Assembly: GCA_964486045.1 (NCBI GenBank)
Contig: CAZALK010000017.1
Coordinates: 32,001 to 96,000, forward strand
Reading direction: 5' to 3'
From: an uncultured archaeon
GTDB lineage: Archaea; Asgardarchaeota; Lokiarchaeia; Sigyniarchaeales; SOKP01
DNA length: 64,000 bases
A model generated the notes under the pieces. The model was not told where the DNA came from. It saw only the letters and a program-made list of their open reading frames with translations, and did no database searches. Positions 1 through 64,000 of this stretch are shown here, one piece after another. Within the stretch, counting starts at the first letter, position 1. Every line of letters begins with the position of its first letter. The translations under genes were made by a program, and so were the position numbers.

Positions 1-410
1 CTGGTTCAAGCGATCTTAAACAATATTACACAGATGCGAGTGGTTTGAACAAAACAACTGTATATAAGGATCCAAACGATAATGTCCTCTTGACACAATA
101 TTTGCATTTGACGTATAACGTTGTAAATTCAAGTGGAAGCACTGAACACGACACGGTTAGATATTATTTCTATGACGGAAGATATGAGGGTGACACCCTT
201 AATCAATATGGATCAAACATGATGATTTTTCACGAAGGATTCAAGTGGAATGTGAGTACGGGATTTAATTTCGATCCAACCGTTATAGTGCCATGTGCAT
301 TGTATAGCGGACTAGATAATATTCCCGGATACGATATATTCATCTTTATTGGAGTTATTGTAGGCTTTACGGGCATTATTTCGGTTTTAAAGAAGAAAAG
401 AATGAGATAA
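1..410 (+). CDS. C-terminal part of a surface protein with a Loki-CTERM/PGF-CTERM-like anchor (5' truncated by the window)
   Basis: Frame is open upstream of position 45 (GSSDLKQYYTDASG-LNK). Ends IPGYD + hydrophobic helix + KKKRMR. Confidence 0.75.
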   Translation, partial: GSSDLKQYYTDASGLNKTTVYKDPNDNVLLTQYLHLTYNVVNSSGSTEHDTVRYYFYDGRYEGDTLNQYGSNMMIFHEGFKWNVSTGFNFDPTVIVPCALYSGLDNIPGYDIFIFIGVIVGFTGIISVLKKKRMR

Positions 411-565
411 AAAGAAAATAAACATGAATATCAAATACCTTTTTTTTATTTATTTTTAGAAATCGAAATTAGCATATAAAAAAGTTTAAAGATATTTACG
501 ATACCATGTGTTTAGTTGACCTTTTTCTGAAAAATCCTGTATATTTTAACATCTAATAATAATCA

Positions 566-2014
566 CTAAAACTCCTCAATAATTTGAGGGCTAAAAAATG
601 AGATATGTTTAACTTTAATTCTCCTTATAAAAATTAAGGAAAATAAGTAGAAAAACCCTATAATACACCAAAGCAATATAAGAATAGTAGGATTTTCTTT
701 ATTTGCACCGGAGAGAATAACCCCAACTATTAATGAAGCTGAAGCTGGGCCCAATGATCTTATGAATGAAGAAAACCCGTAATACGCTCCAGATATTTTT
801 GATAAGGCAATATCTACATTTTCTTCTTCAGAATTCTCTGCTGCTTCATGTACTAAGGCTGCAGTAAGGGGAATTGAGAATAGTGGAAATGAATACATTG
901 ATCCCAAAACTGTACTCCATGTTATGATGTATAAAACTAATTGAATGTTAAAAGAGAGGATCCGGATAAAAAAGAACATCCCTAAAAATGAACCAGTCAT
1001 ACCTAATAGTATCGCAATAGAATATGATTTCAGAATATGATTCCTCTTTCGCAGTTTCATCCATAAAATATACCATCCAAACTTCCCAAAAATTGAAATT
1101 AAGACATATATGTAAAATTGGGTCGACGTAAACTCAAGTACGTAAGTTTGGAAAGGAAATACTAGAAGACCTAATAACTTACCTGCGATACCACTAAAGA
1201 ATGCTGCAATAACAATATTTCGATAATTATTATCTCTAGCGGGTAATGTCATTTGGCGAAATCTCCCTATCAATGAGACTTTTTCTCTTTTATAATCGGT
1301 ATTTATATTATGAAAGGTTTCATCAACCGAAAAAAAGATTAAAAGAACTGAAATTACCCCAAAAATTGCGAAACATATTCCAATGATCGGTATGTAAAAG
1401 AGAACAATTTGACCAGAGTCTGTCCACCATTTAGCATTTTTGGGATCTTCAAGAAGACTTTGAATTATCAGAGGTAACATCAAGGCCACCACAGAAGCAA
1501 TTATAGCAAACGCAGATCTTACGGAAGCTACAGCTTCTCTATTTTTAAGAGTTTGGGACTGTTCCGGCAACATAGAGATATATACATTAAAAAGTAGAGA
1601 TCTGGATATAGATCTGGCAAGAATAATAACCCAGAAATAGATTGCTGTAGGTAAATAGAATGAATTTGTTGCTGGAGCCCGAGGTGGAAACCATATCAAG
1701 ATGGTTGTTATGAACCAAATTGGTAATCCAATTAATAAAAACGGTCGGCGCTTTCCCAACTTTCCTGGTTTCTTATTATCAACGATTACCCCAAAGATTA
1801 CCGCAAAAATAGCTGAAACAATTAATTGAGTAGTCACACCAATGGAGACAAGTATAGAGTCCAGATTAATTGTATAAACATAATATTGAAAAATAAATAC
1901 TCCCGTAAAGATGTTGGGTAAAGACATCCCTAAATCCCCCATTGAATATCCAAATAGCCTTCTACCGTTTAGTTCTCGTGGTGGTAAGGGTAGCGATTCT
2001 TCCATAATCATCAA
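566..2014 (-). CDS. MFS transporter, glycoside-pentoside-hexuronide (MelB/MFS_2) family
   Basis: About 12 hydrophobic segments; GYSMGDLG, GVIVDN..KLGKRRPFLL motifs. Confidence 0.85.
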   Translation of the reverse strand: MMIMEESLPLPPRELNGRRLFGYSMGDLGMSLPNIFTGVFIFQYYVYTINLDSILVSIGVTTQLIVSAIFAVIFGVIVDNKKPGKLGKRRPFLLIGLPIWFITTILIWFPPRAPATNSFYLPTAIYFWVIILARSISRSLLFNVYISMLPEQSQTLKNREAVASVRSAFAIIASVVALMLPLIIQSLLEDPKNAKWWTDSGQIVLFYIPIIGICFAIFGVISVLLIFFSVDETFHNINTDYKREKVSLIGRFRQMTLPARDNNYRNIVIAAFFSGIAGKLLGLLVFPFQTYVLEFTSTQFYIYVLISIFGKFGWYILWMKLRKRNHILKSYSIAILLGMTGSFLGMFFFIRILSFNIQLVLYIITWSTVLGSMYSFPLFSIPLTAALVHEAAENSEEENVDIALSKISGAYYGFSSFIRSLGPASASLIVGVILSGANKENPTILILLWCIIGFFYLFSLIFIRRIKVKHISFFSPQIIEEF

Positions 2015-2185
2015 AAATAAATGTCTTAAGATTGAAAATACAAGAGAATTGAAATGTTTATTGCTTTTTTTGTACTAAAATGTATTTTAGTGACTTGTCA
2101 TATGAAGTAAAGAAAGAAGTGATAGGAATTTCTTCGATCCACTCATTACAATTGATTTAGGGTTAGTAAAATCGTGAATTCTTAG

Positions 2186-2217
2186 AAAAAACTTAAATAA
2201 GGGTTTTCACTTAAATA
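2186..2217 (+). promoter_or_regulatory. BRE/TATA-like promoter of the toxin-antitoxin operon with an ACTTAAATA direct repeat (possible antitoxin operator)
   Basis: GAAAAAA-CTTAAATA about 25 nt before ATG 2222; ACTTAAATA at 2191-2199 and 2209-2217. Confidence 0.35.
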
Positions 2218-2221
2218 CCTT

Positions 2222-2515
2222 ATGACAAATATTACTTTTAGTGTTGATGATGATCTTCACAAAAAAATGAAGGAACATCCTGAAATTAAATGGACTGAAA
2301 TTTTACGTCAGTCCATATCAACCTATCTTAAAAAAGTAGAAGAAATTGATGTTTTATCTATAAAAGATTTCAAAAAACGATTGGATCCAGAAACACAAAA
2401 GAAAATTGATAAATTAAATGCTCAAGATGAAATTACGTTTTATGAAAAAGCAGAAAAATTGGAAGAAGAGAGATTAAAACAATTACAAGAATTAGAAAGA
2501 AGTGTAAATAAGTAA
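2222..2515 (+). CDS. vapB: Ribbon-helix-helix antitoxin (VapB-like)
   Basis: MTNITFSVDDDLHKKMKEHPEIKWTEILRQSI is an archaeal RHH signature; stop overlaps the PIN gene start (TAATG). Confidence 0.8.
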   Translation: MTNITFSVDDDLHKKMKEHPEIKWTEILRQSISTYLKKVEEIDVLSIKDFKKRLDPETQKKIDKLNAQDEITFYEKAEKLEEERLKQLQELERSVNK

Positions 2516-2874
2516 TGTGGTTATTGGATACAGATATGCTAATAGAATGTAATAAATTAAAAACAAGACCATTTAAAGAAGGTTTTACATTTACGACGAT
2601 TTTATCGCTTATTGAATTTCCCCTCGCTTCAAAATATAATGAGATTTCGGTAATATACCCTTCATCAATACATTATGAGAAGAGTTTTAAAAATGCAGTA
2701 TTATTGAGAGAAAAAGGTACTCCTATACCCACGATTGATATTTTGGTTGGGACAATTACTGTAGAAAAAAATCTCATATTAGTCTCTAATGATATTCATT
2801 TTAAATCTCTTCAAAAAATAGAGCCCCGCTTAAAGATAATAAATTCAGAAACCTATATTAATAATATTCAATAA
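2515..2874 (+). CDS. vapC: PIN-domain toxin (VapC-like RNase)
   Basis: LLDTDMLI, IDILVG and LVSNDIHF acidic PIN motifs; 119 aa; coupled to the RHH gene. Confidence 0.85.
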   Translation: MWLLDTDMLIECNKLKTRPFKEGFTFTTILSLIEFPLASKYNEISVIYPSSIHYEKSFKNAVLLREKGTPIPTIDILVGTITVEKNLILVSNDIHFKSLQKIEPRLKIINSETYINNIQ

Positions 2875-3078
2875 TATGGTTAAATGTTTTTGCTGGACCA
2901 CTAATTTATTTCAACCTTTAACAGGACCAGCAGATTATACTCCTTTTATACCTGAACTAATAAACTGATTTAACTAAGTTAGGTTACTTTATCATATTCG
3001 GAATGGTCTAAAATAAATTAGCATAACTAAAATAAAAAGAAATGTGGAAATTTTTTCTTACTATATTAGGGAAATCGT

Positions 3079-3963
3079 TCATTTCTCCTTATTTTTCTTT
3101 TTCTTACGGTTTTTAACCTTTTTCTGTTGTTCTACAATCACATTACTTATGAATTGTGTAGTTGTATATGCGGATTCTGCTTCACCAAGGCTTAAACCCT
3201 CCAAGTCTTTTTCTATTTCTTCAGCTTCAGTATCAGAGAACGCCATTTCAGATTTCACGTAGTCTTGGGCACTCATTTTTTGCCTATCTGTTCTCAATTC
3301 TGCTCTCTGTAGATAATAGTGACTAGTCATATGTAAGACAGTTCCGCCATCACCAAAATCAAAAGTAATTACTATTGGAGCTTCCCCATATTTCTGTTCC
3401 ATTTCTTCACTGGTTACCAACACTTTAACTTTTTCTTTATCGAGAATTTCGATTGGGTACGAGGAAGATTCTAACCACCAAATTGGGTCTTCATCGGCTT
3501 TAAATAATCCTTCTAAAAACTTATTGGTTTTATCTACGACTTGAACGGCAACACAATCATCACCAGTTGGTCGTTGGTTATATTTTACATATTCAGGAAA
3601 AATTTTTTCCAGTACATTAAGAAGGCCCCAATCCGTTGTAAAAAGAAAACCTCCTTGCTTAACAAAAGTTTGGACTTTATTTAAGCCCTCTTCATAAATG
3701 TTTCCTGGACAATTAATTATTAAGATTTGGTCTGGTTTTAGTTCGATTTGCCCGACCTCATCAGGTTGAATTAAAACAAAAGGAACTTTTATTAGGTCTA
3801 ACACTAATTCAATTTTATCATAGGATCCAGCGACGATTATAATTGAAGAATCACTTACTTCTTTCAATATCTCCAAATCCAATGGACGTTCTTTACCCAT
3901 TCGCTTCTCTAGAATTTTCGAAGATGCTTTGTACGCTTGTTCCATCTTCTTAAAATCACCCAT
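3079..3963 (-). CDS. Conserved hypothetical protein, possible class I glutamine amidotransferase-like fold
   Basis: GSYDKIELVL, INCPG, FVKQGGFLFTTDW; SD-like GAGGTG upstream. Confidence 0.5.
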   Translation of the reverse strand: MGDFKKMEQAYKASSKILEKRMGKERPLDLEILKEVSDSSIIIVAGSYDKIELVLDLIKVPFVLIQPDEVGQIELKPDQILIINCPGNIYEEGLNKVQTFVKQGGFLFTTDWGLLNVLEKIFPEYVKYNQRPTGDDCVAVQVVDKTNKFLEGLFKADEDPIWWLESSSYPIEILDKEKVKVLVTSEEMEQKYGEAPIVITFDFGDGGTVLHMTSHYYLQRAELRTDRQKMSAQDYVKSEMAFSDTEAEEIEKDLEGLSLGEAESAYTTTQFISNVIVEQQKKVKNRKKKKNKEK

Positions 3964-4122
3964 AAATTACACCTCTAGTTTTTAAATATAAACTCATTTT
4001 GTTTTTAAAAAAATATGGAAATTGAGATTAATAATCTTTTCTCTATTTTCTTAATATAAAAAAATAAAAAGTTAATAAATCAAAAGACCTAATTATTTAA
4101 CAATCAGCTAATCTTCAGATAA

Positions 4123-5823
4123 TTGACAGAAATGAATAAACTTGAGATCACCAGAAAAAAAATCATGTCAATTGCCTTGTTTCTAACAATTTTCATAACA
4201 GGGACAGTTTTAATATTAATTGTTCCTATCGGTGTAAAAAGCACATACGGAAAAACTGTACAAACTGATGATGGTGTTACAATTTCATTTAATGTTTTTG
4301 AGCCAAAAAGATCGGGATTAAATAAAAAAGCTGTGATCCTAGGTCATGGTGTAATGTCAAATAAGGAAATGTTGAAGGGCTATGCTATCGAACTTGCTGC
4401 TGCTGGCTTCGTTGCTGTTCCTTTCGACTTTAGGGGGCACGGACAAAGTACAGGAACCCTTGATCGAGGGTCCTTGACAAGTGACATTGATGCGATAATT
4501 ACTTACCTAAATTCAAGGTCTGATATTGATACAAATTCCCTTGGATATTTTGGCTTTTCTATGGGTAGTTTTCCTGGAATACAAGTTGTTAACTCATCCA
4601 CGGATTTCAAATGCTTTATTGGTGCAGCAACATGGTTACCAGGAGAAGTACGGAAAGGCACCGCGATCGATCCTCTTAATATACTCATGATCCTTGGTCG
4701 GTACGATGAATTAATCACGCCAGGAAACCTCAAAATTGGATTGTCGAGCTACACAGGTATACCCATCCTTGATTTAGATGTGAATAAGCTTTATGGTAGT
4801 TTTCAAGAGGGCAATGCTTCAATGATTTATCTTGATGATAATTCTAACCATGTATTAGCCGATTGGGATACTGATGCCATACGAGAAACTAGGAATTTTG
4901 TAATGAATACGTTTCCTGATGTGAAACCTATTGATGAGAACTTTTATGCAAATATTAGACTTCTTATATTATTTATACAGCTTCTTGGTGGGTTTGGATT
5001 CTTCCTTTTGATGGTGGATCCACTCTCAAAGTTACTGGTAAAACCAAAAGAAAATGAGGTCTTTAAAATACAATTAGAAGGAGATTCAATAAGAAGTCTA
5101 TCAACAAAAACACTGGTATATTCTCTGTTGCTAGGGTTACCTGGGATTCTTATTTTTGTCCCTATTATACTCCTATTATACGTACCTATTGCTGGATTTG
5201 TATCAGCCCTTCTCTTTGGGCAGGCTTTCGGATTTCTAATCCTACTATGGAGACTAGGAAAGAAAATTGAGATGCCATTAGTTTCTATATTGAAAAAACC
5301 CTTTCAAGGATCTGGGAATAATATAATTCGACAGTTTCTACTTGGGATAATTTTAGCTATTATCAACATCATTATCATCTATCTTTCAGGTGGGTTAAAT
5401 TACATGGGAATTATTCCTTCACTTGTGAAAATACCTTGGTTATTTGTAGTTTTTCCAATTATTTTCATTATTTTCATGGTTTTTAGCCTTCTGGTACAGG
5501 GAATTCTACAAAACAAATTCGATCGAGGGATTAAAGATCTTGTGAAAGTCTCGTTATTACAATTTGGAATTCTCTTTTTGTATTGGTTTACTTATCTATT
5601 TATTATTTCTCTTGTTATGAATAGCTTTTTCTACTTTGGTTCCTTCCTACCTTTAGCGATTCCAATGTTTCTACTGATCTCTGCTTTCTCTACAATCATT
5701 TATCAGAAGAGCGGAAATATAATAGCCGGTGCTATTGTTATTGCACTTTTTTTCACGTTGCTAATCTGTACAATGTCTTCTTATCAAAGCGGGCTTAGCT
5801 TTATTATGGGATTTCTTCATTAA
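4123..5823 (+). CDS. Membrane-anchored alpha/beta hydrolase with a C-terminal multi-TM domain
   Basis: N-terminal TM, GHG, DFRGHGQS, GFSMG nucleophile elbow, about 8 C-terminal TM helices. Confidence 0.8.
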   Translation: MTEMNKLEITRKKIMSIALFLTIFITGTVLILIVPIGVKSTYGKTVQTDDGVTISFNVFEPKRSGLNKKAVILGHGVMSNKEMLKGYAIELAAAGFVAVPFDFRGHGQSTGTLDRGSLTSDIDAIITYLNSRSDIDTNSLGYFGFSMGSFPGIQVVNSSTDFKCFIGAATWLPGEVRKGTAIDPLNILMILGRYDELITPGNLKIGLSSYTGIPILDLDVNKLYGSFQEGNASMIYLDDNSNHVLADWDTDAIRETRNFVMNTFPDVKPIDENFYANIRLLILFIQLLGGFGFFLLMVDPLSKLLVKPKENEVFKIQLEGDSIRSLSTKTLVYSLLLGLPGILIFVPIILLLYVPIAGFVSALLFGQAFGFLILLWRLGKKIEMPLVSILKKPFQGSGNNIIRQFLLGIILAIINIIIIYLSGGLNYMGIIPSLVKIPWLFVVFPIIFIIFMVFSLLVQGILQNKFDRGIKDLVKVSLLQFGILFLYWFTYLFIISLVMNSFFYFGSFLPLAIPMFLLISAFSTIIYQKSGNIIAGAIVIALFFTLLICTMSSYQSGLSFIMGFLH

Positions 5824-5983
5824 CCAATTATCTTATAATTTTTTTTTATCAAATTTTTTAATATTCGCATCCTAAGACTACTCAATTCAAAATATAAATA
5901 TAAATTTTAAATTAGAAGGAAGCTTATTTTTTCAATGAAAAGTTCAGTTATTATTCATAATATTGTAGAATGAAGAAAGAAAA

Positions 5984-7021
5984 ATGTCTCAAGACCAAAT
6001 CCTTTGCGTATCTTATTTTGACCAAGTGATCGGACCCTCTAAATTGTATTGTAACGAACCTTTAACAGACATAGTAGGTGCGCCCGATTTAGATAGAATT
6101 CTTGAATTTAATGAGGAAGAAGGTACATTTATCTTTGCTTACAGAAAATATCAGACTGTGAATCATCTTTTCTATATAGATTCAAATTTCGCGCGAGGTG
6201 GGAAAGATTTGTTAATGATCACCTTTATGATAAAAACTGCCATTTTTAAGGACGAAATAGTTGATGTATTTAAGTACTTAGACTCTAAAACGCCAATTCT
6301 AGAAGATTTCGCAGAGGATATAAAAAACTTAAATGAAATCACCTCCTTATTACACGTGAAAAAGAATGGACTCTCCGAAGAGAACGTTATAAATTTTGCT
6401 GATGAAGAACTTAAAATATCTTTTCTGGAGGTCTACAATCAATATTTTCAAAAATTAACCCCAGAATATCGATTAGAAACTCCTATTAAAAGTAAAAAAC
6501 AGATTAAAAAGATATTCATTGTTGGAGCGACAAAAACAGGAAAAAAAACCTTACTAAAAAATATTGAGTTAATACAATTTATAAATATAAAAAATAATGA
6601 CATACCTACAAGAATTTATGAGATTATAATTGAAAATCTTGAGATTTTATATTTTGACCAAGTTAAATGTGAGTTTGGGTGTAAAGCTTTTGATTCCTAT
6701 GAAGACTGCTTAAAACACGCACAAGGTTTGATTTTGGTTCTTAAAATTTCCGATAAGAATTCAATTCTGGAAACTAAAAATATGTTTCAAATTATCGAGG
6801 ATAAATCTGTTGAAATTAATACAGATTCAATCCCTATTTTAATAATTGGCAACAAATTTAGACATGATCATGACGACAAAACAGAATTTATTCATAAAAC
6901 TTTTGAAATAGAAAGATTAAAAGAAAATGGAAGAAGGATCAAGTATTTTCCTATCAAAATTTTAGAAGAAGATCAGAAAGTTATGAAAGCCCTTCGATGG
7001 ATGATTAAGAACATTTTGTAA
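5984..7021 (+). CDS. Longin/uDENN-like domain fused to a degenerate small GTPase domain
   Basis: N-terminal LCVSYFDQVIGP; C-terminal KIFIVGATKTGKKTLL (altered G1), no DxxG, ILIIGNKF (partial G4). Confidence 0.65.
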   Translation: MSQDQILCVSYFDQVIGPSKLYCNEPLTDIVGAPDLDRILEFNEEEGTFIFAYRKYQTVNHLFYIDSNFARGGKDLLMITFMIKTAIFKDEIVDVFKYLDSKTPILEDFAEDIKNLNEITSLLHVKKNGLSEENVINFADEELKISFLEVYNQYFQKLTPEYRLETPIKSKKQIKKIFIVGATKTGKKTLLKNIELIQFINIKNNDIPTRIYEIIIENLEILYFDQVKCEFGCKAFDSYEDCLKHAQGLILVLKISDKNSILETKNMFQIIEDKSVEINTDSIPILIIGNKFRHDHDDKTEFIHKTFEIERLKENGRRIKYFPIKILEEDQKVMKALRWMIKNIL

Positions 7022-7095
7022 TATTATAACTAGACTCAATTTTATTTAATGTTCGCTTAACAAATCTTTTAAATTATATTAAATTTCCTTAATAG

Positions 7096-7455
7096 ATGAC
7101 ATCTCGTTCCTTAAAAGGTGTGCTCTGGGGGCTTTTATTTTTTCTCACAACAATCATTTATGGTTCAATTCCTACCTACTTAATCATTCAGTTTTGGATA
7201 TGGCTTAATAGTTTTCCGGTATACACATTATCGCTGTTCATGTTGTTTTTGTGGATAGTAGCATTAATTGTCACACTAATATATTTTGTTGCGATGATAA
7301 GAGCTTTCATCCAAAGGAAAAATGAAGAGGGTTTAGGCATACCAAAAGGTATAAAAGGATTTGGATTAGTATCAACAATAATTACGGTTGCTTTTATGAT
7401 AACGTGGTATTTAATATTTAACCAAATAGCCTTTTTCTCAATGATACCTCCTTAA
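7096..7455 (+). CDS. Small membrane protein (3 TM)
   Basis: Three hydrophobic helices, 119 aa. Confidence 0.65.
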   Translation: MTSRSLKGVLWGLLFFLTTIIYGSIPTYLIIQFWIWLNSFPVYTLSLFMLFLWIVALIVTLIYFVAMIRAFIQRKNEEGLGIPKGIKGFGLVSTIITVAFMITWYLIFNQIAFFSMIPP

Positions 7456-7532
7456 TCTTTAGGAAAAATAGGAAAGAAAAAATAACAAAATAAAGATTAT
7501 ATCTTGGTTTTTAATGTAGTCTAAGTGGATTA

Positions 7533-8408
7533 CTATTTATTTTCATCGTAAAGTGGTGATCCAGCTTTCATGAAGCGATTTAAATGACGTATTGAGGTAA
7601 CTAGTTTTCCACTTTCTTTTTCTTTGAGAAAAGAATCATGCCAGAAGTATTCTGTTCTCTTACTTATACCAACACAAATTACCTTTCCAGTAGCTATATA
7701 CGGAACACCTACTAATGCTGGACCGTTAATATTACGAATCTCTGTAGCACCATAGAAGGGTACTGCTTTAACCCGTTCGGCATCTAAACTGTAAGAACCT
7801 AGAGCCATGACAGTATATAAAGCGGTTGGAGAGAGAATTGAATTTCCCCATGGTGACTTTCCCTTGTAATAATCGAGATGATCAGTTATTGAGGGTAATC
7901 CCTTAGTGGCAGCTTCTTGAGTTAATAAAATATCCCTTGATCGGAGCTCGTCTCCAACTTTGAAATTTGCTAAAATGCGTAAATCCTCAGAATTGCTGTT
8001 TTTAAGATCTAAAGCCTGAATGTAAGATTTTTCTTCAGGTTCACCTACGGCTACTGTCCCTGTTGCAACTACTTGCCCACTTGGCATTTCAACTCGAGCT
8101 TCCACTTGAACATCTTTAGAGTCATCAGGTGGCAATTTGACTACTGCTCTTACTTCTTCTAGATGAGTTGTTGCATATGTATAATATACACTCAAAGATC
8201 CCTTTTCAAACCATCTTTGCCCAAACATTTCTAACATTAAAGGGGCGAATAAACTAAGATGGATCGTTCCGGGAATCGTTCCTCCACGCATTCCAACACT
8301 TTTTGCAACAGAATCATCATGAATTGACGTTTTCATACCTGTCCAGAGGTTTTTTGGTGCTCGCCACCCGCCATACATAAAACCATCCTTAATTGAAATT
8401 TCACTCAA
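7533..8408 (-). CDS. Double hot-dog fold (MaoC-like) protein
   Basis: SIHDDSVAKSVGMRGGTIPG resembles the MaoC hydratase motif; two similar halves; TTG start with GGTG SD. Confidence 0.55.
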   Translation of the reverse strand: MSEISIKDGFMYGGWRAPKNLWTGMKTSIHDDSVAKSVGMRGGTIPGTIHLSLFAPLMLEMFGQRWFEKGSLSVYYTYATTHLEEVRAVVKLPPDDSKDVQVEARVEMPSGQVVATGTVAVGEPEEKSYIQALDLKNSNSEDLRILANFKVGDELRSRDILLTQEAATKGLPSITDHLDYYKGKSPWGNSILSPTALYTVMALGSYSLDAERVKAVPFYGATEIRNINGPALVGVPYIATGKVICVGISKRTEYFWHDSFLKEKESGKLVTSIRHLNRFMKAGSPLYDENK

Positions 8409-8757
8409 TCAATACACCTAAATTAATTTAGTTGTTTAAAAGAAATCATACCAATGCTATTAAATTTTATGATAATCCAATTCTTCTTATTTCGAAATAA
8501 ATTCAATAAGCATAGGATATAACGGAATAATCATAATCCCTAAAATAATTCTTTTAACTGCATTAGAATTGTTAAATCATCCTGAATTAACGAAAAAATA
8601 GCTAGTAAAGAATTTCAAGGTTGTTTAAGTAGAAAACCTATATGTTTCTCTTCTCTGAAGGACAACTACTACCATTTACATTCGGATCAATTCTATAAAA
8701 TACTTAACCTACGTTCCTTTTTTTATATTAAGGTTTATCAAATTAGGATACATAATA

Positions 8758-9591
8758 ATGAAGAACATTGAAGGGGAATCTGAAGTCGTCAAAAAATCCA
8801 ATAAACCAAACACAATTGATACTTTAAAACGTGATTTTAAAGCTCTTGGAATAAAACCAGGAGCTGTTATAATTATGCACAGCTCTCTAAGTAAGTTAGG
8901 TTGGACGGTTGGTGGCCCAGTTTCTGTAATTCGCGCTATAATGGAGGTTTTAACAAAGAAAGGAACTTTAATTATGCCTGCGTTTACTTCGGGAAACAGT
9001 GAACCATCAGCGTGGGAAAATCCTCCTGTACCCAAGGATTGGTGGCCAATAATCCGCGAAAATACGCCTGCTTTTAATCCAATTATATCTCCTACGAGAA
9101 AGATGGGTATAATTGTAGAGACTTTTCGTACCTTTCCAAAAATTTATCGTAGTAACCATCCTTTATCTTCATTTGCAGCATGGGGGAAAGAAGCTAAAAA
9201 TATAACAAAAAATCATACACTTGAGTCAGATTTAGGTGAAAGTTCTCCCCTCGCAAGAATCTATGACTTAGATGGTCAAATCTTATTACTAGGTGTTATT
9301 CACTCAAATAATTCTTCACTACACCTCGCAGAATACCGAAGTAATTACTACGGTAAAAAATACCAACCTACAGGCTCAGCAATAATGAAAAATGGGAAGA
9401 GAAAATGGGTAGTATGGAAGGAATTAGATCTTAATCCTGATGATTTTGAAGAAATTGGTCAGGATTTCGAGACATTAAATCAATACAAACCTAAGAAAGT
9501 AGGATTAGCTGATGCACGTTTATTATCCCAACGAGAATTGATTGACTTTGCTATAAATTGGATTAAGAAAAATAGAGTTGAAGAAAAATGA
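8758..9591 (+). CDS. Aminoglycoside N(3)-acetyltransferase family (YokD-like) protein
   Basis: HSSLSKLGW.VGG, MGIIVETFR, RSNHPLSSFAAWG, NSSLHLAEYR. Confidence 0.9.
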   Translation: MKNIEGESEVVKKSNKPNTIDTLKRDFKALGIKPGAVIIMHSSLSKLGWTVGGPVSVIRAIMEVLTKKGTLIMPAFTSGNSEPSAWENPPVPKDWWPIIRENTPAFNPIISPTRKMGIIVETFRTFPKIYRSNHPLSSFAAWGKEAKNITKNHTLESDLGESSPLARIYDLDGQILLLGVIHSNNSSLHLAEYRSNYYGKKYQPTGSAIMKNGKRKWVVWKELDLNPDDFEEIGQDFETLNQYKPKKVGLADARLLSQRELIDFAINWIKKNRVEEK

Positions 9592-9718
9592 AATAAAGTA
9601 TAGGAGTTTCCGAATAGATACTTTACTCTATGATTGAGCCTAGCAAATCCTTTACCTTTGAAAGAATTAAGAAAAAGTAAGAAAACTAGAATAAGATATA
9701 AATAAGAATATTCTTTTG

Positions 9719-9727
9719 TTTTTATAA
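9719..9727 (+). promoter_or_regulatory. Putative TATA box of the trp leader/operon
   Basis: TTTTTATAA centred about 26 nt upstream of ATG 9750. An alternative TATAAATA lies at 9698-9705. Confidence 0.5.
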
Positions 9728-9749
9728 CTAAAAATATATGATTTTAAAT

Positions 9750-9800
9750 ATGGCAACTGTAAAATCTTCTGCTTGGCGTTGGCAGTGGCCTTGGCGTTAG
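9750..9800 (+). CDS. Putative trp operon leader peptide MATVKSSAWRWQWPWR (alternative in-frame start 9738 adds MILN)
   Basis: ATG GCA ACT GTA AAA TCT TCT GCT TGG CGT TGG CAG TGG CCT TGG CGT TAG: four TGG codons, about 160 nt upstream of trpD, same strand. Confidence 0.85.
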   Translation: MATVKSSAWRWQWPWR

Positions 9801-9840
9801 ATAACGTCCTTTCATTGGTTTAGATCATATCGATATCTCT

Positions 9841-9929
9841 CGTTTTTATTATTTTTGTTAAAACTTAACAAAAAGTTATTTTGCTTTCTTTACTGTGCGT
9901 TTTTATTATTGACACCCAATTATGAAACG
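9841..9929 (+). terminator. Candidate attenuator/terminator: U-tracts, perfect 10-bp inverted repeat, 13-nt direct repeat
   Basis: TTTTTGTTAA-AAC-TTAACAAAAA (9852-9874) followed by a T-rich run; CGTTTTTATTATT at 9841-9853 and 9898-9910. Confidence 0.5.
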
Positions 9930-9961
9930 AAACACAAAAAAAGAGTAAAACATGGAGTAGT

Positions 9962-11032
9962 TTGTTTAAAATGTCAGAAGCACATGAAAAAATAATTGAT
10001 GCAATAAAAAAAATATCTCAAAATGAAAGTCTATCAACTACGGAAGCAGAAGATGTTATGAGTGAGATAATGTCTGGAAAGGCAAAAGATTCTCAATTAG
10101 GTGCCTTATTAACTGCTTTAGTAATGAAGGGTGAAACAATTGAAGAAATTACGGGTTTTGCAAGAATAATGCGAGAATTCGCAAATGTTATTAAACCAAG
10201 TGTCGACAGTGAATTATTAGACACTTGTGGGACTGGGGGAGATAAAATAAAAACCTTTAACATAAGTACCATTTCAGCTTTAGTAGTAGCAGGAGCTGGT
10301 GTTTCTGTAGCAAAACATGGGAACCGAGCCGTGACTAGTAAATGTGGAAGTGCTGACTTATTAGAAGGATTAGGTGTAAAGATAGATTTACCACCTGAGG
10401 ATGTTAAGAATTGTATTGAGAAAATAGGATTAGGATTTATGTTTGCTCCTCTTTTTCATCCTGCAATGAAGTATGTAATGCCAACTAGAAGAGCTCTAAA
10501 GATAAGAACTGTATTCAATATACTAGGACCTTTAACTAATCCTGCTAATGCTAAATATCATGTGTTAGGTGTATTTCGTAAGGATTTGGCACCCGTTATG
10601 GCAAAAGTATTACAAGATCTAGGAGCAAAGCATGTTTATACGATACATAACTCTTGCGGTATTGATGAATTAGCGCCAGTGGGAATAAATTATATAACTG
10701 AATCGTATAATGGAAATATGGAAACCTATGCAATTACTAATAAAGATTTTAAAATCCCAGATTGCTCCGTAAATGATTTACTAGCAGGAAATCTTGATGA
10801 TAATATTAGAATTGCTTTAAAAATATTAAAAAAACCAGATTTTAAAGCTAAGTATAATACAATTCTGATGAATGTAGCTTTAGCGTTAAAATGTGGGGGC
10901 ATTGCGACTGACTTTGAAGAAGGTATATCAATCGCTAAAAACACGATAGAGTCAGGTAAAGCTTTCGAAAAGCTTGAAAGTTTCATTGAAATTACTGGTG
11001 GGAATAATAATAAATTGAAGAGTTATTTATAG
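9962..11032 (+). CDS. trpD: Anthranilate phosphoribosyltransferase (start may be ATG 9971)
   Basis: DTCGTGGD, FNIST, KHGNRAVTSKCGSAD, RTVFNILGPLTNPA. Confidence 0.97.
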   Translation: MFKMSEAHEKIIDAIKKISQNESLSTTEAEDVMSEIMSGKAKDSQLGALLTALVMKGETIEEITGFARIMREFANVIKPSVDSELLDTCGTGGDKIKTFNISTISALVVAGAGVSVAKHGNRAVTSKCGSADLLEGLGVKIDLPPEDVKNCIEKIGLGFMFAPLFHPAMKYVMPTRRALKIRTVFNILGPLTNPANAKYHVLGVFRKDLAPVMAKVLQDLGAKHVYTIHNSCGIDELAPVGINYITESYNGNMETYAITNKDFKIPDCSVNDLLAGNLDDNIRIALKILKKPDFKAKYNTILMNVALALKCGGIATDFEEGISIAKNTIESGKAFEKLESFIEITGGNNNKLKSYL

Positions 11033-11047
11033 GCTTGGAAATAAAAA

Positions 11048-11845
11048 ATGATCTCCAATAAAATTATCGAGATAGTTGAAAAACGGAAAAATTCCATTGA
11101 AAAAGACTTGATTTTTATGGAATCTATAAAAGGTAAAAGTCTTAGGGATAATCGAAAATCTTTAAGCGAAACCATCAAAAATAATTCCGAAACATCAATA
11201 ATATCAGAAATTAAGCTATCTTCACCTACTTTGGGAGATATTCGAAAATCTTTTAATATAAAATCAATAGCGATGGAAATGGAGAGTTCGGGGGTGATTG
11301 GATTGAGCGTTTTAACCGAACCTAATTATTTTAATGGATCATATGAAAATCTAAGGTTAGCTGTATTGAATACAAAATTACCTTGTTTAATGAAAGATTT
11401 TGTTGTTACTCCTATTCAATTCAAGATCGCTGCACAGATTGGAGCAACTAATATTCTTTTAATTAACTCAATTTGTAATATTAAGGAGATGTATAAGTTA
11501 GCTATTGATCATGATCTAGAACCTGTAATAGAAATTCATGCAGTGGAAGAAATAATCGATATTAGAGAATTATTTGATATGGGCTACGAACCTAAACTGA
11601 TTGGAGTTAATAATCGAAACCTGAAGACCTTGAATATTAATTTGAGGATCTCAAAAGAGATTATACCAAAATTAAAGGAAGAATTTGGAGAAAAAACCCA
11701 AATCATCTGTGAAAGTGGGATAAATTCTATTGAAGATATTAATTTTATAAAACCTACAGGTGCTAATGCTTTTCTAATAGGGTCATCAATCATGCAATCT
11801 AACAATATTAAGAAAAAAATTTTAGAATTACGTGGGGTAAATTGA
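11048..11845 (+). CDS. trpC: Indole-3-glycerol phosphate synthase
   Basis: IISEIKLSSPT, LSVLTEPNYFNGS, KDFVV, GVNNRNL, ESGI. Confidence 0.95.
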   Translation: MISNKIIEIVEKRKNSIEKDLIFMESIKGKSLRDNRKSLSETIKNNSETSIISEIKLSSPTLGDIRKSFNIKSIAMEMESSGVIGLSVLTEPNYFNGSYENLRLAVLNTKLPCLMKDFVVTPIQFKIAAQIGATNILLINSICNIKEMYKLAIDHDLEPVIEIHAVEEIIDIRELFDMGYEPKLIGVNNRNLKTLNINLRISKEIIPKLKEEFGEKTQIICESGINSIEDINFIKPTGANAFLIGSSIMQSNNIKKKILELRGVN

Positions 11846-12498
11846 TTGAATACGTAAAAATCTGTGGGTTAAAGAAGTACGAACATGTGCTACTTTGCAT
11901 AGAAAATGGTGCAGATGCGGTAGGATTTATATATGATGTTCCTGAATCTCCGAGAAACTTACAAAATATGGAGTTAAAGGCTCTTTTAAAAAAAATAAAA
12001 AATAAAATTTCAACTGTAATTGTGCTTAAACCATCGAGTATTCATGAATTAGAAGAAATAATTGATGATTTCGATGCATCCTATTTTCAAATTCATATTA
12101 ATTTTGATGAAAATGAGTTAGAAAAACTCTCATTAGAGCATAAAAGGAAAGTGATCCTCGCACTAAAAGTTAATCAAGCAAATAAAGATTCAACAATGAA
12201 GCTGATAAATAATCTAAATAATAAGGTTTTCGCATTTCTTATTGACAATAGTGAGGGTCAAGGTAATGAATTAGATTTTGAAATTGTTAAGAAAATTATA
12301 AGACAAAACTCTGATAAAAGGATAATAGTTGCTGGGGGAATCAGCATTGAAAATGTTGGAGAAGTAATAGATGTGTTAAAACCCTACGGAATTGATATAA
12401 GTAGCTCTTTAGAATTTGAGGTAGGTGTTAAGGATCCTAATAGGATTAAATTTATTTTAACTAAAATTAATAATTTAAAAAAAAATTTGAGTGATTAG
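11842..12498 (+). CDS. trpF: Phosphoribosylanthranilate isomerase
   Basis: [36 protein letters not shown]. Confidence 0.93.
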
Positions 12499-12503
12499 AA
12501 ATA

Positions 12504-13706
12504 ATGGACTACATTGGAAACTATCCAAATGAATTAGGAAAGTTTGGGGAATTTGGTGGTATGTTTGCCCCTGAAATTTTAATGCCTGCACTTACTGAAC
12601 TCACTGAAGCCTTCAATAGATATGGAAGAGATAAAGATTTTCAAGAGGAATTTGAGACAATTCTAAGAGACTATAGTGGAAGACCAACACCTTTATATTA
12701 CGCCTTAAGATTAAGTGAAGATATGGGTTGTAAGGTTTATTTAAAACGGGAGGATTTAAATCATGGTGGTGCACACAAGATTAATAATGTTATGGGGCAA
12801 GCACTCCTAGCAAAGAAAATGGGAAAATCGAAACTCATAGCAGAAACAGGAGCAGGGCAACATGGATTTGCAACGGCAATAGCAGGTGCATATTTTGGAA
12901 TGGAGACCAAAGTATTTATGGGTGAAATAGATATTAAAAGGCAAGCCTACAATGTTTATAGAATGCAACTGCTTGGAGCTGAAGTGGTTCCTGTCAAGTC
13001 TGGTTCAAGAACGTTAAAGGATGCCGTAAATGAGGGTCTTAGGTATTGGATCGCCAATGTGGAAGATACACATTATTTATTGGGGAGTGTAGTAGGTCCT
13101 CATCCTTACCCCTTGATGGTACGAGAATTTCAGAGAGTCATTGGTAAAGAAACTAGAATACAAATTATAGAACATGAGGGGAAATTACCTTCAGCCATTA
13201 TTGCTTGCATTGGTGGGGGAAGTAATGCCATTGGTATAATGTTTGATTTCATTAATGACAATAATGTTCAATTAATAGGTGTTGAAGCTGCAGGAGAAGG
13301 AAAACACACTGAGAAACATTCAATGGCTTTGGGTTTGGGACGTAAGGGTGTACTTCATGGATCATTGATGTATCTACTACAGAATGAATACGGAAACATC
13401 TTAGAAACACACTCAATAAGCGCGGGGTTAGATTATCCTGGAGTCGGTCCAGAACACTGCTATCTGAAAGATGTAAATAGATTAAGAGTTGGAGAAGCTA
13501 CAGATAAAGAGACTCTTGAAGCTTTTAGAAAATTAAGCTTGAAAGAAGGTATTATTCCTGCTCTCGAAAGCTCTCATGCTCTTGCATATTTAGATAAAAT
13601 AAAAGATGAATTTAAGGAAGACGATATCATTGTGGTTAATTTATCGGGAAGCGGTTCGAAAGATTTGGATATAATTAAAAAACATATGGAGTTCAAAACG
13701 CAATGA
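12504..13706 (+). CDS. trpB: Tryptophan synthase beta chain (TrpB1 type)
   Basis: [55 protein letters not shown]. Confidence 0.98.
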
Positions 13707-14533
13707 ATGGTCCAAATAGGCTTCAAAAATTATTTAATGGCAATAAACATAAAGACGAAAAGTTTTTCATGCCATTTTTAGTTGCAGGGGATCCAGATAT
13801 TCATCAATTCAAGAAACTTGCTGAAAAAATAGAACCATTTGCAGATATTCTTGAAATTGGAATTCCTTTTAGTGACCCAATTGCTGATGGTCCAACTATC
13901 CAGGAAGCAAATATTAGAGCATTTAGCTCAGGGATTAATACGCATATAGCTATTGAAGCTATAGCCGATCTAAGAGGGATTACAGAAAAACCTATAGTCA
14001 TTTTAACATATTACAATATCTTAATACAAGGAGCCGATTCTTTAGAGAAATCATTGGATAACACAATCAAAAAGTTAAAAGAAAGCGGTGTTGACGGGAT
14101 TGTTATTGGAGATCTCCCGATTGAGGAAGCTGACCTGACTTTAGAAGCTTGTGAGAAATATGACGTTTTCCTTATCTTTTTAGTAGCTCCATCTACAACT
14201 GAAGATAGGTTAAAAAAAATATTAAAGGTAGCAAAAGGCTTTATATATTTAATATCAGTAATGGGAGTAACTGGGGAGAGAGATGCAGTTTCCCAAATTA
14301 CAAAAGATTTAATCAATAATGTGAAGCAAAAAACTGACAAATTACTCCCAATTTTCGTCGGATTCGGTATTTCTAAACCCGAGCATGCTAAAATAATTGT
14401 GGATGCTGGAGCAGATGGTATCATTATTGGTTCTGCGATTGTAAACATAATTAAGAAAAACATAAACAATTCAAAAAAATTAGAGCAAGAGATAGTGGAA
14501 TTTGCTTCAAGTATTAAAAAAGCTATTAATTAA
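13703..14533 (+). CDS. trpA: Tryptophan synthase alpha chain
   Basis: [41 protein letters not shown]. Confidence 0.97.
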
Positions 14534-14562
14534 GACTAAATTATTGAATAGAGAGGAGAAAA

Positions 14563-16059
14563 ATGGATTTTGATATACATATAGAAAAGATTGGAGAATT
14601 AGATAACATTTTTACATTTTATAAGTATTTAGTTAAAAGATATGACCTGAAAAAACATGCTTTATTAGAATCTACATCAGCAAATACCAGAGAAACTCTC
14701 TACAGCTTTATAGCTATGGAACCTGATTTTATGTTGGAGGTTAACGGTGAGAATTTTAAGATTTATGATATAACTACAGAGAGAGGAGAAGTTATTAAAG
14801 AGTATGTTGAATCTAAAGATCCTTCACAAGAACGACCATATAATCCATTACCATTTAAGGACAATGTTAAATATAACATGGTAGCCCTTGACACTCTGAG
14901 TTCTCTTACACCATATTCTACTTTACCCTTTACAGAGCTATTTCCAAGAAATATTTTTTATGGTGGAATGCTTGGTTATATTGGATATGATGTAGTTGCT
15001 CCATATGTTGGGTATAAATCCTCTAGTGAATTTCCCGACATTCTTATGGCGCTCTTTACCAAAGTATTGGTATATTCACATAGCTCGAATGCATTATTTA
15101 TGATTGATAACAGCATTGATGATTATTCAAAAGACAAAGATATCAGATATCAGTTAAGCCTCTTTAAAAAACATGGCACTCCAGATGATTGTAAAGAAAT
15201 TTCAATGGATATTGACGAAATTGATGAATCTGGTTTTAGATCAAATACGTCTAAATCGGCCCATGGTAGAATGATTGAAAAAACTAAAGAACATATTTAT
15301 AATGGGGATATAATACAAGCTGTCATTTCTCGAAGATTGTATACTGAGAGTAAGGTTGACCCAATGGTAATTTATGAAGTACTCAGAGTCCTTAATCCGT
15401 CGCAGTATATGTATAACATCAATTTTAATGATGTGAAGATAATTGGAAGTAGCCCAGAAGCGTTAATTTCTAAGAATAAGGATGTTTTGAGCACGGTACC
15501 GATTGCAGGAACTATTCGGAGAGGCAAAACACAAAAAGAAGACTTGGAACTGGAAAGAGAGTTGCTTGATGATCCTAAGGAGCAAGCGGAACACATTATG
15601 CTGGTTGATTTAGCCCGAAATGATCTCGCAAAAGTTTCATACCCCGGAACTGTTGATACCTATGAGTTAATGACCATTCAGAAATATCAGAAAGTTCAAC
15701 ATATAGTAAGTAAAGTCCAGAGCAAGACTCCTCTAGATGGGTATCAAGTTTTAAAGAGTATTTTTCCTGCGGGAACGCTCTCTGGCGCGCCCAAACTGAG
15801 AGCAATGCAAATAATTCAAGAATTAGAGACAGAATCGAGGGGACCATATGGGGGAGGTGTAGGATATTTTAGTTTCAATGGTGATATGGCGTTTGCAATA
15901 GCGATCAGAACGATGTTTGGGAGAAATGGAACATATTTTGCTCAAGCTGGTGGGGGTATTGTATCAGATAGTCAACCAGATGATGAATTCCGGGAGACTC
16001 ACAACAAATTGTATAGTGTATTAAAATCAATCAAAATAGCGGAGGCAAGAGAGAATTGA
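14563..16059 (+). CDS. trpE: Anthranilate synthase component I
   Basis: LLES, NPSQYM, PIAGTIRRG, AEHIMLVDLARND, FPAGTLSGAPKLRAM; operon context. Confidence 0.95.
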   Translation: MDFDIHIEKIGELDNIFTFYKYLVKRYDLKKHALLESTSANTRETLYSFIAMEPDFMLEVNGENFKIYDITTERGEVIKEYVESKDPSQERPYNPLPFKDNVKYNMVALDTLSSLTPYSTLPFTELFPRNIFYGGMLGYIGYDVVAPYVGYKSSSEFPDILMALFTKVLVYSHSSNALFMIDNSIDDYSKDKDIRYQLSLFKKHGTPDDCKEISMDIDEIDESGFRSNTSKSAHGRMIEKTKEHIYNGDIIQAVISRRLYTESKVDPMVIYEVLRVLNPSQYMYNINFNDVKIIGSSPEALISKNKDVLSTVPIAGTIRRGKTQKEDLELERELLDDPKEQAEHIMLVDLARNDLAKVSYPGTVDTYELMTIQKYQKVQHIVSKVQSKTPLDGYQVLKSIFPAGTLSGAPKLRAMQIIQELETESRGPYGGGVGYFSFNGDMAFAIAIRTMFGRNGTYFAQAGGGIVSDSQPDDEFRETHNKLYSVLKSIKIAEAREN

Positions 16060-16685
16060 ATATATTATTTATTAACAATTATGATAGTTTTGTTTATAAT
16101 TTGGTGAATTATATATGCCAATTAGAATCAGACTCTAATATTATCGTTGAGGACCATAATATAACTATTGATAAAGTAAGAAGTTTAAACCCCAATAAAA
16201 TTATTATTTCACCCGGACCAGGCCATCCTAAATATGAAACCGGTAATGTAATTCCGATAATTAAGGAGTTCTGCGATAAAATACCAATTCTAGGGATATG
16301 TTTAGGACATCAGACAATAATTGAATCATTTGGAGAAGATCAAGATTTAGAATATGTAGGACTAGCGAAAGTAGGTCCAATGCACGGAAAACAATCAAAT
16401 ATATTCCATGACCAAAAAACGATCTTCAAAGATATTCCAAATCCACTACAAGTTATTAGATATCATTCACTGGCTGCCAAAGAGAGTACACTCCCTCAAG
16501 ATCTTAAGATTACGGCTACTGCGGATGACGGAACAATCATAGCAGTTAGACACAAACAATACCCCGTTGAAGGAGTTCAATTTCATCCCGAATCGATAAA
16601 AATGAAGCCCCATGGAATGCAAATATTGAAAAATTTCTTAGAAATTTCCTCGAATAAAGACATTAGAAATCAGAATTTATCATAA
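16056..16685 (+). CDS. trpG: Anthranilate synthase component II (glutamine amidotransferase)
   Basis: NYDSFVYNL, ISPGPGHP, GICLGHQ, RYHSL, GVQFHPES. Confidence 0.95.
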   Translation: MNILFINNYDSFVYNLVNYICQLESDSNIIVEDHNITIDKVRSLNPNKIIISPGPGHPKYETGNVIPIIKEFCDKIPILGICLGHQTIIESFGEDQDLEYVGLAKVGPMHGKQSNIFHDQKTIFKDIPNPLQVIRYHSLAAKESTLPQDLKITATADDGTIIAVRHKQYPVEGVQFHPESIKMKPHGMQILKNFLEISSNKDIRNQNLS

Positions 16686-16726
16686 TAAAAGGATTTAAAT
16701 ATTATTTTTAGCTTCATATATTTGAT

Positions 16727-17938
16727 ATGGCTGAATTAAGGTACTTCTTTGCTTATGAACTGGAAGATACAGGGGAACGGAAAGAAATTTTTTTCTCTGA
16801 GAAGGATTTAGCACAGTATCTTTATCCAGAGCAAGTCTTAGTGCTAGTTCGAGAAGATTTAAGGAGAATCTTCATCTGGAAAGGCGCCAAATCACCGATA
16901 AACAAGAGATTTATAAGTTCTAGAATAGCTCGAGATTTGCAACAAGATTTAATGAAGGATGCTCGTTATCATCGATGTAAAATTGTATCTGTTGACCAAG
17001 GAGATGAAATTCAAGAATTTCTTGATATTTTTAACCTAAAATCAATGGAAGTTAAAGAAAGATTAGCGGACATGAGATATGTACTTAATAGGGATAAAGA
17101 GGTGATTGAAAAAAAGGTAGTATACCCAGAAAAGAAAGAATATAGGATTAATAAACATCTAACGCTAAAATTAATAGAGGGACAAACTGAAATTTATATT
17201 GATGAGAAACCCTTTCATCAATGCAAATATCTCCTACTTAATCTCACTCAAAAAGATTTTGCTAAGTTTGATCACATTGACTCAATTGATGAAGCGTTTG
17301 AGATATATAACAAGATGGATAAAAATCATGAAGGAGATCATGATCTAATTGATCCTGAATCTGAATTTATTGGTCATTGCTCTAATCTCCAAGCATGGTA
17401 TGAACATGACTATAATCTAAGAATTCTGCACAGCAGCTTGTCCATCCCCTTACTCAAAAAAATGGCGTTCTTAGGAGATAAAAAGGCCATTATTAAATTA
17501 AAAGAAAGCATTGCAACTAGGATTGCATCAAGACATTATAATACCATTATTTTTTACTTGAATGAAAAATACCTTAGATTATTTTCAAACGAGGAATTGG
17601 AAGTAATGTTTGAAGATTGGCTTGACAAAAACGTTGAATTCGCTTTCATGGAGAAAAGAAGGTTATGGTATCCTCTTCTTAAAGAATTGATTGATAGGGG
17701 AATTACCAGGGCACAGAAAATCATTAAAAAAGAAATCGTTTTATATCTAATAGAAGACAATTTTGAGGCCTATCGATATTTATTGAATAGTGATTTTATC
17801 AAGCTCATTAACTTAGAAGATCTTGAGGAAGTCTATGAACTAATTCCAAAAAAAGATATGGTTGCATTAAGACGAATTGAAAATCTAATTCTCAAAGCCA
17901 CACTTAAAGAGAGAAGAAATTTAAAAGAAGAAAATTGA
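16727..17938 (+). CDS. Gelsolin-like domain fused to a Lokiarchaeia-type C/H-motif domain and a helical region
   Basis: VLVLVREDLRRIFIWKGAKS...VDQGDEIQEF is gelsolin-repeat-like; then QCKYLLL...SIDEA...EFIGHCSNLQAW. Confidence 0.65.
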   Translation: MAELRYFFAYELEDTGERKEIFFSEKDLAQYLYPEQVLVLVREDLRRIFIWKGAKSPINKRFISSRIARDLQQDLMKDARYHRCKIVSVDQGDEIQEFLDIFNLKSMEVKERLADMRYVLNRDKEVIEKKVVYPEKKEYRINKHLTLKLIEGQTEIYIDEKPFHQCKYLLLNLTQKDFAKFDHIDSIDEAFEIYNKMDKNHEGDHDLIDPESEFIGHCSNLQAWYEHDYNLRILHSSLSIPLLKKMAFLGDKKAIIKLKESIATRIASRHYNTIIFYLNEKYLRLFSNEELEVMFEDWLDKNVEFAFMEKRRLWYPLLKELIDRGITRAQKIIKKEIVLYLIEDNFEAYRYLLNSDFIKLINLEDLEEVYELIPKKDMVALRRIENLILKATLKERRNLKEEN

Positions 17939-18061
17939 ATTAAAAGTATTGATTCTCCTCAATAAGTAATTTCCCTTCAAATGTTCGAAAATCTTCATAG
18001 ACCGAGAAATCTTTAGAATTATTATCTAGGAAAATTGTGAAGAAAAACCAAATAATTATGC

Positions 18062-19009
18062 CTAAATTGTTAGGATACGTCCATAACCTCGTTTCATCCT
18101 GATTAATTGTTGGGTTACGATATCAAAATCAAATTGAATATTCATTGCTCTTCCACGCATCATTGGTTCTATAAAAAAAAATCTAACCGTAAATGTTCTA
18201 TCGTTTTTAGTAAATATCGGTAAAGGGGTCCATTTTGCAAAGTAATAATTCTCAGAAAATGATTCTCTTCCCTTTTGGAAGAATATCATCTCTTGAGAAC
18301 TTAGGACAGATTGTTTATTATAAATAATATTCTTTTTTGAGAAAAGAGATTTTTTTCTAAGATCTAACGAAATTTCATTTCCAGCAATTTTAACCTCATA
18401 TACTATGAAATAAAAGGGTAACACTCCTGGAAAATATTTCTCATTTTCATTAAGATTTGAAGTTACCAATAATTTTGTAGCTATTCGAATGAGATAATAC
18501 ATTAAATAAAAGTAAGTATAGATATTAATAACTGCCATGAAAGTATAGAAGGTTACAGAAGCATTAAAGAGCGAGATTAGAAGAATAATCAATATAACGG
18601 AATTCAACATTGTGAATTGACTACCTGCTTTTTCTACATAAAAACTAAGTTCCTTTTTAGAAAGGGGATATAAATATGGAATTTCTGTAGTCGTAAGTAT
18701 GTCCAATGAGACATGTAACCCATAAAAGATTATTCCGATAACCCAATTAATAAGGAATGGGCGTTGTGTTAGTGATGAGATTATAATACTTATAACGAAT
18801 GATACTATTACACCTGTTATATATGAATGGGATCCTCCACGATGTTCAAGGTAATTTGACTTGAAAAACTTTTTCAGTGGCATTATGAATATATCCAAAT
18901 CAGGTAAAACAGCAAAAAACATTGCTAGTACTATGTAATCATATGTAATTTCCTTTAAGAAGAGGAGATACATGAGTGCCCCAAAAACTATATGTGTGAA
19001 AAAATCCAT
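18062..19009 (-). CDS. Membrane-bound metal-dependent hydrolase (YdjM/DUF457 family)
   Basis: MDFFTH, LPDLD, HRGGSHS, HVSLDILT. Confidence 0.85.
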   Translation of the reverse strand: MDFFTHIVFGALMYLLFLKEITYDYIVLAMFFAVLPDLDIFIMPLKKFFKSNYLEHRGGSHSYITGVIVSFVISIIISSLTQRPFLINWVIGIIFYGLHVSLDILTTTEIPYLYPLSKKELSFYVEKAGSQFTMLNSVILIILLISLFNASVTFYTFMAVINIYTYFYLMYYLIRIATKLLVTSNLNENEKYFPGVLPFYFIVYEVKIAGNEISLDLRKKSLFSKKNIIYNKQSVLSSQEMIFFQKGRESFSENYYFAKWTPLPIFTKNDRTFTVRFFFIEPMMRGRAMNIQFDFDIVTQQLIRMKRGYGRILTI

Positions 19010-19221
19010 AAGCAGAGTACTAAGTATTTATGTTTTAGATATATGAGTTAAATATTAACTTTTTTACTAGTTAAAATAATAATGAATAAGAGTAGGGGAT
19101 GTTAAGAATTTTGTTATGAGTGAAATATAAAAAATAAGTAAAAGCTTTATTCTCTTTTGATAAAAAGTACAAATATCTAAATATAAGAATATATTAGAAT
19201 TGATAAATTAGTCTACACTTA

Positions 19222-20049
19222 TTGTTTCAGATTATTCCTATGCAAGAAAACAGTAATATTACTATGGTTAACGCTTCTATTGGGCCAATAGAAGATAATA
19301 TTAAGACCGCTCTACAATCACACGGAGGTTTAAAGAATTTTATCTCAGAGGGGGATCAAGTGCTCTTGAAACCTAATTTTAACACAGGTGATCCCTTTCC
19401 CGCCAGCACAGATCCAGATTTCCTCCTTACAGTTGTTAAAATGGTTCTGAATTTCACAGCTAATGTGAGTATTATCGAATCCTCCATGTTCCGTTTAAAG
19501 ACGGAAGATGTCATTAATGGAATAATGGGAGATCGGTTAAAAAAATTAAATGTCCCTCTCATAACAGAACAAGATTTCACTTATAAGAAAATTGATCTAA
19601 AGTCACAGGGAGCAACTTATCTAAAGAATGTCAAGTTCCCAGAGCGGATTATTGATCCTGACATAAAAATTATCTTATTACCATGTCTTAAGACCCATTT
19701 CGTTGCTAATTACACAGGGGCATTGAAAATAGCTGTTGGTTTTATGGAAAGAAAACAACGTATACGATTACATATGAGCCGTACCGTGCCGGAAAAAGTC
19801 GCAGAAATTAATTTAGGATATAAACCACACTTAATAATTATGGATGCTAGGAAAATTTTTGTGACGAAAGGTCCAACAAAGGGTCAAATTGAATTACCTC
19901 AAAAGATATTGGTGGGAACGAACAGAACAGAAATGGATATTGAGGGTGTAAAGCTGATTCAGTCATATAAAGCCGACAATAAATTGCAAAACACTAAACC
20001 TCTAGATGTGCGCACTATTAAACGAGCTTTAGACCTGAAAATAATGTAA
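19222..20049 (+). CDS. DUF362 domain protein
   Basis: VLLKPNF, STDPDF, LPCLKTH..ANYTGALKIAVG, KGPTKG. Confidence 0.85.
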   Translation: MFQIIPMQENSNITMVNASIGPIEDNIKTALQSHGGLKNFISEGDQVLLKPNFNTGDPFPASTDPDFLLTVVKMVLNFTANVSIIESSMFRLKTEDVINGIMGDRLKKLNVPLITEQDFTYKKIDLKSQGATYLKNVKFPERIIDPDIKIILLPCLKTHFVANYTGALKIAVGFMERKQRIRLHMSRTVPEKVAEINLGYKPHLIIMDARKIFVTKGPTKGQIELPQKILVGTNRTEMDIEGVKLIQSYKADNKLQNTKPLDVRTIKRALDLKIM

Positions 20050-20066
20050 AGTTAAATAAAAGTTTA

Positions 20067-21272
20067 TTACATAGTTAAAGTCTTCAAGAATTTTAGAATG
20101 ATGTCAGGATTTCTTAAGATGAATCTAATCAAAAAGGAAAATACAATTGGATTTCTTAATAATTTGAAGATAAACCTTTTTGGGAAATCCATGTCACCAT
20201 ATATATTAATCAAATACTCCAACTTGTTCGTTCTTAGTATTCTAAAAAATTTATTAAAGTCTTTTGTTGTTAATCTTTCTAATATTGCTCGTATTAAATA
20301 ATGGATTTTTAATTCTTTTCCAATTGATGATACGCAAGGGGATTCATAATATTTCTTAATTATTTTTTTGGAGAAAGTTTCATATTTAATGCACTCTTGA
20401 ATACAATTTGCCGCGTATTTTGCTGCAGTCAACAGCATAATTATTCCTCCCCCCGTTGTGGCCTTAACTTGACATGCAGAGTCTCCTAATAATAAAATGT
20501 TATCAAAAGCAAGCTTGTTCATCATACCATAGGGAATTAGACCACCTTGTTGATCTATCTTCTTTTTCAAATCTATTTTAAGTTGATTAATAAAAATCTG
20601 AAAGTTCCTTTTTGGGTTTTGAGAACTAGCTAAGCCAATTCGGAATGTTCCGTTTCCTTCTGGGACAATCCAACCGAATAATTCCTTCCATTTAGGATCA
20701 AAATACAATGCAGCTTCATTTTCATCAAAATTACCGGGAATTCGAATTTGACTCGCATATAAATTTTTATTTTTAATCCCCAATAATTTTGCAACTGAAG
20801 AAAGGGGCCCGTCACACCCAATTAACAATTTAGTTTCAAGAATTCTTGCTGAAGTCTTAACCAATAATAAATTCTTGTTATTTTCTTTAAAATATTTAAA
20901 AGACTTGAATTTTTCACCAACAAAATATTGAATATTTTCTTTATTTTGCACATTTTCATAGAAAAAACGATCAAGAGTAATTCTATCAATTATGTATGGT
21001 TCTTCATTACTTGATAATTTGATAAACTTCCCTTGAGGTATGATTATTTTTGCTACTTTTACTCGATTTAATATAACTTCTTTTGGTAATTTAATTATTT
21101 TACTTAGTTTTTGAGAGACTATTCCTGCACATTGCAGTGGTAAACCAATTTCTTTATGTTCTTCGATGACAGCAACTTTTAAATTCGTCTCAGATAATAA
21201 ATAACTCAAATAATTTCCAGCAATACTTGCTCCAACAATACAAACATCAAATTTTTCATTATTACGATCCAT
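20067..21272 (-). CDS. Geranylgeranyl reductase family FAD oxidoreductase
   Basis: DVCIVGASIAG, IGLPLQCAG, FGWIVP, GDSACQVKATTGGGI. Confidence 0.88.
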   Translation of the reverse strand: MDRNNEKFDVCIVGASIAGNYLSYLLSETNLKVAVIEEHKEIGLPLQCAGIVSQKLSKIIKLPKEVILNRVKVAKIIIPQGKFIKLSSNEEPYIIDRITLDRFFYENVQNKENIQYFVGEKFKSFKYFKENNKNLLLVKTSARILETKLLIGCDGPLSSVAKLLGIKNKNLYASQIRIPGNFDENEAALYFDPKWKELFGWIVPEGNGTFRIGLASSQNPKRNFQIFINQLKIDLKKKIDQQGGLIPYGMMNKLAFDNILLLGDSACQVKATTGGGIIMLLTAAKYAANCIQECIKYETFSKKIIKKYYESPCVSSIGKELKIHYLIRAILERLTTKDFNKFFRILRTNKLEYLINIYGDMDFPKRFIFKLLRNPIVFSFLIRFILRNPDIILKFLKTLTM

Positions 21273-21346
21273 TATGAGTTTTTATGATAATAATAAATTA
21301 GAAGTTTTGGAAAAATACCACACATAATAAAAGTGGCATAAAAACT

Positions 21347-22387
21347 TCATAAAGTAGCATAAAATTTCTTATAATAATATAATTCCTCTTTAGGTATTTC
21401 TCGATAACCTAAGGAAGTCATCATTCCATAAACAATTGCTAAGGTCATTCCCGTTACAGCAGGTACTCGGGGCGTAGAAAAATCAGTTCGAAGCATTAGA
21501 AAAGAGTTAATATTTTTTAATACATATCTAGTCTCAGGTCTCTCCTTATATAGACGTATAATTTCTTCCCGGAATTGTTTCATAAAAGATTTGTGTTCTA
21601 TTAATAATTCTTTGATATTTCTTCTTCCAGTCACAAATCCAAAATGTCCAAAACCTGCGTTTAAAGGAACTACCTCAATGAGTTTATCAAGTGTTTCCAT
21701 ATATTTTTCATGATTATAATATATTGGCATGGATGTCGGCATAGTTAATAATTTTGTTTCATGATAAATACTACCAGCGGATTCACCATATTGAATAAAA
21801 TCGATATCTCCATCTTTTATTAAAACGGGACATTGATGATCAGGAGTGTGTCCTGGAGTTTTAAATATGGCTAATTTAACTTCAGAACCATGGATGTGAA
21901 ATCGATCGATAATTTCGAGATTTTCGGCTTTATTATTAAAATTATCAATAGGTTCTATAATTTTAAAGGCTTTATCACTAATGGGTTTCATTTCACCAAC
22001 CAGGTCACCGTATGTTCTCATCCCACGCTGTAAATGAAGTTTAAAGTCATTTAACAATTCCTTTGTAATTTTATTTGTAAGAATTTTCGCATCTTTGTTA
22101 TATTTCTTAATTTTCTCATAGAGTTTGAAAATTCCACCAGCATGATCGAAGTGATGGTGAGTTGGGATGATATATTTAAACGATGAGAGTGGAATATTAT
22201 TTTTTTTTAAATATCTTAACCCATTTTTGATGTCTAATGATGATCCACAGTCTATCAATAGAGATCCATCATCAAATTCCCCGATAAAAACTGATATGGC
22301 TCTCTCGCGACCGTACGCCTTAACATCAATGTGATGAAGGTATTCATTTACTTTACCCGATTTAAGTGTTATTAAATCGTTTACCAT
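21347..22387 (-). CDS. Metallo-beta-lactamase fold hydrolase
   Basis: IDCG, THHHFDHAGG, TPGHTPDH, FGHFG. Confidence 0.9.
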   Translation of the reverse strand: MVNDLITLKSGKVNEYLHHIDVKAYGRERAISVFIGEFDDGSLLIDCGSSLDIKNGLRYLKKNNIPLSSFKYIIPTHHHFDHAGGIFKLYEKIKKYNKDAKILTNKITKELLNDFKLHLQRGMRTYGDLVGEMKPISDKAFKIIEPIDNFNNKAENLEIIDRFHIHGSEVKLAIFKTPGHTPDHQCPVLIKDGDIDFIQYGESAGSIYHETKLLTMPTSMPIYYNHEKYMETLDKLIEVVPLNAGFGHFGFVTGRRNIKELLIEHKSFMKQFREEIIRLYKERPETRYVLKNINSFLMLRTDFSTPRVPAVTGMTLAIVYGMMTSLGYREIPKEELYYYKKFYATL

Positions 22388-22461
22388 AGATGAAGTAATA
22401 AAGAACTCAATAATAATTATGTTATTATCTTAGGTACAAATTCTAATGATAAGGTAAAAAA

Positions 22462-24654
22462 TTAAAGATCCAGTTTCTGACGCCATAATTTCATATTAGT
22501 CTTTAATTCCTCTTTTTCAGGTTGATCAAGTAATTCTGTTTTGCTTTTCAAATCATTGCAAGTAGCGTGGATATTCTTTAAAACGCTATTATACCCCTTG
22601 ATTTTAACGAATTCACTTTGAAAGTTTTCTAAAGAGGAAGAAATCTCAATTCCTGTCTTATTTTCAATATTATTCATTACTTCATCGAACTGAGATGAAA
22701 GAAACGATGGAGCTGCGGCCTCAGGAATCCTTTTCTCGGGTTTTTCAGTTTCAGGTGGGATCGTTAGTGGTTTTTCATTTAAATGAACTGGTTCTAAGGT
22801 TTGAACAGGTTCACTAGAAAGTCTAGTCTTAATCTTTCTCATAATCTCCTTTCGTGCGCTTACCCAGCAGTCCTCAAGCACGGGAACGAAAATTTTAATG
22901 TGTTCTTCAATTATACTTCCAATTCCTGCAATTTCTGTCACCTTTTCCCCCCTAAACTCGGTAGTTGAAAGTACACATAGGATCACTTCTTCATAGTCTT
23001 TATTAATTCCCCATAAGTTTTGCAAAGCTCTATTTCTGTAGTCAACGTTATCCATTTGATCTAATATTTTTAATCTCGCTTCATGCTCTGCTATTCCTGG
23101 ATTAATGTGAGTAGCTATTCTAAAATTAATTCTTGAAGGTCGTGCTTTAATAGCTTCTAGATCTATATCTAAGAGATCAGGAGCGACAATTAAAACTCTC
23201 ATCTTAGCTTTTGAAATTTCATCTTTAATATGAGCTTTGGCAGCTTCAGGGGAACGTATGAACCAGATATCCTTCATAGTCAATGCACTCTTTGCCCTTT
23301 TTGACTGTTCCCAGAATTCTATTGTAGTTTTCTCACTAAGCTCTAATCTATTTAATATATCACCTAAAGTATGATCTAGAGTATCAACAATTCCTTTCGA
23401 AAAAATTTCTCGAACATTCCCAAACGATTTAAAAATATCCCCAGAAAGACCCTCAATTTTTTCTTCTGCCAAGTTAGCTGCTTTATTAAAATTGTCCATA
23501 ATCTCTGAAAATGTTTTCTCTTTTTCGTCATCTGTTTTAATGCTAATTCCCTCAATGTTTTTGACAGCATCTTCTATCGAGCTTCTTAACTTTTCAACAA
23601 ATTCAGAATCAACACCTTGAGTAAGTTTCTTTAATTCATCTGCAAATACAGTTTGACTTACACTTAATTGCACATTAAGATTGTCGGTAATATTCTTTAA
23701 TCTAGAGGCTATGACTTTTTCAATTATATCTCCTACTGCTTGTTGGATAACTCCTAATCGTAATTTCTGTAAATTGTCGGTAACAATTTTTTTAATGTCT
23801 CCAAATTGATTTCTTAACTCATTTACTTGATTTTTTATAATCTGTGATGTTTTTTGATTAAGAGAATTGAATTGTGCGGTTAAACTTCCAATTTGATCCT
23901 CTGAAATACTTTTTGTTACTTCTCCTAAACCTGAAATATCCTTTGAAATATTTTTGATTTGATCGATTGCGGTAATCGTTTCATCAAATTCTTTCTTTTG
24001 GGCTTGAATTTGAGTAAGCATCTTTTCTTTTAATTCCACCATCGCTTCACTGGAATCCTTAAGGTTTTCCATATTTTTAGCCTGAGATTTTAGTTGAGCA
24101 AAAGATTCATCTAATTGAATAGGAATCTTTGATTTAATATCAGCGATATATGTAGAAAAGTTTCTCAATTGAGCAACTAAAGCCGCATAAGGTGGTAATG
24201 CGGCATAATGAGGAGTGGCACCGATTATTTCTTTAAATAATCCTTTTTCAATGAACTTATCTACAATTTTTTTACATTCTTCTTTCGATTTACCAATTAA
24301 AATTGAAATTTCACCAAGAGAAACAGTTTCACGTCCAGTTGTCCGAAAATATAATTCAATTTCCTCATCTGTTAGCTCTATTTCACCCAGAACCTGTTTT
24401 ATTAATTCTTCCGAATATACAACTTCTTCTTCTTTTTCTGCAAAGTCTTCAACCTCAAAATTGTCGATCTCTAAATTCATGTTAATGAAAACAGTCAATT
24501 TATGTTCTGGATCACCATGTATATTTTCCCTTTTTATAGGGAATTTCATGATATCTTGATATTCTTTAACTGTTATCGGAAATTTAATTTCTGTTAAACA
24601 GAATTTACACTTAATCGGGACTTCAATTATTTCTTTGTCTTTAAATAGATACAT
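22462..24654 (-). CDS. TrmB-like regulator with an N-terminal Zn-binding module, wHTH, long coiled coil and TrmB/PLD-like domain
   Basis: CKFC...HGDPEH; LTDEEIELYF..SLGEISILIG..KGLF..YAALPP; heptad-rich centre; KAKMRVLIVAP. Confidence 0.55.
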   Translation of the reverse strand: MYLFKDKEIIEVPIKCKFCLTEIKFPITVKEYQDIMKFPIKRENIHGDPEHKLTVFINMNLEIDNFEVEDFAEKEEEVVYSEELIKQVLGEIELTDEEIELYFRTTGRETVSLGEISILIGKSKEECKKIVDKFIEKGLFKEIIGATPHYAALPPYAALVAQLRNFSTYIADIKSKIPIQLDESFAQLKSQAKNMENLKDSSEAMVELKEKMLTQIQAQKKEFDETITAIDQIKNISKDISGLGEVTKSISEDQIGSLTAQFNSLNQKTSQIIKNQVNELRNQFGDIKKIVTDNLQKLRLGVIQQAVGDIIEKVIASRLKNITDNLNVQLSVSQTVFADELKKLTQGVDSEFVEKLRSSIEDAVKNIEGISIKTDDEKEKTFSEIMDNFNKAANLAEEKIEGLSGDIFKSFGNVREIFSKGIVDTLDHTLGDILNRLELSEKTTIEFWEQSKRAKSALTMKDIWFIRSPEAAKAHIKDEISKAKMRVLIVAPDLLDIDLEAIKARPSRINFRIATHINPGIAEHEARLKILDQMDNVDYRNRALQNLWGINKDYEEVILCVLSTTEFRGEKVTEIAGIGSIIEEHIKIFVPVLEDCWVSARKEIMRKIKTRLSSEPVQTLEPVHLNEKPLTIPPETEKPEKRIPEAAAPSFLSSQFDEVMNNIENKTGIEISSSLENFQSEFVKIKGYNSVLKNIHATCNDLKSKTELLDQPEKEELKTNMKLWRQKLDL

Positions 24655-24683
24655 TTAATTTTATCCTCTCACATTTTATAAAG

Positions 24684-25937
24684 CTAAAATTCTACCTTCT
24701 CAGGGTAGGTTATCTCTAACAAGCTCAGAGCTTTCTTAGCAATTTCATATGTAATTTCGCCATCATTATCTTGGTTCTTATAAGCAGTCCGAATCTTAGG
24801 AAGGAGGTATTCTGGAAAAATTATTAAAGGCTTAATTTCTGTAAGTAGACAAATCCATTTTCGGTCATTTTTATCGATAATCTCAGTAATGATATTTAGG
24901 TCTTTCAAATCATCTAATAATAGCTCAGTAACTGCGAATTCTGAAAATATCTTTGGAATTTTGTCCAGTGGATAGTGATTATGTCGCATTAGTACAAAGA
25001 AATCGTAAGCATCAGGACTTAAGAGAAGTGAAGCTAGTTTCTTTATTTCATCTAGAGGTTGTGTATAGGGATCATAATTTGAAAAATAATCAATTACTTT
25101 TTGTCGATATATTGGATATAATTCATTTTCTGTATCCTTGAAATGATTTAATAAATTTTCATTTGGGATTCGAGCCATCATAATATCCTTTACTAAGAAT
25201 AAATATTCTCCTTGATGTTTTATTTCACCTGTTTTTCTATCTTTTTCCCCTTTTATCCAATCCCGTCTAATGATATTTAGTTCTAAAAAGGGTTGGAGAA
25301 GTATATCTACATTAATAGAAACAGCCATACTTTCTATTATTTTTTTTAAATCCCCTTTAGAAATCGGATGTTCTCGTAAAACCTCTAAGATCTTCAATCG
25401 TTCATTACTATTATAGATTAGAGCAATCTTCTGAAGTTTGTCTAAGTTAGATAATCTATCGACTTGAAAAATTGTAAATTTGATTTCATTTTTTAACCGG
25501 ATATTAATATTTTCGATTAAAGAGATCTGCTTTGAGTTTTTTGCTCGAGTCAGTTTATCAAATATAGTATCTAACCGACTTCCCATATCATTAATAAGAT
25601 CCTCGAAAATTTCAATTTCATCATCTAATTCAAAAATTGAAATTGCTAAATATTGTGTACCATCTGCTACTTGCTTAAAATATGAAATAACTTGATATGG
25701 GGTTTCCTTTAGTCTTCCTGTGTAAAAATTGGTATAACTATATTTTACCCCAAAGAGCCCGGTTGTATGTTGATAAAAGATAGCGAATATATCATTTTGG
25801 CTGAGTACCGCAGAGAAATTATCTTCGCCCAGGTTCTCATCTCTCAATATCAACTGAATTGGTTCAAATTCTGGCTCGATTTCCCCGGTCTCTTTCTGAT
25901 TTATGTTGAACTGAAATGTCAAAATACCTTGGATCAA
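24684..25937 (-). CDS. Conserved hypothetical protein (possible longin-like N-terminus and winged-helix C-terminal part)
   Basis: 417-aa ORF, TTG start with GAGGT SD, 29 nt from the next gene. Confidence 0.55.
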   Translation of the reverse strand: MIQGILTFQFNINQKETGEIEPEFEPIQLILRDENLGEDNFSAVLSQNDIFAIFYQHTTGLFGVKYSYTNFYTGRLKETPYQVISYFKQVADGTQYLAISIFELDDEIEIFEDLINDMGSRLDTIFDKLTRAKNSKQISLIENINIRLKNEIKFTIFQVDRLSNLDKLQKIALIYNSNERLKILEVLREHPISKGDLKKIIESMAVSINVDILLQPFLELNIIRRDWIKGEKDRKTGEIKHQGEYLFLVKDIMMARIPNENLLNHFKDTENELYPIYRQKVIDYFSNYDPYTQPLDEIKKLASLLLSPDAYDFFVLMRHNHYPLDKIPKIFSEFAVTELLLDDLKDLNIITEIIDKNDRKWICLLTEIKPLIIFPEYLLPKIRTAYKNQDNDGEITYEIAKKALSLLEITYPEKVEF

Positions 25938-26056
25938 ATTTAAATACCTCTAAAATTCTATAAATATCTTTTATAAGATAAAATAAATATAATTATTTCT
26001 TAAGTATTATGTATTATTATCATTTAAATAAAGTTTATTCAAATTAATACATAATA

Positions 26057-26295
26057 GTGTTTTTAGCTGAAAATTTCGGCTTGAATCATAATATTACCGT
26101 TTCCAAATACAGATGACTATTTGGATATTTCTTAAACACAAACATTTGAGATGATCATTCTAACCTTGAATTTTCACCACATTATTAATTATCATAAATC
26201 CTTCAGTTTGTTTAAATGGATATTTTATTGTTTTTCAGAGAGTTTAGAAGTATCCCAGAGTTATTAGAGAAGTGATGAAATATTAAAGAGTTCTT
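26057..26295 (+). pseudogene. Relic of a fourth paralog of the downstream surface glycoproteins
   Basis: VFLAENFGLNHNITVS (cf. LYLADNFGLNRTITVS) and GYFIVFQRV*KYPRVIREVMKY* (cf. GYIIAYQRIFKFPKAVRKVRKY), with stops and a frameshift. Confidence 0.8.
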
Positions 26296-26613
26296 GATAG
26301 GAATACTGATTCAGAAGTATTTATTATGCTTTAAATACTCTTTTTCTGTTTTATTCAGACTTATCATTTTTAACTAAAAATATGATGTATAGGTCAAAAA
26401 ATCCTCATAACTTGTTTTATTAATACAAAGAGATTAATAACAAAATTACTTCCTCTTAAGATTATACTTATAATTGTTAAATATAAAAATTAGAGTAAGT
26501 TATATTAAAATAAGTATTAGATTTCTTAATAAGAATAGAAATTAATTCAATTAATCATTTACCCAAATTTGAGGAACATTTAAATTTATTATAAAAATTG
26601 AGGTTTTAATAGA

Positions 26614-29600
26614 ATGAAGAATAAATTTTATAAAGCAAAACGGTTCTCATATTTTATTATCATCACATTCACCTTGTTAACCAATTTTTTCATAGTTAGT
26701 TTTTTCTTTAAACAAAACAAAGTAGATTTTAATCAGAATAATGAACGGAATAGTAATAATTATTTAGCACTTAAGAGTCAAGGCATTATACAGGAATTGC
26801 ATTCTGAAGAATGGTTAGACAATCCTACTTTTGAAACTCCTATAGATCCATGGTATAATACAACTCAAGGAGATGCTACAGATGTTAATTTTTCAACAAG
26901 TCAAGATCAAGCCAATTATATCATTAATGGTGAAGAATTGAAAAAAGAAGTTATCCTAAATAGTACCACTCAATCAGAATGGAGAGCTTTTAATAGAACC
27001 GAACTAGTTATTTTACCTAATCAGGGTTATGGTGATGGTGATGGATGTTATTTAGGGCATGATTGGAATGAAGATGGTGGAGGTCAACCTTATAATACAC
27101 CTCGAATGCATTGGAGAACAAATGTTAGTATGCCAGATATGTCTGATTATATAATTACTTCAGCTTCTTTTAATGCAATAATAAATGCTACTGTTAATCA
27201 AGATGTTGACACTCCAGGTGATACTCAGGCTCGTTGGGGTCCTGATAGAACTTTGAATCAATGGGTGATTTATGATTATGCTCAATTTTATGTAGAAATA
27301 AGTGATTTAGACATTAATGAATTAAATACATATAGAATTGCATTTAATCAAACCAGAAACTTAGGAAATGAGGGTCCACCCACAAATTATGAAATGGAAG
27401 GTTTCATTGATACTAAAACTGTACAAGCAATAATAGATGCCATAAATAATGTTTTAGCAGTTGATCCGGGTCATAATAATTTTACAATTGTTTTAGGAAT
27501 ATATATATATTCTGAAGATAATAATGCCAACACTGATCGTGATCAATGGGAGGATTTACGTTTCAAATCTCTTAACTTAACTTTTACTTATGAAAAAAAA
27601 ATTGATGTGAATACAGCAGCGTCTTGGAATCAAGTAGGAAATAAAATTTCAGGGAGTAATATTGATATAATAAATACTACTTTGAATTTTAAATACAAAA
27701 TCGATAAGAATTGGACAACAACTTCTCCCAATTCAGAATTTAGAATATATATAAATAATAGAGTTCATACAGAAACTGTCAAATTGAGTAATGCGAATAC
27801 GTCATTTCAAGATATAAAAGTTGGGGGATTTGATGTCTCTAATTTAATTTTAAAAGATGTTAATATAAGTCTCTCTATTCAAGTCTACATAGCAGATACT
27901 TTTGCTTTAAATCAAACATTTGTGTTATCAATCGATAATGCAAGCTTATTAATCTCTTATACTGAAACTATAATAGAAACAGAAACAAAATTAGATCTAT
28001 TCTTAGAAAGTATAAATAAAACATTAGAAAAATCTATTGAAATTACCATGGGTAAAACTGTTAATATCACGGCCAAATATAAAGATCTAGCGAATACTTT
28101 CATACAAAATGCTACAGTGCAATTAGGAGGATTGGGAGTACCGAGGGATTTGACGGAAAATGATTCTTTGGAACATTATAATGTTAGTATTCATACATCG
28201 GAATTACAGATTGGTAATAATTTCTTAACTATTTCTGCTTCCAAAACATATTATGAGTCAATTCAAATTCTGATAAATATTGAAGTAATTGAAAGAGCAA
28301 CCGATTTGCAACTTTTTTTAGATAGAAATAACCAGACTCTAGATAAATCTATCCAAATGATATATGGAAATAGTGGGAACATAACAATAACGTATAAAGA
28401 CATAGAATTGGATCCTAGTATCCATATTAGCGGCGCGATTGTTAATTTAACAGGATTAAGCACTCCAGAGATTCTAGGTGAAGATTTAATATTTGAACAG
28501 TATACTTATATTATCGATACAACTGAATTAGGTTTAGGAAATACATTTTTAACAGTTGATGCTCAAAAAGAAAATTATACTGCTCAATCCATTCGATTTA
28601 AAATTGAGGTTCAAGAAAGAACTTCTTATATTGATAAGATATTCCTAAATCAAACAGATTCTATAGCAATAGAAATTCCATGGAATGAAACTTTAAACAT
28701 CGCGATAACATACAATGATAGTGCTACTGATCTTTTTATTGACCTTGCTCTTGTACAACTTACAGGTATAGGAATTTCTGAAAACTTCACTGAAAATAAC
28801 CCGTTCAACTATTCACTAGACTTTAATTCTAACAACTTAGAATTAGGAGTTAATTTCTTGACAATTTCTGCCCAAAAAGAAAACTATACATTAGCATCTA
28901 GGATTATTACAATTACCGTTTTAGAAAGGACTACTTATTTTGATATTTATATCAATAACTCAAAGTACTTGACAACTCAATTTTACAATAGTTCTGTCGG
29001 AGAATTTTTGAATATAACAGTGTTCTATAAAGACTCTAAAACCAATGCCTTAATTGACTCCGCTGTAGTCCGACTAATTGAATCAGGAAATATCTATAAT
29101 TTAACTGAGAATTTATTATTTAATTTATATGAAGTATCACTAGAAATGGAACCAATAGGAGCAGGAGTTAAGTTCTTGACGGTATCTGCTAAAAAAGACA
29201 ATTATACACTCTTTTCAGAAGTAATATCACTAATTATTAGAGAAAAACAAACTAAAATCCAATTATTTTTAAACGGTACTCAATATTTCGATGGTGATAC
29301 AATAGAGCTTGAAGTAACAGATACATTAAACATTACAGCAAAATATCTTGATAATATTACAGATACATATCTTACTGGGGCAACAATCGATCTAATTGAT
29401 AGTGGGCAATTCAGTGAAAATCCAATCCAAGAATATTATAATATAACTATAGCTGTATTGGTTTTAGGAGAAACACTTAATAGATTATCTGTAATTGCGC
29501 AGTTAGAAAATTATCAAACAGCACTGATAGAATTCTTTATTCAAGTAATTGAAAGAAAATCTGAGGGTACGTTGATATTAAATGAAGTAAACAAAACAGC

Positions 29601-30579
29601 TGATCCATACTTAGAGCTTCCTATTGGTAGACTTTTAAATATAACTGTAAACTTTTTTGATAGTAAGACAGGAAACCACATCCCTGGAGCAACCGTGCAA
29701 TTAGATGGAGAGTTTAAGGACATTTTAATTGAAAATTCTACTTTCGAACAATATTCTCTCATTATTAACACAAATCAATTAAGTTTGGGATTAAATATAT
29801 TTACTATTATTGCTGAAAGAGCCAATTTTCAGTTATTCACAGTTCAGAAAATGTATATTAATATTAGGCGAATTAGTACCAATGTAACAACTAGGTCTGG
29901 AGAAACTACGATATCAAAAAAACCAGGTGACTTTGCAATAATAGAAGTAATACTATATAATCTAGATTTTGGTGGTACAATTAAAGGAGCATCTGTAACT
30001 TATATATGGCAATTTGAAGGAGGAAATTTAACAGATTCGGATAACGATGGTGTGTATGAAGCTACAATTAGTAATTTACGAGAAGGTACTTATATAGTAA
30101 CAATATATGCTTTTCTGGGTGAGAATTATAATTTTGAACCCATTGAGATAGTTCTGAGTGTAGTTAGAGAACCAACAGGAGACTCAGGAGTATTATTAGG
30201 GCTGTTAATTGTTGTGTCTATAGGAGCTGCAATTTTAGTAGGATATATTATTGCTTATCAACGCATCTTCAAATTTCCAAAAGCTGTTAGAAAAGTCCGA
30301 AAATATAGAAAATCGCTGAGACGTAAATCAGCCCCTAGTATACATATTATAGGGAGAGAAGATGCCTTCAAATCGCATTATAATGAAAATTTAGGTAAAT
30401 TTACCAGCGACCTAAAATTGAAACACCATCTCGGAATGGTAAAACCTTTGGAACAAAAATTTATTCTTGATAAGTCATTAGAACAAAAAATAGAACCAGA
30501 TCAACTAACTGAGAAAGCTGTTGAGAAAAAAGTTGAACTTGACAAACTGATTGATGAATCAGAAAAGGGATCACCATAA
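26614..30579 (+). CDS. Large cell-surface glycoprotein: head domain, about 7 Ig-like repeats, TM helix and basic cytoplasmic tail
   Basis: N-terminal hydrophobic helix, many NxS/T sequons, repeats of about 105 aa (L.LFL...NIT..Y.D...A.V.L), DSDNDGVYE, TM then FPKAVRKVRKY. Confidence 0.8.
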   Translation: MKNKFYKAKRFSYFIIITFTLLTNFFIVSFFFKQNKVDFNQNNERNSNNYLALKSQGIIQELHSEEWLDNPTFETPIDPWYNTTQGDATDVNFSTSQDQANYIINGEELKKEVILNSTTQSEWRAFNRTELVILPNQGYGDGDGCYLGHDWNEDGGGQPYNTPRMHWRTNVSMPDMSDYIITSASFNAIINATVNQDVDTPGDTQARWGPDRTLNQWVIYDYAQFYVEISDLDINELNTYRIAFNQTRNLGNEGPPTNYEMEGFIDTKTVQAIIDAINNVLAVDPGHNNFTIVLGIYIYSEDNNANTDRDQWEDLRFKSLNLTFTYEKKIDVNTAASWNQVGNKISGSNIDIINTTLNFKYKIDKNWTTTSPNSEFRIYINNRVHTETVKLSNANTSFQDIKVGGFDVSNLILKDVNISLSIQVYIADTFALNQTFVLSIDNASLLISYTETIIETETKLDLFLESINKTLEKSIEITMGKTVNITAKYKDLANTFIQNATVQLGGLGVPRDLTENDSLEHYNVSIHTSELQIGNNFLTISASKTYYESIQILINIEVIERATDLQLFLDRNNQTLDKSIQMIYGNSGNITITYKDIELDPSIHISGAIVNLTGLSTPEILGEDLIFEQYTYIIDTTELGLGNTFLTVDAQKENYTAQSIRFKIEVQERTSYIDKIFLNQTDSIAIEIPWNETLNIAITYNDSATDLFIDLALVQLTGIGISENFTENNPFNYSLDFNSNNLELGVNFLTISAQKENYTLASRIITITVLERTTYFDIYINNSKYLTTQFYNSSVGEFLNITVFYKDSKTNALIDSAVVRLIESGNIYNLTENLLFNLYEVSLEMEPIGAGVKFLTVSAKKDNYTLFSEVISLIIREKQTKIQLFLNGTQYFDGDTIELEVTDTLNITAKYLDNITDTYLTGATIDLIDSGQFSENPIQEYYNITIAVLVLGETLNRLSVIAQLENYQTALIEFFIQVIERKSEGTLILNEVNKTADPYLELPIGRLLNITVNFFDSKTGNHIPGATVQLDGEFKDILIENSTFEQYSLIINTNQLSLGLNIFTIIAERANFQLFTVQKMYINIRRISTNVTTRSGETTISKKPGDFAIIEVILYNLDFGGTIKGASVTYIWQFEGGNLTDSDNDGVYEATISNLREGTYIVTIYAFLGENYNFEPIEIVLSVVREPTGDSGVLLGLLIVVSIGAAILVGYIIAYQRIFKFPKAVRKVRKYRKSLRRKSAPSIHIIGREDAFKSHYNENLGKFTSDLKLKHHLGMVKPLEQKFILDKSLEQKIEPDQLTEKAVEKKVELDKLIDESEKGSP

Positions 30580-31005
30580 TCATCTGAACATTAGAAAAAA
30601 TAAATATAAACAGAGATTCATTCGTTTTAAGACTTATCGATTTCTATTAACTCCTAATAATGAAAGGAGTGTAATAATCGTATCGTAATGGAATTTCAAT
30701 AAAAAGTTTAAATACCGTAGTAACCAATGTTACTTATTTAATTGTATTTAGCCATCATATTTTTTTTGGTATAAAAAATTGTCGGTAAAAACAAAATACC
30801 TTAGGAAAAGCATCTCAATTATAGTACTAATCATTTTATCATAAGAAAACTGTAATTTAATTTATATATTATGATTTCCTAATGAATTTCATATAGGAAT
30901 ATCTTTCAAATATATTTAAGGCAAAGTGGCAAATTATTTATTAAATAATTTGGTATATAACCTTAAACACAAGTTTTTAATTAAAAGCTCAATGAAAACC
31001 CAATT

Positions 31006-34000
31006 ATGATTCTGAGAGATTTTAAAAAGAAAAATATTTTAATCTTTAGCATTGTAATTGTTATTTTATCATCTTCTATTTTCTTTTTTTCTTTTAAAAA
31101 TAATTGGAATGATTATTTTGAAGGAACAAAATTTAACCACCCTAAACTACCTCAATTAGCTGCTCAAGAGACGCTAACAGTTGTATGGCTTGAAAATCCT
31201 AATTTCAATGATCCTATAGAACCTACATGGTATCCTGAATTAGCTGGAGATATCGATGATGTTGATGCAACTGTAGGTTCAGGGCAGGTTAATCTTGAAG
31301 TATTAGGAGATGTAAGAACATTCAACGACATTTATGGTACTCCCCAAGCTCAAGATTGGACAGAGTTTAATCATTCCATTCGACCTCTACCTCTTACTCA
31401 CGAAATTAATCAATACGGTTTCAATGTTTCACATGTATATTACGAAGGCTCAGGTGGTGATCAAACCGCAAATCTTGCAGGAGTTTTATGGAAAAGAAAT
31501 ATAACGATGCCCGTTGATATGTCAGATTACAACATAACTTCGGCTTTTGTAAGTGCTATTGTTAATGGATCAGCAGACCAAGATATTGAAACTATTAATG
31601 ATCTTCCAATTATTGGAGGATATGCATCGCTTTTTGATCATTCTTTCTTTTATGTCGTAATTTCAGACTTAAACAATGTAGAATATGAAGAAATAGCATC
31701 ATTCAGGACTGATATTTTGGGAGAGGGTAGAGTAGGACGAACTTACGCGAATTACTCTTCAAGAGACTTTCTTAACGATACTTTCATGGATCCGATTAGC
31801 GAAAGCGATATAATTTTTACATTAAATCAAATTTTCGAACTAAATCCCTATAATTTTACAATAACAATGGGTATAGAGATTGATTGTGAAGATAATTATG
31901 GAGGATATGAGCTTGATAAATGGTATTCTCTCCTCATTAAATCCTTAAATTTCACATTTTCTTATGAAAAGAAAATAGATCAATTTACTACTGCTTCATG
32001 GAATCAAGATGGCGATCAAATCAGTGATCTCGGTGGTGATACTATTATTATAAATGAAGCAAAACTTAATTTTAAATATAAAATCAATGAAACTTGGCCG
32101 GGATCGTCCCCAAATTCGGAAATTAGAGCTTATATTAATAATATTAAAATCTCAGAAACAATAAAACTTAGTAAGGCAAATTCTACTTTCCAATTTGCAA
32201 AATCAGGAGGAATTGAAGTCACTTCTTTAATTCCATACAATTCTAAAATAAATTTCTCAATTCAAGTTTATATTGCTGACGAATTTAATCTGGATAAAAA
32301 GATTTCTCTCTCCATTGATGATGTTTATCTCAATATTACTTATACGGTTACATTTCCAAATATACAGACAAATTTACAAATATTTTTTAATGGAGATAAT
32401 AAGACCCTAAATCCTATTTATGAACATCCAGTAAATCAAAATTTAAACATCACTATTAAGTATCCAGATAATTTAGGCATACATATTCCAGGAGCGGTAG
32501 TGCAATTATTTGGTAACCTTACGGGAGTTTTAACTGAAAATAGTACCTTAGGCCAATACACTATTATCATTAATGCAATTGATTTGATCCTGGGAGAATT
32601 CTTTTTCGATGTAATTGCTCATAGAATTAATTATGAGGCACGAATTATTGTGCCAATCTTGATTGTTACTGAGGTAACTACAGATAATTTACAACTTTTC
32701 TTAAATGGAGAAAATAAAACTTCTGATAAGAGTATTGATATTGCACTTAATAAATTACTTAATATCACAGTAAAATACAATGATATATTTGGAACACATG
32801 TTCCTGGTGCTACCGTAGAATTAACGGGTGAAGGGGTTTTTGAAACTTTAAATGAAAACTTATCCTTAAGACAATATTCAATTATCTTAAATACAACAGT
32901 AAAATTGAGCTTAGGAACTAATCTTTTAACGATTAATGCCCAAGCATCAGATTATTCAAAAAGTATTATTAATCCTCGAATTTCGATTAGACAAATTTAT
33001 GCCAAAATAACCCCTTTATCTGGATCTAATACAATAAGGATTTCTCCAGGAGGTTATGCTTTTGTCAGAATTTATATTAATAATACAGATTTTAATATAA
33101 ACATCACAGGTGCCATTGTCACTTATACATGGGATTATGATGATGGTATTCTTACCGATTTAGACCAAGACGGAATCTATGAAGGAGAATTTAATAATGT
33201 ACCAGAAGGAACACATTCAGTAATCATCAACGCATTTGGAAGCGATATATATAATTTTGAAAGTTATGAGATAATAATCGCAGCAGTAAGGCTAGAAGGT
33301 AATGCATTACTATTTCAAATATTAACCATAATTGCAATTGTAAGTGCTATAATGATAGGGGGTTATCTTTATGCATACCAAAAAGTATTAAAATTTCCAA
33401 AAGCCGTCAGAAAAGTTCGAAAATACCGAAAAAGACTTAAAAGAAAAAACCCACCAAAAATATCTATCAAAGAACGTAAAACAATTTTTAAATCAGTTTA
33501 CCAAAAGGAAATTAGTAAAACTTCTAAATTTCTGAAAGGAAAACCACGTGTTGAAAAATCCATAATTGAAAAACCGTTTGTAAAACAAAATGTTGTCTCC
33601 AAAACTAAAATTGGAAGCAAAGAAAAAAAGATAATACCTGAAAACAGCAACTTGGACAAAACACCTGATAAGCAGTTATTCGAACAAAAAAATTTTAAAA
33701 ATAAATTGGGGAATATGATAAAAAAATATAGGAAATCAATAAAAACATTCAATAATAGATTTGGGACTTTTTTTAAAGTAATTCTCCTGATCATTTTAAT
33801 ATTAGGTATGCCATTAATCATGCAATTATCTAATAGAATGATAAGAAATTTAGCAGAAAATTCTACATTTTCAAAAAATAGCAATGAAATTAATAACTTA
33901 GGATTAGCTGCTCAAGATTCCTTTACAACTCAATGGTTAAACAATACGACTTTTGATGATCCCATACAACCAGTTTGGTTTCCAATATTAGGAGTCTTGG

Positions 34001-36474
34001 GAGATGATACTGATGTGAATGCAACTACGAGTCTGGGTCAAGCGAATTTTGAAGTTTTAGGAAACTATACAACCTTTAATAATGTCTCGGGAGTTCCTCA
34101 ACCTGGGGATGGATGGAGTCCGTATAATAATTCATATTTCATTACACCAGACTATTATGAAATTAATGATATTACTGGAGTTATGGCTAATCACACTTAC
34201 GATGAAAATATTGATCAATCAAGAAATAGACCAAGTATACATTGGAGGTTAAATGTTAGTATGCCAGTTAATATGTCTGAATACATTATTACATCAGTGA
34301 ATTTAAGTGCGATTGTCAATGGAAGTGCAGATACTAACGTTGAAACCCCTCTGGATGATTTAAGTACTGGAGGAACTAGTGCTTGGTCTTACACTTATCA
34401 TGATTATGCTAGATTCTATGTAAAAATTTCAAATTTAAATTATGAAGATCTTAATGAAGTGGCTTATTATCAAACTGTTAACTTAGGAGAGGGTGATCAG
34501 TTACATGATGGTAGTGGCACTCTAGCTCCCACCTTAGATGATACTTTCATGAATTTAATAGAGAAATCTAGGATAATTTATTATTTAACTAGAGCATTAG
34601 AATATGATAATTTTAATTTTGGAATTACCTTAGGAATTGATATCTATACTGAAGATAATTATAATGATTTGGATTTGGATACATTTCACTCATTACTTAT
34701 CAAATCCTTTAATTTAACATTTTCTTATGAAAAAAGGATGGATATATTTACTTCTGTTTCATGGAATCAAAATGCAGACAAAATCAGTGGTCTTAGTAAT
34801 GATACAGTAATAGTAGATGAAGCATTACTTAATTTCAACTATACAATCGATCAGGATTGGGTTAGTTCATCTCCAAATTCTGAACTCAGAATATTAATTA
34901 ATGATAACCAACACTTTGAAACAGTAAAATTAAGTACTGCTAACACATCGTTTCAATTAGCAAAATCAGGCGGATTTGATATCACTTCCCTAATAACTGA
35001 TGATGTAAATGTTTCTATTCAACTCTATTTAGCAGATAATTTTGGATTAAATCGCACTATAACAGTTTCAATTGATGATGTGACCCTAAATATTTCTTAT
35101 ACAATAATTTTTCCAGATATAGAGACTAATTATCAGCTGATATTAAATAATGAAAATAGAACTCTGACTCCTAATTTTGAACTTATTGTGGGGCAACAAC
35201 TTAACATAACGATAAAATATCTAAACATGACAGGTAATCATGTACCTAATGCCACAGTATTATTAGCAGGGAATTTTACAGGAACTTTAACTGAAAATGA
35301 AACCTTAGGGCAATATTCCTTTATCATTAACACAAATGTTTCTAATATTGGGACTAATTTTTTAACCATTACAGCACAAGCGGTGGATCATCAATTGCAA
35401 AAAATAACCCCAACAATTACAGTTAATAAAATAGGTACAAATGATCTTCAAGTATTCCTGAATAAAGAAGATATGACTCTAGATCCTAGTATAGAATCAA
35501 TAGTTGGGGAGGAGTTAAACGTAACCATAAAATATCTCGATTTAATGGGTATACATGTCCCTAATGGTACAGTTAGATTGATATCTGTAGGTATTACTAA
35601 AGATTTAAACGAAAGCTTAATTTTTGAGCAATATACTGTGCTTGTGAATACTTCAGATAGGATGAAAATTGGAAGTAATTTATTAACAATTGAAGCTCAA
35701 ACATCGTTGCTTGAAACTAAATACGCTTTTATAAGCTTATACGTTAGAAAGATTAATGTAGATATTGTTACGTTATCAGGATCGAATACCATAGTTACAA
35801 GTGTTGGGAAGGATATCACTCTCCAAATAAAATTGAATAATACTGATCTTGGAGGATTGATTAAAGGTTCCATTGTTACATTTAGCTGGGAACAGGCGAG
35901 TGGAATTCTCGCAGATCCTAATAATGATGGAATATATGAAATTACTATCCCAAATCTACCCTTAGGAGATTTTACATTTACTATTTCGGGATTTGCTGGT
36001 GATGATTATGATATACAAGATTTTGACATTTTCGTTATTTCTGTGGCACAAGAAGTAGAAGATCCAACATTATTCATAGCCTTGTTTATCCTTGCTATAA
36101 TTTTAGTTTCTGGACTTATAAGTTATCTAGTTATATACCAAAGGTATTTAAAATATCCAAAACCAGTTAGAAAAGTCCGAAAATATAAAAAATCTTTAAG
36201 AAAGAAAAATGTTCCTTCCATATATATAAGAGGGCGAGAATCGTCTTTTAAATCACTCTATAATGAAAACATCGGCACTTTTTCAAAAGATCTAAAACTA
36301 AAACACCATTCCGAGCTAATTAAACCTTTAACCCAAAAGGGAACTCCTGACATGGTGACCACAAATTCATTAGAAACAAAAATAGAGCAAGAACAATTAA
36401 CTAAGAAAGTTATCGAGAAAAAGTATGAATTAGACGATTTAATCAAAGATTTTTCAAAAGACTCTTCAAAATAA
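31006..36474 (+). CDS. Tandem fusion of two paralogous surface glycoprotein units
   Basis: Two complete TM-head-3 repeats-TM-tail units; the second begins near ATG 33715. Confidence 0.8.
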   Translation: MILRDFKKKNILIFSIVIVILSSSIFFFSFKNNWNDYFEGTKFNHPKLPQLAAQETLTVVWLENPNFNDPIEPTWYPELAGDIDDVDATVGSGQVNLEVLGDVRTFNDIYGTPQAQDWTEFNHSIRPLPLTHEINQYGFNVSHVYYEGSGGDQTANLAGVLWKRNITMPVDMSDYNITSAFVSAIVNGSADQDIETINDLPIIGGYASLFDHSFFYVVISDLNNVEYEEIASFRTDILGEGRVGRTYANYSSRDFLNDTFMDPISESDIIFTLNQIFELNPYNFTITMGIEIDCEDNYGGYELDKWYSLLIKSLNFTFSYEKKIDQFTTASWNQDGDQISDLGGDTIIINEAKLNFKYKINETWPGSSPNSEIRAYINNIKISETIKLSKANSTFQFAKSGGIEVTSLIPYNSKINFSIQVYIADEFNLDKKISLSIDDVYLNITYTVTFPNIQTNLQIFFNGDNKTLNPIYEHPVNQNLNITIKYPDNLGIHIPGAVVQLFGNLTGVLTENSTLGQYTIIINAIDLILGEFFFDVIAHRINYEARIIVPILIVTEVTTDNLQLFLNGENKTSDKSIDIALNKLLNITVKYNDIFGTHVPGATVELTGEGVFETLNENLSLRQYSIILNTTVKLSLGTNLLTINAQASDYSKSIINPRISIRQIYAKITPLSGSNTIRISPGGYAFVRIYINNTDFNINITGAIVTYTWDYDDGILTDLDQDGIYEGEFNNVPEGTHSVIINAFGSDIYNFESYEIIIAAVRLEGNALLFQILTIIAIVSAIMIGGYLYAYQKVLKFPKAVRKVRKYRKRLKRKNPPKISIKERKTIFKSVYQKEISKTSKFLKGKPRVEKSIIEKPFVKQNVVSKTKIGSKEKKIIPENSNLDKTPDKQLFEQKNFKNKLGNMIKKYRKSIKTFNNRFGTFFKVILLIILILGMPLIMQLSNRMIRNLAENSTFSKNSNEINNLGLAAQDSFTTQWLNNTTFDDPIQPVWFPILGVLGDDTDVNATTSLGQANFEVLGNYTTFNNVSGVPQPGDGWSPYNNSYFITPDYYEINDITGVMANHTYDENIDQSRNRPSIHWRLNVSMPVNMSEYIITSVNLSAIVNGSADTNVETPLDDLSTGGTSAWSYTYHDYARFYVKISNLNYEDLNEVAYYQTVNLGEGDQLHDGSGTLAPTLDDTFMNLIEKSRIIYYLTRALEYDNFNFGITLGIDIYTEDNYNDLDLDTFHSLLIKSFNLTFSYEKRMDIFTSVSWNQNADKISGLSNDTVIVDEALLNFNYTIDQDWVSSSPNSELRILINDNQHFETVKLSTANTSFQLAKSGGFDITSLITDDVNVSIQLYLADNFGLNRTITVSIDDVTLNISYTIIFPDIETNYQLILNNENRTLTPNFELIVGQQLNITIKYLNMTGNHVPNATVLLAGNFTGTLTENETLGQYSFIINTNVSNIGTNFLTITAQAVDHQLQKITPTITVNKIGTNDLQVFLNKEDMTLDPSIESIVGEELNVTIKYLDLMGIHVPNGTVRLISVGITKDLNESLIFEQYTVLVNTSDRMKIGSNLLTIEAQTSLLETKYAFISLYVRKINVDIVTLSGSNTIVTSVGKDITLQIKLNNTDLGGLIKGSIVTFSWEQASGILADPNNDGIYEITIPNLPLGDFTFTISGFAGDDYDIQDFDIFVISVAQEVEDPTLFIALFILAIILVSGLISYLVIYQRYLKYPKPVRKVRKYKKSLRKKNVPSIYIRGRESSFKSLYNENIGTFSKDLKLKHHSELIKPLTQKGTPDMVTTNSLETKIEQEQLTKKVIEKKYELDDLIKDFSKDSSK

Positions 36475-36481
36475 ACTAAAA

Positions 36482-37060
36482 TTAAATATTAGATTTTATT
36501 AACGAATCTTTTTGACTTTTTAAGCAAGCTAACACTAGGGCATCATAAAAAACCCCATGAAAATTCAAATATTGCTTTAAAATCCCTTCTTTTTTAAATC
36601 CACATTTTTTAAAAAGATGGGTGGAGCTTTCATTATTAATATCAATATGAGTTTCGAGACGATTTAATTTTAGATGATGAAAACCAATATTTTTAATTAA
36701 ATTCAAGGCTCTTTCACCAAATCCTTTATTCCAGCAAGATGGGATGATCCAAATGCCAATTTCTCCTCTATTATGTCTCCAATTTAGATTCCAAAGATTA
36801 ACAGAACCGATACGTTTTACACTCGATTCTCGTAATTCAATTACATAATTATATTGAGCGTAATTGTCCCAAAATTTTAAATATTTTCTAATTAAGATTT
36901 TAGAATCTAGGTAAGTTGCTAAAGGTCCCAATGATAAATAAGCAATTAAATCTTTTTCATTCAAACTAGTAAAGAAAAATTTAGCATCACTTTTTTTTAC
37001 TTTTCTTAAGAAAAAAGACTTATCATTAATTTCCTCAACAATGTCAAGATCAAAATACAT
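36482..37060 (-). CDS. GNAT acetyltransferase, RimJ/RimL family
   Basis: GEIGIWI...WNKGFG, NESS..LFKKCGFKKEGILKQ. Confidence 0.9.
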   Translation of the reverse strand: MYFDLDIVEEINDKSFFLRKVKKSDAKFFFTSLNEKDLIAYLSLGPLATYLDSKILIRKYLKFWDNYAQYNYVIELRESSVKRIGSVNLWNLNWRHNRGEIGIWIIPSCWNKGFGERALNLIKNIGFHHLKLNRLETHIDINNESSTHLFKKCGFKKEGILKQYLNFHGVFYDALVLACLKSQKDSLIKSNI

Positions 37061-37142
37061 TTCGTTAAAACCTTTAGGGATTATTACTTTTGTAATAATT
37101 AAAATTTATTAAAAAAAAAAGAAAAACTGAAAAAAGGATAAA

Positions 37143-37973
37143 CTACATCCCTCCAGTAAATTTAGGATTCCTTTTTTGTAAAAATGCCCCAATTCCTTCG
37201 CTAACATCTTTTGATGCGGAATTTATGCCGAAAGCAAGCATCTCTAGCGCATTTCCTACATTTAAAGATGCTTGTGTTCCGAATTTTACAGCTTTCTTGA
37301 TACAGAATAAACCCGTAGTAGCAGAACTTCCTAAAAATGATGCTTTTTCATGAATAAGGGTTTCAAACTCATCTCCGTCATTACATAAAAAGCTGACATA
37401 CCCCCATTCATGCATAGTTTCAGCAGATTCGCGTTCGCCGAAATAACACATTTTCAAAGCTCTTGCTTGTCCCACGTGTCTTGCCATTCTTTGAGTACCA
37501 CCATTTCCTGGAAAAATTCCGCGTGCTATTTCAGGAAAACCGAAAAATGATCTTTTCGTAGCAATTATAATATCACAAACAAGAGTTAATTCACATCCAC
37601 CGCCAAAAGCATATCCATCTACCGCAGCAATAACAGGTTTTGGAAATTCTTCAATTAAAGTGTAATATTTATGTTTCTGTTGCATAGCTAATACCATGTG
37701 AGCAGGAATAGTCGGATTTAAACCCTTTCCCATACCCGCGGATAAATCGGCACCCGAAGAAAATGCAGCTTTCTTTGTAATATTTTTTGTTCCTCGAAGA
37801 ACTATACATCTGATGCTACTGTCGATTTCAAATTGTTCCATAGCTTCATAGATCTCTCTTAATGTGTCAGTTGTAAGAGCATTCAATTTATCTGGTCTAT
37901 TTATTGAAATAACAACATAATTCCCATCTTCCACTCTTTCTACTAAAACATCTTTAAATTTTTTTTCTGACAT
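37143..37973 (-). CDS. Enoyl-CoA hydratase/isomerase
   Basis: INRPDKLNAL, FSSGADL, KPVIAAVDGYAFGGGCEL, PEIARGIFPG.GGTQR. Confidence 0.93.
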   Translation of the reverse strand: MSEKKFKDVLVERVEDGNYVVISINRPDKLNALTTDTLREIYEAMEQFEIDSSIRCIVLRGTKNITKKAAFSSGADLSAGMGKGLNPTIPAHMVLAMQQKHKYYTLIEEFPKPVIAAVDGYAFGGGCELTLVCDIIIATKRSFFGFPEIARGIFPGNGGTQRMARHVGQARALKMCYFGERESAETMHEWGYVSFLCNDGDEFETLIHEKASFLGSSATTGLFCIKKAVKFGTQASLNVGNALEMLAFGINSASKDVSEGIGAFLQKRNPKFTGGM

Positions 37974-38124
37974 TTTTTTTGACTCTTTCCATATTGGTTT
38001 CTTCTTTTTTTTTTTATTCTTAAACTTTATTACTTAAAGACTATAACTATTACTTTTTTTTAATTAAAAACTATCAATCCGAAACTAAAATATAAGAAAA
38101 AAATAGGAAGTTAATATATAATAA

Positions 38125-39297
38125 TCACGTATATTCAACCCATTTTCCACTTCTTAACAGTTCACAGGGTTTAAAGTATTCTTTTCCTGTTAATTCTACG
38201 AGTTCTTCTAAAACTTCGATTTGTCGCTGCCAGGTTTTTTGATTTGCCGCCATCGGACCTGGCATATTCATTCCCGCCACTAATGTATCATCTATTATTT
38301 TCCAGCTTGTTGTGATTCCATCTTCTATTACACGACAGGCTTCATTCAACATAATGGCAAGTGGATATTTGAGTTTATATAGTTTAGCTTTTCCCGCGGA
38401 TTTATCAGGTTGTGGTCTTCCCTTAGTCCAATCTCGAAATCCTTGACCCGTCTTAGCCCCTAATTTTCCCTCATTAAACAGTTGAGATATAATTTTGCCA
38501 GGAATAAAGTCTGGAGAGAGAGTTTGAGAGTAATATGTCTGTCCATGGTATAACACGTCAATACCTATATAATCGGCAAAAATTGTCATCGGCATAGGCC
38601 CTCCTAAACCATCGTTGTCTAACTGATCCCACGAAAATCCTTCAGCAGCAGCTTTATCAAAAATATAATTTTGATAAATTTGAACGGGAGCAGTAACTCG
38701 ATTGCAAATAAACCCAGGTTTGTCTTTTAGCACCTTTGGAACATACCTCTTTCCTCTAAGGCAAGGGATGCTTTCTGCAAATTCAATACCCTTATTTACA
38801 CTTTCATCAGTGGAATGGTCGCTATAAATAACTTCAATTAGTTTCATTAAAGGTACAGGATTAAAAAAATGCATTCCTATACATTTATCAGGTCTTCCTG
38901 ATTCTTTTCCAATATCTGTAATACTCATTGTTGATGTGTTTGATGCAAGAATACAATGGGCTGGTGAATTTTCACCAACAGTTTTGAAAACTTGTTTCTT
39001 GATATCCATTCTCTCAACAACTGCTTCGATCATAATATCAGCATCTTTAACCGCCAAAGCCACATCGGTCGATTTTTTACAATTTGCCATTAAACCCGCA
39101 GCAGTAGCACCTTCAGGTAAGCTACCCTTAGTTTCAAGTTTTTTCATTCCTCCATCAATTTTACTCCATCCTTTATTCACAAATTCCTCGTTTATATCCA
39201 CAAGTGTAACATTATAACCCGCTAATAATGACATTTGAGCTATTCCATGACCCATTTGGCCGGCGCCAACTACTACAACATTTTTAATATCAACCAT
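38125..39297 (-). CDS. 3-hydroxyacyl-CoA dehydrogenase (start taken at the ATG of MVDIK)
   Basis: VVGAGQMGHGIA, IEAVVE, ASNTSTMSIT, GMHFFNPVPLMKLIE. Confidence 0.93.
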   Translation of the reverse strand: MVDIKNVVVVGAGQMGHGIAQMSLLAGYNVTLVDINEEFVNKGWSKIDGGMKKLETKGSLPEGATAAGLMANCKKSTDVALAVKDADIMIEAVVERMDIKKQVFKTVGENSPAHCILASNTSTMSITDIGKESGRPDKCIGMHFFNPVPLMKLIEVIYSDHSTDESVNKGIEFAESIPCLRGKRYVPKVLKDKPGFICNRVTAPVQIYQNYIFDKAAAEGFSWDQLDNDGLGGPMPMTIFADYIGIDVLYHGQTYYSQTLSPDFIPGKIISQLFNEGKLGAKTGQGFRDWTKGRPQPDKSAGKAKLYKLKYPLAIMLNEACRVIEDGITTSWKIIDDTLVAGMNMPGPMAANQKTWQRQIEVLEELVELTGKEYFKPCELLRSGKWVEYT

Positions 39298-39547
39298 ATT
39301 TTTTTCACAAATTTTTAAGTCCAAAATTATGTTTGTTATGATAATTTTAATGTTACTAATGATATATTTTTTTTAAATTTTTAGACATATTGTTCTTTTT
39401 AAAAGTTCATCTCTGTGATGCAAATAGATCAAAAATAGTTTGAAACAATCAAGAGTAAAAAATGAAAAAATTAGAATTCTTTTCTTATAAATTCATTCCA
39501 AAAAAACTATCGAATTTTACCTTAATAACAAAAGTGTGAGATTAATG

Positions 39548-40027
39548 CTAAGATTTATTTAATCTAATAATCTTTTTGATAGCCCTCTCTACATTTTCGT
39601 CGATGATTACTAGAACTTTTTCATACGTTCTATTTGTAGTATAATACGGATCAATAATATCTATCTCATCTGTTTCTTCGTTAAATTCTCTTAATGTAAA
39701 GGTTTTCTTGGGAATATCTTTAATATTGCTATAGTTTTGAATAATTTCGGTAGAATGTGAGTGCTCCATTGTTAGGATTAAATCTTGATTTTCTAATAAT
39801 TTTCGAGTTATTAATTGAGGTCTAAAACCAGAGTAATCAATCCCTTTTAAATCTAAATACTTTCGAGATGTTGGTTGAATAGAAGAAAAAGCATTTATAA
39901 AACCTGCACTTTCAATAATTAAATCACCACCAAACTCTTCATTATAATACCTGGCTAAATATTCAGCAACGGGTGATCTCGCTGTATTACCCAAACAAAC
40001 CATAAGAATTCGTTTTATTTTTTTCAT
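39548..40027 (-). CDS. Low-molecular-weight protein tyrosine phosphatase family protein
   Basis: VCLGNTARSPVAE P-loop, DLILTM, IIDPYY. Confidence 0.9.
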   Translation of the reverse strand: MKKIKRILMVCLGNTARSPVAEYLARYYNEEFGGDLIIESAGFINAFSSIQPTSRKYLDLKGIDYSGFRPQLITRKLLENQDLILTMEHSHSTEIIQNYSNIKDIPKKTFTLREFNEETDEIDIIDPYYTTNRTYEKVLVIIDENVERAIKKIIRLNKS

Positions 40028-40148
40028 TTTCTAACGTTTTTTTCTGATTCATGTAAGATTTAAAGTAGAATTAAGTCTTTGTATTTAAGAAATGAAATAT
40101 AAATTAAAACAAAAATTTATAGAATTATAAATTTAAACAGTATGACGC

Positions 40149-42557
40149 ATGGAAGATGAAATAGATTTTATAGAATATGAGGAAAGTATTGAATTATTAT
40201 TTCCTCCTGAATTTAGATATACGTTTTTAGTTGGCGCAGGAGTTTCTATGGACTTTCCAACGAATATTCCCTCTGCCAGAGAAGTAGTTAAATCTTTATT
40301 AGAAATTTGTGTTCCACCCGAAGAAGTTGAGTGCTTACTTTCACTTAATTTACTTAGATATGAGTTAGTAGTTGAGAAAATCCAAGTTGAAATTGATGAA
40401 GATTTAAGATTTTTAGATTACTTAGAGCTGGTTACCAACCCAAATATCATTCATTATTTTTTAGGTAATGCTATAACACGGGGAAATCATGTTGTCACGA
40501 CAAATTTTGATTATATGATTGAGCATGCTCTTATGCGGATCCTTGACAAGGAATCGCATAAAGATATTATTCCCGTAATAACTAAAGAAGACTTCATATT
40601 TTATCAAGATCCTACAATTTTCATGGAAGTGGGAAAGTATCTTTTATATAAAATTCATGGATCAAAGCAAAATATTATTACTGGTATTGAAACTAAGGAA
40701 TCTCTTATCACCACTATTAGTGCTTTAGGAAGGGAAAGAGAAGAGGGTAAAACATTTGCAATTGAGCCATATAAAAAAGATGCTGTGTATAAACTTATGA
40801 AACATAGGACTTTAGTAACTATGGGATATTCTGGAAGTGATGATTTTGATATTAGCCCTACATTAAAAGAACTTCCTTTTCTAAAAAGACTCATTTGGAT
40901 TGAACATACTCAAAGCAATAATTTAGAAATAATTCATATTAACCAAATTAAAAATCTTCAAGATAAAGAAAAGATTTCTGATTTAGAAAATAAACTATTA
41001 GAGATTAGCATAAAAGGGGAGTTTGAAGTAATATTAATTAGAACGGACACTAACCATTTTATCAAAACAAAACTCTGGGGAATTTTTTTACCTCATGTTC
41101 AAATTCAAGAAATGAATCTACTAGAGTCAGAACTAGAGGTCCCAAAATTCTCAAGTTGGATAAAAGAAATATATGGAAATATTGCTCAATTACAGAAATA
41201 TAAATTAGCAATTCAATTATATTATTTTCTAAAACAAACAGAAGCGTCAAAACGGTGTTCTGAAAAAGGATTAAAATTATCTGATGAAACTAACGATCTG
41301 AAAGCAAAATCTTATTTTCTTAATTTTTTAGGCCTTATTGATCAAATTACGGGGAAATATAACAGTGCAATTACCTATTATGAGGAAGGTTTAAGGATAG
41401 ATGAATTAACAAATGACATTCCTGGGACGGCTTCAGCTCTTGGTAATATTGGTGCAATCTACTTGATAAGAGGGAGATACGATTTAGCTTTAGAAAATTA
41501 TAAAAAAGCGTTAGATATCTCAGAAAAATCAGGGGACTTATATGGAATGGTAACCAACCTCAATAACATAGGAAGAATAAATGAAATTCATGGAGATTTA
41601 GAAATTGCTTTAAGTCGGTATAAGGAGGCCATGAAATTAACTGATAGAATAGGAGATCTTAATAGAAAAGCAGCACTCCTAAACAATATTGGAATGGTAC
41701 ATGGAACTCAGAATAGGTATGATTTAGCTCTTCAAAATTACGAGGTTGCAATAAAAATAGTTGATAATTTAGGAGATTTATATGGAAAGATTATTCTTTT
41801 AAATAATATCGGAAGAGTTTATGATGAATATAGTAATTATGAGAAAGCACTTGAAAAATATAAAGAAACAATAACAATTGCTGAGAAATTAGGAGATCTA
41901 TCGAAAAAAGCAGGTAGTCTTAATAATATAGGTTCAATTCATTTGGCTCAAGGAAATGACGATTTGGCTTTAGAAAAATACCAAGAAGCATTGAATATAG
42001 AAGAAAGGTTAGGAAATCCTTTAATGAAACTAATCTATCTAAATAACATTGGCATGGTTTATAATAATCGCAAGGAGTATAACTTAGCTTTAAAAACCTA
42101 CACGGATGCCTTAGAAATTGCTAAAATGATAGGGGACCTCTCAAAAAAAGGATTAATACTTACAAAAATTGGCGCAATCTATATGATTCAAGATAAAATT
42201 GCTGCTGCACTTGAAAGTTATGAAACATCACTTCTGATTTTTGGAGAAACTGGGGAATTATCTAATAAGGCAGCTAGTTTAAGTAATATAGGTAAAATTT
42301 ATGAAAAATTTGAAGAACATCATGAAGCAATAAAGGTTTATGAAGAAGCACTTCAAATTGACACTAAATTAGAAGATTTAATGGGTAAAGCAAGTGATTT
42401 ATACAACTTAGGGAGAGTATATGAAATACATGGAGAGTTGCGTAAAGCGTTAAGCCAATATGAAGAAAGTTTAAATATTTTTAGTCAATTAAATCAAGAC
42501 CAGTATGTAAATACTATACAACAGAACATTATTAACCTAAGAAAAAAAATAGGGTAA
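40149..42557 (+). CDS. SIR2-like domain protein with a C-terminal TPR array
   Basis: FLVGAGVS, VTTNFD, KIHGS, MGYSGSDDFDI; about 10-11 repeats of 40 aa (GDL.GKA..LNNIG..Y). Confidence 0.88.
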   Translation: MEDEIDFIEYEESIELLFPPEFRYTFLVGAGVSMDFPTNIPSAREVVKSLLEICVPPEEVECLLSLNLLRYELVVEKIQVEIDEDLRFLDYLELVTNPNIIHYFLGNAITRGNHVVTTNFDYMIEHALMRILDKESHKDIIPVITKEDFIFYQDPTIFMEVGKYLLYKIHGSKQNIITGIETKESLITTISALGREREEGKTFAIEPYKKDAVYKLMKHRTLVTMGYSGSDDFDISPTLKELPFLKRLIWIEHTQSNNLEIIHINQIKNLQDKEKISDLENKLLEISIKGEFEVILIRTDTNHFIKTKLWGIFLPHVQIQEMNLLESELEVPKFSSWIKEIYGNIAQLQKYKLAIQLYYFLKQTEASKRCSEKGLKLSDETNDLKAKSYFLNFLGLIDQITGKYNSAITYYEEGLRIDELTNDIPGTASALGNIGAIYLIRGRYDLALENYKKALDISEKSGDLYGMVTNLNNIGRINEIHGDLEIALSRYKEAMKLTDRIGDLNRKAALLNNIGMVHGTQNRYDLALQNYEVAIKIVDNLGDLYGKIILLNNIGRVYDEYSNYEKALEKYKETITIAEKLGDLSKKAGSLNNIGSIHLAQGNDDLALEKYQEALNIEERLGNPLMKLIYLNNIGMVYNNRKEYNLALKTYTDALEIAKMIGDLSKKGLILTKIGAIYMIQDKIAAALESYETSLLIFGETGELSNKAASLSNIGKIYEKFEEHHEAIKVYEEALQIDTKLEDLMGKASDLYNLGRVYEIHGELRKALSQYEESLNIFSQLNQDQYVNTIQQNIINLRKKIG

Positions 42558-42689
42558 AAAACCTAGAATAAATGCTTCTTTCCCCTTAAAGAATGAATTA
42601 TTTACTTAATAAAGTAATAAAATTTTAATTTCATTATCGGTATTTTATAATAACTTCTAATTAAAATCGAGAAAAAACAAAACCTTCTA

Positions 42690-44261
42690 TTGAAGTTTAA
42701 AACGGATTTCTTAATTATCGGAAGTGGAATTTCCGGACTCTCTCTGACACTTTACTTATCTAAATTAGTTCCAAATAATAAAATATTTTTAATCACTAAA
42801 GAAGATTTACAGGATAGTTCAACTTTCCATGCTCAAGGAGGTATCGCTTGTGTTTGGGATGATAATGACACATTTGAGAAACATATTAAGGATACTATAA
42901 TAGCTGGAGATGGCTTATGTGATGAAGATATAGTTAGGAAAATTATAACCCAGGCCCCAGACCGAATAAATGATTTAATTGAGTTAGGTTTGGAATTTAC
43001 AGCAAATGAAAATGGTGATTATAACCTTGGTAAGGAAGGAGGTCATACTGAAAGAAGAATTCTTCATGTAAATGACCAAACAGGGCAGTCAATTGAGCAA
43101 ACATTGATTGAGAATGTAAAAAAATTGAAGAATGTTGAAATTAAAGAATATTGGTGCGCCGTTAACTTATACGCAGAAAATTTCAAATGTTACGGAGCTT
43201 ATGTTCTGGATCAAGAAAATGATGAAATTCGTAATATTACGGCTAAAGCCACAATCTTAGCTACAGGAGGTGCTGGTAAAATTTACTTGTACACTACAAA
43301 TCCAGATATTGCTTCAGGAGACGGTATTGCTATGGCATACAGAGCAGGAGTTATAATTGCAAATATGGAATTTTATCAATTTCACCCCACATGTCTATAT
43401 CATCCTTACGCAAAATCATTCTTAATAACAGAAGCATTGCGTGGTGAGGGTGCTGTTCTAAAAAATTTAAATGGAAATGAATTCATGCAAAAATACCACC
43501 CTTCTAAAGAATTAGCTCCACGTGATATAGTATCAAGAGCAATAGATGTTGAGTTGAAGAAATCTGGAGACGATCATGTACTATTGGATATTGCTTCAAA
43601 AAAAGATCCTAACTTTATAAAAAGTCACTTTCCTGGGATATATGAAAATTGCTTAAAATTTAATATTGATATAACTAGAGAACCTATTCCTGTTGTACCA
43701 TCTGCACATTACAGTGTAGGAGGATGTTTAACTAAGATTGATGGTTCTACAAAAGTAAAAAATCTTTACGTCATTGGGGAATCAGCGTGCACTGGTTTAC
43801 ATGGAGCGAATCGATTAGCTAGTAATTCTTTATTAGAAGGTTTAGTTTGCAGTTATGAATGTGCTAAAACTTTAGGTAATAATATAAATGATATAAAACT
43901 TAATGAATTTAAAGAGTGGGAACCAGGGAATGCTGTACCCTCAACAGAGGCCGTAATTATTTCTCAAAACTGGGATGAAATTAGAAGATTTATGTGGAAT
44001 TTTGTTGGAATCGTCAGAACCGATTTGCGTCTTCAAAGAGCTAAAAAAAGGATTAATTTATTGCTTGATGAAATAAACCAGTATTATTGGGACTTCAAAA
44101 TTGAAAAGAATCTTGTAGAATTGAGAAATTTGGCTACAGTTGCAAAATTAATCATCGTTAGTGCAATTTCTAGAAAAGAAAGTCGAGGGATTCATTACAA
44201 CTTAGATTATCCTGAAAAATCCGAAATGAGTAGACTAACCACTCTCAGAAGACCTTGGTAA
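42690..44261 (+). CDS. nadB: L-aspartate oxidase
   Basis: IIGSGISGL, AQGGIA, EGGHTERRILH, EFYQFHPT, TEALRGEG, ELAPRDIV, HGANRLASNSLLE, ESRGIH. Confidence 0.95.
   Translation: MKFKTDFLIIGSGISGLSLTLYLSKLVPNNKIFLITKEDLQDSSTFHAQGGIACVWDDNDTFEKHIKDTIIAGDGLCDEDIVRKIITQAPDRINDLIELGLEFTANENGDYNLGKEGGHTERRILHVNDQTGQSIEQTLIENVKKLKNVEIKEYWCAVNLYAENFKCYGAYVLDQENDEIRNITAKATILATGGAGKIYLYTTNPDIASGDGIAMAYRAGVIIANMEFYQFHPTCLYHPYAKSFLITEALRGEGAVLKNLNGNEFMQKYHPSKELAPRDIVSRAIDVELKKSGDDHVLLDIASKKDPNFIKSHFPGIYENCLKFNIDITREPIPVVPSAHYSVGGCLTKIDGSTKVKNLYVIGESACTGLHGANRLASNSLLEGLVCSYECAKTLGNNINDIKLNEFKEWEPGNAVPSTEAVIISQNWDEIRRFMWNFVGIVRTDLRLQRAKKRINLLLDEINQYYWDFKIEKNLVELRNLATVAKLIIVSAISRKESRGIHYNLDYPEKSEMSRLTTLRRPW
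44199..44261 (+). repeat. Left copy of a 63-bp imperfect direct repeat (functional nadB 3' end)
   Basis: 52/63 nt identical to 47036-47098 by manual alignment. Confidence 0.9.
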
Positions 44262-44440
44262 TTATATTTTTTTCGAATGCAATTTTCACAGAATAATTGG
44301 TAATTTCTTGCTATATTACTACTCCCTATACTGAAGAGAATGATTTGGTCAAAATCCAATTATCCTTGACTTTTAAAATGAATAAATCTTTCCAAATCTC
44401 TTCTCCATACTTCTCTTCTTGTTTCTGTTAATATGTATCG
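44262..44440 (-). pseudogene. Degraded HNH endonuclease remnant
   Basis: RYILTETRREVWRRDLERFIHFKSQG*LDFDQIILFSIGSSNIARNYQLFCENCIRKK follows the HNH pattern (R..V..RD...C..C....L..DHIIP.S.GG.N...N.Q.LC..CN.KK), with a stop at 44360-44362 and lost Cys/His/Asn. Confidence 0.75.
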
Positions 44441-44572
44441 AATTCCCGTATATGACGATATTAGTGTGTAAAAAGCGCTGAAAGTTTGATTTTATTTTAA
44501 AATAGATTTATAAAATACTATTATTATCATTGGAATATAATAATTTCCAAAGTTTTAATTCAAATTTTCTGG

Positions 44573-46915
44573 GTGGAATCTTACATGAAAAACGTCAAAA
44601 TAAAAAAAACCTTTATGTTTCTCTTTTTAGTATCACCAATTTTATTATATTTTATTAGCTCATCTGTTGCGGAATCTAACAATCTATCTAATTTACCTGT
44701 TGATTTTACGACGTGGGATGAGGGAATGGATGCTCCAGGGCATGATGATCCCACAATATGGGTTAATAGTCATTATATGCAAAATTTTACACCGTTAGCA
44801 TATCAGACGATTAAGAGTAAAATTGAAGGGGATATATTATATACTCATTATTCTTTTGGCAATAAATTTATTGGACCAATTGCTACGTTCAATATTTCTG
44901 AAATTACATCTGGAAATTTAATGGGTGAACCAAAAATTACAAGTATTTGGAAAGTCATTGAAGGAATGATAGGAACTGGAGTTTCGGATTTTGATGTTTT
45001 GAACGGACATCTTGTTGCACCATATTTTAAAAGTCCCGACTGGAATATTGAATTTTTTGAAAAACAAGGAGCTCAACTCATTTCTGTAGCAAATTTAACA
45101 AAGGGTGGTCCCACAAACCCCAGTGGTCCTTGGGCAGATGCAACTTGGGCTCCAGAAACAATTTTAATTAATGGAGATGCAGTATACACAATCGATTTAT
45201 TGGAATGGAAATTTTATACAATAAATGCATCAAATTGGGATAATCCAACCTTCCATTCAAATTTTACAATGACCGGAAATCTCGAGATAAGTCTAGAAAT
45301 GCAAAAGTATTATTACAGATATTTTCAGAAATCAGGTAATTTAGGAATATTATTTAATGGTTTAGATAAAATCAAACTTTTTGATTTTACAGACATGTGG
45401 AATGTTAGTGAAATAACGCCCTCTTTTAATATATCTTCTCAAGTTTTTGATGCAGTTCTAAAGGATGATAGATTATATATCGCAGCGGGTCAAGATGGAG
45501 TGTTTACTTATAATATTAGTGATCCTACTAATATTACCTTGTTAAATCATTATAATAAAGATAATTCCGTTACAATAGATATATCTTCTGTTAGTGCCTA
45601 TAATGACACTTCAATATTTATTGGAGATTTAAGCGGTAAAGTTTCTTTAATTGATATTCCTGATTTAGGTTTAGTGAAAGAAATCTCTGAATTAAATGGT
45701 TATTCGTCCATCTCTTTAACACAAGATAAATTAAACGATCTATTATTTGTTGGAACTGATGGATATGGTGAATTTATCTATAATATATCTAATGTACACA
45801 ATCTAGCGTATATTACACGAACAATGGAAACTGACGAAGGTATAGCAGATAGTAAGGAATTTCAAGAGTTTACTGCAGATTGGGCTATGTGGGGAGGAAG
45901 TGATCCTACTCGAACCAATGTTCCATTTTTAGATTTCATCATTCACTTTAATTCACTTGATACTGAAAATAGTACTCGTAATTTTAGAGCTAACATAAAA
46001 CCTGTTTATTTCTTACTATATAATGACACAAACTTTGATAATAGATTAACTATAAATGTAACACAGGATAAAAATATTCCTTCCTTAGTTCGTGAAACAA
46101 CTTTAGTTGATGAGATATTTGCAATTCCCAATGGAAAATGTGGAAATTTCAATTATACAGACCCATTATTACTGAATGTCAACGGGATTCCAACAATGTA
46201 CTCTTCATTCACCATATATAATTATACTCTTAGTGCATTACAACAAGACTCATGGAATACTGTTGATGAAATAATAATGCCCAAACCAATAAATTGGGTA
46301 AATAATATTTCAAAAAATATAACTTTTGATTTAGCATTTGGAATGTGGTTAAGTTATTCCGAAGGCAATTACTTACTAAAAATTGATTATAATTTTACTA
46401 ATTGGGACACATCATCATTTAGTTCCTTGCCGTCTCGATTGAAATTGTTTTCAGGAATGAGTTCTGCAATGCAAATTAGTATGATGGAGGGTGCCTATCC
46501 TCCAATATATTCTAAAGTAACAAATGATTCAGCATCCCAAGAATTTGAATGGGGAGGTAGTTTAGTATTGGTTTCAGAAATGGCAGAAGAATATGAAAAA
46601 ATCAATGCAACTGGAAAACAAATTCTACAAGCTGATAGAACGGCAATCCCTGCATATTTTGAACCAGGATCTCAAAAAATTATGGGAGATTCTCAACATA
46701 TTTATAAGTGGGTATTAGGAGCAAGTTTTGATATTGATAATTCAACCACGAGTATTATTTATGATCCAGAGACGACATTTATTACAAAAATCTCTCATCA
46801 TGTTAATAATACTGATAATTTAGAAATTCCTGGATACAATATATTATTACTTTTAGGGATGGTATCAACTATTACTGTAATAATCATCAAAAAAAGGTTA
46901 AATAGTTTACATTAA
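44573..46915 (+). CDS. Secreted LVIVD-repeat (beta-propeller) surface protein with a Loki-CTERM anchor (start may be ATG 44585)
   Basis: Signal peptide; LYIAAGQDGVFTYNISDPTN-type repeats; C-terminal IPGYN + TM + KKR. Confidence 0.75.
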   Translation: MESYMKNVKIKKTFMFLFLVSPILLYFISSSVAESNNLSNLPVDFTTWDEGMDAPGHDDPTIWVNSHYMQNFTPLAYQTIKSKIEGDILYTHYSFGNKFIGPIATFNISEITSGNLMGEPKITSIWKVIEGMIGTGVSDFDVLNGHLVAPYFKSPDWNIEFFEKQGAQLISVANLTKGGPTNPSGPWADATWAPETILINGDAVYTIDLLEWKFYTINASNWDNPTFHSNFTMTGNLEISLEMQKYYYRYFQKSGNLGILFNGLDKIKLFDFTDMWNVSEITPSFNISSQVFDAVLKDDRLYIAAGQDGVFTYNISDPTNITLLNHYNKDNSVTIDISSVSAYNDTSIFIGDLSGKVSLIDIPDLGLVKEISELNGYSSISLTQDKLNDLLFVGTDGYGEFIYNISNVHNLAYITRTMETDEGIADSKEFQEFTADWAMWGGSDPTRTNVPFLDFIIHFNSLDTENSTRNFRANIKPVYFLLYNDTNFDNRLTINVTQDKNIPSLVRETTLVDEIFAIPNGKCGNFNYTDPLLLNVNGIPTMYSSFTIYNYTLSALQQDSWNTVDEIIMPKPINWVNNISKNITFDLAFGMWLSYSEGNYLLKIDYNFTNWDTSSFSSLPSRLKLFSGMSSAMQISMMEGAYPPIYSKVTNDSASQEFEWGGSLVLVSEMAEEYEKINATGKQILQADRTAIPAYFEPGSQKIMGDSQHIYKWVLGASFDIDNSTTSIIYDPETTFITKISHHVNNTDNLEIPGYNILLLLGMVSTITVIIIKKRLNSLH

Positions 46916-47035
46916 AACATTTTTGCTATATCCCTTCACTTTTGAATAGTATCCACACGAAAATTACAGTGAGTTTTTTCATCTTATCAATCGTTAAAAA
47001 TCCAACCACATATATTTTTGGCTAATGTACTTTTT

Positions 47036-47098
47036 AATTTAGATTATCCTAATAAATCTGATATGAGCAGACTAACTACTACCAGAAGACCCCGGTAA
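47036..47098 (+). repeat. Right copy of the direct repeat: orphan nadB 3' end (NLDYPNKSDMSRLTTTRRPR*)
   Basis: Aligns without gaps to the nadB end NLDYPEKSEMSRLTTLRRPW*. Confidence 0.9.
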
Positions 47099-47262
47099 AT
47101 ATTACTGTAAAAGTTCACAGGTAGCAAAAAACCTTTCAAAAAGGAAAAAAATTGTCCAATTTTCTAGTTCAAATCTTTTTCTTAATTTTATGAAAAAAAA
47201 TTATAGATTAGAATAAATTTTTATGTGATAATGAACAGTCTAATCTTAAATTAAATGCCAGA

Positions 47263-48075
47263 TTGAATTTTACCTTGAGTATTGGAAAAAGCATTAGAAT
47301 TGAACGTTTTTTTGATCGGAAAACCAAAAGAACAATCATGATACCTATGGATCATGGTTTAACGGTTGGAACAATTAAAGGTTTAGAAGATATCGCCGAT
47401 ATGGTAGATAAAGTTGCCTTAGGAGGTGCTAATGCAGTATTAATGCATTCTGGTATGGTAGGTACGGGTCATAGACAATATGGGAAGGATATCGGGTTAA
47501 TTATACATTTATCTGCCGCTACTGATTTAGCACCAGATCCGAATCGAAAAGTATTAGTTTGTTCTGTCGAAAGAGCTTTAAAATTAGGGGCAGATGGTGT
47601 TTCAATTCATATCAATATTGGTGCTGATGAAGAACCTGAGATGCTTCAAGATGCAAGTATGGTTGTAGAGGCATCTAGGAAATGGGGTGTTCCGTTAATA
47701 GCAATGATGTACCCCAGGGGTAAAAAGATCAAAGATGAAAACGATCCTGAAGTAGTCAATATTGCTGCCAGGGCTGGTGCAGAACTTGGAGCGGATATAG
47801 TTAAGACAAACTACACAGGAGATATTGATTCATTTAAAGAAATTATAAAAGGTGTATATATTCCAGTCATAATCGCAGGAGGGCCAAAAATGAATACTAT
47901 TCCGGAAGTATTAGAGATGGTTTATGATTCTATCCAAGCTGGTGGTTCTGGTGTCGCTTTCGGAAGGAATGTTTTTCAATCTGATGATCCAACCAAAACT
48001 GTTATTGCCATTTCTAAAATAGTACATAAAAACTATACTGTTGAAGAAGTATTAAAAGAACACGAGTTTAATTAA
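47263..48075 (+). CDS. DhnA-type class I aldolase, probably 2-amino-3,7-dideoxy-D-threo-hept-6-ulosonate synthase (MJ0400/AroA'-like)
   Basis: [49 protein letters not shown]. Confidence 0.85.
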
Positions 48076-48097
48076 AAATAAATGAAATTTAAATAAC

Positions 48098-49348
48098 ATG
48101 AATTTCAAAAAAATTTATCCACTTTTTCTAAACCTTATAGAAAATCAGAATGAGAAATCTCCGAAAAAAAAGAAAGAGTTCAGAACAATAATCTCTTTTA
48201 AAAACATATCACAAAGGAATAAATTCATTTCAAAAAACAAAACTCTTAAGATTCTAAATAAATTTGATTTTATCCCTGCTTTTTCTGCATATTTAAAAAA
48301 GGAACAAATCCTAAAGTTCGATAAAGAGGATTCAATAAAACAAATCGAAGGAGATCAAAGACTTTTCTTATCTCTATTAGAAGTAAATGAAATTTTAGAG
48401 TTAGATAAATATAAAAAATCTCAAATCTCATATACAGGTAAAAATGTTAAAGTCGGTATTATCGATAATGGAATTAATAACAATTTTCAATCAATTTCTA
48501 ATGTGTCAAGACTCCAGATTAGTAATGGTGTTAGTATTAATAACGAAATCACTCACGGAACATTAATGGCAGGTATAATAGCAAATCAATTTAAAAATAT
48601 TGAAAACAATTTTATTGGGATTGCTCCAGATGTAACATTTATAGATTTTGATATATCTAGCTCTACAAAAGATTATTATATTTCTCAAATTTTAGAGGTT
48701 TTTGATTCGATTACTAATGAAAATATCCATATTGACGTTCTTTTAATATCCTTAACTACTTCGGATCCATCTGATGGTAATGATATCCTATCATTAGCGT
48801 GTAATACGTTAGTTGATCACGGAATTACGATTGTGAGCCCAGTTGGTAATTATGGTCCAGAACCTTGCACTATCGGGAGTCCAAGTGCAGCTAGTAAAGT
48901 TATCTCTTTTGGTGCTGTTACCAAAGATTTTTTGATAAATCAGTTTAGCGGAAAAGGTCCCACAATCGATGATCGATTGAAACCAGATTTTAGTTTACCT
49001 GGTTCTGATGTTAAAATTCCTTTATCAGATGATTTAGCGGTAGTAGTTACGGGTACTAGCGTCGCTGCTGCAATTGGGACAGGTTTAATAGCAATAATTA
49101 AAGAATTTAATACTGATTATACCTATAATGCGTTATTTGAAATCTTAAAAAACTCCTGTAGAGATCTAAACTTGGATAAGTTTTCCCAAGGATACGGTAT
49201 GCCAAACATAGTAGAAATCTTTAAGAAGATGAATCTTTTTCATGAAAAGATACTACCTTATAATTTTTTAGTTAAAAAATCAGTAAAGATTGCAATAGAA
49301 TTTACAGTCATATTCATTGTTATATATTTACTTTTCTTACTTTTTTAG
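48098..49348 (+). CDS. Subtilisin-like S8 peptidase with a prodomain and C-terminal TM helix
   Basis: IIDNG (Asp), HGTLMAG (His), GTSVAA (Ser), KPDFSLPG, QGYG. Confidence 0.85.
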   Translation: MNFKKIYPLFLNLIENQNEKSPKKKKEFRTIISFKNISQRNKFISKNKTLKILNKFDFIPAFSAYLKKEQILKFDKEDSIKQIEGDQRLFLSLLEVNEILELDKYKKSQISYTGKNVKVGIIDNGINNNFQSISNVSRLQISNGVSINNEITHGTLMAGIIANQFKNIENNFIGIAPDVTFIDFDISSSTKDYYISQILEVFDSITNENIHIDVLLISLTTSDPSDGNDILSLACNTLVDHGITIVSPVGNYGPEPCTIGSPSAASKVISFGAVTKDFLINQFSGKGPTIDDRLKPDFSLPGSDVKIPLSDDLAVVVTGTSVAAAIGTGLIAIIKEFNTDYTYNALFEILKNSCRDLNLDKFSQGYGMPNIVEIFKKMNLFHEKILPYNFLVKKSVKIAIEFTVIFIVIYLLFLLF

Positions 49349-49430
49349 AATTTTACAAATTAATTTTACGAATGTCCCATGAAACTAAATAAACAAACTC
49401 ATATAAGAATAGATCATAGAGGGAATTGAT

Positions 49431-49946
49431 ATTTTCTTAATATTCCATGTAGCTTTACCTTTAATTTTTTCTGAGATACCTTCAATTAAGAAAACCCTTA
49501 GAAGCAAAATCTTAATTATCATTGGTGCATTGTTACCAGACTTAATTGATAAACCATTATTCCTTCTTGGATTAGGTACGGGAAGACTCCTTTCTCATAA
49601 TTTATTTTTCCTACTCATTTCTTTTTTGATTCTTTTTATATCTTCGAAAAAGAACCTTGAGATTTCAATTTCATTGTTAATCGGGATGGTTTTTCATTTA
49701 ATTTTAGATTTACCAGAGGTCCCCTTATTTTATCCTTTCGTTTCTTACAATTTTGGGATTACAGAAGAACCCCTATTCTATTGGATTAATAAATACTTTA
49801 CCGATCCAGTTGTCCTTTTAACTGAAATTACGGGGATAGGAATTTTAATATACATCTTCGTAACAAACAAGTTATATCATCGATCAAAATTTAAAGAATA
49901 CTTAAAAGGTAACTTTAAACCCACCACCATAATTATAAAAGAATGA
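49431..49946 (+). CDS. Membrane metal-dependent hydrolase (YdjM-like); probable start upstream of the tracked TTG 49530
   Basis: GALLPDLIDKP, GRLLSHN, FHLILD; frame open back to 49413 and includes FLIFH. Confidence 0.7.
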   Translation: MFLIFHVALPLIFSEIPSIKKTLRSKILIIIGALLPDLIDKPLFLLGLGTGRLLSHNLFFLLISFLILFISSKKNLEISISLLIGMVFHLILDLPEVPLFYPFVSYNFGITEEPLFYWINKYFTDPVVLLTEITGIGILIYIFVTNKLYHRSKFKEYLKGNFKPTTIIIKE

Positions 49947-50034
49947 TTTTTTTGTTTATAAAGCCTAAAATTGTCAATTTAATAAATTTGATGAGATATA
50001 TTTTAAAAATAGGTAATTATTTTTCAATTGAATA

Positions 50035-50775
50035 ATGAGTAAAAATAAACTAATCCATGTAATAATTGATCACAGAGAAAACAAGCTCAAATCAATCTTA
50101 GATAAAAAAAAGGATAAGATAACCTATGAATCAAAACAACTAGATATAGCTGATATAGTTATATCGAGTGAAGTTGCTATTGAAAGGAAAGAGGGTTTCG
50201 ACTTCGTAAGTTCAATTATGGATAACCGATTATTTGAACAATTATTACGTTTAAAAGACACTTATCAATATCCGATTTTAATCTTAGAAGGCTTAAACGA
50301 TAATGTTTTTGAAAACACTGGTATGAAGATCTCATCAATATACGGGGCTCTTTCCTTTATTTCATATAAGTTAGGAATTTCAGTTATCCCCACTAGAAAT
50401 TTGGAGGATACTGCAATTGTAATTGAGCGAATAGCATACAGAGAGCAAGTCAAAGATAATATGCCCTTATTAAGTAGAAAGGCACCTAAAGAATTGTCAA
50501 AAAAAGAGAGGAGAACTTTTATTATTGAGGGTTTAGTTGATATAGGACCGAAAAAGGCTAAAGTTTTAATTGATAAATATAAAACCCCGCATCTCGTGTT
50601 TAAATCAATAAAACATACTGAAATTATTTATACTAAGACTGGAAATCCTAAGGGAATTCAAGGCCCCCTAGGTGATCTCACTGGATTTGGATGGAAATTT
50701 GTAGAAAAAAATAAAAAAATTATCTTTGGAAAAAAAAAGAAAGGTCCGCAGAAAAAAATTATTGATGAATACTAA
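50035..50775 (+). CDS. xpf: Short XPF/ERCC4-type structure-specific endonuclease
   Basis: IIDHRE, ADIVIS.EVAIERK, SIMDNRLFEQ, HhH DIGPKKA, PIP-like C-terminus QKKIIDEY. Confidence 0.85.
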   Translation: MSKNKLIHVIIDHRENKLKSILDKKKDKITYESKQLDIADIVISSEVAIERKEGFDFVSSIMDNRLFEQLLRLKDTYQYPILILEGLNDNVFENTGMKISSIYGALSFISYKLGISVIPTRNLEDTAIVIERIAYREQVKDNMPLLSRKAPKELSKKERRTFIIEGLVDIGPKKAKVLIDKYKTPHLVFKSIKHTEIIYTKTGNPKGIQGPLGDLTGFGWKFVEKNKKIIFGKKKKGPQKKIIDEY

Positions 50776-50826
50776 AATATATTTTTATCCTAAATAATGT
50801 ATAATCATCTATTATTACATTAAAAA

Positions 50827-51687
50827 CTATGAATGAGAGTCTAACCACGATATAACGTCTTGAATCACTTTATCTCTGTTTAATTCATTAAAGAGTTCAT
50901 GTCGACTTTCAGGATAAGTTTTGAGAGTAATATCTTTTATTCCAACATTTTGGTAACGTTCAACTAGAGCTGTTGCTCCTTCCTTACCTCCAACAGAGTC
51001 ATCATTGCCTACAAAGACATATACTTTTAATTCTTTAGGAATTTTTTCGTCATTTTTTGTATCTAAAAGTTTTTCCCATGAATCTCCTAGAATCTGTAAT
51101 ATACTAGGAGGAAGGGGGAATCCACATTGTGCATCGTCAATATATTTCTGAACCTCATTCTCATCTCGTGTTAGCCAATCAAATGGAGTTTTTGGGTTTT
51201 TTACTGTAAAATTTAAGCCTAATCCCTCAGCCCCTACATCAGTTTCTGGAAATGGTGATCCTGTAGTTCCAGTTAAAAGAACACCTTGAAGTTTATCACC
51301 CCATTGTTGAATATAATCTTGGCTTAAAAATGATCCCCAGCTATGACCTAATAAGAACACTGGAGCTCCAGCTTGTTCCTTTTTAATGATATCCGTCAAG
51401 GTAACTAATGCATCAACTGTACCATTCCATCCTCTTGGACCAAGTTCGCCTAATTCTCCACATTTTTCCCCAGTTTTCCCATGTCCTCTATGATCATCAG
51501 CGTATACCACATACCCTGCCTTAGTAAGGGCTTCAGCAAGATGAGTATATCGCTTTGCGTGTTCTGCCAATCCATGAGCAATTTGAACTACAGCCTTTGG
51601 ATCCTCTTCCGGTAGCCATCTATAGACGAAAATATCAACCTCATCTTTATCTTTATACCAAAAAGTTTCGCTTTTCATATTCATCAC
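50827..51687 (-). CDS. Alpha/beta hydrolase (lysophospholipase/monoacylglycerol lipase family)
   Basis: HGLAEHAKRY, DHRGHG, GHSWGS, RHELFNE. Confidence 0.92.
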   Translation of the reverse strand: MMNMKSETFWYKDKDEVDIFVYRWLPEEDPKAVVQIAHGLAEHAKRYTHLAEALTKAGYVVYADDHRGHGKTGEKCGELGELGPRGWNGTVDALVTLTDIIKKEQAGAPVFLLGHSWGSFLSQDYIQQWGDKLQGVLLTGTTGSPFPETDVGAEGLGLNFTVKNPKTPFDWLTRDENEVQKYIDDAQCGFPLPPSILQILGDSWEKLLDTKNDEKIPKELKVYVFVGNDDSVGGKEGATALVERYQNVGIKDITLKTYPESRHELFNELNRDKVIQDVISWLDSHS

Positions 51688-51725
51688 AACTAATTTGACA
51701 TCTTCTCTAATAAATAAGAAAGAAC

Positions 51726-52388
51726 TTAATTTATCGTTTTATTGTTATTTTTATATCGTCCAGGATATTCTGCTGCCCAAGTTTGCATTATTTCTTGATG
51801 GGGGGCGTCATTATAAACACCGCGATCTTTAATATATTCAACAAACGGTTTTCCATCCATATTTGTAGCAGCAAAAAGTCCATCACGCTTTCCATCAAAA
51901 TTAACAGCCGGAAAATTTTTTCTAAGACAAAGATCTTTATCAAAAGCACAGTTAGCCTCGACCCAACGACCATCCAAAAATAATTCTACAAATCCATGGA
52001 AAATAAAAAGGCTACTCCCCATATCTTTTTTAAGCCGTTCTGAAGTCATATGGTTAACGATATCAACAAAATGAAGTCTAGATGGTATCCCAACAGCTCT
52101 AGCTAATGATGCTAAAAGTATTGCTTTAGGAATGCAGAACGCGAAACCTGTTTCAAGAGTTAAGCTTGACTTCCAATTTTCTTTATTATAGGATTCACGA
52201 GTATTTCTTACTGAATACCTTATCTGATCTCGCACAAAATAAAATAATTTTACAGCTTTACCAATATCATCATCTTCAGGTATGCCTTCAATTAATTCTT
52301 TTGCTTTCTTCTGAATTATCGGATGCTTAAAATCCAAGAAGAAAGTGGGTTTTAAGGTTTCCTCAAATTTACTGCTTTGACTTGTCAT
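51726..52388 (-). CDS. Transglutaminase-like cysteine protein
   Basis: FYFVRDQIRY, FCIPKAILLASLARAVGIPSR, FHGFVE...GRW. Confidence 0.88.
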   Translation of the reverse strand: MTSQSSKFEETLKPTFFLDFKHPIIQKKAKELIEGIPEDDDIGKAVKLFYFVRDQIRYSVRNTRESYNKENWKSSLTLETGFAFCIPKAILLASLARAVGIPSRLHFVDIVNHMTSERLKKDMGSSLFIFHGFVELFLDGRWVEANCAFDKDLCLRKNFPAVNFDGKRDGLFAATNMDGKPFVEYIKDRGVYNDAPHQEIMQTWAAEYPGRYKNNNKTIN

Positions 52389-52534
52389 AATGTTGTTAAA
52401 GTTTGTTTTTTGTGTTGAGCTAAATAAATAACATTATTAATTTTATCATAAATTTATAAAAAATTTAAAAGTAACCTAGTTTTAAACCTTCCTAAATATT
52501 GTTACAAATCTCGTTTGGATATCCATGGGAATAT

Positions 52535-52882
52535 TTATTCTTCCTGTTTATAAGATTCAAAATCATAAGACCATTTTATGGAAGAATCACCCTCCTCTTT
52601 CTTAGATGCTTCAAGACCTTGATAAAATTCTCCATTATGATCTCGTAAATGAAATTTATGTCCACAATCTACACAGGTCGTGACTGTTTTTCTTAGCCAA
52701 TACTGAGGGCTAGAGAAATCAAGCACCACCTTAACGATTTTATTTTCCTTTGTTTCTAAATAAGATTCGAAAGGTATCCGAAATCTTACAGAGTCACTAC
52801 CACATTTAGGGCAATGACCGATTGAGGCTATGTATTTTACTTGTCTCATATCGATGCCGACTTTTTCTTTATTTTTTGTCAT
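52535..52882 (-). CDS. Small zinc-ribbon protein (start taken at MTKNK)
   Basis: CPKCGS and CVDCGH pairs; this start avoids overlap with the upstream gene. Confidence 0.65.
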   Translation of the reverse strand: MTKNKEKVGIDMRQVKYIASIGHCPKCGSDSVRFRIPFESYLETKENKIVKVVLDFSSPQYWLRKTVTTCVDCGHKFHLRDHNGEFYQGLEASKKEEGDSSIKWSYDFESYKQEE

Positions 52883-52913
52883 TTTAATCACTCTAGGATT
52901 TTCATCTTGAATT

Positions 52914-54158
52914 TTATAGATCTGTTGAATATTTTCTAAGAGAATTTTGAATGATAAGTAATTGTATATTTCTCGCTCCCCCAATTACTTCTTCGATTTT
53001 ACTCGTATCCATAAATTCATCGATAGGAGTATTATCAGTCACGGAAATTCCCCCCATTTGTTGTTGAACCTCATAACAAATCTCATTTGTTAATTTTGAA
53101 AGGAAATATTTACCTTGGGAAGATACTCCTGCAGTCCATTTTTCAGCTTCCTTATTGGGTTTCTCAGCAAACAAGATTTTATCATCATAAATAGTTGCTG
53201 CTTGCAAAGCTAAAGAAGTAGCTGCTGATGTTTTCGATAATAAATCTGCCAAGCTAAACCCAACTCCTTGATATTTTATAATTGGCTGCCCAAATTGCTT
53301 ACGTAAATTGCAATATATAATTCCATATGCAAGAGCCCCCCAACAAATCCCCAATCCACTCCCCATAATTCCTAAGCGTTCAGGAACAAGTCCCTCAAAG
53401 AGATTGTTATATCCTTTACCATCATCTCCTAAGATATATTCAAAGGGCACTTTTACGTTGTTTAAAAATGTATGACTGATTTCGACACGGGGAACTGCAT
53501 TAATTTTTAATCTTTTAGTTTTTACACCCATATCTCTTTTTATCATTGCTTGGACCATTGTCCCCCTCGGATTTGATACTGAATACACACCATAACACAC
53601 AAAATAATCAGCTACAGCTCCGTTAGTTGTATAAACTTTCTCTCCGTTAAATATAATTCCATCATCTACTTTGGTGCATGTTGTCTCCAGATTTACCGCA
53701 TCAGATCCTCTTTCAGGTTCTGTTATCCCAATGCACCCTACTGCCTGTCCACTCATTAATTCATCTTGAACTTTAAGTATCTCTTCAGTTTCACCATGTC
53801 GAAAAGTTGGATTTCCACACAAAATACCACTAGCTACTCTCGCTAAGTCTAATTGAGGGTCGCAACAACTCATTATAGAAGCAAGAAGTACTTCTTTTTT
53901 CATTCCATAAGGGATAAAATCTTTCCATTTATTAATTCTCTGCATATATCCATTTTTTCCTAACTCTGGAAAGAGAACATAAACATCTTTTGATTTATCT
54001 ATTTTGGGGTGCAGATCAATACAAAAATCTTCAAGCTTTTCACAATACTCACGCTCTTCATCACTCAACATTGGAAAAACATTGGCATTAAATATCTTAT
54101 ACACATTTTCTAAACTCATTTTTTCCAAAATATCATCGTTAATAATTTTTTCTTGCAT
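52914..54158 (-). CDS. Acyl-CoA dehydrogenase
   Basis: GITEPERGSDA, NGEKVYTTNG, RKQFGQPIIKYQ, QQMGG, IGGARNIQ. Confidence 0.93.
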   Translation of the reverse strand: MQEKIINDDILEKMSLENVYKIFNANVFPMLSDEEREYCEKLEDFCIDLHPKIDKSKDVYVLFPELGKNGYMQRINKWKDFIPYGMKKEVLLASIMSCCDPQLDLARVASGILCGNPTFRHGETEEILKVQDELMSGQAVGCIGITEPERGSDAVNLETTCTKVDDGIIFNGEKVYTTNGAVADYFVCYGVYSVSNPRGTMVQAMIKRDMGVKTKRLKINAVPRVEISHTFLNNVKVPFEYILGDDGKGYNNLFEGLVPERLGIMGSGLGICWGALAYGIIYCNLRKQFGQPIIKYQGVGFSLADLLSKTSAATSLALQAATIYDDKILFAEKPNKEAEKWTAGVSSQGKYFLSKLTNEICYEVQQQMGGISVTDNTPIDEFMDTSKIEEVIGGARNIQLLIIQNSLRKYSTDL

Positions 54159-54293
54159 GCTGAATCTCGTTAAGAGGTTTTAATTTAATTGAATGCTCAA
54201 TTGTAATTAAATTTTAAAGATTGATTCAATAAATTCTATTTTTTCGATAAAAATCTTATAAATTCATATATAAAAATTAAGAATTTAATAAAA

Positions 54294-55058
54294 TTAGTTA
54301 TTAGTGATTATTGACTCGATAATTTTACCATCTCGCATTTTCAACAATCTTTCAGCGAGGGCTCCAACCATGGGGTCATGTGTGACCATTAAGATTGTTT
54401 GATTAAGCTCTTTATTAAGGTCTCGTAATAATTTAATTATTTCCATACCTCGAGCCGTATCCAACTCTCCTGTAGGTTCGTCGGCAATTAAAATGGATGG
54501 TTCATTGGATAATGAACGGGCAATAGCAACTCTCTGTTGCTCACCACCTGAAAGTTCTGAAGGTAGATGGTTTTTTTTTTCATTTAAACCAACAAGATCA
54601 AGAAGTCTATTAACAGTGTCTGCTCTTTCCTTATCTGATTTTCCTGCAAATAGCATTGGTAATTCTACATTTTCATAAGCAGAGAGAACTGGTACTAAAT
54701 TATAAAATTGAAAAATAAATCCTATCTCCTTAAGCCTTAAATTAGTTCGTTGTTCATCATTCATATGAGCAACGTTGGTTCTATTGATATACACAGCACC
54801 ACTCGTAGGATTATCTAATGCTCCTATCATATTTAAAAGTGTTGTTTTTCCGGACCCTGATGGACCCATTACGGAAACAAATTCTCCTTTCTTAACATCC
54901 AAACTTACTCCATTTAAGGCTTTAACTTCAATTCCTTCAGTTATGTTATATACTTTTTTTAAATCAAATACTTGAATCATTGCATCTTGATCCAGATTAT
55001 AATCCTTCATTTCCTGCGAAATTAGCTCTTGTTTCTTGCTTTTTTTACTTTTTCTCAT
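54294..55058 (-). CDS. ABC transporter ATP-binding protein (LolD/MacB type)
   Basis: GPSGSGKT, LSGGEQQR, ADEPTG, VTHD. Confidence 0.95.
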   Translation of the reverse strand: MRKSKKSKKQELISQEMKDYNLDQDAMIQVFDLKKVYNITEGIEVKALNGVSLDVKKGEFVSVMGPSGSGKTTLLNMIGALDNPTSGAVYINRTNVAHMNDEQRTNLRLKEIGFIFQFYNLVPVLSAYENVELPMLFAGKSDKERADTVNRLLDLVGLNEKKNHLPSELSGGEQQRVAIARSLSNEPSILIADEPTGELDTARGMEIIKLLRDLNKELNQTILMVTHDPMVGALAERLLKMRDGKIIESIITNN

Positions 55059-55074
55059 TTTTCCACCATCTCTG

Positions 55075-55890
55075 TTAGAATTTGTTTATTTCTTCAAGTG
55101 TTTTTCCACCAACGACTTCACCTGTAAACACTCCATCTGTTAAAGTGATGATTCTATCAGCGATCTCTGCGATTCTCTTATTATGGGTAACCATTAAGAT
55201 TGACTCTCCAGCGTTCTTAAGATCAAGAAATATCTTGAGAATATTAGTCGTTGTTTCAGTATCTAATTCACCGGTAGGTTCATCTGCTAGAATGATAAGG
55301 GGTTCATTGACAAGAGCTCTCGCTATAGTAACTCTTTGTTGCTCTCCACCCGACATCTGAGTTGGTAGGTGTGCCATTCTTTCTTCGAGTCCAATTCTCT
55401 TTAAAAGCCCTTTAACTCTTATTTCCCTTACTTTGGCATCCTTTTTGTCAATCACCATGGGGAGTTCGACATTTTCATAGGCTGTTAGGATTGGAAATAA
55501 GTTATAGAACTGAAAGATTAGCCCAATCTTTCTTAATCGCATTTTTTTGTGCTGCTTGTTGGTCATTTGTGTTACATCAAGTCCCATTCCCTTATTATCT
55601 ACATTATATATTATCTTCCCTGAATCAGGAAAGTCAAGAGCACCTAAACAATTTATTAATGTTGTCTTTCCTGAACCTGATGGGCCTACTATCGCAATTA
55701 ATTCACCCTTTTTAATTGTTAGGCTTACTTTATTAAGTGCTGTGACAGTAGAATTACCCACAGTATATGTTTTTACAAGGTCATGCACATCAAGAACAAT
55801 ATTGGGATCTAGTCTAACTGCTCTTGCAGTAGACCTCTGTTCTTTGTTCATTCTCACTTTTTTCTTTTTTACTGAAATCTTTACCACCAA
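55075..55890 (-). CDS. ABC transporter ATP-binding protein (LolD/MacB type), second copy
   Basis: GPSGSGKT, MSGGEQQR, ADEPTG, VTHN. Confidence 0.95.
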   Translation of the reverse strand: MVVKISVKKKKVRMNKEQRSTARAVRLDPNIVLDVHDLVKTYTVGNSTVTALNKVSLTIKKGELIAIVGPSGSGKTTLINCLGALDFPDSGKIIYNVDNKGMGLDVTQMTNKQHKKMRLRKIGLIFQFYNLFPILTAYENVELPMVIDKKDAKVREIRVKGLLKRIGLEERMAHLPTQMSGGEQQRVTIARALVNEPLIILADEPTGELDTETTTNILKIFLDLKNAGESILMVTHNKRIAEIADRIITLTDGVFTGEVVGGKTLEEINKF

Positions 55891-55909
55891 ATTTTGAAGT
55901 TATTATCAT

Positions 55910-58900
55910 TCATCTGGTTCTGACTGCGTCTATAATATTTAGATTTGCAGCCCATTTAGCAGGATATCGCGAACTTAGAATTACAGTTATCAAAACTATT
56001 GAAACTAGGAGGATAATTGTTAACCATGGAATCGTCCAAGTGACTGTAAGAAACCCTCCCGCTGGCATTGAACTAACCATTAAAGAACCCATAATTAAAC
56101 CAGAAAAAATACCTGTGAATACACCTAAAAGTGCCAGGATTAATGTTTCCCCTGAAATTGTACGAACTATACCAGATTTATTTAACCCTATTGATCTAAG
56201 CATCCCAATTTCTCTCCTACGAGCCATCGTTGAAAGAAGACTATGGAGTGTTAAACCGATCATTGCAATTATAATAGCAAAAATCAACAATCCATTTGTT
56301 ATAAAAGTAATTAAATTAATTATTGTTCTGAATGTGGAACTCATAAATGATATCGTAAATGCAAAGATTATGAGATAGCTCCTATCTTCAATATAAGCAA
56401 CTATCCCTTCTAACACATCTTCATCTTTATACCCGCTTTCCACCCATGAAAACCAATCGTACACATTGGTCCTTATTTCAAGAATAAAGCTTTTTAAGTC
56501 AATTATTGACCAATATCCACCAGCCCCAAATAAGAGATCCTGTAGGAGATCATTTTTATAGATTGAAAGATTTTCTGGAGTATCGACATGAACTAATACT
56601 GAGCTCACTTTATCATTAAAATAATCTGATCCTCTATAATCTATATATACATCATCCCTTGCTTTATCATAACTGATGTAAACAGAGTCTCCACTAATAT
56701 CAGCGCCTGTTTCAAATCCTGCATACCAGTTATATCTTTCTGTATTATTTAAGGTAGGTGCTTCAATTATTCCAATAATTTCAAATTGTGGCCAAGTTGC
56801 CGGGATCATTATATTATGAGTTGATTGCGCTACGCCAAATTTTAAGCTATCTATAGTTAAATTATAATTACTATTATATGTAGAATTATGACCTCTTATC
56901 CTTAATATCAAATTTCCAGTTACCATATCAATGTACGTATGATCTGAATTGAATAAAAAAGTGTTATTAAGCTCAACTGTGTTATTAATTGAACCCAATT
57001 CTTCAAATTCGTTAGTGTAGATGTTAAACGCTTCCAATGCAAGTTGATCAACAGAGGAATTTAATGAAGTTTCAATCGTAACATTGATCGCTTTGTATAA
57101 ATTTGGAGTTAGAAAACTTGTAGTAATATTAAATTCAAGCCACTCTTGATTACTTACAAAAGAAAGATTTACATTATCAGAAAGACTTAGATTTACTGTA
57201 TTACCTGAAATTGAGGTATAATTATTTATATATGGAGTAACCAAGGCAGGGTATGGAAAAATACCAACAGTAACCGTAGTTAAGATGAATTCTTGGGGGA
57301 AAATAGTAATATTAGTGCCAATTCCCGAACCAGGATGATTTTTAATATATAATTCATCGACAACACAGACAAATTCCGTTGTATTTAGAAGCTCTTCCAT
57401 TGTAGTACCTAAAGATCCGTTTTTTTGATCAATTAAAATGTTATTTCCAAAAAGAGAGTCTGATTTTAATTTGCCACTTGAGTTTGTATGAATGCCTATC
57501 ACAGAGGTCACATTAGTTGATAACACATCATCTGTTAGTGTAAAATAATCCATTCGGGTTGTATAGTAGTCAATTCCACCAATTCCGTTTAATATTGCTT
57601 CCACATTAGAGAAATTAAACCAATTTGGTTGAACCATATCTACCAATGGATTTCCGGTATTAGAAAGCTGCCTAAAAACCAAATCAGTTCCTCCACCAGG
57701 AAGGTTCTTAATCGCAATTTCTTCATATGTTTCCCATGAGATAAATATATTATAACTCACTCCTGAACTTGACCCACCTAGGAGATTTAATGAAGAAAAA
57801 CCTTGCATATCACTGACTATTGCTATAACACTCATGTTAATTACATAAATATCTTCGTATGCATTATAATTATCACCTTCTAGCAATGCACTCAGATTAG
57901 CATAAGTTGTTCCTAAAGAAAACTTTACAGGTAAATTTTCACCTACTATTATATCATTATCATCAGCAAATTCTTTCTCTATAACAATATTATTCCCCGC
58001 TTTTAATTGATCCATTACATCTGCAAGTGACATTGCTGTAGGGGAGATTATTGTTGTACTGGTCATATGTTCCTTTATTTTTTCTGTATCGACAATGTTT
58101 ACAGCAATAGATTCATTCCAATCATCATCAAGTAAACTGTGACCAATCCAATCACCATTTATATTAATTTGTGCATTTTGATGACTGACACCCATCACAT
58201 CAGCTACTCCAGTTTGATTAAGGAGGCCAGTTTCGAATGATCGGGGTGTGTTAATCGTATACACTCTAATATTTGCTCCCATGAAATTATTCACGGTGGT
58301 ATCAATACCAGCTCGCATTGAATCCATCATAACACTCATCCCTATTAGAAAGCTTGTGGTTAGTGCAATCATAACATATGTTAGAGTTGTCCGTTTTCTA
58401 TGCCTTAACATGTTCCTTTCGGTTAATAATTTAGTTCTCTTGAGATATGGTGAAAATAACCATATAAATGCTTTATTAAGCGGTTTGATGCTGAGCGACA
58501 TTAACCAAATGATTCCAAACAATATAAATATTGGAGCCAACATCCCTATAGCCATTCCCGAAGGCATTCCTGCATCCGGAGAAAAACTTCCAGTGCTTTC
58601 AGGTGCAGTCCACATGAGCCAAAAACCCATGAAAATTATCAATCCACCTAAAATAAATAGTATTATCCTCCTCCAATAGTGTTTTCGCTCCCGTTTCGAC
58701 TTTTCTTCAATTGGATTTAAACACTCAATAATTGGTTTTCTACTTGCTTTCCAACTTGGATAAAGTGCTGCCACAATACAAGAAATTATCCCTACAATAA
58801 AAGTTAGAATTATGGTTGAGGGATAAGCAATTATATCAAATCCCGAAAGCGAAAAACCTCCCATTTGCGTTGTAAGGCTTTGAATAGTCTGATAAGTTAC

Positions 58901-60091
58901 AGAAAATATTACAAAAGAAATTACATAAGAAAATATTGTTCCTATTGTAGCCCCGATTACCCCCATAACCGTACCCTGAGTTAAAAATAATTTAAATGTT
59001 TCAGATTTAGAGGCTCCAATTGCTTGGAACATACCTGTCTCATATTCTTGTTCCTTTTTTATTATGTTGAAAATATTCATCATTAAAACTATTGATAATA
59101 TCAATGATATTAAGCCAAACATTAAGAAAACAGTCTCGAATATACCCATTGTAGTATTGACCATCCCTAAACTATCTGTTTTTAAATCGTTTACCCTCCA
59201 ATCTCTTTCGTCATCAATACTTGCTAAACTGGTTTCAAGATTTTTAGTTACCGAAGATACACTATAAATATTGGGAGTGCCAACAACACAAAGGTTAAAC
59301 TCATTAGTATGATTTTCCGTACCATCAACAAGTTCATGAGTATTATTAATATTAGCGAAAATACCAACACCTTGTCCCCCACCACCCCCTCCTCCGAAAA
59401 ACGACGCCTCTGAAGGATTCTCAGGATCAAAATCACGTGCTTCACCACTATCCCTTATTATTGCTACAACAGTATATTCTAACCATGTTCCCGTATCTAA
59501 AGTGTTGTAACCGAGTAGTTCCCCTTCATTTGGTAGTATCCATAAACTATCTCCCACTTCAAAATCTTTTCCAAGCTGAATTTTTAATGATTCAGAGATG
59601 ACTACAACTTTATTTCCATTATTTACATCAATATATTCAAGGAGTTTTTCTACCGATTTTTCAGGGCTAATTGAATCTATTATATATGGTTGTGCCCCCA
59701 AATTTTGCTCATTAACATCTTGTGGATCAAGACCATTCACCCCTGTTCTTGTGCTATTATCTACCTGATTTCCACTATTGGTAGGGCTTGCATAGACATT
59801 AAAACCTGTAATTCTATAAGAGACGTAATCAACATTGCTTACACCATTAATCTCAGCATCAATCTCAGAGGAGTTAAACCATCCTCCTGTGCTATTAACT
59901 GGTTTAATTAATATATCTGCTGTGCCCATTTGTTCATCAATACTTCCTAACATCATTACATTGAAAGAATCAGAAACAATCATAACCCCCCCAAACAATG
60001 CTACACTTATAATCAGCGTAATGATTGTAAGGATATACCTGACTTTCCTTCGTTTCATATTCCGGAGCGCAAGCTTTATTATTAAACCCAT
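55910..60091 (-). CDS. Large FtsX/MacB-family ABC permease (two FtsX halves, expanded extracellular domains)
   Basis: LALRNMKRRK, ETGMFQAIGA, RNMLRHRKRT, RRREIGMLRSIG, NIIDAVR. Confidence 0.9.
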   Translation of the reverse strand: MGLIIKLALRNMKRRKVRYILTIITLIISVALFGGVMIVSDSFNVMMLGSIDEQMGTADILIKPVNSTGGWFNSSEIDAEINGVSNVDYVSYRITGFNVYASPTNSGNQVDNSTRTGVNGLDPQDVNEQNLGAQPYIIDSISPEKSVEKLLEYIDVNNGNKVVVISESLKIQLGKDFEVGDSLWILPNEGELLGYNTLDTGTWLEYTVVAIIRDSGEARDFDPENPSEASFFGGGGGGGQGVGIFANINNTHELVDGTENHTNEFNLCVVGTPNIYSVSSVTKNLETSLASIDDERDWRVNDLKTDSLGMVNTTMGIFETVFLMFGLISLILSIVLMMNIFNIIKKEQEYETGMFQAIGASKSETFKLFLTQGTVMGVIGATIGTIFSYVISFVIFSVTYQTIQSLTTQMGGFSLSGFDIIAYPSTIILTFIVGIISCIVAALYPSWKASRKPIIECLNPIEEKSKRERKHYWRRIILFILGGLIIFMGFWLMWTAPESTGSFSPDAGMPSGMAIGMLAPIFILFGIIWLMSLSIKPLNKAFIWLFSPYLKRTKLLTERNMLRHRKRTTLTYVMIALTTSFLIGMSVMMDSMRAGIDTTVNNFMGANIRVYTINTPRSFETGLLNQTGVADVMGVSHQNAQININGDWIGHSLLDDDWNESIAVNIVDTEKIKEHMTSTTIISPTAMSLADVMDQLKAGNNIVIEKEFADDNDIIVGENLPVKFSLGTTYANLSALLEGDNYNAYEDIYVINMSVIAIVSDMQGFSSLNLLGGSSSGVSYNIFISWETYEEIAIKNLPGGGTDLVFRQLSNTGNPLVDMVQPNWFNFSNVEAILNGIGGIDYYTTRMDYFTLTDDVLSTNVTSVIGIHTNSSGKLKSDSLFGNNILIDQKNGSLGTTMEELLNTTEFVCVVDELYIKNHPGSGIGTNITIFPQEFILTTVTVGIFPYPALVTPYINNYTSISGNTVNLSLSDNVNLSFVSNQEWLEFNITTSFLTPNLYKAINVTIETSLNSSVDQLALEAFNIYTNEFEELGSINNTVELNNTFLFNSDHTYIDMVTGNLILRIRGHNSTYNSNYNLTIDSLKFGVAQSTHNIMIPATWPQFEIIGIIEAPTLNNTERYNWYAGFETGADISGDSVYISYDKARDDVYIDYRGSDYFNDKVSSVLVHVDTPENLSIYKNDLLQDLLFGAGGYWSIIDLKSFILEIRTNVYDWFSWVESGYKDEDVLEGIVAYIEDRSYLIIFAFTISFMSSTFRTIINLITFITNGLLIFAIIIAMIGLTLHSLLSTMARRREIGMLRSIGLNKSGIVRTISGETLILALLGVFTGIFSGLIMGSLMVSSMPAGGFLTVTWTIPWLTIILLVSIVLITVILSSRYPAKWAANLNIIDAVRTR

Positions 60092-60238
60092 GTCTTCAAT
60101 ACTCCCTTTTTTTGTGTAAAATGTTTTTTTATAGAAATGTTATCAAGTCTTTTTTATTTAAACCTAAGTTAAAACAAAATTCGATTTTTTAAACACTGCT
60201 AGATTAAAAAATAACATCATTGATGCTTAATAAAATTA

Positions 60239-60253
60239 TCGAACACTGTTCGA
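60239..60253 (+). promoter_or_regulatory. Putative TetR operator (perfect 7-1-7 palindrome)
   Basis: TCGAACA-C-TGTTCGA between the divergent permease and tetR genes. Confidence 0.7.
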
Positions 60254-60325
60254 CAGATTTAAATAGTTTTAGATCTATATTTTAAATAGGATTTATAATT
60301 CAAATAATAATTTATTATATGTAAA

Positions 60326-60913
60326 ATGCCCGTTATTGAAACCAAGGACAAGATTCTTAAAGTCGCAAAAAAATTGATAGTTAAAAATGGGTATAGTGCT
60401 ATAAGCTCAAGAAGAATTGCGAAAGAATCAAAAATAAGCGTTTCAACGTTATTTTACCATTTTCCTAAAGGTAAATTATCAATCTTATATGAAATAATAC
60501 TTTCTTTTGGTAATAAATTCATAGAAAACTTTGATATTACTAAAGTCGGTGAGTTGAATAATCCAGAAGTCGGTAAGGCTTATCTATTTAATTATTTGAA
60601 AATGCACCGCCAATTTGCACCATTAATCAATGGATTTGAAATAGAGTTACTTACAAACAAAAATGCTTTAAAAGATCTTGAAAAGTTAATGCAAACCGGA
60701 AAAAATCGTCTAGATACTTTCTTAAAAAACATTTTTTTAAGGTTTTACCCAAACATCAAAGAACCAGAGAAAACTTTCCTAATCATTGGGAGAATTTGTA
60801 CAAGCCTTATTCATACTCACGTCATTTTAGATAATTTTTATGGAACTGATAAGGAATTTGTAGACATATTGTATAGAATGATTAGTGGTTTATCGACAAA
60901 TAATTCGGATTAA
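60326..60913 (+). CDS. TetR/AcrR family transcriptional regulator
   Basis: TKDKILKVAKKL..KNGY...SSRRIAKE..ISVSTLFYHF. Confidence 0.92.
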   Translation: MPVIETKDKILKVAKKLIVKNGYSAISSRRIAKESKISVSTLFYHFPKGKLSILYEIILSFGNKFIENFDITKVGELNNPEVGKAYLFNYLKMHRQFAPLINGFEIELLTNKNALKDLEKLMQTGKNRLDTFLKNIFLRFYPNIKEPEKTFLIIGRICTSLIHTHVILDNFYGTDKEFVDILYRMISGLSTNNSD

Positions 60914-60947
60914 ATTTTACATTATTTACTTAGAATATGTATAAAAT

Positions 60948-62690
60948 TTATTTAAAATTCTTCTCAATAAAGTTCATAACTCTTTGAATCTCTTCTAAAT
61001 GTGTTTCCTTCTTGCCAAAAATATAGAACCTAATATCTGGACCTGTCCCACTTGGTCTAAAATACAAAGTAGAATCTTCACTTTTTAATTGATATATATC
61101 GATTTTTTCAGTATTATCTGATAAAACTTTCACATTATAGTTTTTACCATTGATTCGGATAAGTTGCTTGTCATTTATTAAAAAGTTTTTCATTAAACGA
61201 ACTTTTTCCCTATCTATGGCATGTATAGTACGATTTATTCCTTTTATCGACCAATCTATTGAATCAGAAATATTATATCCTCTGCAAATTAATTCTGTTA
61301 TTAATATTAAAGCGGGTACGGGGTATTTATCTGCAATTAAAGGTAGTTCAGTTTCAAATTTATAATTATCTCCCTCTTTTGACACCTTTAAAATGCTTAA
61401 AGTATGTCCCCCTGATTCCTCCCACATCACAACAATAAATTCTTCCTCCTCCAATCCACGCTCATTCATCAAACTAATTATTCTTTCCTTTAAAGGAGTA
61501 GATTTATTTATTTTGATCAAATTTCCATCTTTATTTTCAATATAGAGAATTGCTACATCTATCTTTGATTGATCCACTCCTATTCCGAATAGAAAATATA
61601 AAATTACACCTAAGTGTTTATATCCTACTCCTGTAAGAATGTTTAAGAAACTTGTATGATCTCCTCTTAAATCACTTGGGATGGTTCTAACATTTAAAAT
61701 TTTCTTTTTAAATTCTTTAGCTAGAATATTGTGCATTGCAGAATAAATCTCATTTGGTATATATGTAAAATATTGCCCATTTTGCTTTATATATAATGCG
61801 ATTCGATCTCTGTCAGCATCAAGAAGTAAAGCTATGCTAGATTTTACCTGTTCCATTACTTCTTGTAACTTTTCTTCCCGAATTATTTTTATGGGGTTAG
61901 GAGGATTGATCTCTTCATCTATTAGGGTAACATTTGCTCCGTATTCTTTAAATAAGCTAACAATCCCTCTTGCTTTACCTAAATACGGCCAAATAACAAT
62001 ATTTTTACCTCTTAAGCTTTTAATTTCTATAACTTTAGACACTAACTTTTTAGTATATTCATTATTTTTCTTTTCAGCATCAGTTAAAGAGGGATTAAAA
62101 GGTTTAAAGGAAATAGTTTTATATTCTAAAGCTCTTTTAGAAATATCTTTAAAAATTTCGCCTGAAAGAGGTATAGGATAATCAATATAAGCTTTTATAC
62201 CATTCCATGATAAATCATTATGGCTTGCAGTTAGTACTATAACCAGATTAATATCATCATATAATACTACCGATGCCGCTCCATAGGGAGATGAAATTCT
62301 TGACTTCCCTACGTCATCCTTCTGATATAAAATTTCATATCCATTATAAGAAAATATCTGAGAACAATAATCTAATAACAAATCTTTAGTTGGTCTATTA
62401 TCTGTGAATATGAGTATCTTAAGGTTTTCATTTTTCTTCATATCTTTAAATTTCTGACTAATAGCCTTAAAAACTCGAAAAAATAGAAATAACTTTCTAT
62501 TCGTCAATATATATTTTTTATTATCTCTATCGTCTTTTTTATCCAGTAATTGAATCCTTAAGCCAGAGGTTGGAGGAACAATGGGGTTAATTATGTTTCT
62601 TTCCTCTTGAGTTAAATCTGGTAAATTTAGTATTTTAATTCCATCTTTTAATGTTTTTAAGTGAATATTTTCTTTTTCAAATTCAATCAT
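60948..62690 (-). CDS. Alpha-D-phosphohexomutase (PGM/PMM) family protein, divergent
   Basis: TSGLR, DNRP, TASHN, DADRDR, GVGYK, EESGGH, RPSGTGP. Confidence 0.85.
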   Translation of the reverse strand: MIEFEKENIHLKTLKDGIKILNLPDLTQEERNIINPIVPPTSGLRIQLLDKKDDRDNKKYILTNRKLFLFFRVFKAISQKFKDMKKNENLKILIFTDNRPTKDLLLDYCSQIFSYNGYEILYQKDDVGKSRISSPYGAASVVLYDDINLVIVLTASHNDLSWNGIKAYIDYPIPLSGEIFKDISKRALEYKTISFKPFNPSLTDAEKKNNEYTKKLVSKVIEIKSLRGKNIVIWPYLGKARGIVSLFKEYGANVTLIDEEINPPNPIKIIREEKLQEVMEQVKSSIALLLDADRDRIALYIKQNGQYFTYIPNEIYSAMHNILAKEFKKKILNVRTIPSDLRGDHTSFLNILTGVGYKHLGVILYFLFGIGVDQSKIDVAILYIENKDGNLIKINKSTPLKERIISLMNERGLEEEEFIVVMWEESGGHTLSILKVSKEGDNYKFETELPLIADKYPVPALILITELICRGYNISDSIDWSIKGINRTIHAIDREKVRLMKNFLINDKQLIRINGKNYNVKVLSDNTEKIDIYQLKSEDSTLYFRPSGTGPDIRFYIFGKKETHLEEIQRVMNFIEKNFK

Positions 62691-62698
62691 ATTTTAAC

Positions 62699-63589
62699 CT
62701 ATGACTTTTTATCAGGAATTTCTTTTATCGCTTCCCTTATAATTGCTAATATTTTTTCCCTATACATTGGTTCAATGGAGATCATACCATGTGTTTTTAT
62801 AACTCGCTTCTCACTTGATAGAATTCTTTCGCAAAACTCAGGTGTAAGCCGATTGGGTAAATCTTGTTTATTAGCAATGCCAATTATGAATTTATCCTGA
62901 AAAAACTTATCCAATATATCATGAATAATTTCTTTTGATCCATTGATATTTTCAAAAGTTGAATCAGTAACCAAGATCGTAATGTCTGTACCCTCAAGTA
63001 GACTTCTCCATAAAGACCTAAATTGTGCCTGACCTGCAAAATCCCACAGCGTTAATCTCCTGCCTAATTCATCTCCTTCGTATTCAGCAATATCAGCCGT
63101 AATTGTGGGGACATATTCAAGGTCTACATCCTTTCCGCAGATAAGGCGAGTTAATGTAGTTTTACCTACACCTCCGAAACCGATAATGGATATTTTAATC
63201 GCTCCCAAAATAATGTTATCTAACTCTTTCTCAAATTCGAGAAAAATAGAGCGATTTCCTGCCCATTTGTTTGATTTGATAAGTTTTCCATATTTTTCTA
63301 AAAATTTTGACCTGATACTTAGGATTTTTGAGTTTACTAATGCATCATCATCTTCTAAGTCACTGCATGCTACGATGATTATTGTATCAATTATTGTATA
63401 AAAATATTTAAAATCTTCCGTTTGAGTGCTTTTAATATCACTTTGGCTGATTTCTTTCATAAATCCTGAGAATGCGCTTAGAAAACCAGCTAATAAATCT
63501 CTATCTACCTCGGATGTTCCGTAGTTTCTAAAAAGTAATGATTTCCCGTCTTTAGTAAGAATATTTACGTATTGAATCAACTTTTCCAC
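62699..63589 (-). CDS. Longin domain fused to a Ras-superfamily (Arf/Rab-like) small GTPase
   Basis: ILTKDGKSLLFRNY..LLAGFLSAF longin; GFGGVGKTT, PTI, WDFAGQ, ANKQD. Confidence 0.88.
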   Translation of the reverse strand: MEKLIQYVNILTKDGKSLLFRNYGTSEVDRDLLAGFLSAFSGFMKEISQSDIKSTQTEDFKYFYTIIDTIIIVACSDLEDDDALVNSKILSIRSKFLEKYGKLIKSNKWAGNRSIFLEFEKELDNIILGAIKISIIGFGGVGKTTLTRLICGKDVDLEYVPTITADIAEYEGDELGRRLTLWDFAGQAQFRSLWRSLLEGTDITILVTDSTFENINGSKEIIHDILDKFFQDKFIIGIANKQDLPNRLTPEFCERILSSEKRVIKTHGMISIEPMYREKILAIIREAIKEIPDKKS

Positions 63590-63753
63590 TTAAGATGTTC
63601 TTTATTATCGTATTTTATTATAGCATTATATTAAACATAGCAATTATATTATTATTATTAAATTATAAAATTCAATTAAAAAATAAATTTTGTAAAGGAC
63701 TTATTTTAAATTGATAAATAAGTTTTTTAATCGATTTAAAGGGAGAAACTTTC

Positions 63754-64000
63754 ATGATTAATAAGGAAAATGAAGAGATACCTGATTTCATCAAAGAAAC
63801 TAGTGAAACAATTGAAAAATTTGCAAATATACTCGAAAAATTCGGACTTGATATAATAACTAAAATTGGACAAACAAACTTTAAAATCAACATTCTAACA
63901 GATAAAATTGACGAATTAAGTAAGGCAACAATAGATGTTAAAGCACTATTACCACAATTGACAAATGTTATTGAAAACCAAAAAATTTTAGAGGAAGAAC
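63754..64000 (+). CDS. Hypothetical coiled-coil protein, 3' truncated by the window
   Basis: GGGAGA SD then ATG; MINKENEEIPDFIKETSETIEKFANILEKFGLDI... open to the window end. Confidence 0.7.
   Translation, partial: MINKENEEIPDFIKETSETIEKFANILEKFGLDIITKIGQTNFKINILTDKIDELSKATIDVKALLPQLTNVIENQKILEEE

Follow-up and report, generated by a model that had tools for sequence, protein, structure and literature searches.

A short Trp-rich leader ORF was found in front of the trp operon of an Asgard archaeon, in a window of 64,000 nucleotides (the window, i.e., the whole stretch of DNA that was analysed). The leader ORF is likely to be a cis-acting leader peptide, through which the translating ribosome would sense charged tRNA-Trp. 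The following features were shown: a conserved Trp-rich ORF, translated as far as can be judged without an experiment, its exclusive link to trp genes, a hairpin at its end (hairpin 1:2), a U-rich tract behind it, and parallel leaders for Leu and Cys. The response itself and the control of the operon are inferred from this anatomy, with no transcript or ribosome data. Ribosome stalling, the direction in which control works, and an output by premature termination are all inferred as well.

Leader ORF, trp operon, and recurrence in the family

The leader ORF was located at 9750..9800 of the + strand, from the ATG at 9750 to the TAG at 9798-9800. It has 16 codons and encodes MATVKSSAWRWQWPWR before the stop. 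The TGG codons are at 9774, 9780, 9786, and 9792, i.e., in the strict order W-x-W-x-W-x-W. An in-frame ATG at 9738 gives a 20-codon form. The operon behind it, trpD-trpC-trpF-trpB-trpA-trpE-trpG, occupies 9971..16685 on the + strand and is the presumed target of control. The genes trpD (9971-11032), C, F, B, A, E, and G were all confirmed by Pfam, and trpB was assigned by NCBIfam. A Shine-Dalgarno (SD)-like GGAG of trpD was found at 9954..9957 (+ strand), with 13 nt to the ATG. It is complementary to the 3' end of the 16S rRNA (...GGAUCACCUCCU).

The initial annotation had described a Trp-rich uORF with four TGG codons in W-x-W-x-W-x-W ahead of the trpD operon. This claim held and the coordinates were confirmed. 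The distance to trpD had been given as about 160 nt, and the spacer from the end of the leader ORF to the trpD ATG (9971) was measured as 170 nt. The statement that no TrpY-like gene lies beside the operon held insofar as no adjoining regulator gene was found by Pfam on the neighbouring genes. The upstream neighbour of the operon is an Antibiotic_NAT-type acetyltransferase gene, and the gene after trpG encodes a protein with a weak gelsolin-repeat match. The genome comprises 5.18 Mb with 31% G+C, is 99% complete, and contains a full-length archaeal 16S rRNA. No record was found in an exact-protein look-up of the TrpD of the window. The small ORF at the leader position is absent from the gene calls in three public records.

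Trp takes four of the 16 codons of the leader ORF, versus 1.05% of codons genome-wide. When both strands of the 5.18 Mb genome are counted, the pattern (TGG N3)x3 TGG has only five distinct occurrences, two of which precede trp genes. Because of the rarity of this pattern and the low genome-wide use of Trp, the leader ORF is more than a chance occurrence. A second leader was recognized on another contig of the same genome by BLAST of the spacer against its own genome. It encodes MTLARNLLWCWQWPWRGDTALSLE before the stop and lies 133 nt before trpB2. The gene product was assigned by NCBIfam as the TrpB-like PLP enzyme TrpB2 (NF009057, 642 bits versus a cut-off of 366). The second copy and the recurrence across the family show that the Trp leader is not a chance ORF.

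The strict DNA pattern of the leader was found at 26 places in 24 of 134 family genomes. It had no match in 265 other genomes of the phylum, and the reversed control pattern gave none. The looser pattern, ATG-N21-(TGG N3)x3 TGG, occurs in 61 of 135 family genomes, and its reversed control had few matches. A covariance model of the Trp leader, built from 41 leaders, matched in 93 of 126 family genomes and in all 13 genera, and it did not match in any of 24 genomes from other families of the same class. With these 93 genomes, the comparative check suggested in the initial annotation, i.e., a search for short W-rich ORFs with synonymous variation before orthologous trp genes, was passed. In every intact copy inspected, either trpB2 (most copies) or the trpD operon was placed 130-450 nt downstream in the same orientation. 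The spacer between leader and gene is 130-260 nt, and reaches about 450 nt where an extra small ORF intervenes. A small unnamed ORF stands between leader and trpD in two genera. Several genomes, including that of the window, carry both copies, i.e., at the trpB2 and trpD loci.

Before the trpB2 homologs of another Asgard family (f16), no uORFs with at least two Trp were detected, except for a few that are likely ends of neighbouring genes. A broader pattern scan of contigs was uninformative because chance matches in GC-rich bacteria dominated it.

The leader ORF is conserved and probably translated; translation is inferred from sequence alone, without ribosome data. In-frame stops were found in none of 40 distinct N-terminal regions (start codon to first TGG), versus 21 of 40 in the +1 frame and 20 of 40 in the +2 frame. 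The first Trp is the ninth codon at all 26 strict-pattern places despite differing preceding sequence, and GTG replaces ATG at the same position in two lineages. The length from the ATG to the Trp block differs by 6 and 3 nt; two codons are missing in one subgroup, and a single copy carries an additional TGG. Because these indels are multiples of three, the reading frame is kept.

Trp codons are retained in nearly all copies. Their usual count is 4-6, and diverged or decayed copies have 2-3. The residues between them vary (R/C/S; Q/H/R/A; P/S/L/Q/H/T/A/F), and synonymous variation is present in the leaders (CGT/CGC/CGG, TGT/TGC, CCT/CCA/CCC/CCG, and CAG/CAA). In three copies, a 1-nt deletion alters the C-terminal tail and shifts the stop, and the element is nonetheless kept. 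Decayed copies were also found, i.e., one in which a TGG has become TAG and no start of a trp gene follows, and two with only two Trp codons. In one genus, no ATG is present in the Trp frame, and a TTG start would be required.

An arrest peptide was considered as an alternative. The nascent W-x-W-Q-W-P-W-R would be arrested in the tunnel, in the style of TnaC or the fungal arginine attenuator peptide, and it would sense free tryptophan and not uncharged tRNA. Arrest peptides typically contain Trp and Pro. Most copies retain Q and P between the Trp residues, and the stop often lies within 1-3 codons. However, the Q position changes to H, R, and A, and the P position to S, L, Q, H, T, A, and F, with Trp codons nearly always kept. 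The 1-nt deletion, with its altered tail and moved stop, is tolerated in three copies. Unless the logic were inverted, stalling at high Trp would mistime the induction of a biosynthetic gene, and the Leu and Cys leaders described below are plain codon runs. Because the non-Trp residues vary, the arrest peptide is disfavoured and regarded as unlikely.

Another alternative is a small Trp-rich peptide that has an independent function, e.g., membrane-active or signalling, and merely shares the trp locus. The conservation and probable translation of the ORF would agree with it. However, only the Trp codons are kept, and the N-terminus, the residues between Trp, and the C-terminal tail vary. At two unlinked loci, the ORF invariably precedes trp genes and points in their direction. 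A regulatory role agrees with the conserved non-coding structure that surrounds it and with the Leu and Cys parallels. This explanation is therefore very improbable.

Promoter and RNA structures of the leader

In the relatives, a BRE/TATA-like box, typically RTTAAsTTTTTAWA, peaks 50-65 nt before the uORF ATG. TATA-like matches were few at -35..-21, versus 44 in the bins from -65 to -51, and no conserved TATA was found at about -27 in the relatives. By homology, the preferred candidate for the TATA box of the window is ATATAAATA at 9696..9704 (+ strand), 46-54 nt before the uORF ATG; this assignment is inferred. The initial annotation had pointed to a TATA-like TTTTTATAA and inferred a leaderless uORF mRNA from it. 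This sequence is present at 9719..9727 (+ strand), centred 27 nt before the ATG, and would give such an mRNA, but the inference is doubtful, as the box of the relatives lies at -50 to -65. The 5' arm of helix P1, described below, sits between the conserved box and the ATG. Because the conserved box is so far upstream of the ATG and, in most groups, part of the 5' UTR pairs with sequence past the uORF, the mRNA is probably leadered. A 5' UTR of 25-35 nt is considered more likely than a leaderless start, although this rests on inference without TSS data.

Hairpin 1:2 was found at 9793..9808 (+ strand). Its arms are GGCGTT, i.e., the last Trp codon, the Arg codon, and the T of the stop, and AACGTC, with AGAT as the loop. 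The hairpin, in which the last Trp codons pair with the stop and the following bases, is present in 42 of the 43 leaders examined. The exception is the second copy of this genome, where GGCG/CGCC lies beyond the search window. The mean energy is -7.2 kcal/mol, versus -3.2 +/- 2.6 in shuffles. At least nine different complementary stem sequences were seen. The variants include GGCGUUG/UAACGCC, GCGCC/GGCGC, GCGCG/CGCGC, GGUCUUG/UAAGACC, GUUGGC/GCCAAC, AGUGGC/GCCACU, and GGUGUUU/AAACACU.

Helix P1 joins the two sides of the uORF. Its 5' arm, ATGATTTTAAAT, is at 9738..9749 (+ strand), just before the uORF start, and pairs with the 3' arm, TTTAGATCAT, at 9819..9828 (+ strand), with a duplex energy of -7.5 to -9.6 kcal/mol. 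Across the family, cognate arms have a mean of -8.6 versus -5.3 kcal/mol for non-cognate arms. By a second measure, the values are -10.2 versus -6.7 for shuffles. Swaps of A:U to G:C were noticed by eye (ATGATTT/AAATCAT versus ATGGTTT/AAACCAT). In most groups, the segment before or including the uORF AUG pairs with CAUUGG and the bases that follow. P1 is weak in the large WQWPW subgroup.

Motif b, CATTGG, is located at 9813..9818 (+ strand) and hardly varies across the alignments. In 20 of 42 leaders, the CAU of this motif is paired with the AUG of the uORF. Complementarity between motif b and the distal-hairpin loop, UCCAAU, holds for 86% of cells, and two compensatory changes were counted on the alignment. 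The covariation between motif b and the distal loop is weak and not significant. By eye, two or three further changes, compensated or tolerated, were noticed, i.e., G:C to A:U, U:A to C:G, and G:C to U:A in leaders L031, L054, and L034, respectively.

The U-rich, G-poor tract follows at 9840..9894 (+ strand). It contains T5 at 9843-9847 and 9852-9856, a variable A/U hairpin, TTTTTGTTAA/TTAACAAAAA, at 9852-9874 (+ strand), and a T-rich stretch after it. Upstream regions and gene 3' flanks of this genome were used as controls. Of 43 leaders, 84% have a T run of at least 5 at 20-80 nt past the stop; this share is 31% in the upstream controls and 48% in the gene 3' flanks. T accounts for a fraction of 0.49 in the leaders, versus 0.36 and 0.40 in these controls, respectively.

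The distal hairpin, GTGCGTTTTTATTATTG-ACACC-CAATTATGAAACGAAACAC, was predicted by RNAalifold at 9895..9935 (+ strand), with CCAAT (9916-9920) at the loop. In the covariation analysis, 29 cells changed on both sides, versus 10.1 +/- 2.5 in shuffles (0/500), and slid controls were far lower. The genome has two copies of this hairpin, solely at the two Trp leaders, whose sequences differ while each keeps its own complementarity. The distance to the gene ATG is near-constant at 53-69 nt. A third small hairpin, CACAU/AUGUG, lies ahead of the SD in many lineages, and in one subgroup CACAU is able to pair with AUGUGGU at the SD. A duplicated 13-mer (9841 and 9898) was tried as an alternative partner of the distal 3' strand and was rejected; the cognate value was -5.18 versus -5.12 for the non-cognate, and the pairing is not conserved.

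The core of the leader, TGGCAGTGGCCTTGGCG, is almost invariant, synonymous sites included, and it uses minor codons. CGT makes up 11% of the Arg codons and CAG 21% of the Gln codons in the genome, and both are almost fixed in the leader. This shows that, besides coding, a constraint works at the nucleotide level, most simply RNA pairing. In the downstream helices, G·U and A·C mismatches are nearly equal in number (21 versus 17). Therefore, a role of these helices as plus-strand RNA, and not as DNA palindromes, cannot be proved.

These observations bear on a further alternative, in which the UGG repeats or the palindromes are protein sites, i.e., for a TRAP-like RNA binder or a Trp-responsive DNA-binding factor, and the open frame is secondary. 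The near-fixed core with its minor codons would support this explanation. The UGG repeats with 3-nt spacers resemble the triplet repeats of TRAP, and the distal element is a long imperfect palindrome with G·U and A·C equally common. However, the frame evidence speaks against it (no in-frame stop in 40 regions versus about 20 in the other frames, ATG to GTG exchange, and indels in multiples of three). TRAP (MtrB, PF02081) was not found in the 99% complete genome by a search whose positive control detects B. subtilis TRAP. The distal element occurs solely at the two leaders, in differing copies that are each self-complementary, and the Leu and Cys leaders share the same coding logic. Protein sites are thus an unlikely explanation.

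Leaders for other amino acids and the proposed mechanism

Leaders with cognate codons were found in other pathways. At 30 of 30 loci in 10 genera, leuA is preceded by a uORF whose last codons form a Leu run (e.g., ...LLLSLLDLLLLLLL before the stop). These Leu uORFs lie 82-132 nt upstream of leuA, and a large GC-containing hairpin begins right past the stop. When a stalled ribosome was modelled, the SD access of the Leu leaders rose from 0.43 to 0.54, with 13 of 29 leaders up and one down.

In a crude scan of the own genome, long ORFs preceded by a short ORF enriched in a single residue were sought. For Trp, only the two Trp leaders were returned. For Cys, MRINYEHKVRTSTSTCCCMCCCC (followed by its stop) was found 85 nt before a cysteine-synthase-like gene. 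A sole ortholog of this gene was found in 60 other family genomes, and it has MRFRQQNQPNSYFCNCCRDCCC, also ending at a stop, at the same place. In both Cys leaders, the Cys codons pair with bases past the stop. A paralog of the cysteine-synthase-like gene inside an operon has no Cys-rich uORF. Both the Leu and the Cys leaders are plain codon runs. The Leu and Cys parallels are the strongest argument for the ribosome as the sensor, and this argument is an inference from sequence. No His-rich uORF was found before hisG.

A family-wide CCCxCCC pattern was tried as a marker of Cys leaders and rejected, as nearly all matches fell inside a protein of about 365 aa and not in leaders. As a side observation, a weak candidate for an Arg-rich uORF was noticed at argJ.

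The initial annotation had proposed that the uORF senses Trp-tRNA charging and controls trpDCFBAEG, and that the check should be repeated for other pathways with their cognate codons. The first proposal is supported by the comparative anatomy, as an inference without transcript or ribosome data. The second check was passed for Leu (30/30 leuA) and Cys and failed for His.

In the proposed mechanism, the speed of the ribosome on the alternating Trp codons would report how much charged tRNA-Trp is available. With ample Trp, the ribosome would reach the stop and depart, and hairpin 1:2 would form. In most lineages, P1 would close too, between the uORF start region and the segment behind 1:2. A closed and compact leader domain would then stand directly before the U-rich, G-poor tract, and few transcripts would reach trpD or trpB2, or the message would be inactive. 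With scarce Trp, the ribosome would stall on UGG, 1:2 and the domain would stay open, and transcription, or the use of the downstream message, would continue.

Archaeal RNA polymerase and aCPSF1/FttA terminate at U-rich, G-poor sequence of this kind, and intrinsic termination in archaea is not known to need a hairpin. For this reason, the route from leader folding to termination is unclear. No conserved pairing of the 2:3 antiterminator type was detected between the segment after the stop and the downstream sequence (-9.6 versus -9.8 in shuffles, with scattered targets). Further points against the model are the weak P1 of the WQWPW subgroup, the genus without an ATG in the Trp frame, the almost fixed minor codons, the near-equal G·U and A·C counts, and the SD/AUG access of the Trp leaders, which a modelled stalled ribosome does not alter.

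The same sensing by the ribosome may have a different output, i.e., the translation initiation of trpD and trpB2 or the stability of the mRNA, through remodelled downstream hairpins. This alternative invokes the central, distal, and third (CACAU/AUGUG) hairpins and the contact of CAUUGG with the loop. In its favour, only 1:2 is better supported than the distal hairpin, which keeps its near-constant distance to the gene ATG, and CACAU/AUGUGGU pairing at the SD is possible in one subgroup. Motif b and the distal loop are 86% complementary with some compensatory changes, and the modelled SD access of the Leu leaders goes up on stalling. It also needs no hairpin-dependent terminator, which is not a known archaeal feature. 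However, in the Trp leaders, folding constrained by a stalled ribosome left the SD/AUG access of the trp gene unchanged (0.42 versus 0.42). The covariation of motif b with the loop is weak, no conserved anti-SD element was found, and the strong U-rich tract is left unexplained. As a whole, this alternative, sensing included, is regarded as less likely than not.

Premature termination before the trp genes is part of the preferred model. If the ribosome is accepted as the sensor, however, termination has about even odds with control of translation or stability by the conserved downstream hairpins.

A bolder reading may be considered, in which leaders with cognate codons (Trp, Leu, Cys, and perhaps others) are a general control of amino-acid biosynthesis in this Asgard family. 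As part of the same joint claim, they would use a non-bacterial expression platform, i.e., U-tract/factor-dependent termination or hairpin relays, without a GC-rich terminator. The evidence leans modestly towards this reading.

If the mechanism is true, archaea too would use the ribosome as a sensor of amino acids, and attenuation would be archaeal as well as bacterial. It would also mean that, in close relatives of the eukaryotes, transcription and translation are tightly coupled in function. Leader-peptide attenuation is the textbook proof of such coupling in bacteria. Since archaeal termination proceeds via U tracts and aCPSF1/FttA, and not by hairpin terminators, the relay of the signal likely differs. 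It could show in what way termination or initiation in archaea responds to RNA structure or to the position of the ribosome. The leader offers concrete and mutable elements for testing coupling in the prokaryotes closest to eukaryotes. It also flags unannotated small ORFs that are overlooked by gene callers.

Comparison with known systems

In the open-access literature searched, no account of ribosome-mediated attenuation or of leader peptides with cognate codons was found for archaea; a report in a subscription journal is not excluded. To our knowledge, leader-peptide attenuation is not established outside bacteria. Archaeal uORFs are poorly characterised (Gelsinger et al., PMC7261190). In the Rfam search of the window leader, with E up to 10, no leader, T-box, or riboswitch family was recognized, including Trp_leader, and only sub-threshold chance matches appeared. 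The sole match overlapping the leader is sub-threshold, on the opposite strand, and due to chance. The leaders of five relatives gave nothing at the gathering score of Rfam.

The known tryptophan control of trp genes in archaea is TrpY of Methanothermobacter, a DNA-binding protein that acts at promoter operators. TrpY control has no leader ORF, whereas the Asgard trp operon has a leader ORF and no adjoining regulator gene.

The enterobacterial trpL and the Asgard leader share a short ORF with Trp codons near its end, upstream of co-oriented trp genes. In both, the regulatory codons and the stop pair with the next segment (1:2), and U-rich sequence lies downstream. The resemblance concerns the sensing half of trpL, and such an arrangement is the signature of the amino-acid sensors that bacteria base on the ribosome. 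However, the Trp codons alternate in the Asgard leader and are adjacent in trpL. Neither a 2:3 antiterminator nor a GC-rich 3:4 terminator was found in the Asgard leader. Its spacer is much longer, with three further hairpins, and the archaeal termination machinery differs.

The TRAP RNA of B. subtilis also has regularly spaced triplet repeats in a trp leader. It carries 9-11 GAG/UAG repeats, whereas the Asgard leader carries 4-6 UGG repeats in a conserved open frame. Because a TRAP gene is missing from the genome and the frame that holds the repeats is conserved, the leader is not TRAP-like.

In the pyrBI attenuation of E. coli, a closely following ribosome blocks the terminator, and UTP is sensed via pausing of RNA polymerase. 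The preferred Asgard model resembles it in having no antiterminator, and the presence of the ribosome would keep the closing helices (1:2 and P1) open before the U tract. The two differ in the signal, i.e., UTP for pyrBI and, as proposed, tRNA charging for the Asgard leader, and hairpin-dependent termination is only hypothetical in the latter.

In the translational attenuation of ermC and cat, a stalled ribosome in a short leader ORF remodels the downstream RNA, as it would in the Asgard leader. The ermC/cat leaders free a sequestered SD, whereas the modelled SD access is unchanged in the Trp leaders. The Leu leaders of the family are closer to the ermC/cat type than the Trp leaders are.

Polycysteine leaderless uORF attenuators have been described in mycobacteria (bioRxiv 10.1101/834739), and the Cys-rich uORF of this genome follows the same logic. 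The mycobacterial attenuators are bacterial and leaderless, whereas the Asgard elements are archaeal and the Trp leader is probably leadered.

Leu, Cys and Arg codons in uORFs of the own genome

Short uORFs rich in a single amino acid were found ahead of genes other than those for tryptophan, among them a Leu-rich uORF before leuA. In the genome from which the window was taken, this uORF (contig C34, about 9111-9235, minus strand; L264) ends in SVLELHLLLL followed by two stop codons, 83 nt upstream of leuA. A uORF with 5-8 terminal Leu codons was present at all 30 leuA loci (30/30; 10 genera, the relatives being L267-L295). Directly 3' of these uORFs, at the 30 loci of the 10 genera, lies a large hairpin that covaries and has CCUC/GAGG-like arms.

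A poly-Cys uORF, i.e., MRINYEHKVRTSTSTCCCMCCCC and a stop codon, was located in the own genome on the minus strand of contig C25 (32080-32151; L086:1381-1452), 85 nt upstream of a gene for a cysteine-synthase-like PLP enzyme. The orthologue of this gene in another genus (L088, genome G147) is preceded by the uORF MRFRQQNQPNSYFCNCCRDCCC, also closed by a stop codon. In both uORFs, the Cys codons are paired with bases 3' of the stop. In the own-genome leader, ATTAATTCTCAACT, 3' of the Cys-codon hairpin, pairs with the uORF start region.

The uORF MNEIVGIQFQNAPHKLRPSRRGF, terminated by a stop codon, was found on the minus strand of contig C14 (L265), where it precedes argJ, with its ATG at 22180, by about 125 nt. 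Three of its final seven codons, AGA, CGC and CGC, encode Arg. As a putative Arg leader it is a weak candidate.

Repeat and genes around the Trp leaders

The window's leader contains an exact 13-nt direct repeat, CGTTTTTATTATT, with one copy within the U-rich tract (9841-9853) and the other (9898-9910) making up the distal hairpin's 5' strand. In the window, the two copies could conceivably swap as partners of 9916-9932. Such a partner switch was not conserved across the family.

Two genera have an additional small ORF as the first operon gene, sandwiched between the Trp leader and trpD. That of G161 (L263:349-591) encodes 80 aa and showed no Pfam or NCBIfam match; L004 and L005 likewise have one. 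At the other end of the window's operon, a gene for a 403-aa protein (16727-17938, plus strand) lies 41 nt past trpG on the same strand. This protein gave a weak gelsolin-repeat match in Pfam (E = 3.5e-4), which narrowly missed the cut-off.

Separately, a CCCxCCC motif (TGY x3, N3, TGY x3) was conserved within a protein family whose members are about 360-375 aa long (L056-L084, family genomes). The pattern was present in 84/135 family genomes, a figure that takes in other hits besides this protein.

Additional and altered Trp leaders

An extra, decayed copy, MAIDKVFT-stop-PWPWRWQ-stop, was found in G201 (C96:3840-4380; L257), where TAG replaces the first Trp codon. It is not followed by a trpB2 start; all that lies behind it is a short, weak match to the TrpB2 end.

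In genus g2 (L243-L246), the Trp frame, ending in NCSWRWQWAWRWCR and a stop codon, lacks an ATG; 14 codons upstream there is a TTG. The +2 frame is opened by an ATG made of A and the TG of the first Trp codon, giving MALAVGLALVSISLLALVFP before a stop. These leaders possibly represent a switched reading frame or a leader in decay.

The second Trp leader of the own genome, MTLARNLLWCWQWPWRGDTALSLE with its stop codon, lies on the plus strand of contig C1 (674420-674494; L002:1477-1551), and trpB2 begins 133 nt 3' of it. Relative to most relatives, its frame is shifted past WPWR by a 1-nt deletion; therefore, the ORF runs on across hairpin 1:2, i.e., the last Trp codons paired with the usual stop region, and the CATTGG motif. 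The deletion with read-through was also found in two relatives, whose stop is the TAG within a CATAGG variant of that motif.

Follow-up and report, generated by a model that had tools for sequence, protein, structure and literature searches.

A tryptophan-codon-rich leader RNA before the trpDCFBAEG operon of a lokiarchaeon as a candidate ribosome-mediated attenuator

Does an archaeal tryptophan operon carry a leader that senses tryptophan through a translating ribosome, and how could such a leader act on an archaeal RNA polymerase? Leader-peptide attenuation is the textbook proof of physical and kinetic coupling between transcription and translation in bacteria, and Asgard archaea are the closest prokaryotic relatives of eukaryotes. 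Our full-text literature searches found no published example of leader-peptide attenuation in archaea. The question is raised by a trp operon in a window of 64,000 nucleotides (the whole stretch of DNA analyzed here), whose host genome is archaeal and of Asgard type (Promethearchaeota, Lokiarchaeia).

The operon downstream of the leader has the order trpDCFBAEG. Its first gene, trpD (CDS 9971-11032, + strand, start codon 9971-9973), was identified by the Pfam domains Glycos_transf_3 and Glycos_trans_3N, is preceded by a GGAG at 9954-9957 (+) and is followed by trpC, F, B, A, E, and G. Within the window no regulator gene adjoins the operon. The leader promoter has a TATA-like box, ATATAAATA, at 9696-9704 (+), which is present at the same place in A-type relatives as ATATAAATA, TTTAAATAT or TATATATA, and based on the usual archaeal spacing of ∼26 bp the transcript is predicted to start at ∼9726. 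Positions 9726-9970 are the leader RNA of the trpDCFBAEG operon, and the interval 9793-9929, to which a preliminary description of this DNA had drawn attention, is its downstream part, about two-thirds. No Rfam family, and no known riboswitch or T-box, matched at the gathering threshold in the window, and matches up to E = 10 in 9650-10000 were chance hits to unrelated families; the covariance model of the enterobacterial Trp_leader (RF00513) likewise did not reach its gathering score.

The leader ORF (9750-9800, +, MATVKSSAWRWQWPWR*) has the same orientation as the operon, ends 170 nt before trpD and contains four Trp codons among its 16 codons (TGG at 9774, 9780, 9786, and 9792). Among relatives of the order, 31 of 32 have a Trp-rich leader ORF before trpD, as do all close metagenome relatives; the cultured Lokiarchaeum ossiferum has one as well. 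As a negative control, ∼130 other archaeal trpD loci were inspected; these lacked Trp-rich leaders and yielded ∼8 chance ORFs, none with a WxWxW pattern. The locus thus has what is expected of the attenuator class, a cognate-codon-rich ORF upstream of the operon, with ORF and codons conserved in relatives and absent elsewhere, and the earlier view that the interval is part of an archaeal leader-peptide RNA for tryptophan sensing is supported. A small protein encoded between leader and trpD in relatives gave no match in a Pfam search. A second conserved small ORF starting from the UUG of CAUUGG was also considered and dropped, as its length varied from 2 to 18 codons without conservation.

We estimate a probability of roughly 45% that 9726-9970 is a ribosome-mediated, tryptophan-sensing attenuator leader, and two helices take part in its proposed switch, a hairpin over the leader stop and a long-range helix that involves the leader start. 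The first of these, HP-1 (GGCGUU/AACGUC, in DNA GGCGTT-AGAT-AACGTC, 9793-9808, +), encloses the stop codon TAG (9798-9800) in its loop, and its 5' arm is made up of the last Trp-Arg codons. This hairpin, already recognized in the preliminary description, has a counterpart in nearly all relatives, since a stop-spanning helix is predicted in 40 of 44 distinct leaders, other lineages included, and is formed there by quite different sequences. A second GGCGTT is located at 9775-9780. HP-1 is followed by a U-rich tail and the motif CUUUCAUUGG (9809-9818, +), conserved in alignments A1 and A3, of which UCAUUG (9812-9817) can pair with CAGUGG (9783-9788) of the leader. Outer and inner stem of HP-1 together are 82% paired, with no significant covariation.

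The earlier statement that a GC-rich stem plus poly-U is lacking holds only in part: a conserved bacterial-type terminator with a GC-rich stem and a long U run was not found, but a lenient terminator scan flagged 9793-9808 with the tail CTTTCATTGG (1 site vs 0.2 expected). This stem is weak (six pairs, three of them G-C) and its tail has only three consecutive U. As a regulated terminator it would have the wrong logic, since HP-1 still forms when a ribosome stalls at the first Trp codons; it fits a pause or protector hairpin better. To our knowledge, hairpin-assisted termination or pausing is not established for archaeal RNA polymerase.

The second helix, P0, joins the translation start and ribosome-binding region of the leader (9736-9752) to 9813-9830. 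Its 5' strand S0 (9736-9752, +) consists of AUAUGAUUUUAAA and the leader AUG (9750-9752); its 3' strand S1 (9819-9830, +, UUUAGAUCAUAU) is an 'anti-start' element that pairs with S0 in the centroid structure, while the AUG pairs with CAU at 9813-9815. Pairing amounts to 88% for the 14-bp helix in 22 sequences and to 84% for AUG:CAU. Variation is mostly G-U-compatible, and just one of the 14 pairs shows two-sided changes within the trpD set. Compensatory variants are present in the P0 of trpB2 leaders (AUGAUUUA/UAAAUCAU, AUGGUUUA/UAAACCAU, and UUGGUUUA/UAAACCAA). Taken jointly with HP-B, a hairpin before trpD described below, P0 is 83% paired compared to 37-46% in slid controls, and the joint covariation score of 0.198 (0.05-0.07 in slid controls) was reached by 0 of 500 shuffles. 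Individual P0 duplexes are modest, with a mean z of -1.4 and p ≤ 0.05 in 7 of 22. In most relatives a U4 run lies directly 3' of S1 and pairs with an A4 run 5' of S0. The segment TTTCATTGG, which had been proposed to pair with 9916-9929, is instead part of P0, and possibly it also contributes to the outer stem of HP-1. P0 was not detected in B-type leaders or in Lokiarchaeum ossiferum. As a separate observation, made by eye, B-type leaders have a long-range stem TAGAATTTCT/AGAAATTCTA with compensatory changes in L051, L038, and L052.

The effect of ribosomes on these structures was modeled by thermodynamic folding with footprints at each Trp codon or at the stop, ignoring sterics. In this model, and as expected of an attenuator, RNA structure depends on ribosome position, and the responsive helices are HP-1 and P0 only. 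With a footprint placed at W3, W4 or the stop, the probability of HP-1 drops from 0.71-0.86 to 0. P0 falls from 0.86 to 0.00 once a second ribosome occupies the start site, whereas with a single ribosome P0 persists in the nascent RNA (0.73-0.86). Because one ribosome leaves P0 intact in the model, sterics, kinetics or a second, queued ribosome would have to provide the discrimination. The leader of the window folds no better than shuffled sequences (z -0.86 and -0.58); that of relative L044 does (z -3.55), with P0, HP-1, and HP-B in its centroid. A classical four-segment attenuator (1:2, 2:3, 3:4) was not recovered, the consensus fold consisting of HP-1 and HP-B only. S2 (CUGUG, 9893-9897) resembles S0, and S1:S2 (CAUAUUU:AAAUGUG) was considered as a candidate antiterminator; this pairing is 89.6% compatible in relatives, with weak covariation (16 of 500 shuffles) and a probability of ∼0 in the window.

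For the attenuator leader we propose the following course of events. If tryptophan is plentiful, the first ribosome would reach the stop codon and depart, at a time when, in relatives, the polymerase would be ∼30 nt ahead at the first U tract. The empty leader would then fold shut, with HP-1 nested inside P0, and the polymerase, uncoupled from ribosomes, would stop in the U tracts (here 9843-9856 and 9876-9891) by means of oligo-U, FttA/aCPSF1, or both, while P0 would additionally close the leader start site. If charged tRNA-Trp is scarce, a ribosome would remain on the Trp codons, and a second one may queue behind it at the start site. The parked ribosome would melt HP-1 and prevent closure of P0, so that the polymerase could cross the U tracts and trpDCFBAEG would be transcribed. 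HP-A, an AU hairpin of the spacer, and HP-B would be outside the switch, and this model does not account for HP-B.

Archaeal RNA polymerase terminates at oligo-U or via FttA/aCPSF1, a beta-CASP nuclease homologous to CPSF73. The spacer between leader and trpD consists of 53% U and 7% G, and in 18 of 22 relatives the first run of at least four T begins at +24 to +29 nt after the leader stop. In the window the U tract is at +43, and its U runs lie not next to S1 but 12-25 nt downstream. Candidate termination or pause signals are the first copy of a 13-mer repeat together with two U5 runs (9843-9847 and 9852-9856) in 9841-9859 (+), and the U-rich tract UUAUUUUGCUUUCUUUA (9876-9892, +), which in alignment A3 is equivalent to the conserved UUAUUUUCUA block just 5' of HP-B in relatives. 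The stretch 9841-9859 contains TTATTTT, TATTTTT, and TTTTGTT, heptamers with a 2.6- to 2.9-fold enrichment in the 3' flanks of convergently oriented host genes; TTATTTT occurs at 9849-9855 and 9876-9882, and T5 runs begin at 9843 and 9852. Since the genome also encodes an FttA/aCPSF1 orthologue (878.7 bits vs a cut-off of 580), gene-end-type U tracts and a matching factor are both at hand, and the U tracts qualify, as judged from sequence, as candidate oligo-U or FttA signals. The emphasis that the preliminary description had placed on U tracts is supported by their conserved position, the gene-end heptamers and the presence of this factor.

The same data could be read as factor-dependent polarity without an RNA switch, an explanation which we regard as rather unlikely. 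FttA prefers U-rich RNA and depends on the KOW domain of Spt5, in analogy to Rho and NusG (PMC13681488). The spacer would be a rut-like loading zone for FttA/aCPSF1, a parked ribosome near a polymerase that pauses at the first U tract would block FttA and the Spt5 KOW domain, and a departing ribosome would expose the RNA; P0, HP-1, and HP-B would be secondary and serve RNA stability or limit leader translation. The composition of the spacer and the spacing of the first U tract are consistent with this, as are the presence of FttA with its known preferences and the position of the Trp codons, which in almost every leader are found within 1-3 codons of the stop. However, past the pause ∼100 nt of U-rich RNA would still be crossed ribosome-free in both conditions, the +43 position in the window is beyond the proposed contact distance, and the strong conservation and covariation of P0 and HP-B are left unexplained.

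The remaining structures of the spacer bear on a different proposal. In the preliminary description, weak and mutually exclusive hairpins were thought to expose or mask the U tracts depending on ribosome position. The four sequence features on which it was built are all present where it placed them, and the complementarities exist on paper, but our data make such a switch very unlikely. HP-A (9852-9874, +) is a perfect 10-bp hairpin of A-U and G-U pairs with the arms TTTTTGTTAA and TTAACAAAAA (9852-9861 and 9865-9874), the loop AAC and GUUAUUUUGCUUUCUUU thereafter. Its predicted probability of 0.89 is unchanged by footprints. A hairpin (dG < -4.5) is found at this site in ∼12 of 22 relatives; because ∼10 of 22 lack it, HP-A is lineage-specific by sequence comparison, and we rejected it as a conserved terminator hairpin. 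A hairpin followed by a U tract thus exists in the window, yet it is insensitive to footprints and missing in about half of the relatives. The 13-mer CGTTTTTATTATT is an exact repeat at 9841-9853 and 9898-9910, as described earlier. With one mismatch or less it has 3 matches in the window compared to 0.78 expected (1 of 100 shuffles reached 3), but outside the clade of the window the duplication does not reach significance, and it is only within this clade that copy 1 and copy 2 co-vary. The best spacer match is found at a constant offset (2-10 nt) in 11 of 22 sequences.

The second 13-mer is the 5' arm of HP-B (9893-9936, +; stem 9898-9911/9917-9929, loop ACACC), which is extended by UGUG (9894-9897) and CACA (9933-9936). 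Of the pairings suggested for 9916-9929 this one holds and covaries, whereas those with the first 13-mer and with the less complementary 9810-9818 had a probability of 0.00 in every modeled state. For the latter, CAUUGG (9813-9818) and CCAAU (9916-9920) are 84.5% compatible in relatives, but all variants, such as CATAGG and CATAAG, break the pairing uncompensated, and the ATTGG:CCAAT core showed no covariation. P0 was absent from the preliminary description, and the pairings proposed there are mostly not the conserved ones.

HP-B itself is 89% paired in its 13-bp stem across 22 sequences, with 6 of 13 pairs changing on both sides; RNAalifold found 12 pairs, four of them compensatory. The hairpin is insensitive to footprints (0.81-0.96) and is also present before trpB2, ∼35-45 nt upstream of the regulated gene in both trpD and trpB2 leaders. 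At one position the most frequent pair is U-G, indicating an RNA on the + strand. HP-B is Trp-specific and constitutive, and perhaps serves as a protective or recognition hairpin. Its loop was also considered as a mimic of the tRNA-Trp anticodon loop, to which UUCCAAU of relatives is similar, and this was rejected as the covarying stem splits CCA and the window has a C in place of U33.

In archaea, repressor binding sites are often located between TATA box and transcript start. As a DNA-level alternative, an internal TATA box of trpD might be contained in the 5' arm of HP-B, for which the TATA-like sequence of this arm (TTTTTATTATT) and its location ∼65 bp before trpD speak, and the palindromes (9852-9874 and ATTG-N5-CAAT) might be operators for a repressor of the TrpY kind. 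We find this hardly credible and have rejected it: the likeness to TATA is not conserved (e.g., TTAATTGTGTTG in L046 and ATTAATCTGTTG before trpB2), while base-pairing is, including frequent G-U pairs that would be mismatches in a DNA palindrome. Moreover, the palindrome 9852-9874 is not conserved, and a candidate regulator gene does not adjoin the operon in the window.

The constitutive nature of HP-B and its location close to the regulated genes would also fit post-transcriptional control without premature termination. In this case, 5'-to-3' exonucleases (RNase J or aCPSF-type) would be kept off the trp mRNA by a ribosome stalled close to its 5' end, with the ermC leader of Bacillus as a parallel, HP-B would be protective or a processing site, and P0 would restrict leader translation to the pioneer round. 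P0 does sequester the start codon of the leader together with its upstream region, and slow growth would make an equilibrium control on finished mRNA plausible. Nevertheless, we consider this improbable, since it explains neither the conserved position of the U tracts and their gene-end heptamers nor why the regulatory codons are always in the 5' arm of a stop-spanning hairpin. The attenuator leader with HP-1, P0, and the U tracts remains our preferred reading.

A second copy of the whole device precedes trpB2 in the same genome. In addition, a poly-Cys leader, conserved in eight genomes, is located before a gene of the cysteine synthase family; it has the same layout, in which the 5' arm of a hairpin contains the regulatory codons and the loop the stop, followed by a segment complementary to the start region and then U6. 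A genome scan for His-, Phe-, Tyr-, and Met-rich leaders yielded chance ORFs only. We tentatively suggest, as a possibility to which we give clearly less weight than to the attenuator reading of the single leader, that ribosome-mediated attenuation in Asgard archaea is built unlike that of bacteria: the place of the 'terminator' would be taken by a long-range helix of the leader's translation start region with an anti-start segment immediately 5' of the U tract, the device would read ribosome occupancy of the leader, and termination would occur by oligo-U and/or the CPSF73-like FttA, with the same layout for Trp (two loci), Cys, and possibly Leu. If this is a conserved Asgard device, functional coupling of transcription and translation would be shown in this lineage, and a natural reporter for archaeal termination by oligo-U or FttA would be available. 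The device is testable, because cultured Lokiarchaeum ossiferum has a Trp leader before trpD. The RNA parts worth mutating are HP-1, P0, and the U tracts, not the AU hairpin or the 13-mer pairings.

Among known systems, enterobacterial trpL (RF00513) shares with the Asgard leader a short Trp-codon ORF before a Trp operon and the predicted logic, by which a stalled ribosome leads to read-through. The 1:2 hairpin of trpL has its regulatory codons in the 5' arm and the stop in the loop, and Asgard HP-1 is alike. The ribosome-binding site of the E. coli trp leader reportedly pairs with a distal leader segment. In contrast to trpL, the Asgard leader belongs to an archaeal host, has no Rfam match, no conserved G+C-rich 3:4 terminator with U run and no detectable 2:3 antiterminator, and its main second helix is formed by its own start region and a segment before the U tract. 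The Rho-dependent tnaC leader of E. coli also combines a leader ORF with a long untranslated low-G spacer, and a ribosome at the end of the leader could gate a termination factor in both. The logic of tnaC is opposite, as it is induced by free Trp; the Asgard leader would probably sense hungry codons rather than use a Trp-binding nascent peptide, and its factor would be the beta-CASP nuclease FttA/aCPSF1, not a helicase. Trp-responsive control of an archaeal trp operon is exerted in Methanothermobacter by TrpY, a DNA-binding repressor at the promoter, whereas the Asgard locus has no adjoining regulator gene and its conserved elements covary as RNA. Polycysteine leaderless short ORFs of mycobacteria are reported to be amino-acid-specific operon attenuators (bioRxiv 10.1101/834739), which relates them to the poly-Cys leader of the host genome. 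Compared to these ORFs, the Asgard ORFs belong to another domain of life, and they are preceded by a 5' UTR that contributes to a conserved helix.

The interval 9793-9929 of the window is a real regulatory RNA, the downstream part of the leader (9726-9970) of a probable archaeal Trp attenuator, and its working parts differ from those first proposed. The window's genome (archaeal, 5.18 Mb, G+C ∼31%) has its nearest named relatives among Promethearchaeota (Lokiarchaeia) MAGs, with Lokiarchaeum ossiferum in the same order. Its trp genes (trpD, C, F, B, A, E, G, 9971 onward) follow a leader ORF MATVKSSAWRWQWPWR of 16 codons, four of which are TGG (9750-9800). An in-frame ATG also lies upstream at 9738; since the equivalent ATG runs into a stop in relatives, 9750 is the conserved leader start. 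Spacing from the conserved TATA-like box of the leader promoter (9696-9704) places the transcript start probably near 9726. Directly after trpG, ORF 16727-17938 weakly matches the gelsolin repeat (PF00626, E 3.5e-4, slightly short of the cut-off), which fits an Asgard origin.

A short ORF with 2-6 Trp codons near its end is present at 31 of 32 trpD loci of the order (the trpD-bearing genomes with sufficient upstream DNA), and a Trp-rich short ORF precedes trpD in 20/20 close metagenome relatives with sufficient upstream sequence. Around 130 trpD loci of Bathyarchaeia, Hadarchaeota, Hydrothermarchaeales and Methanobacteria showed no alternating Trp pattern and only ∼8 chance ORFs, an imperfect control because trpD is possibly not the first operon gene in those groups. 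The trp operon itself is patchy, with TrpD orthologues in 34/154 genomes of the order and 5/53 other genomes of the window's genus. Nearly all genomes of the order (129/154) have trpB2, and for many of these archaea indole or a late precursor may be the sole starting point for Trp. Scanning the whole genome revealed another Trp leader closely similar to the first, MTLARNLLWCWQWPWRGDTALSLE*, on a different contig of the same genome (G000:C1:674420-674494; L215:221-295), 133 nt upstream of a TrpB-like (trpB2) gene (NF009057, 642 bits); 22 of the 30 trpB2 loci fetched have a Trp-rich leader. The scan also found a poly-Cys leader, MRINYEHKVRTSTSTCCCMCCCC* (L216:1148-1219, minus strand; contig C25 of this genome), 85 nt before a cysteine-synthase-family gene (L216:31-1062, minus strand; TIGR01136, 265 bits, under the equivalog cut-off) and kept in 8 genomes. 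We consider it very probable that the leader is a Trp sensor read by the ribosome and acting in cis.

The preliminary description had proposed U-tracts and a switch among weak, mutually exclusive hairpins. Its observations are partly confirmed and its interpretation is partly supported. All features that it listed exist at the positions given, including the 13-mer CGTTTTTATTATT, which has exactly two copies (with up to one mismatch, 3 matches in the window versus 0.78 expected). The AU stem at 9852-9874 (HP-A) is a perfect 10-bp hairpin, but only around half of the relatives carry an equivalent, and the supposed lack of a stem with a U-rich tail is half right, as a lenient terminator scan flags 9793-9808 followed by CTTTCATTGG. 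Pairing of 9810-9818 with 9916-9927 is without covariation, and the fold of the whole region is not more stable than that of shuffled sequences (z -0.86 and -0.58). We calculated partition functions for 9726-9975 and the nascent 9726-9862, modelling the ribosome as a 28-nt footprint placed on the Trp codons one by one, on the stop, or as a disome. HP-A (0.89) and HP-B (the hairpin at 9894-9936; 0.81-0.96) were constant in all states, and the alternative pairings stayed at 0.00 in every one, against a switch of the proposed kind. HP-1, the hairpin over the leader stop (9793-9808), was lost with a ribosome at the third or fourth Trp codon or at the stop. P0, a long-range helix, reached 0.86 in the free nascent RNA, still 0.73-0.86 with one footprint (the model ignores sterics), and 0.00 once a second ribosome covered the start region. 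Only HP-1 and P0 respond to footprints, and therefore any RNA switch sits there and not in the weak downstream hairpins.

P0 joins AUAUGAUUUUAAA (9736-9748) and the start codon to UUUAGAUCAUAU (9819-9830, the anti-start segment) and the CAU of CUUUCAUUGG; it is invisible from the flagged interval alone and absent from the preliminary account. In an alignment of 22 distinct A-type leaders, those resembling the window's, its 14 bp are 88% paired, with changes mostly to G-U. The trpB2 leaders carry compensatory variants (AUGGUUUA/UAAACCAU and UUGGUUUA/UAAACCAA), and in a further trpB2 leader type CAUUGGAUGAAAUUUAA pairs with the 5' UTR; in the window's genome, the trpB2 leader ORF runs through HP-1 and CAUUGG to a stop within the anti-start segment. 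Neither the B-type (other) leaders nor L. ossiferum showed a detectable P0. P0 and HP-B are jointly 83% paired versus 37-46% in slid controls, and no shuffle reached their covariation score. In the full-leader minimum-free-energy fold the leader start region (9741-9753) pairs with the trpD start region (∼9950-9972), both containing UUUAAA(U)AUG; this pairing, which may be fortuitous, is a competitor of P0, whose probability in the full-length RNA is 0.48.

Of 44 distinct leaders, 40 are predicted to form a helix across the stop, with different sequences in other lineages (GCACGC/GCGUGC, CCUGGCG/CGCCAGG). Within the A-type set HP-1 is conserved; as the 5' arm is coding sequence, covariation does not reach significance. 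At 31% G+C, AGA would be expected as the dominant Arg codon; Arg is encoded by CGU in the leader (9774-9800) and by CGU or CGC in relatives, and this choice supplies the G+C-rich 5' arm. The Cys leader shares the layout of the Trp leader: a UGUUGU/ACAACA hairpin over the stop, then CAUCAAUUU, the complement of its own start region, which pairs with AAGUUGAUG and is followed by U6, P0-like as judged by eye. A short ORF ending LELHLLLL* (G000:C34:9111-9236, minus strand) lies 83 nt before a candidate leuA-like ORF, judged by its N-terminus, and its UUA codons could pair with AUAAUAAUA ∼50 nt downstream. The hexamer UUUCAU was seen, without statistics, soon after the stops of the Trp (9810-9815), Cys (8-13 nt past the stop, L216 minus strand) and Leu (contig C34, twice) leaders; it is complementary to starts of AUGAGA/AUGAAA type and might be a pause or cleavage signal.

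HP-B (9898-9929; extension 9894-9897/9933-9936) has the second 13-mer as its 5' arm and the segment 9916-9929 of the preliminary description as its 3' arm. Pairing reaches 89%, both sides change in 6 of 13 pairs, and the hairpin is also found before trpB2. DNA-level elements would be an alternative explanation; the commonest pair at one HP-B position is U-G, which argues for plus-strand RNA and against a DNA palindrome. Resemblance between the first 13-mer and the HP-B arm reaches significance solely in the window's own clade, in which the two copies have changed in concert; more weakly, the best match has the same offset in 11/22 sequences. In relatives with a leader-trpD gap of 417-505 nt, an ORF of 75-99 aa that shares the motif (M/F)LGPEK.KTA.FIA..Y lies between HP-B and trpD and ends 0-5 nt before trpD (L036:1222-1494; L040:1227-1484; L035:1194-1493; L049:2550-2831, minus strand; and others). 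It matched no Pfam family, a search with one query found none in the window's genome, and L003 seems to carry a decayed copy.

The first T4+ run begins 24 to 29 nt past the stop in 18/22 sequences, the window being an outlier at +43, and the spacer is on average 53% U and 7% G. CTATTTT, TTATTTT, TATTTTT, TTTTGTT and similar heptamers show a 2.6- to 5.2-fold enrichment downstream of convergent genes in this genome, and the window's spacer contains TTATTTT twice, TATTTTT and TTTTGTT (2.6- to 2.9-fold). Termination inside 9831-9892 is an evenly balanced proposition. In bacterial expressomes ribosome and polymerase are spaced by ∼30 nt, so that a coupled ribosome would be at the stop just as the polymerase meets the conserved U tract. 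Upon ribosome release HP-1 and P0 would close, and the polymerase, now without a trailing ribosome, would stop in the U tracts, through oligo-U termination, FttA or both. The window's genome encodes FttA, whose preference for U-rich RNA and use of the Spt5 KOW domain are described in PMC13681488. Closure would be prevented, and read-through allowed, by a ribosome stalled at the Trp codons, possibly together with another waiting at the start site. This is the mechanism that we favour; in its specific closed-fold form we give it less than even odds. It has weak points: a single footprint leaves P0 unblocked in the model, the window's U runs lie 12-25 nt beyond the anti-start segment, HP-B is given no role, and archaeal polymerases are not known to terminate with the help of hairpins. 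Rival explanations are post-transcriptional control, of stability or at the start site, polarity by FttA independent of structure, the switch of the preliminary description, and DNA-level elements. For the attenuator explanation as worded, taken as a package, we estimate a probability of roughly 0.45.

No Rfam family matches the leader, and a full-text literature of incomplete coverage, searched for archaeal or Asgard cases of leader-peptide attenuation, yielded only bacterial work. The leader lies outside the trpL family and is without the classical 2:3/3:4 pair, but by analogy would function like a leader-peptide attenuator. In the 1:2 hairpin of E. coli trpL the 5' arm holds the regulatory codons and the loop holds the stop, a layout that HP-1 shares.
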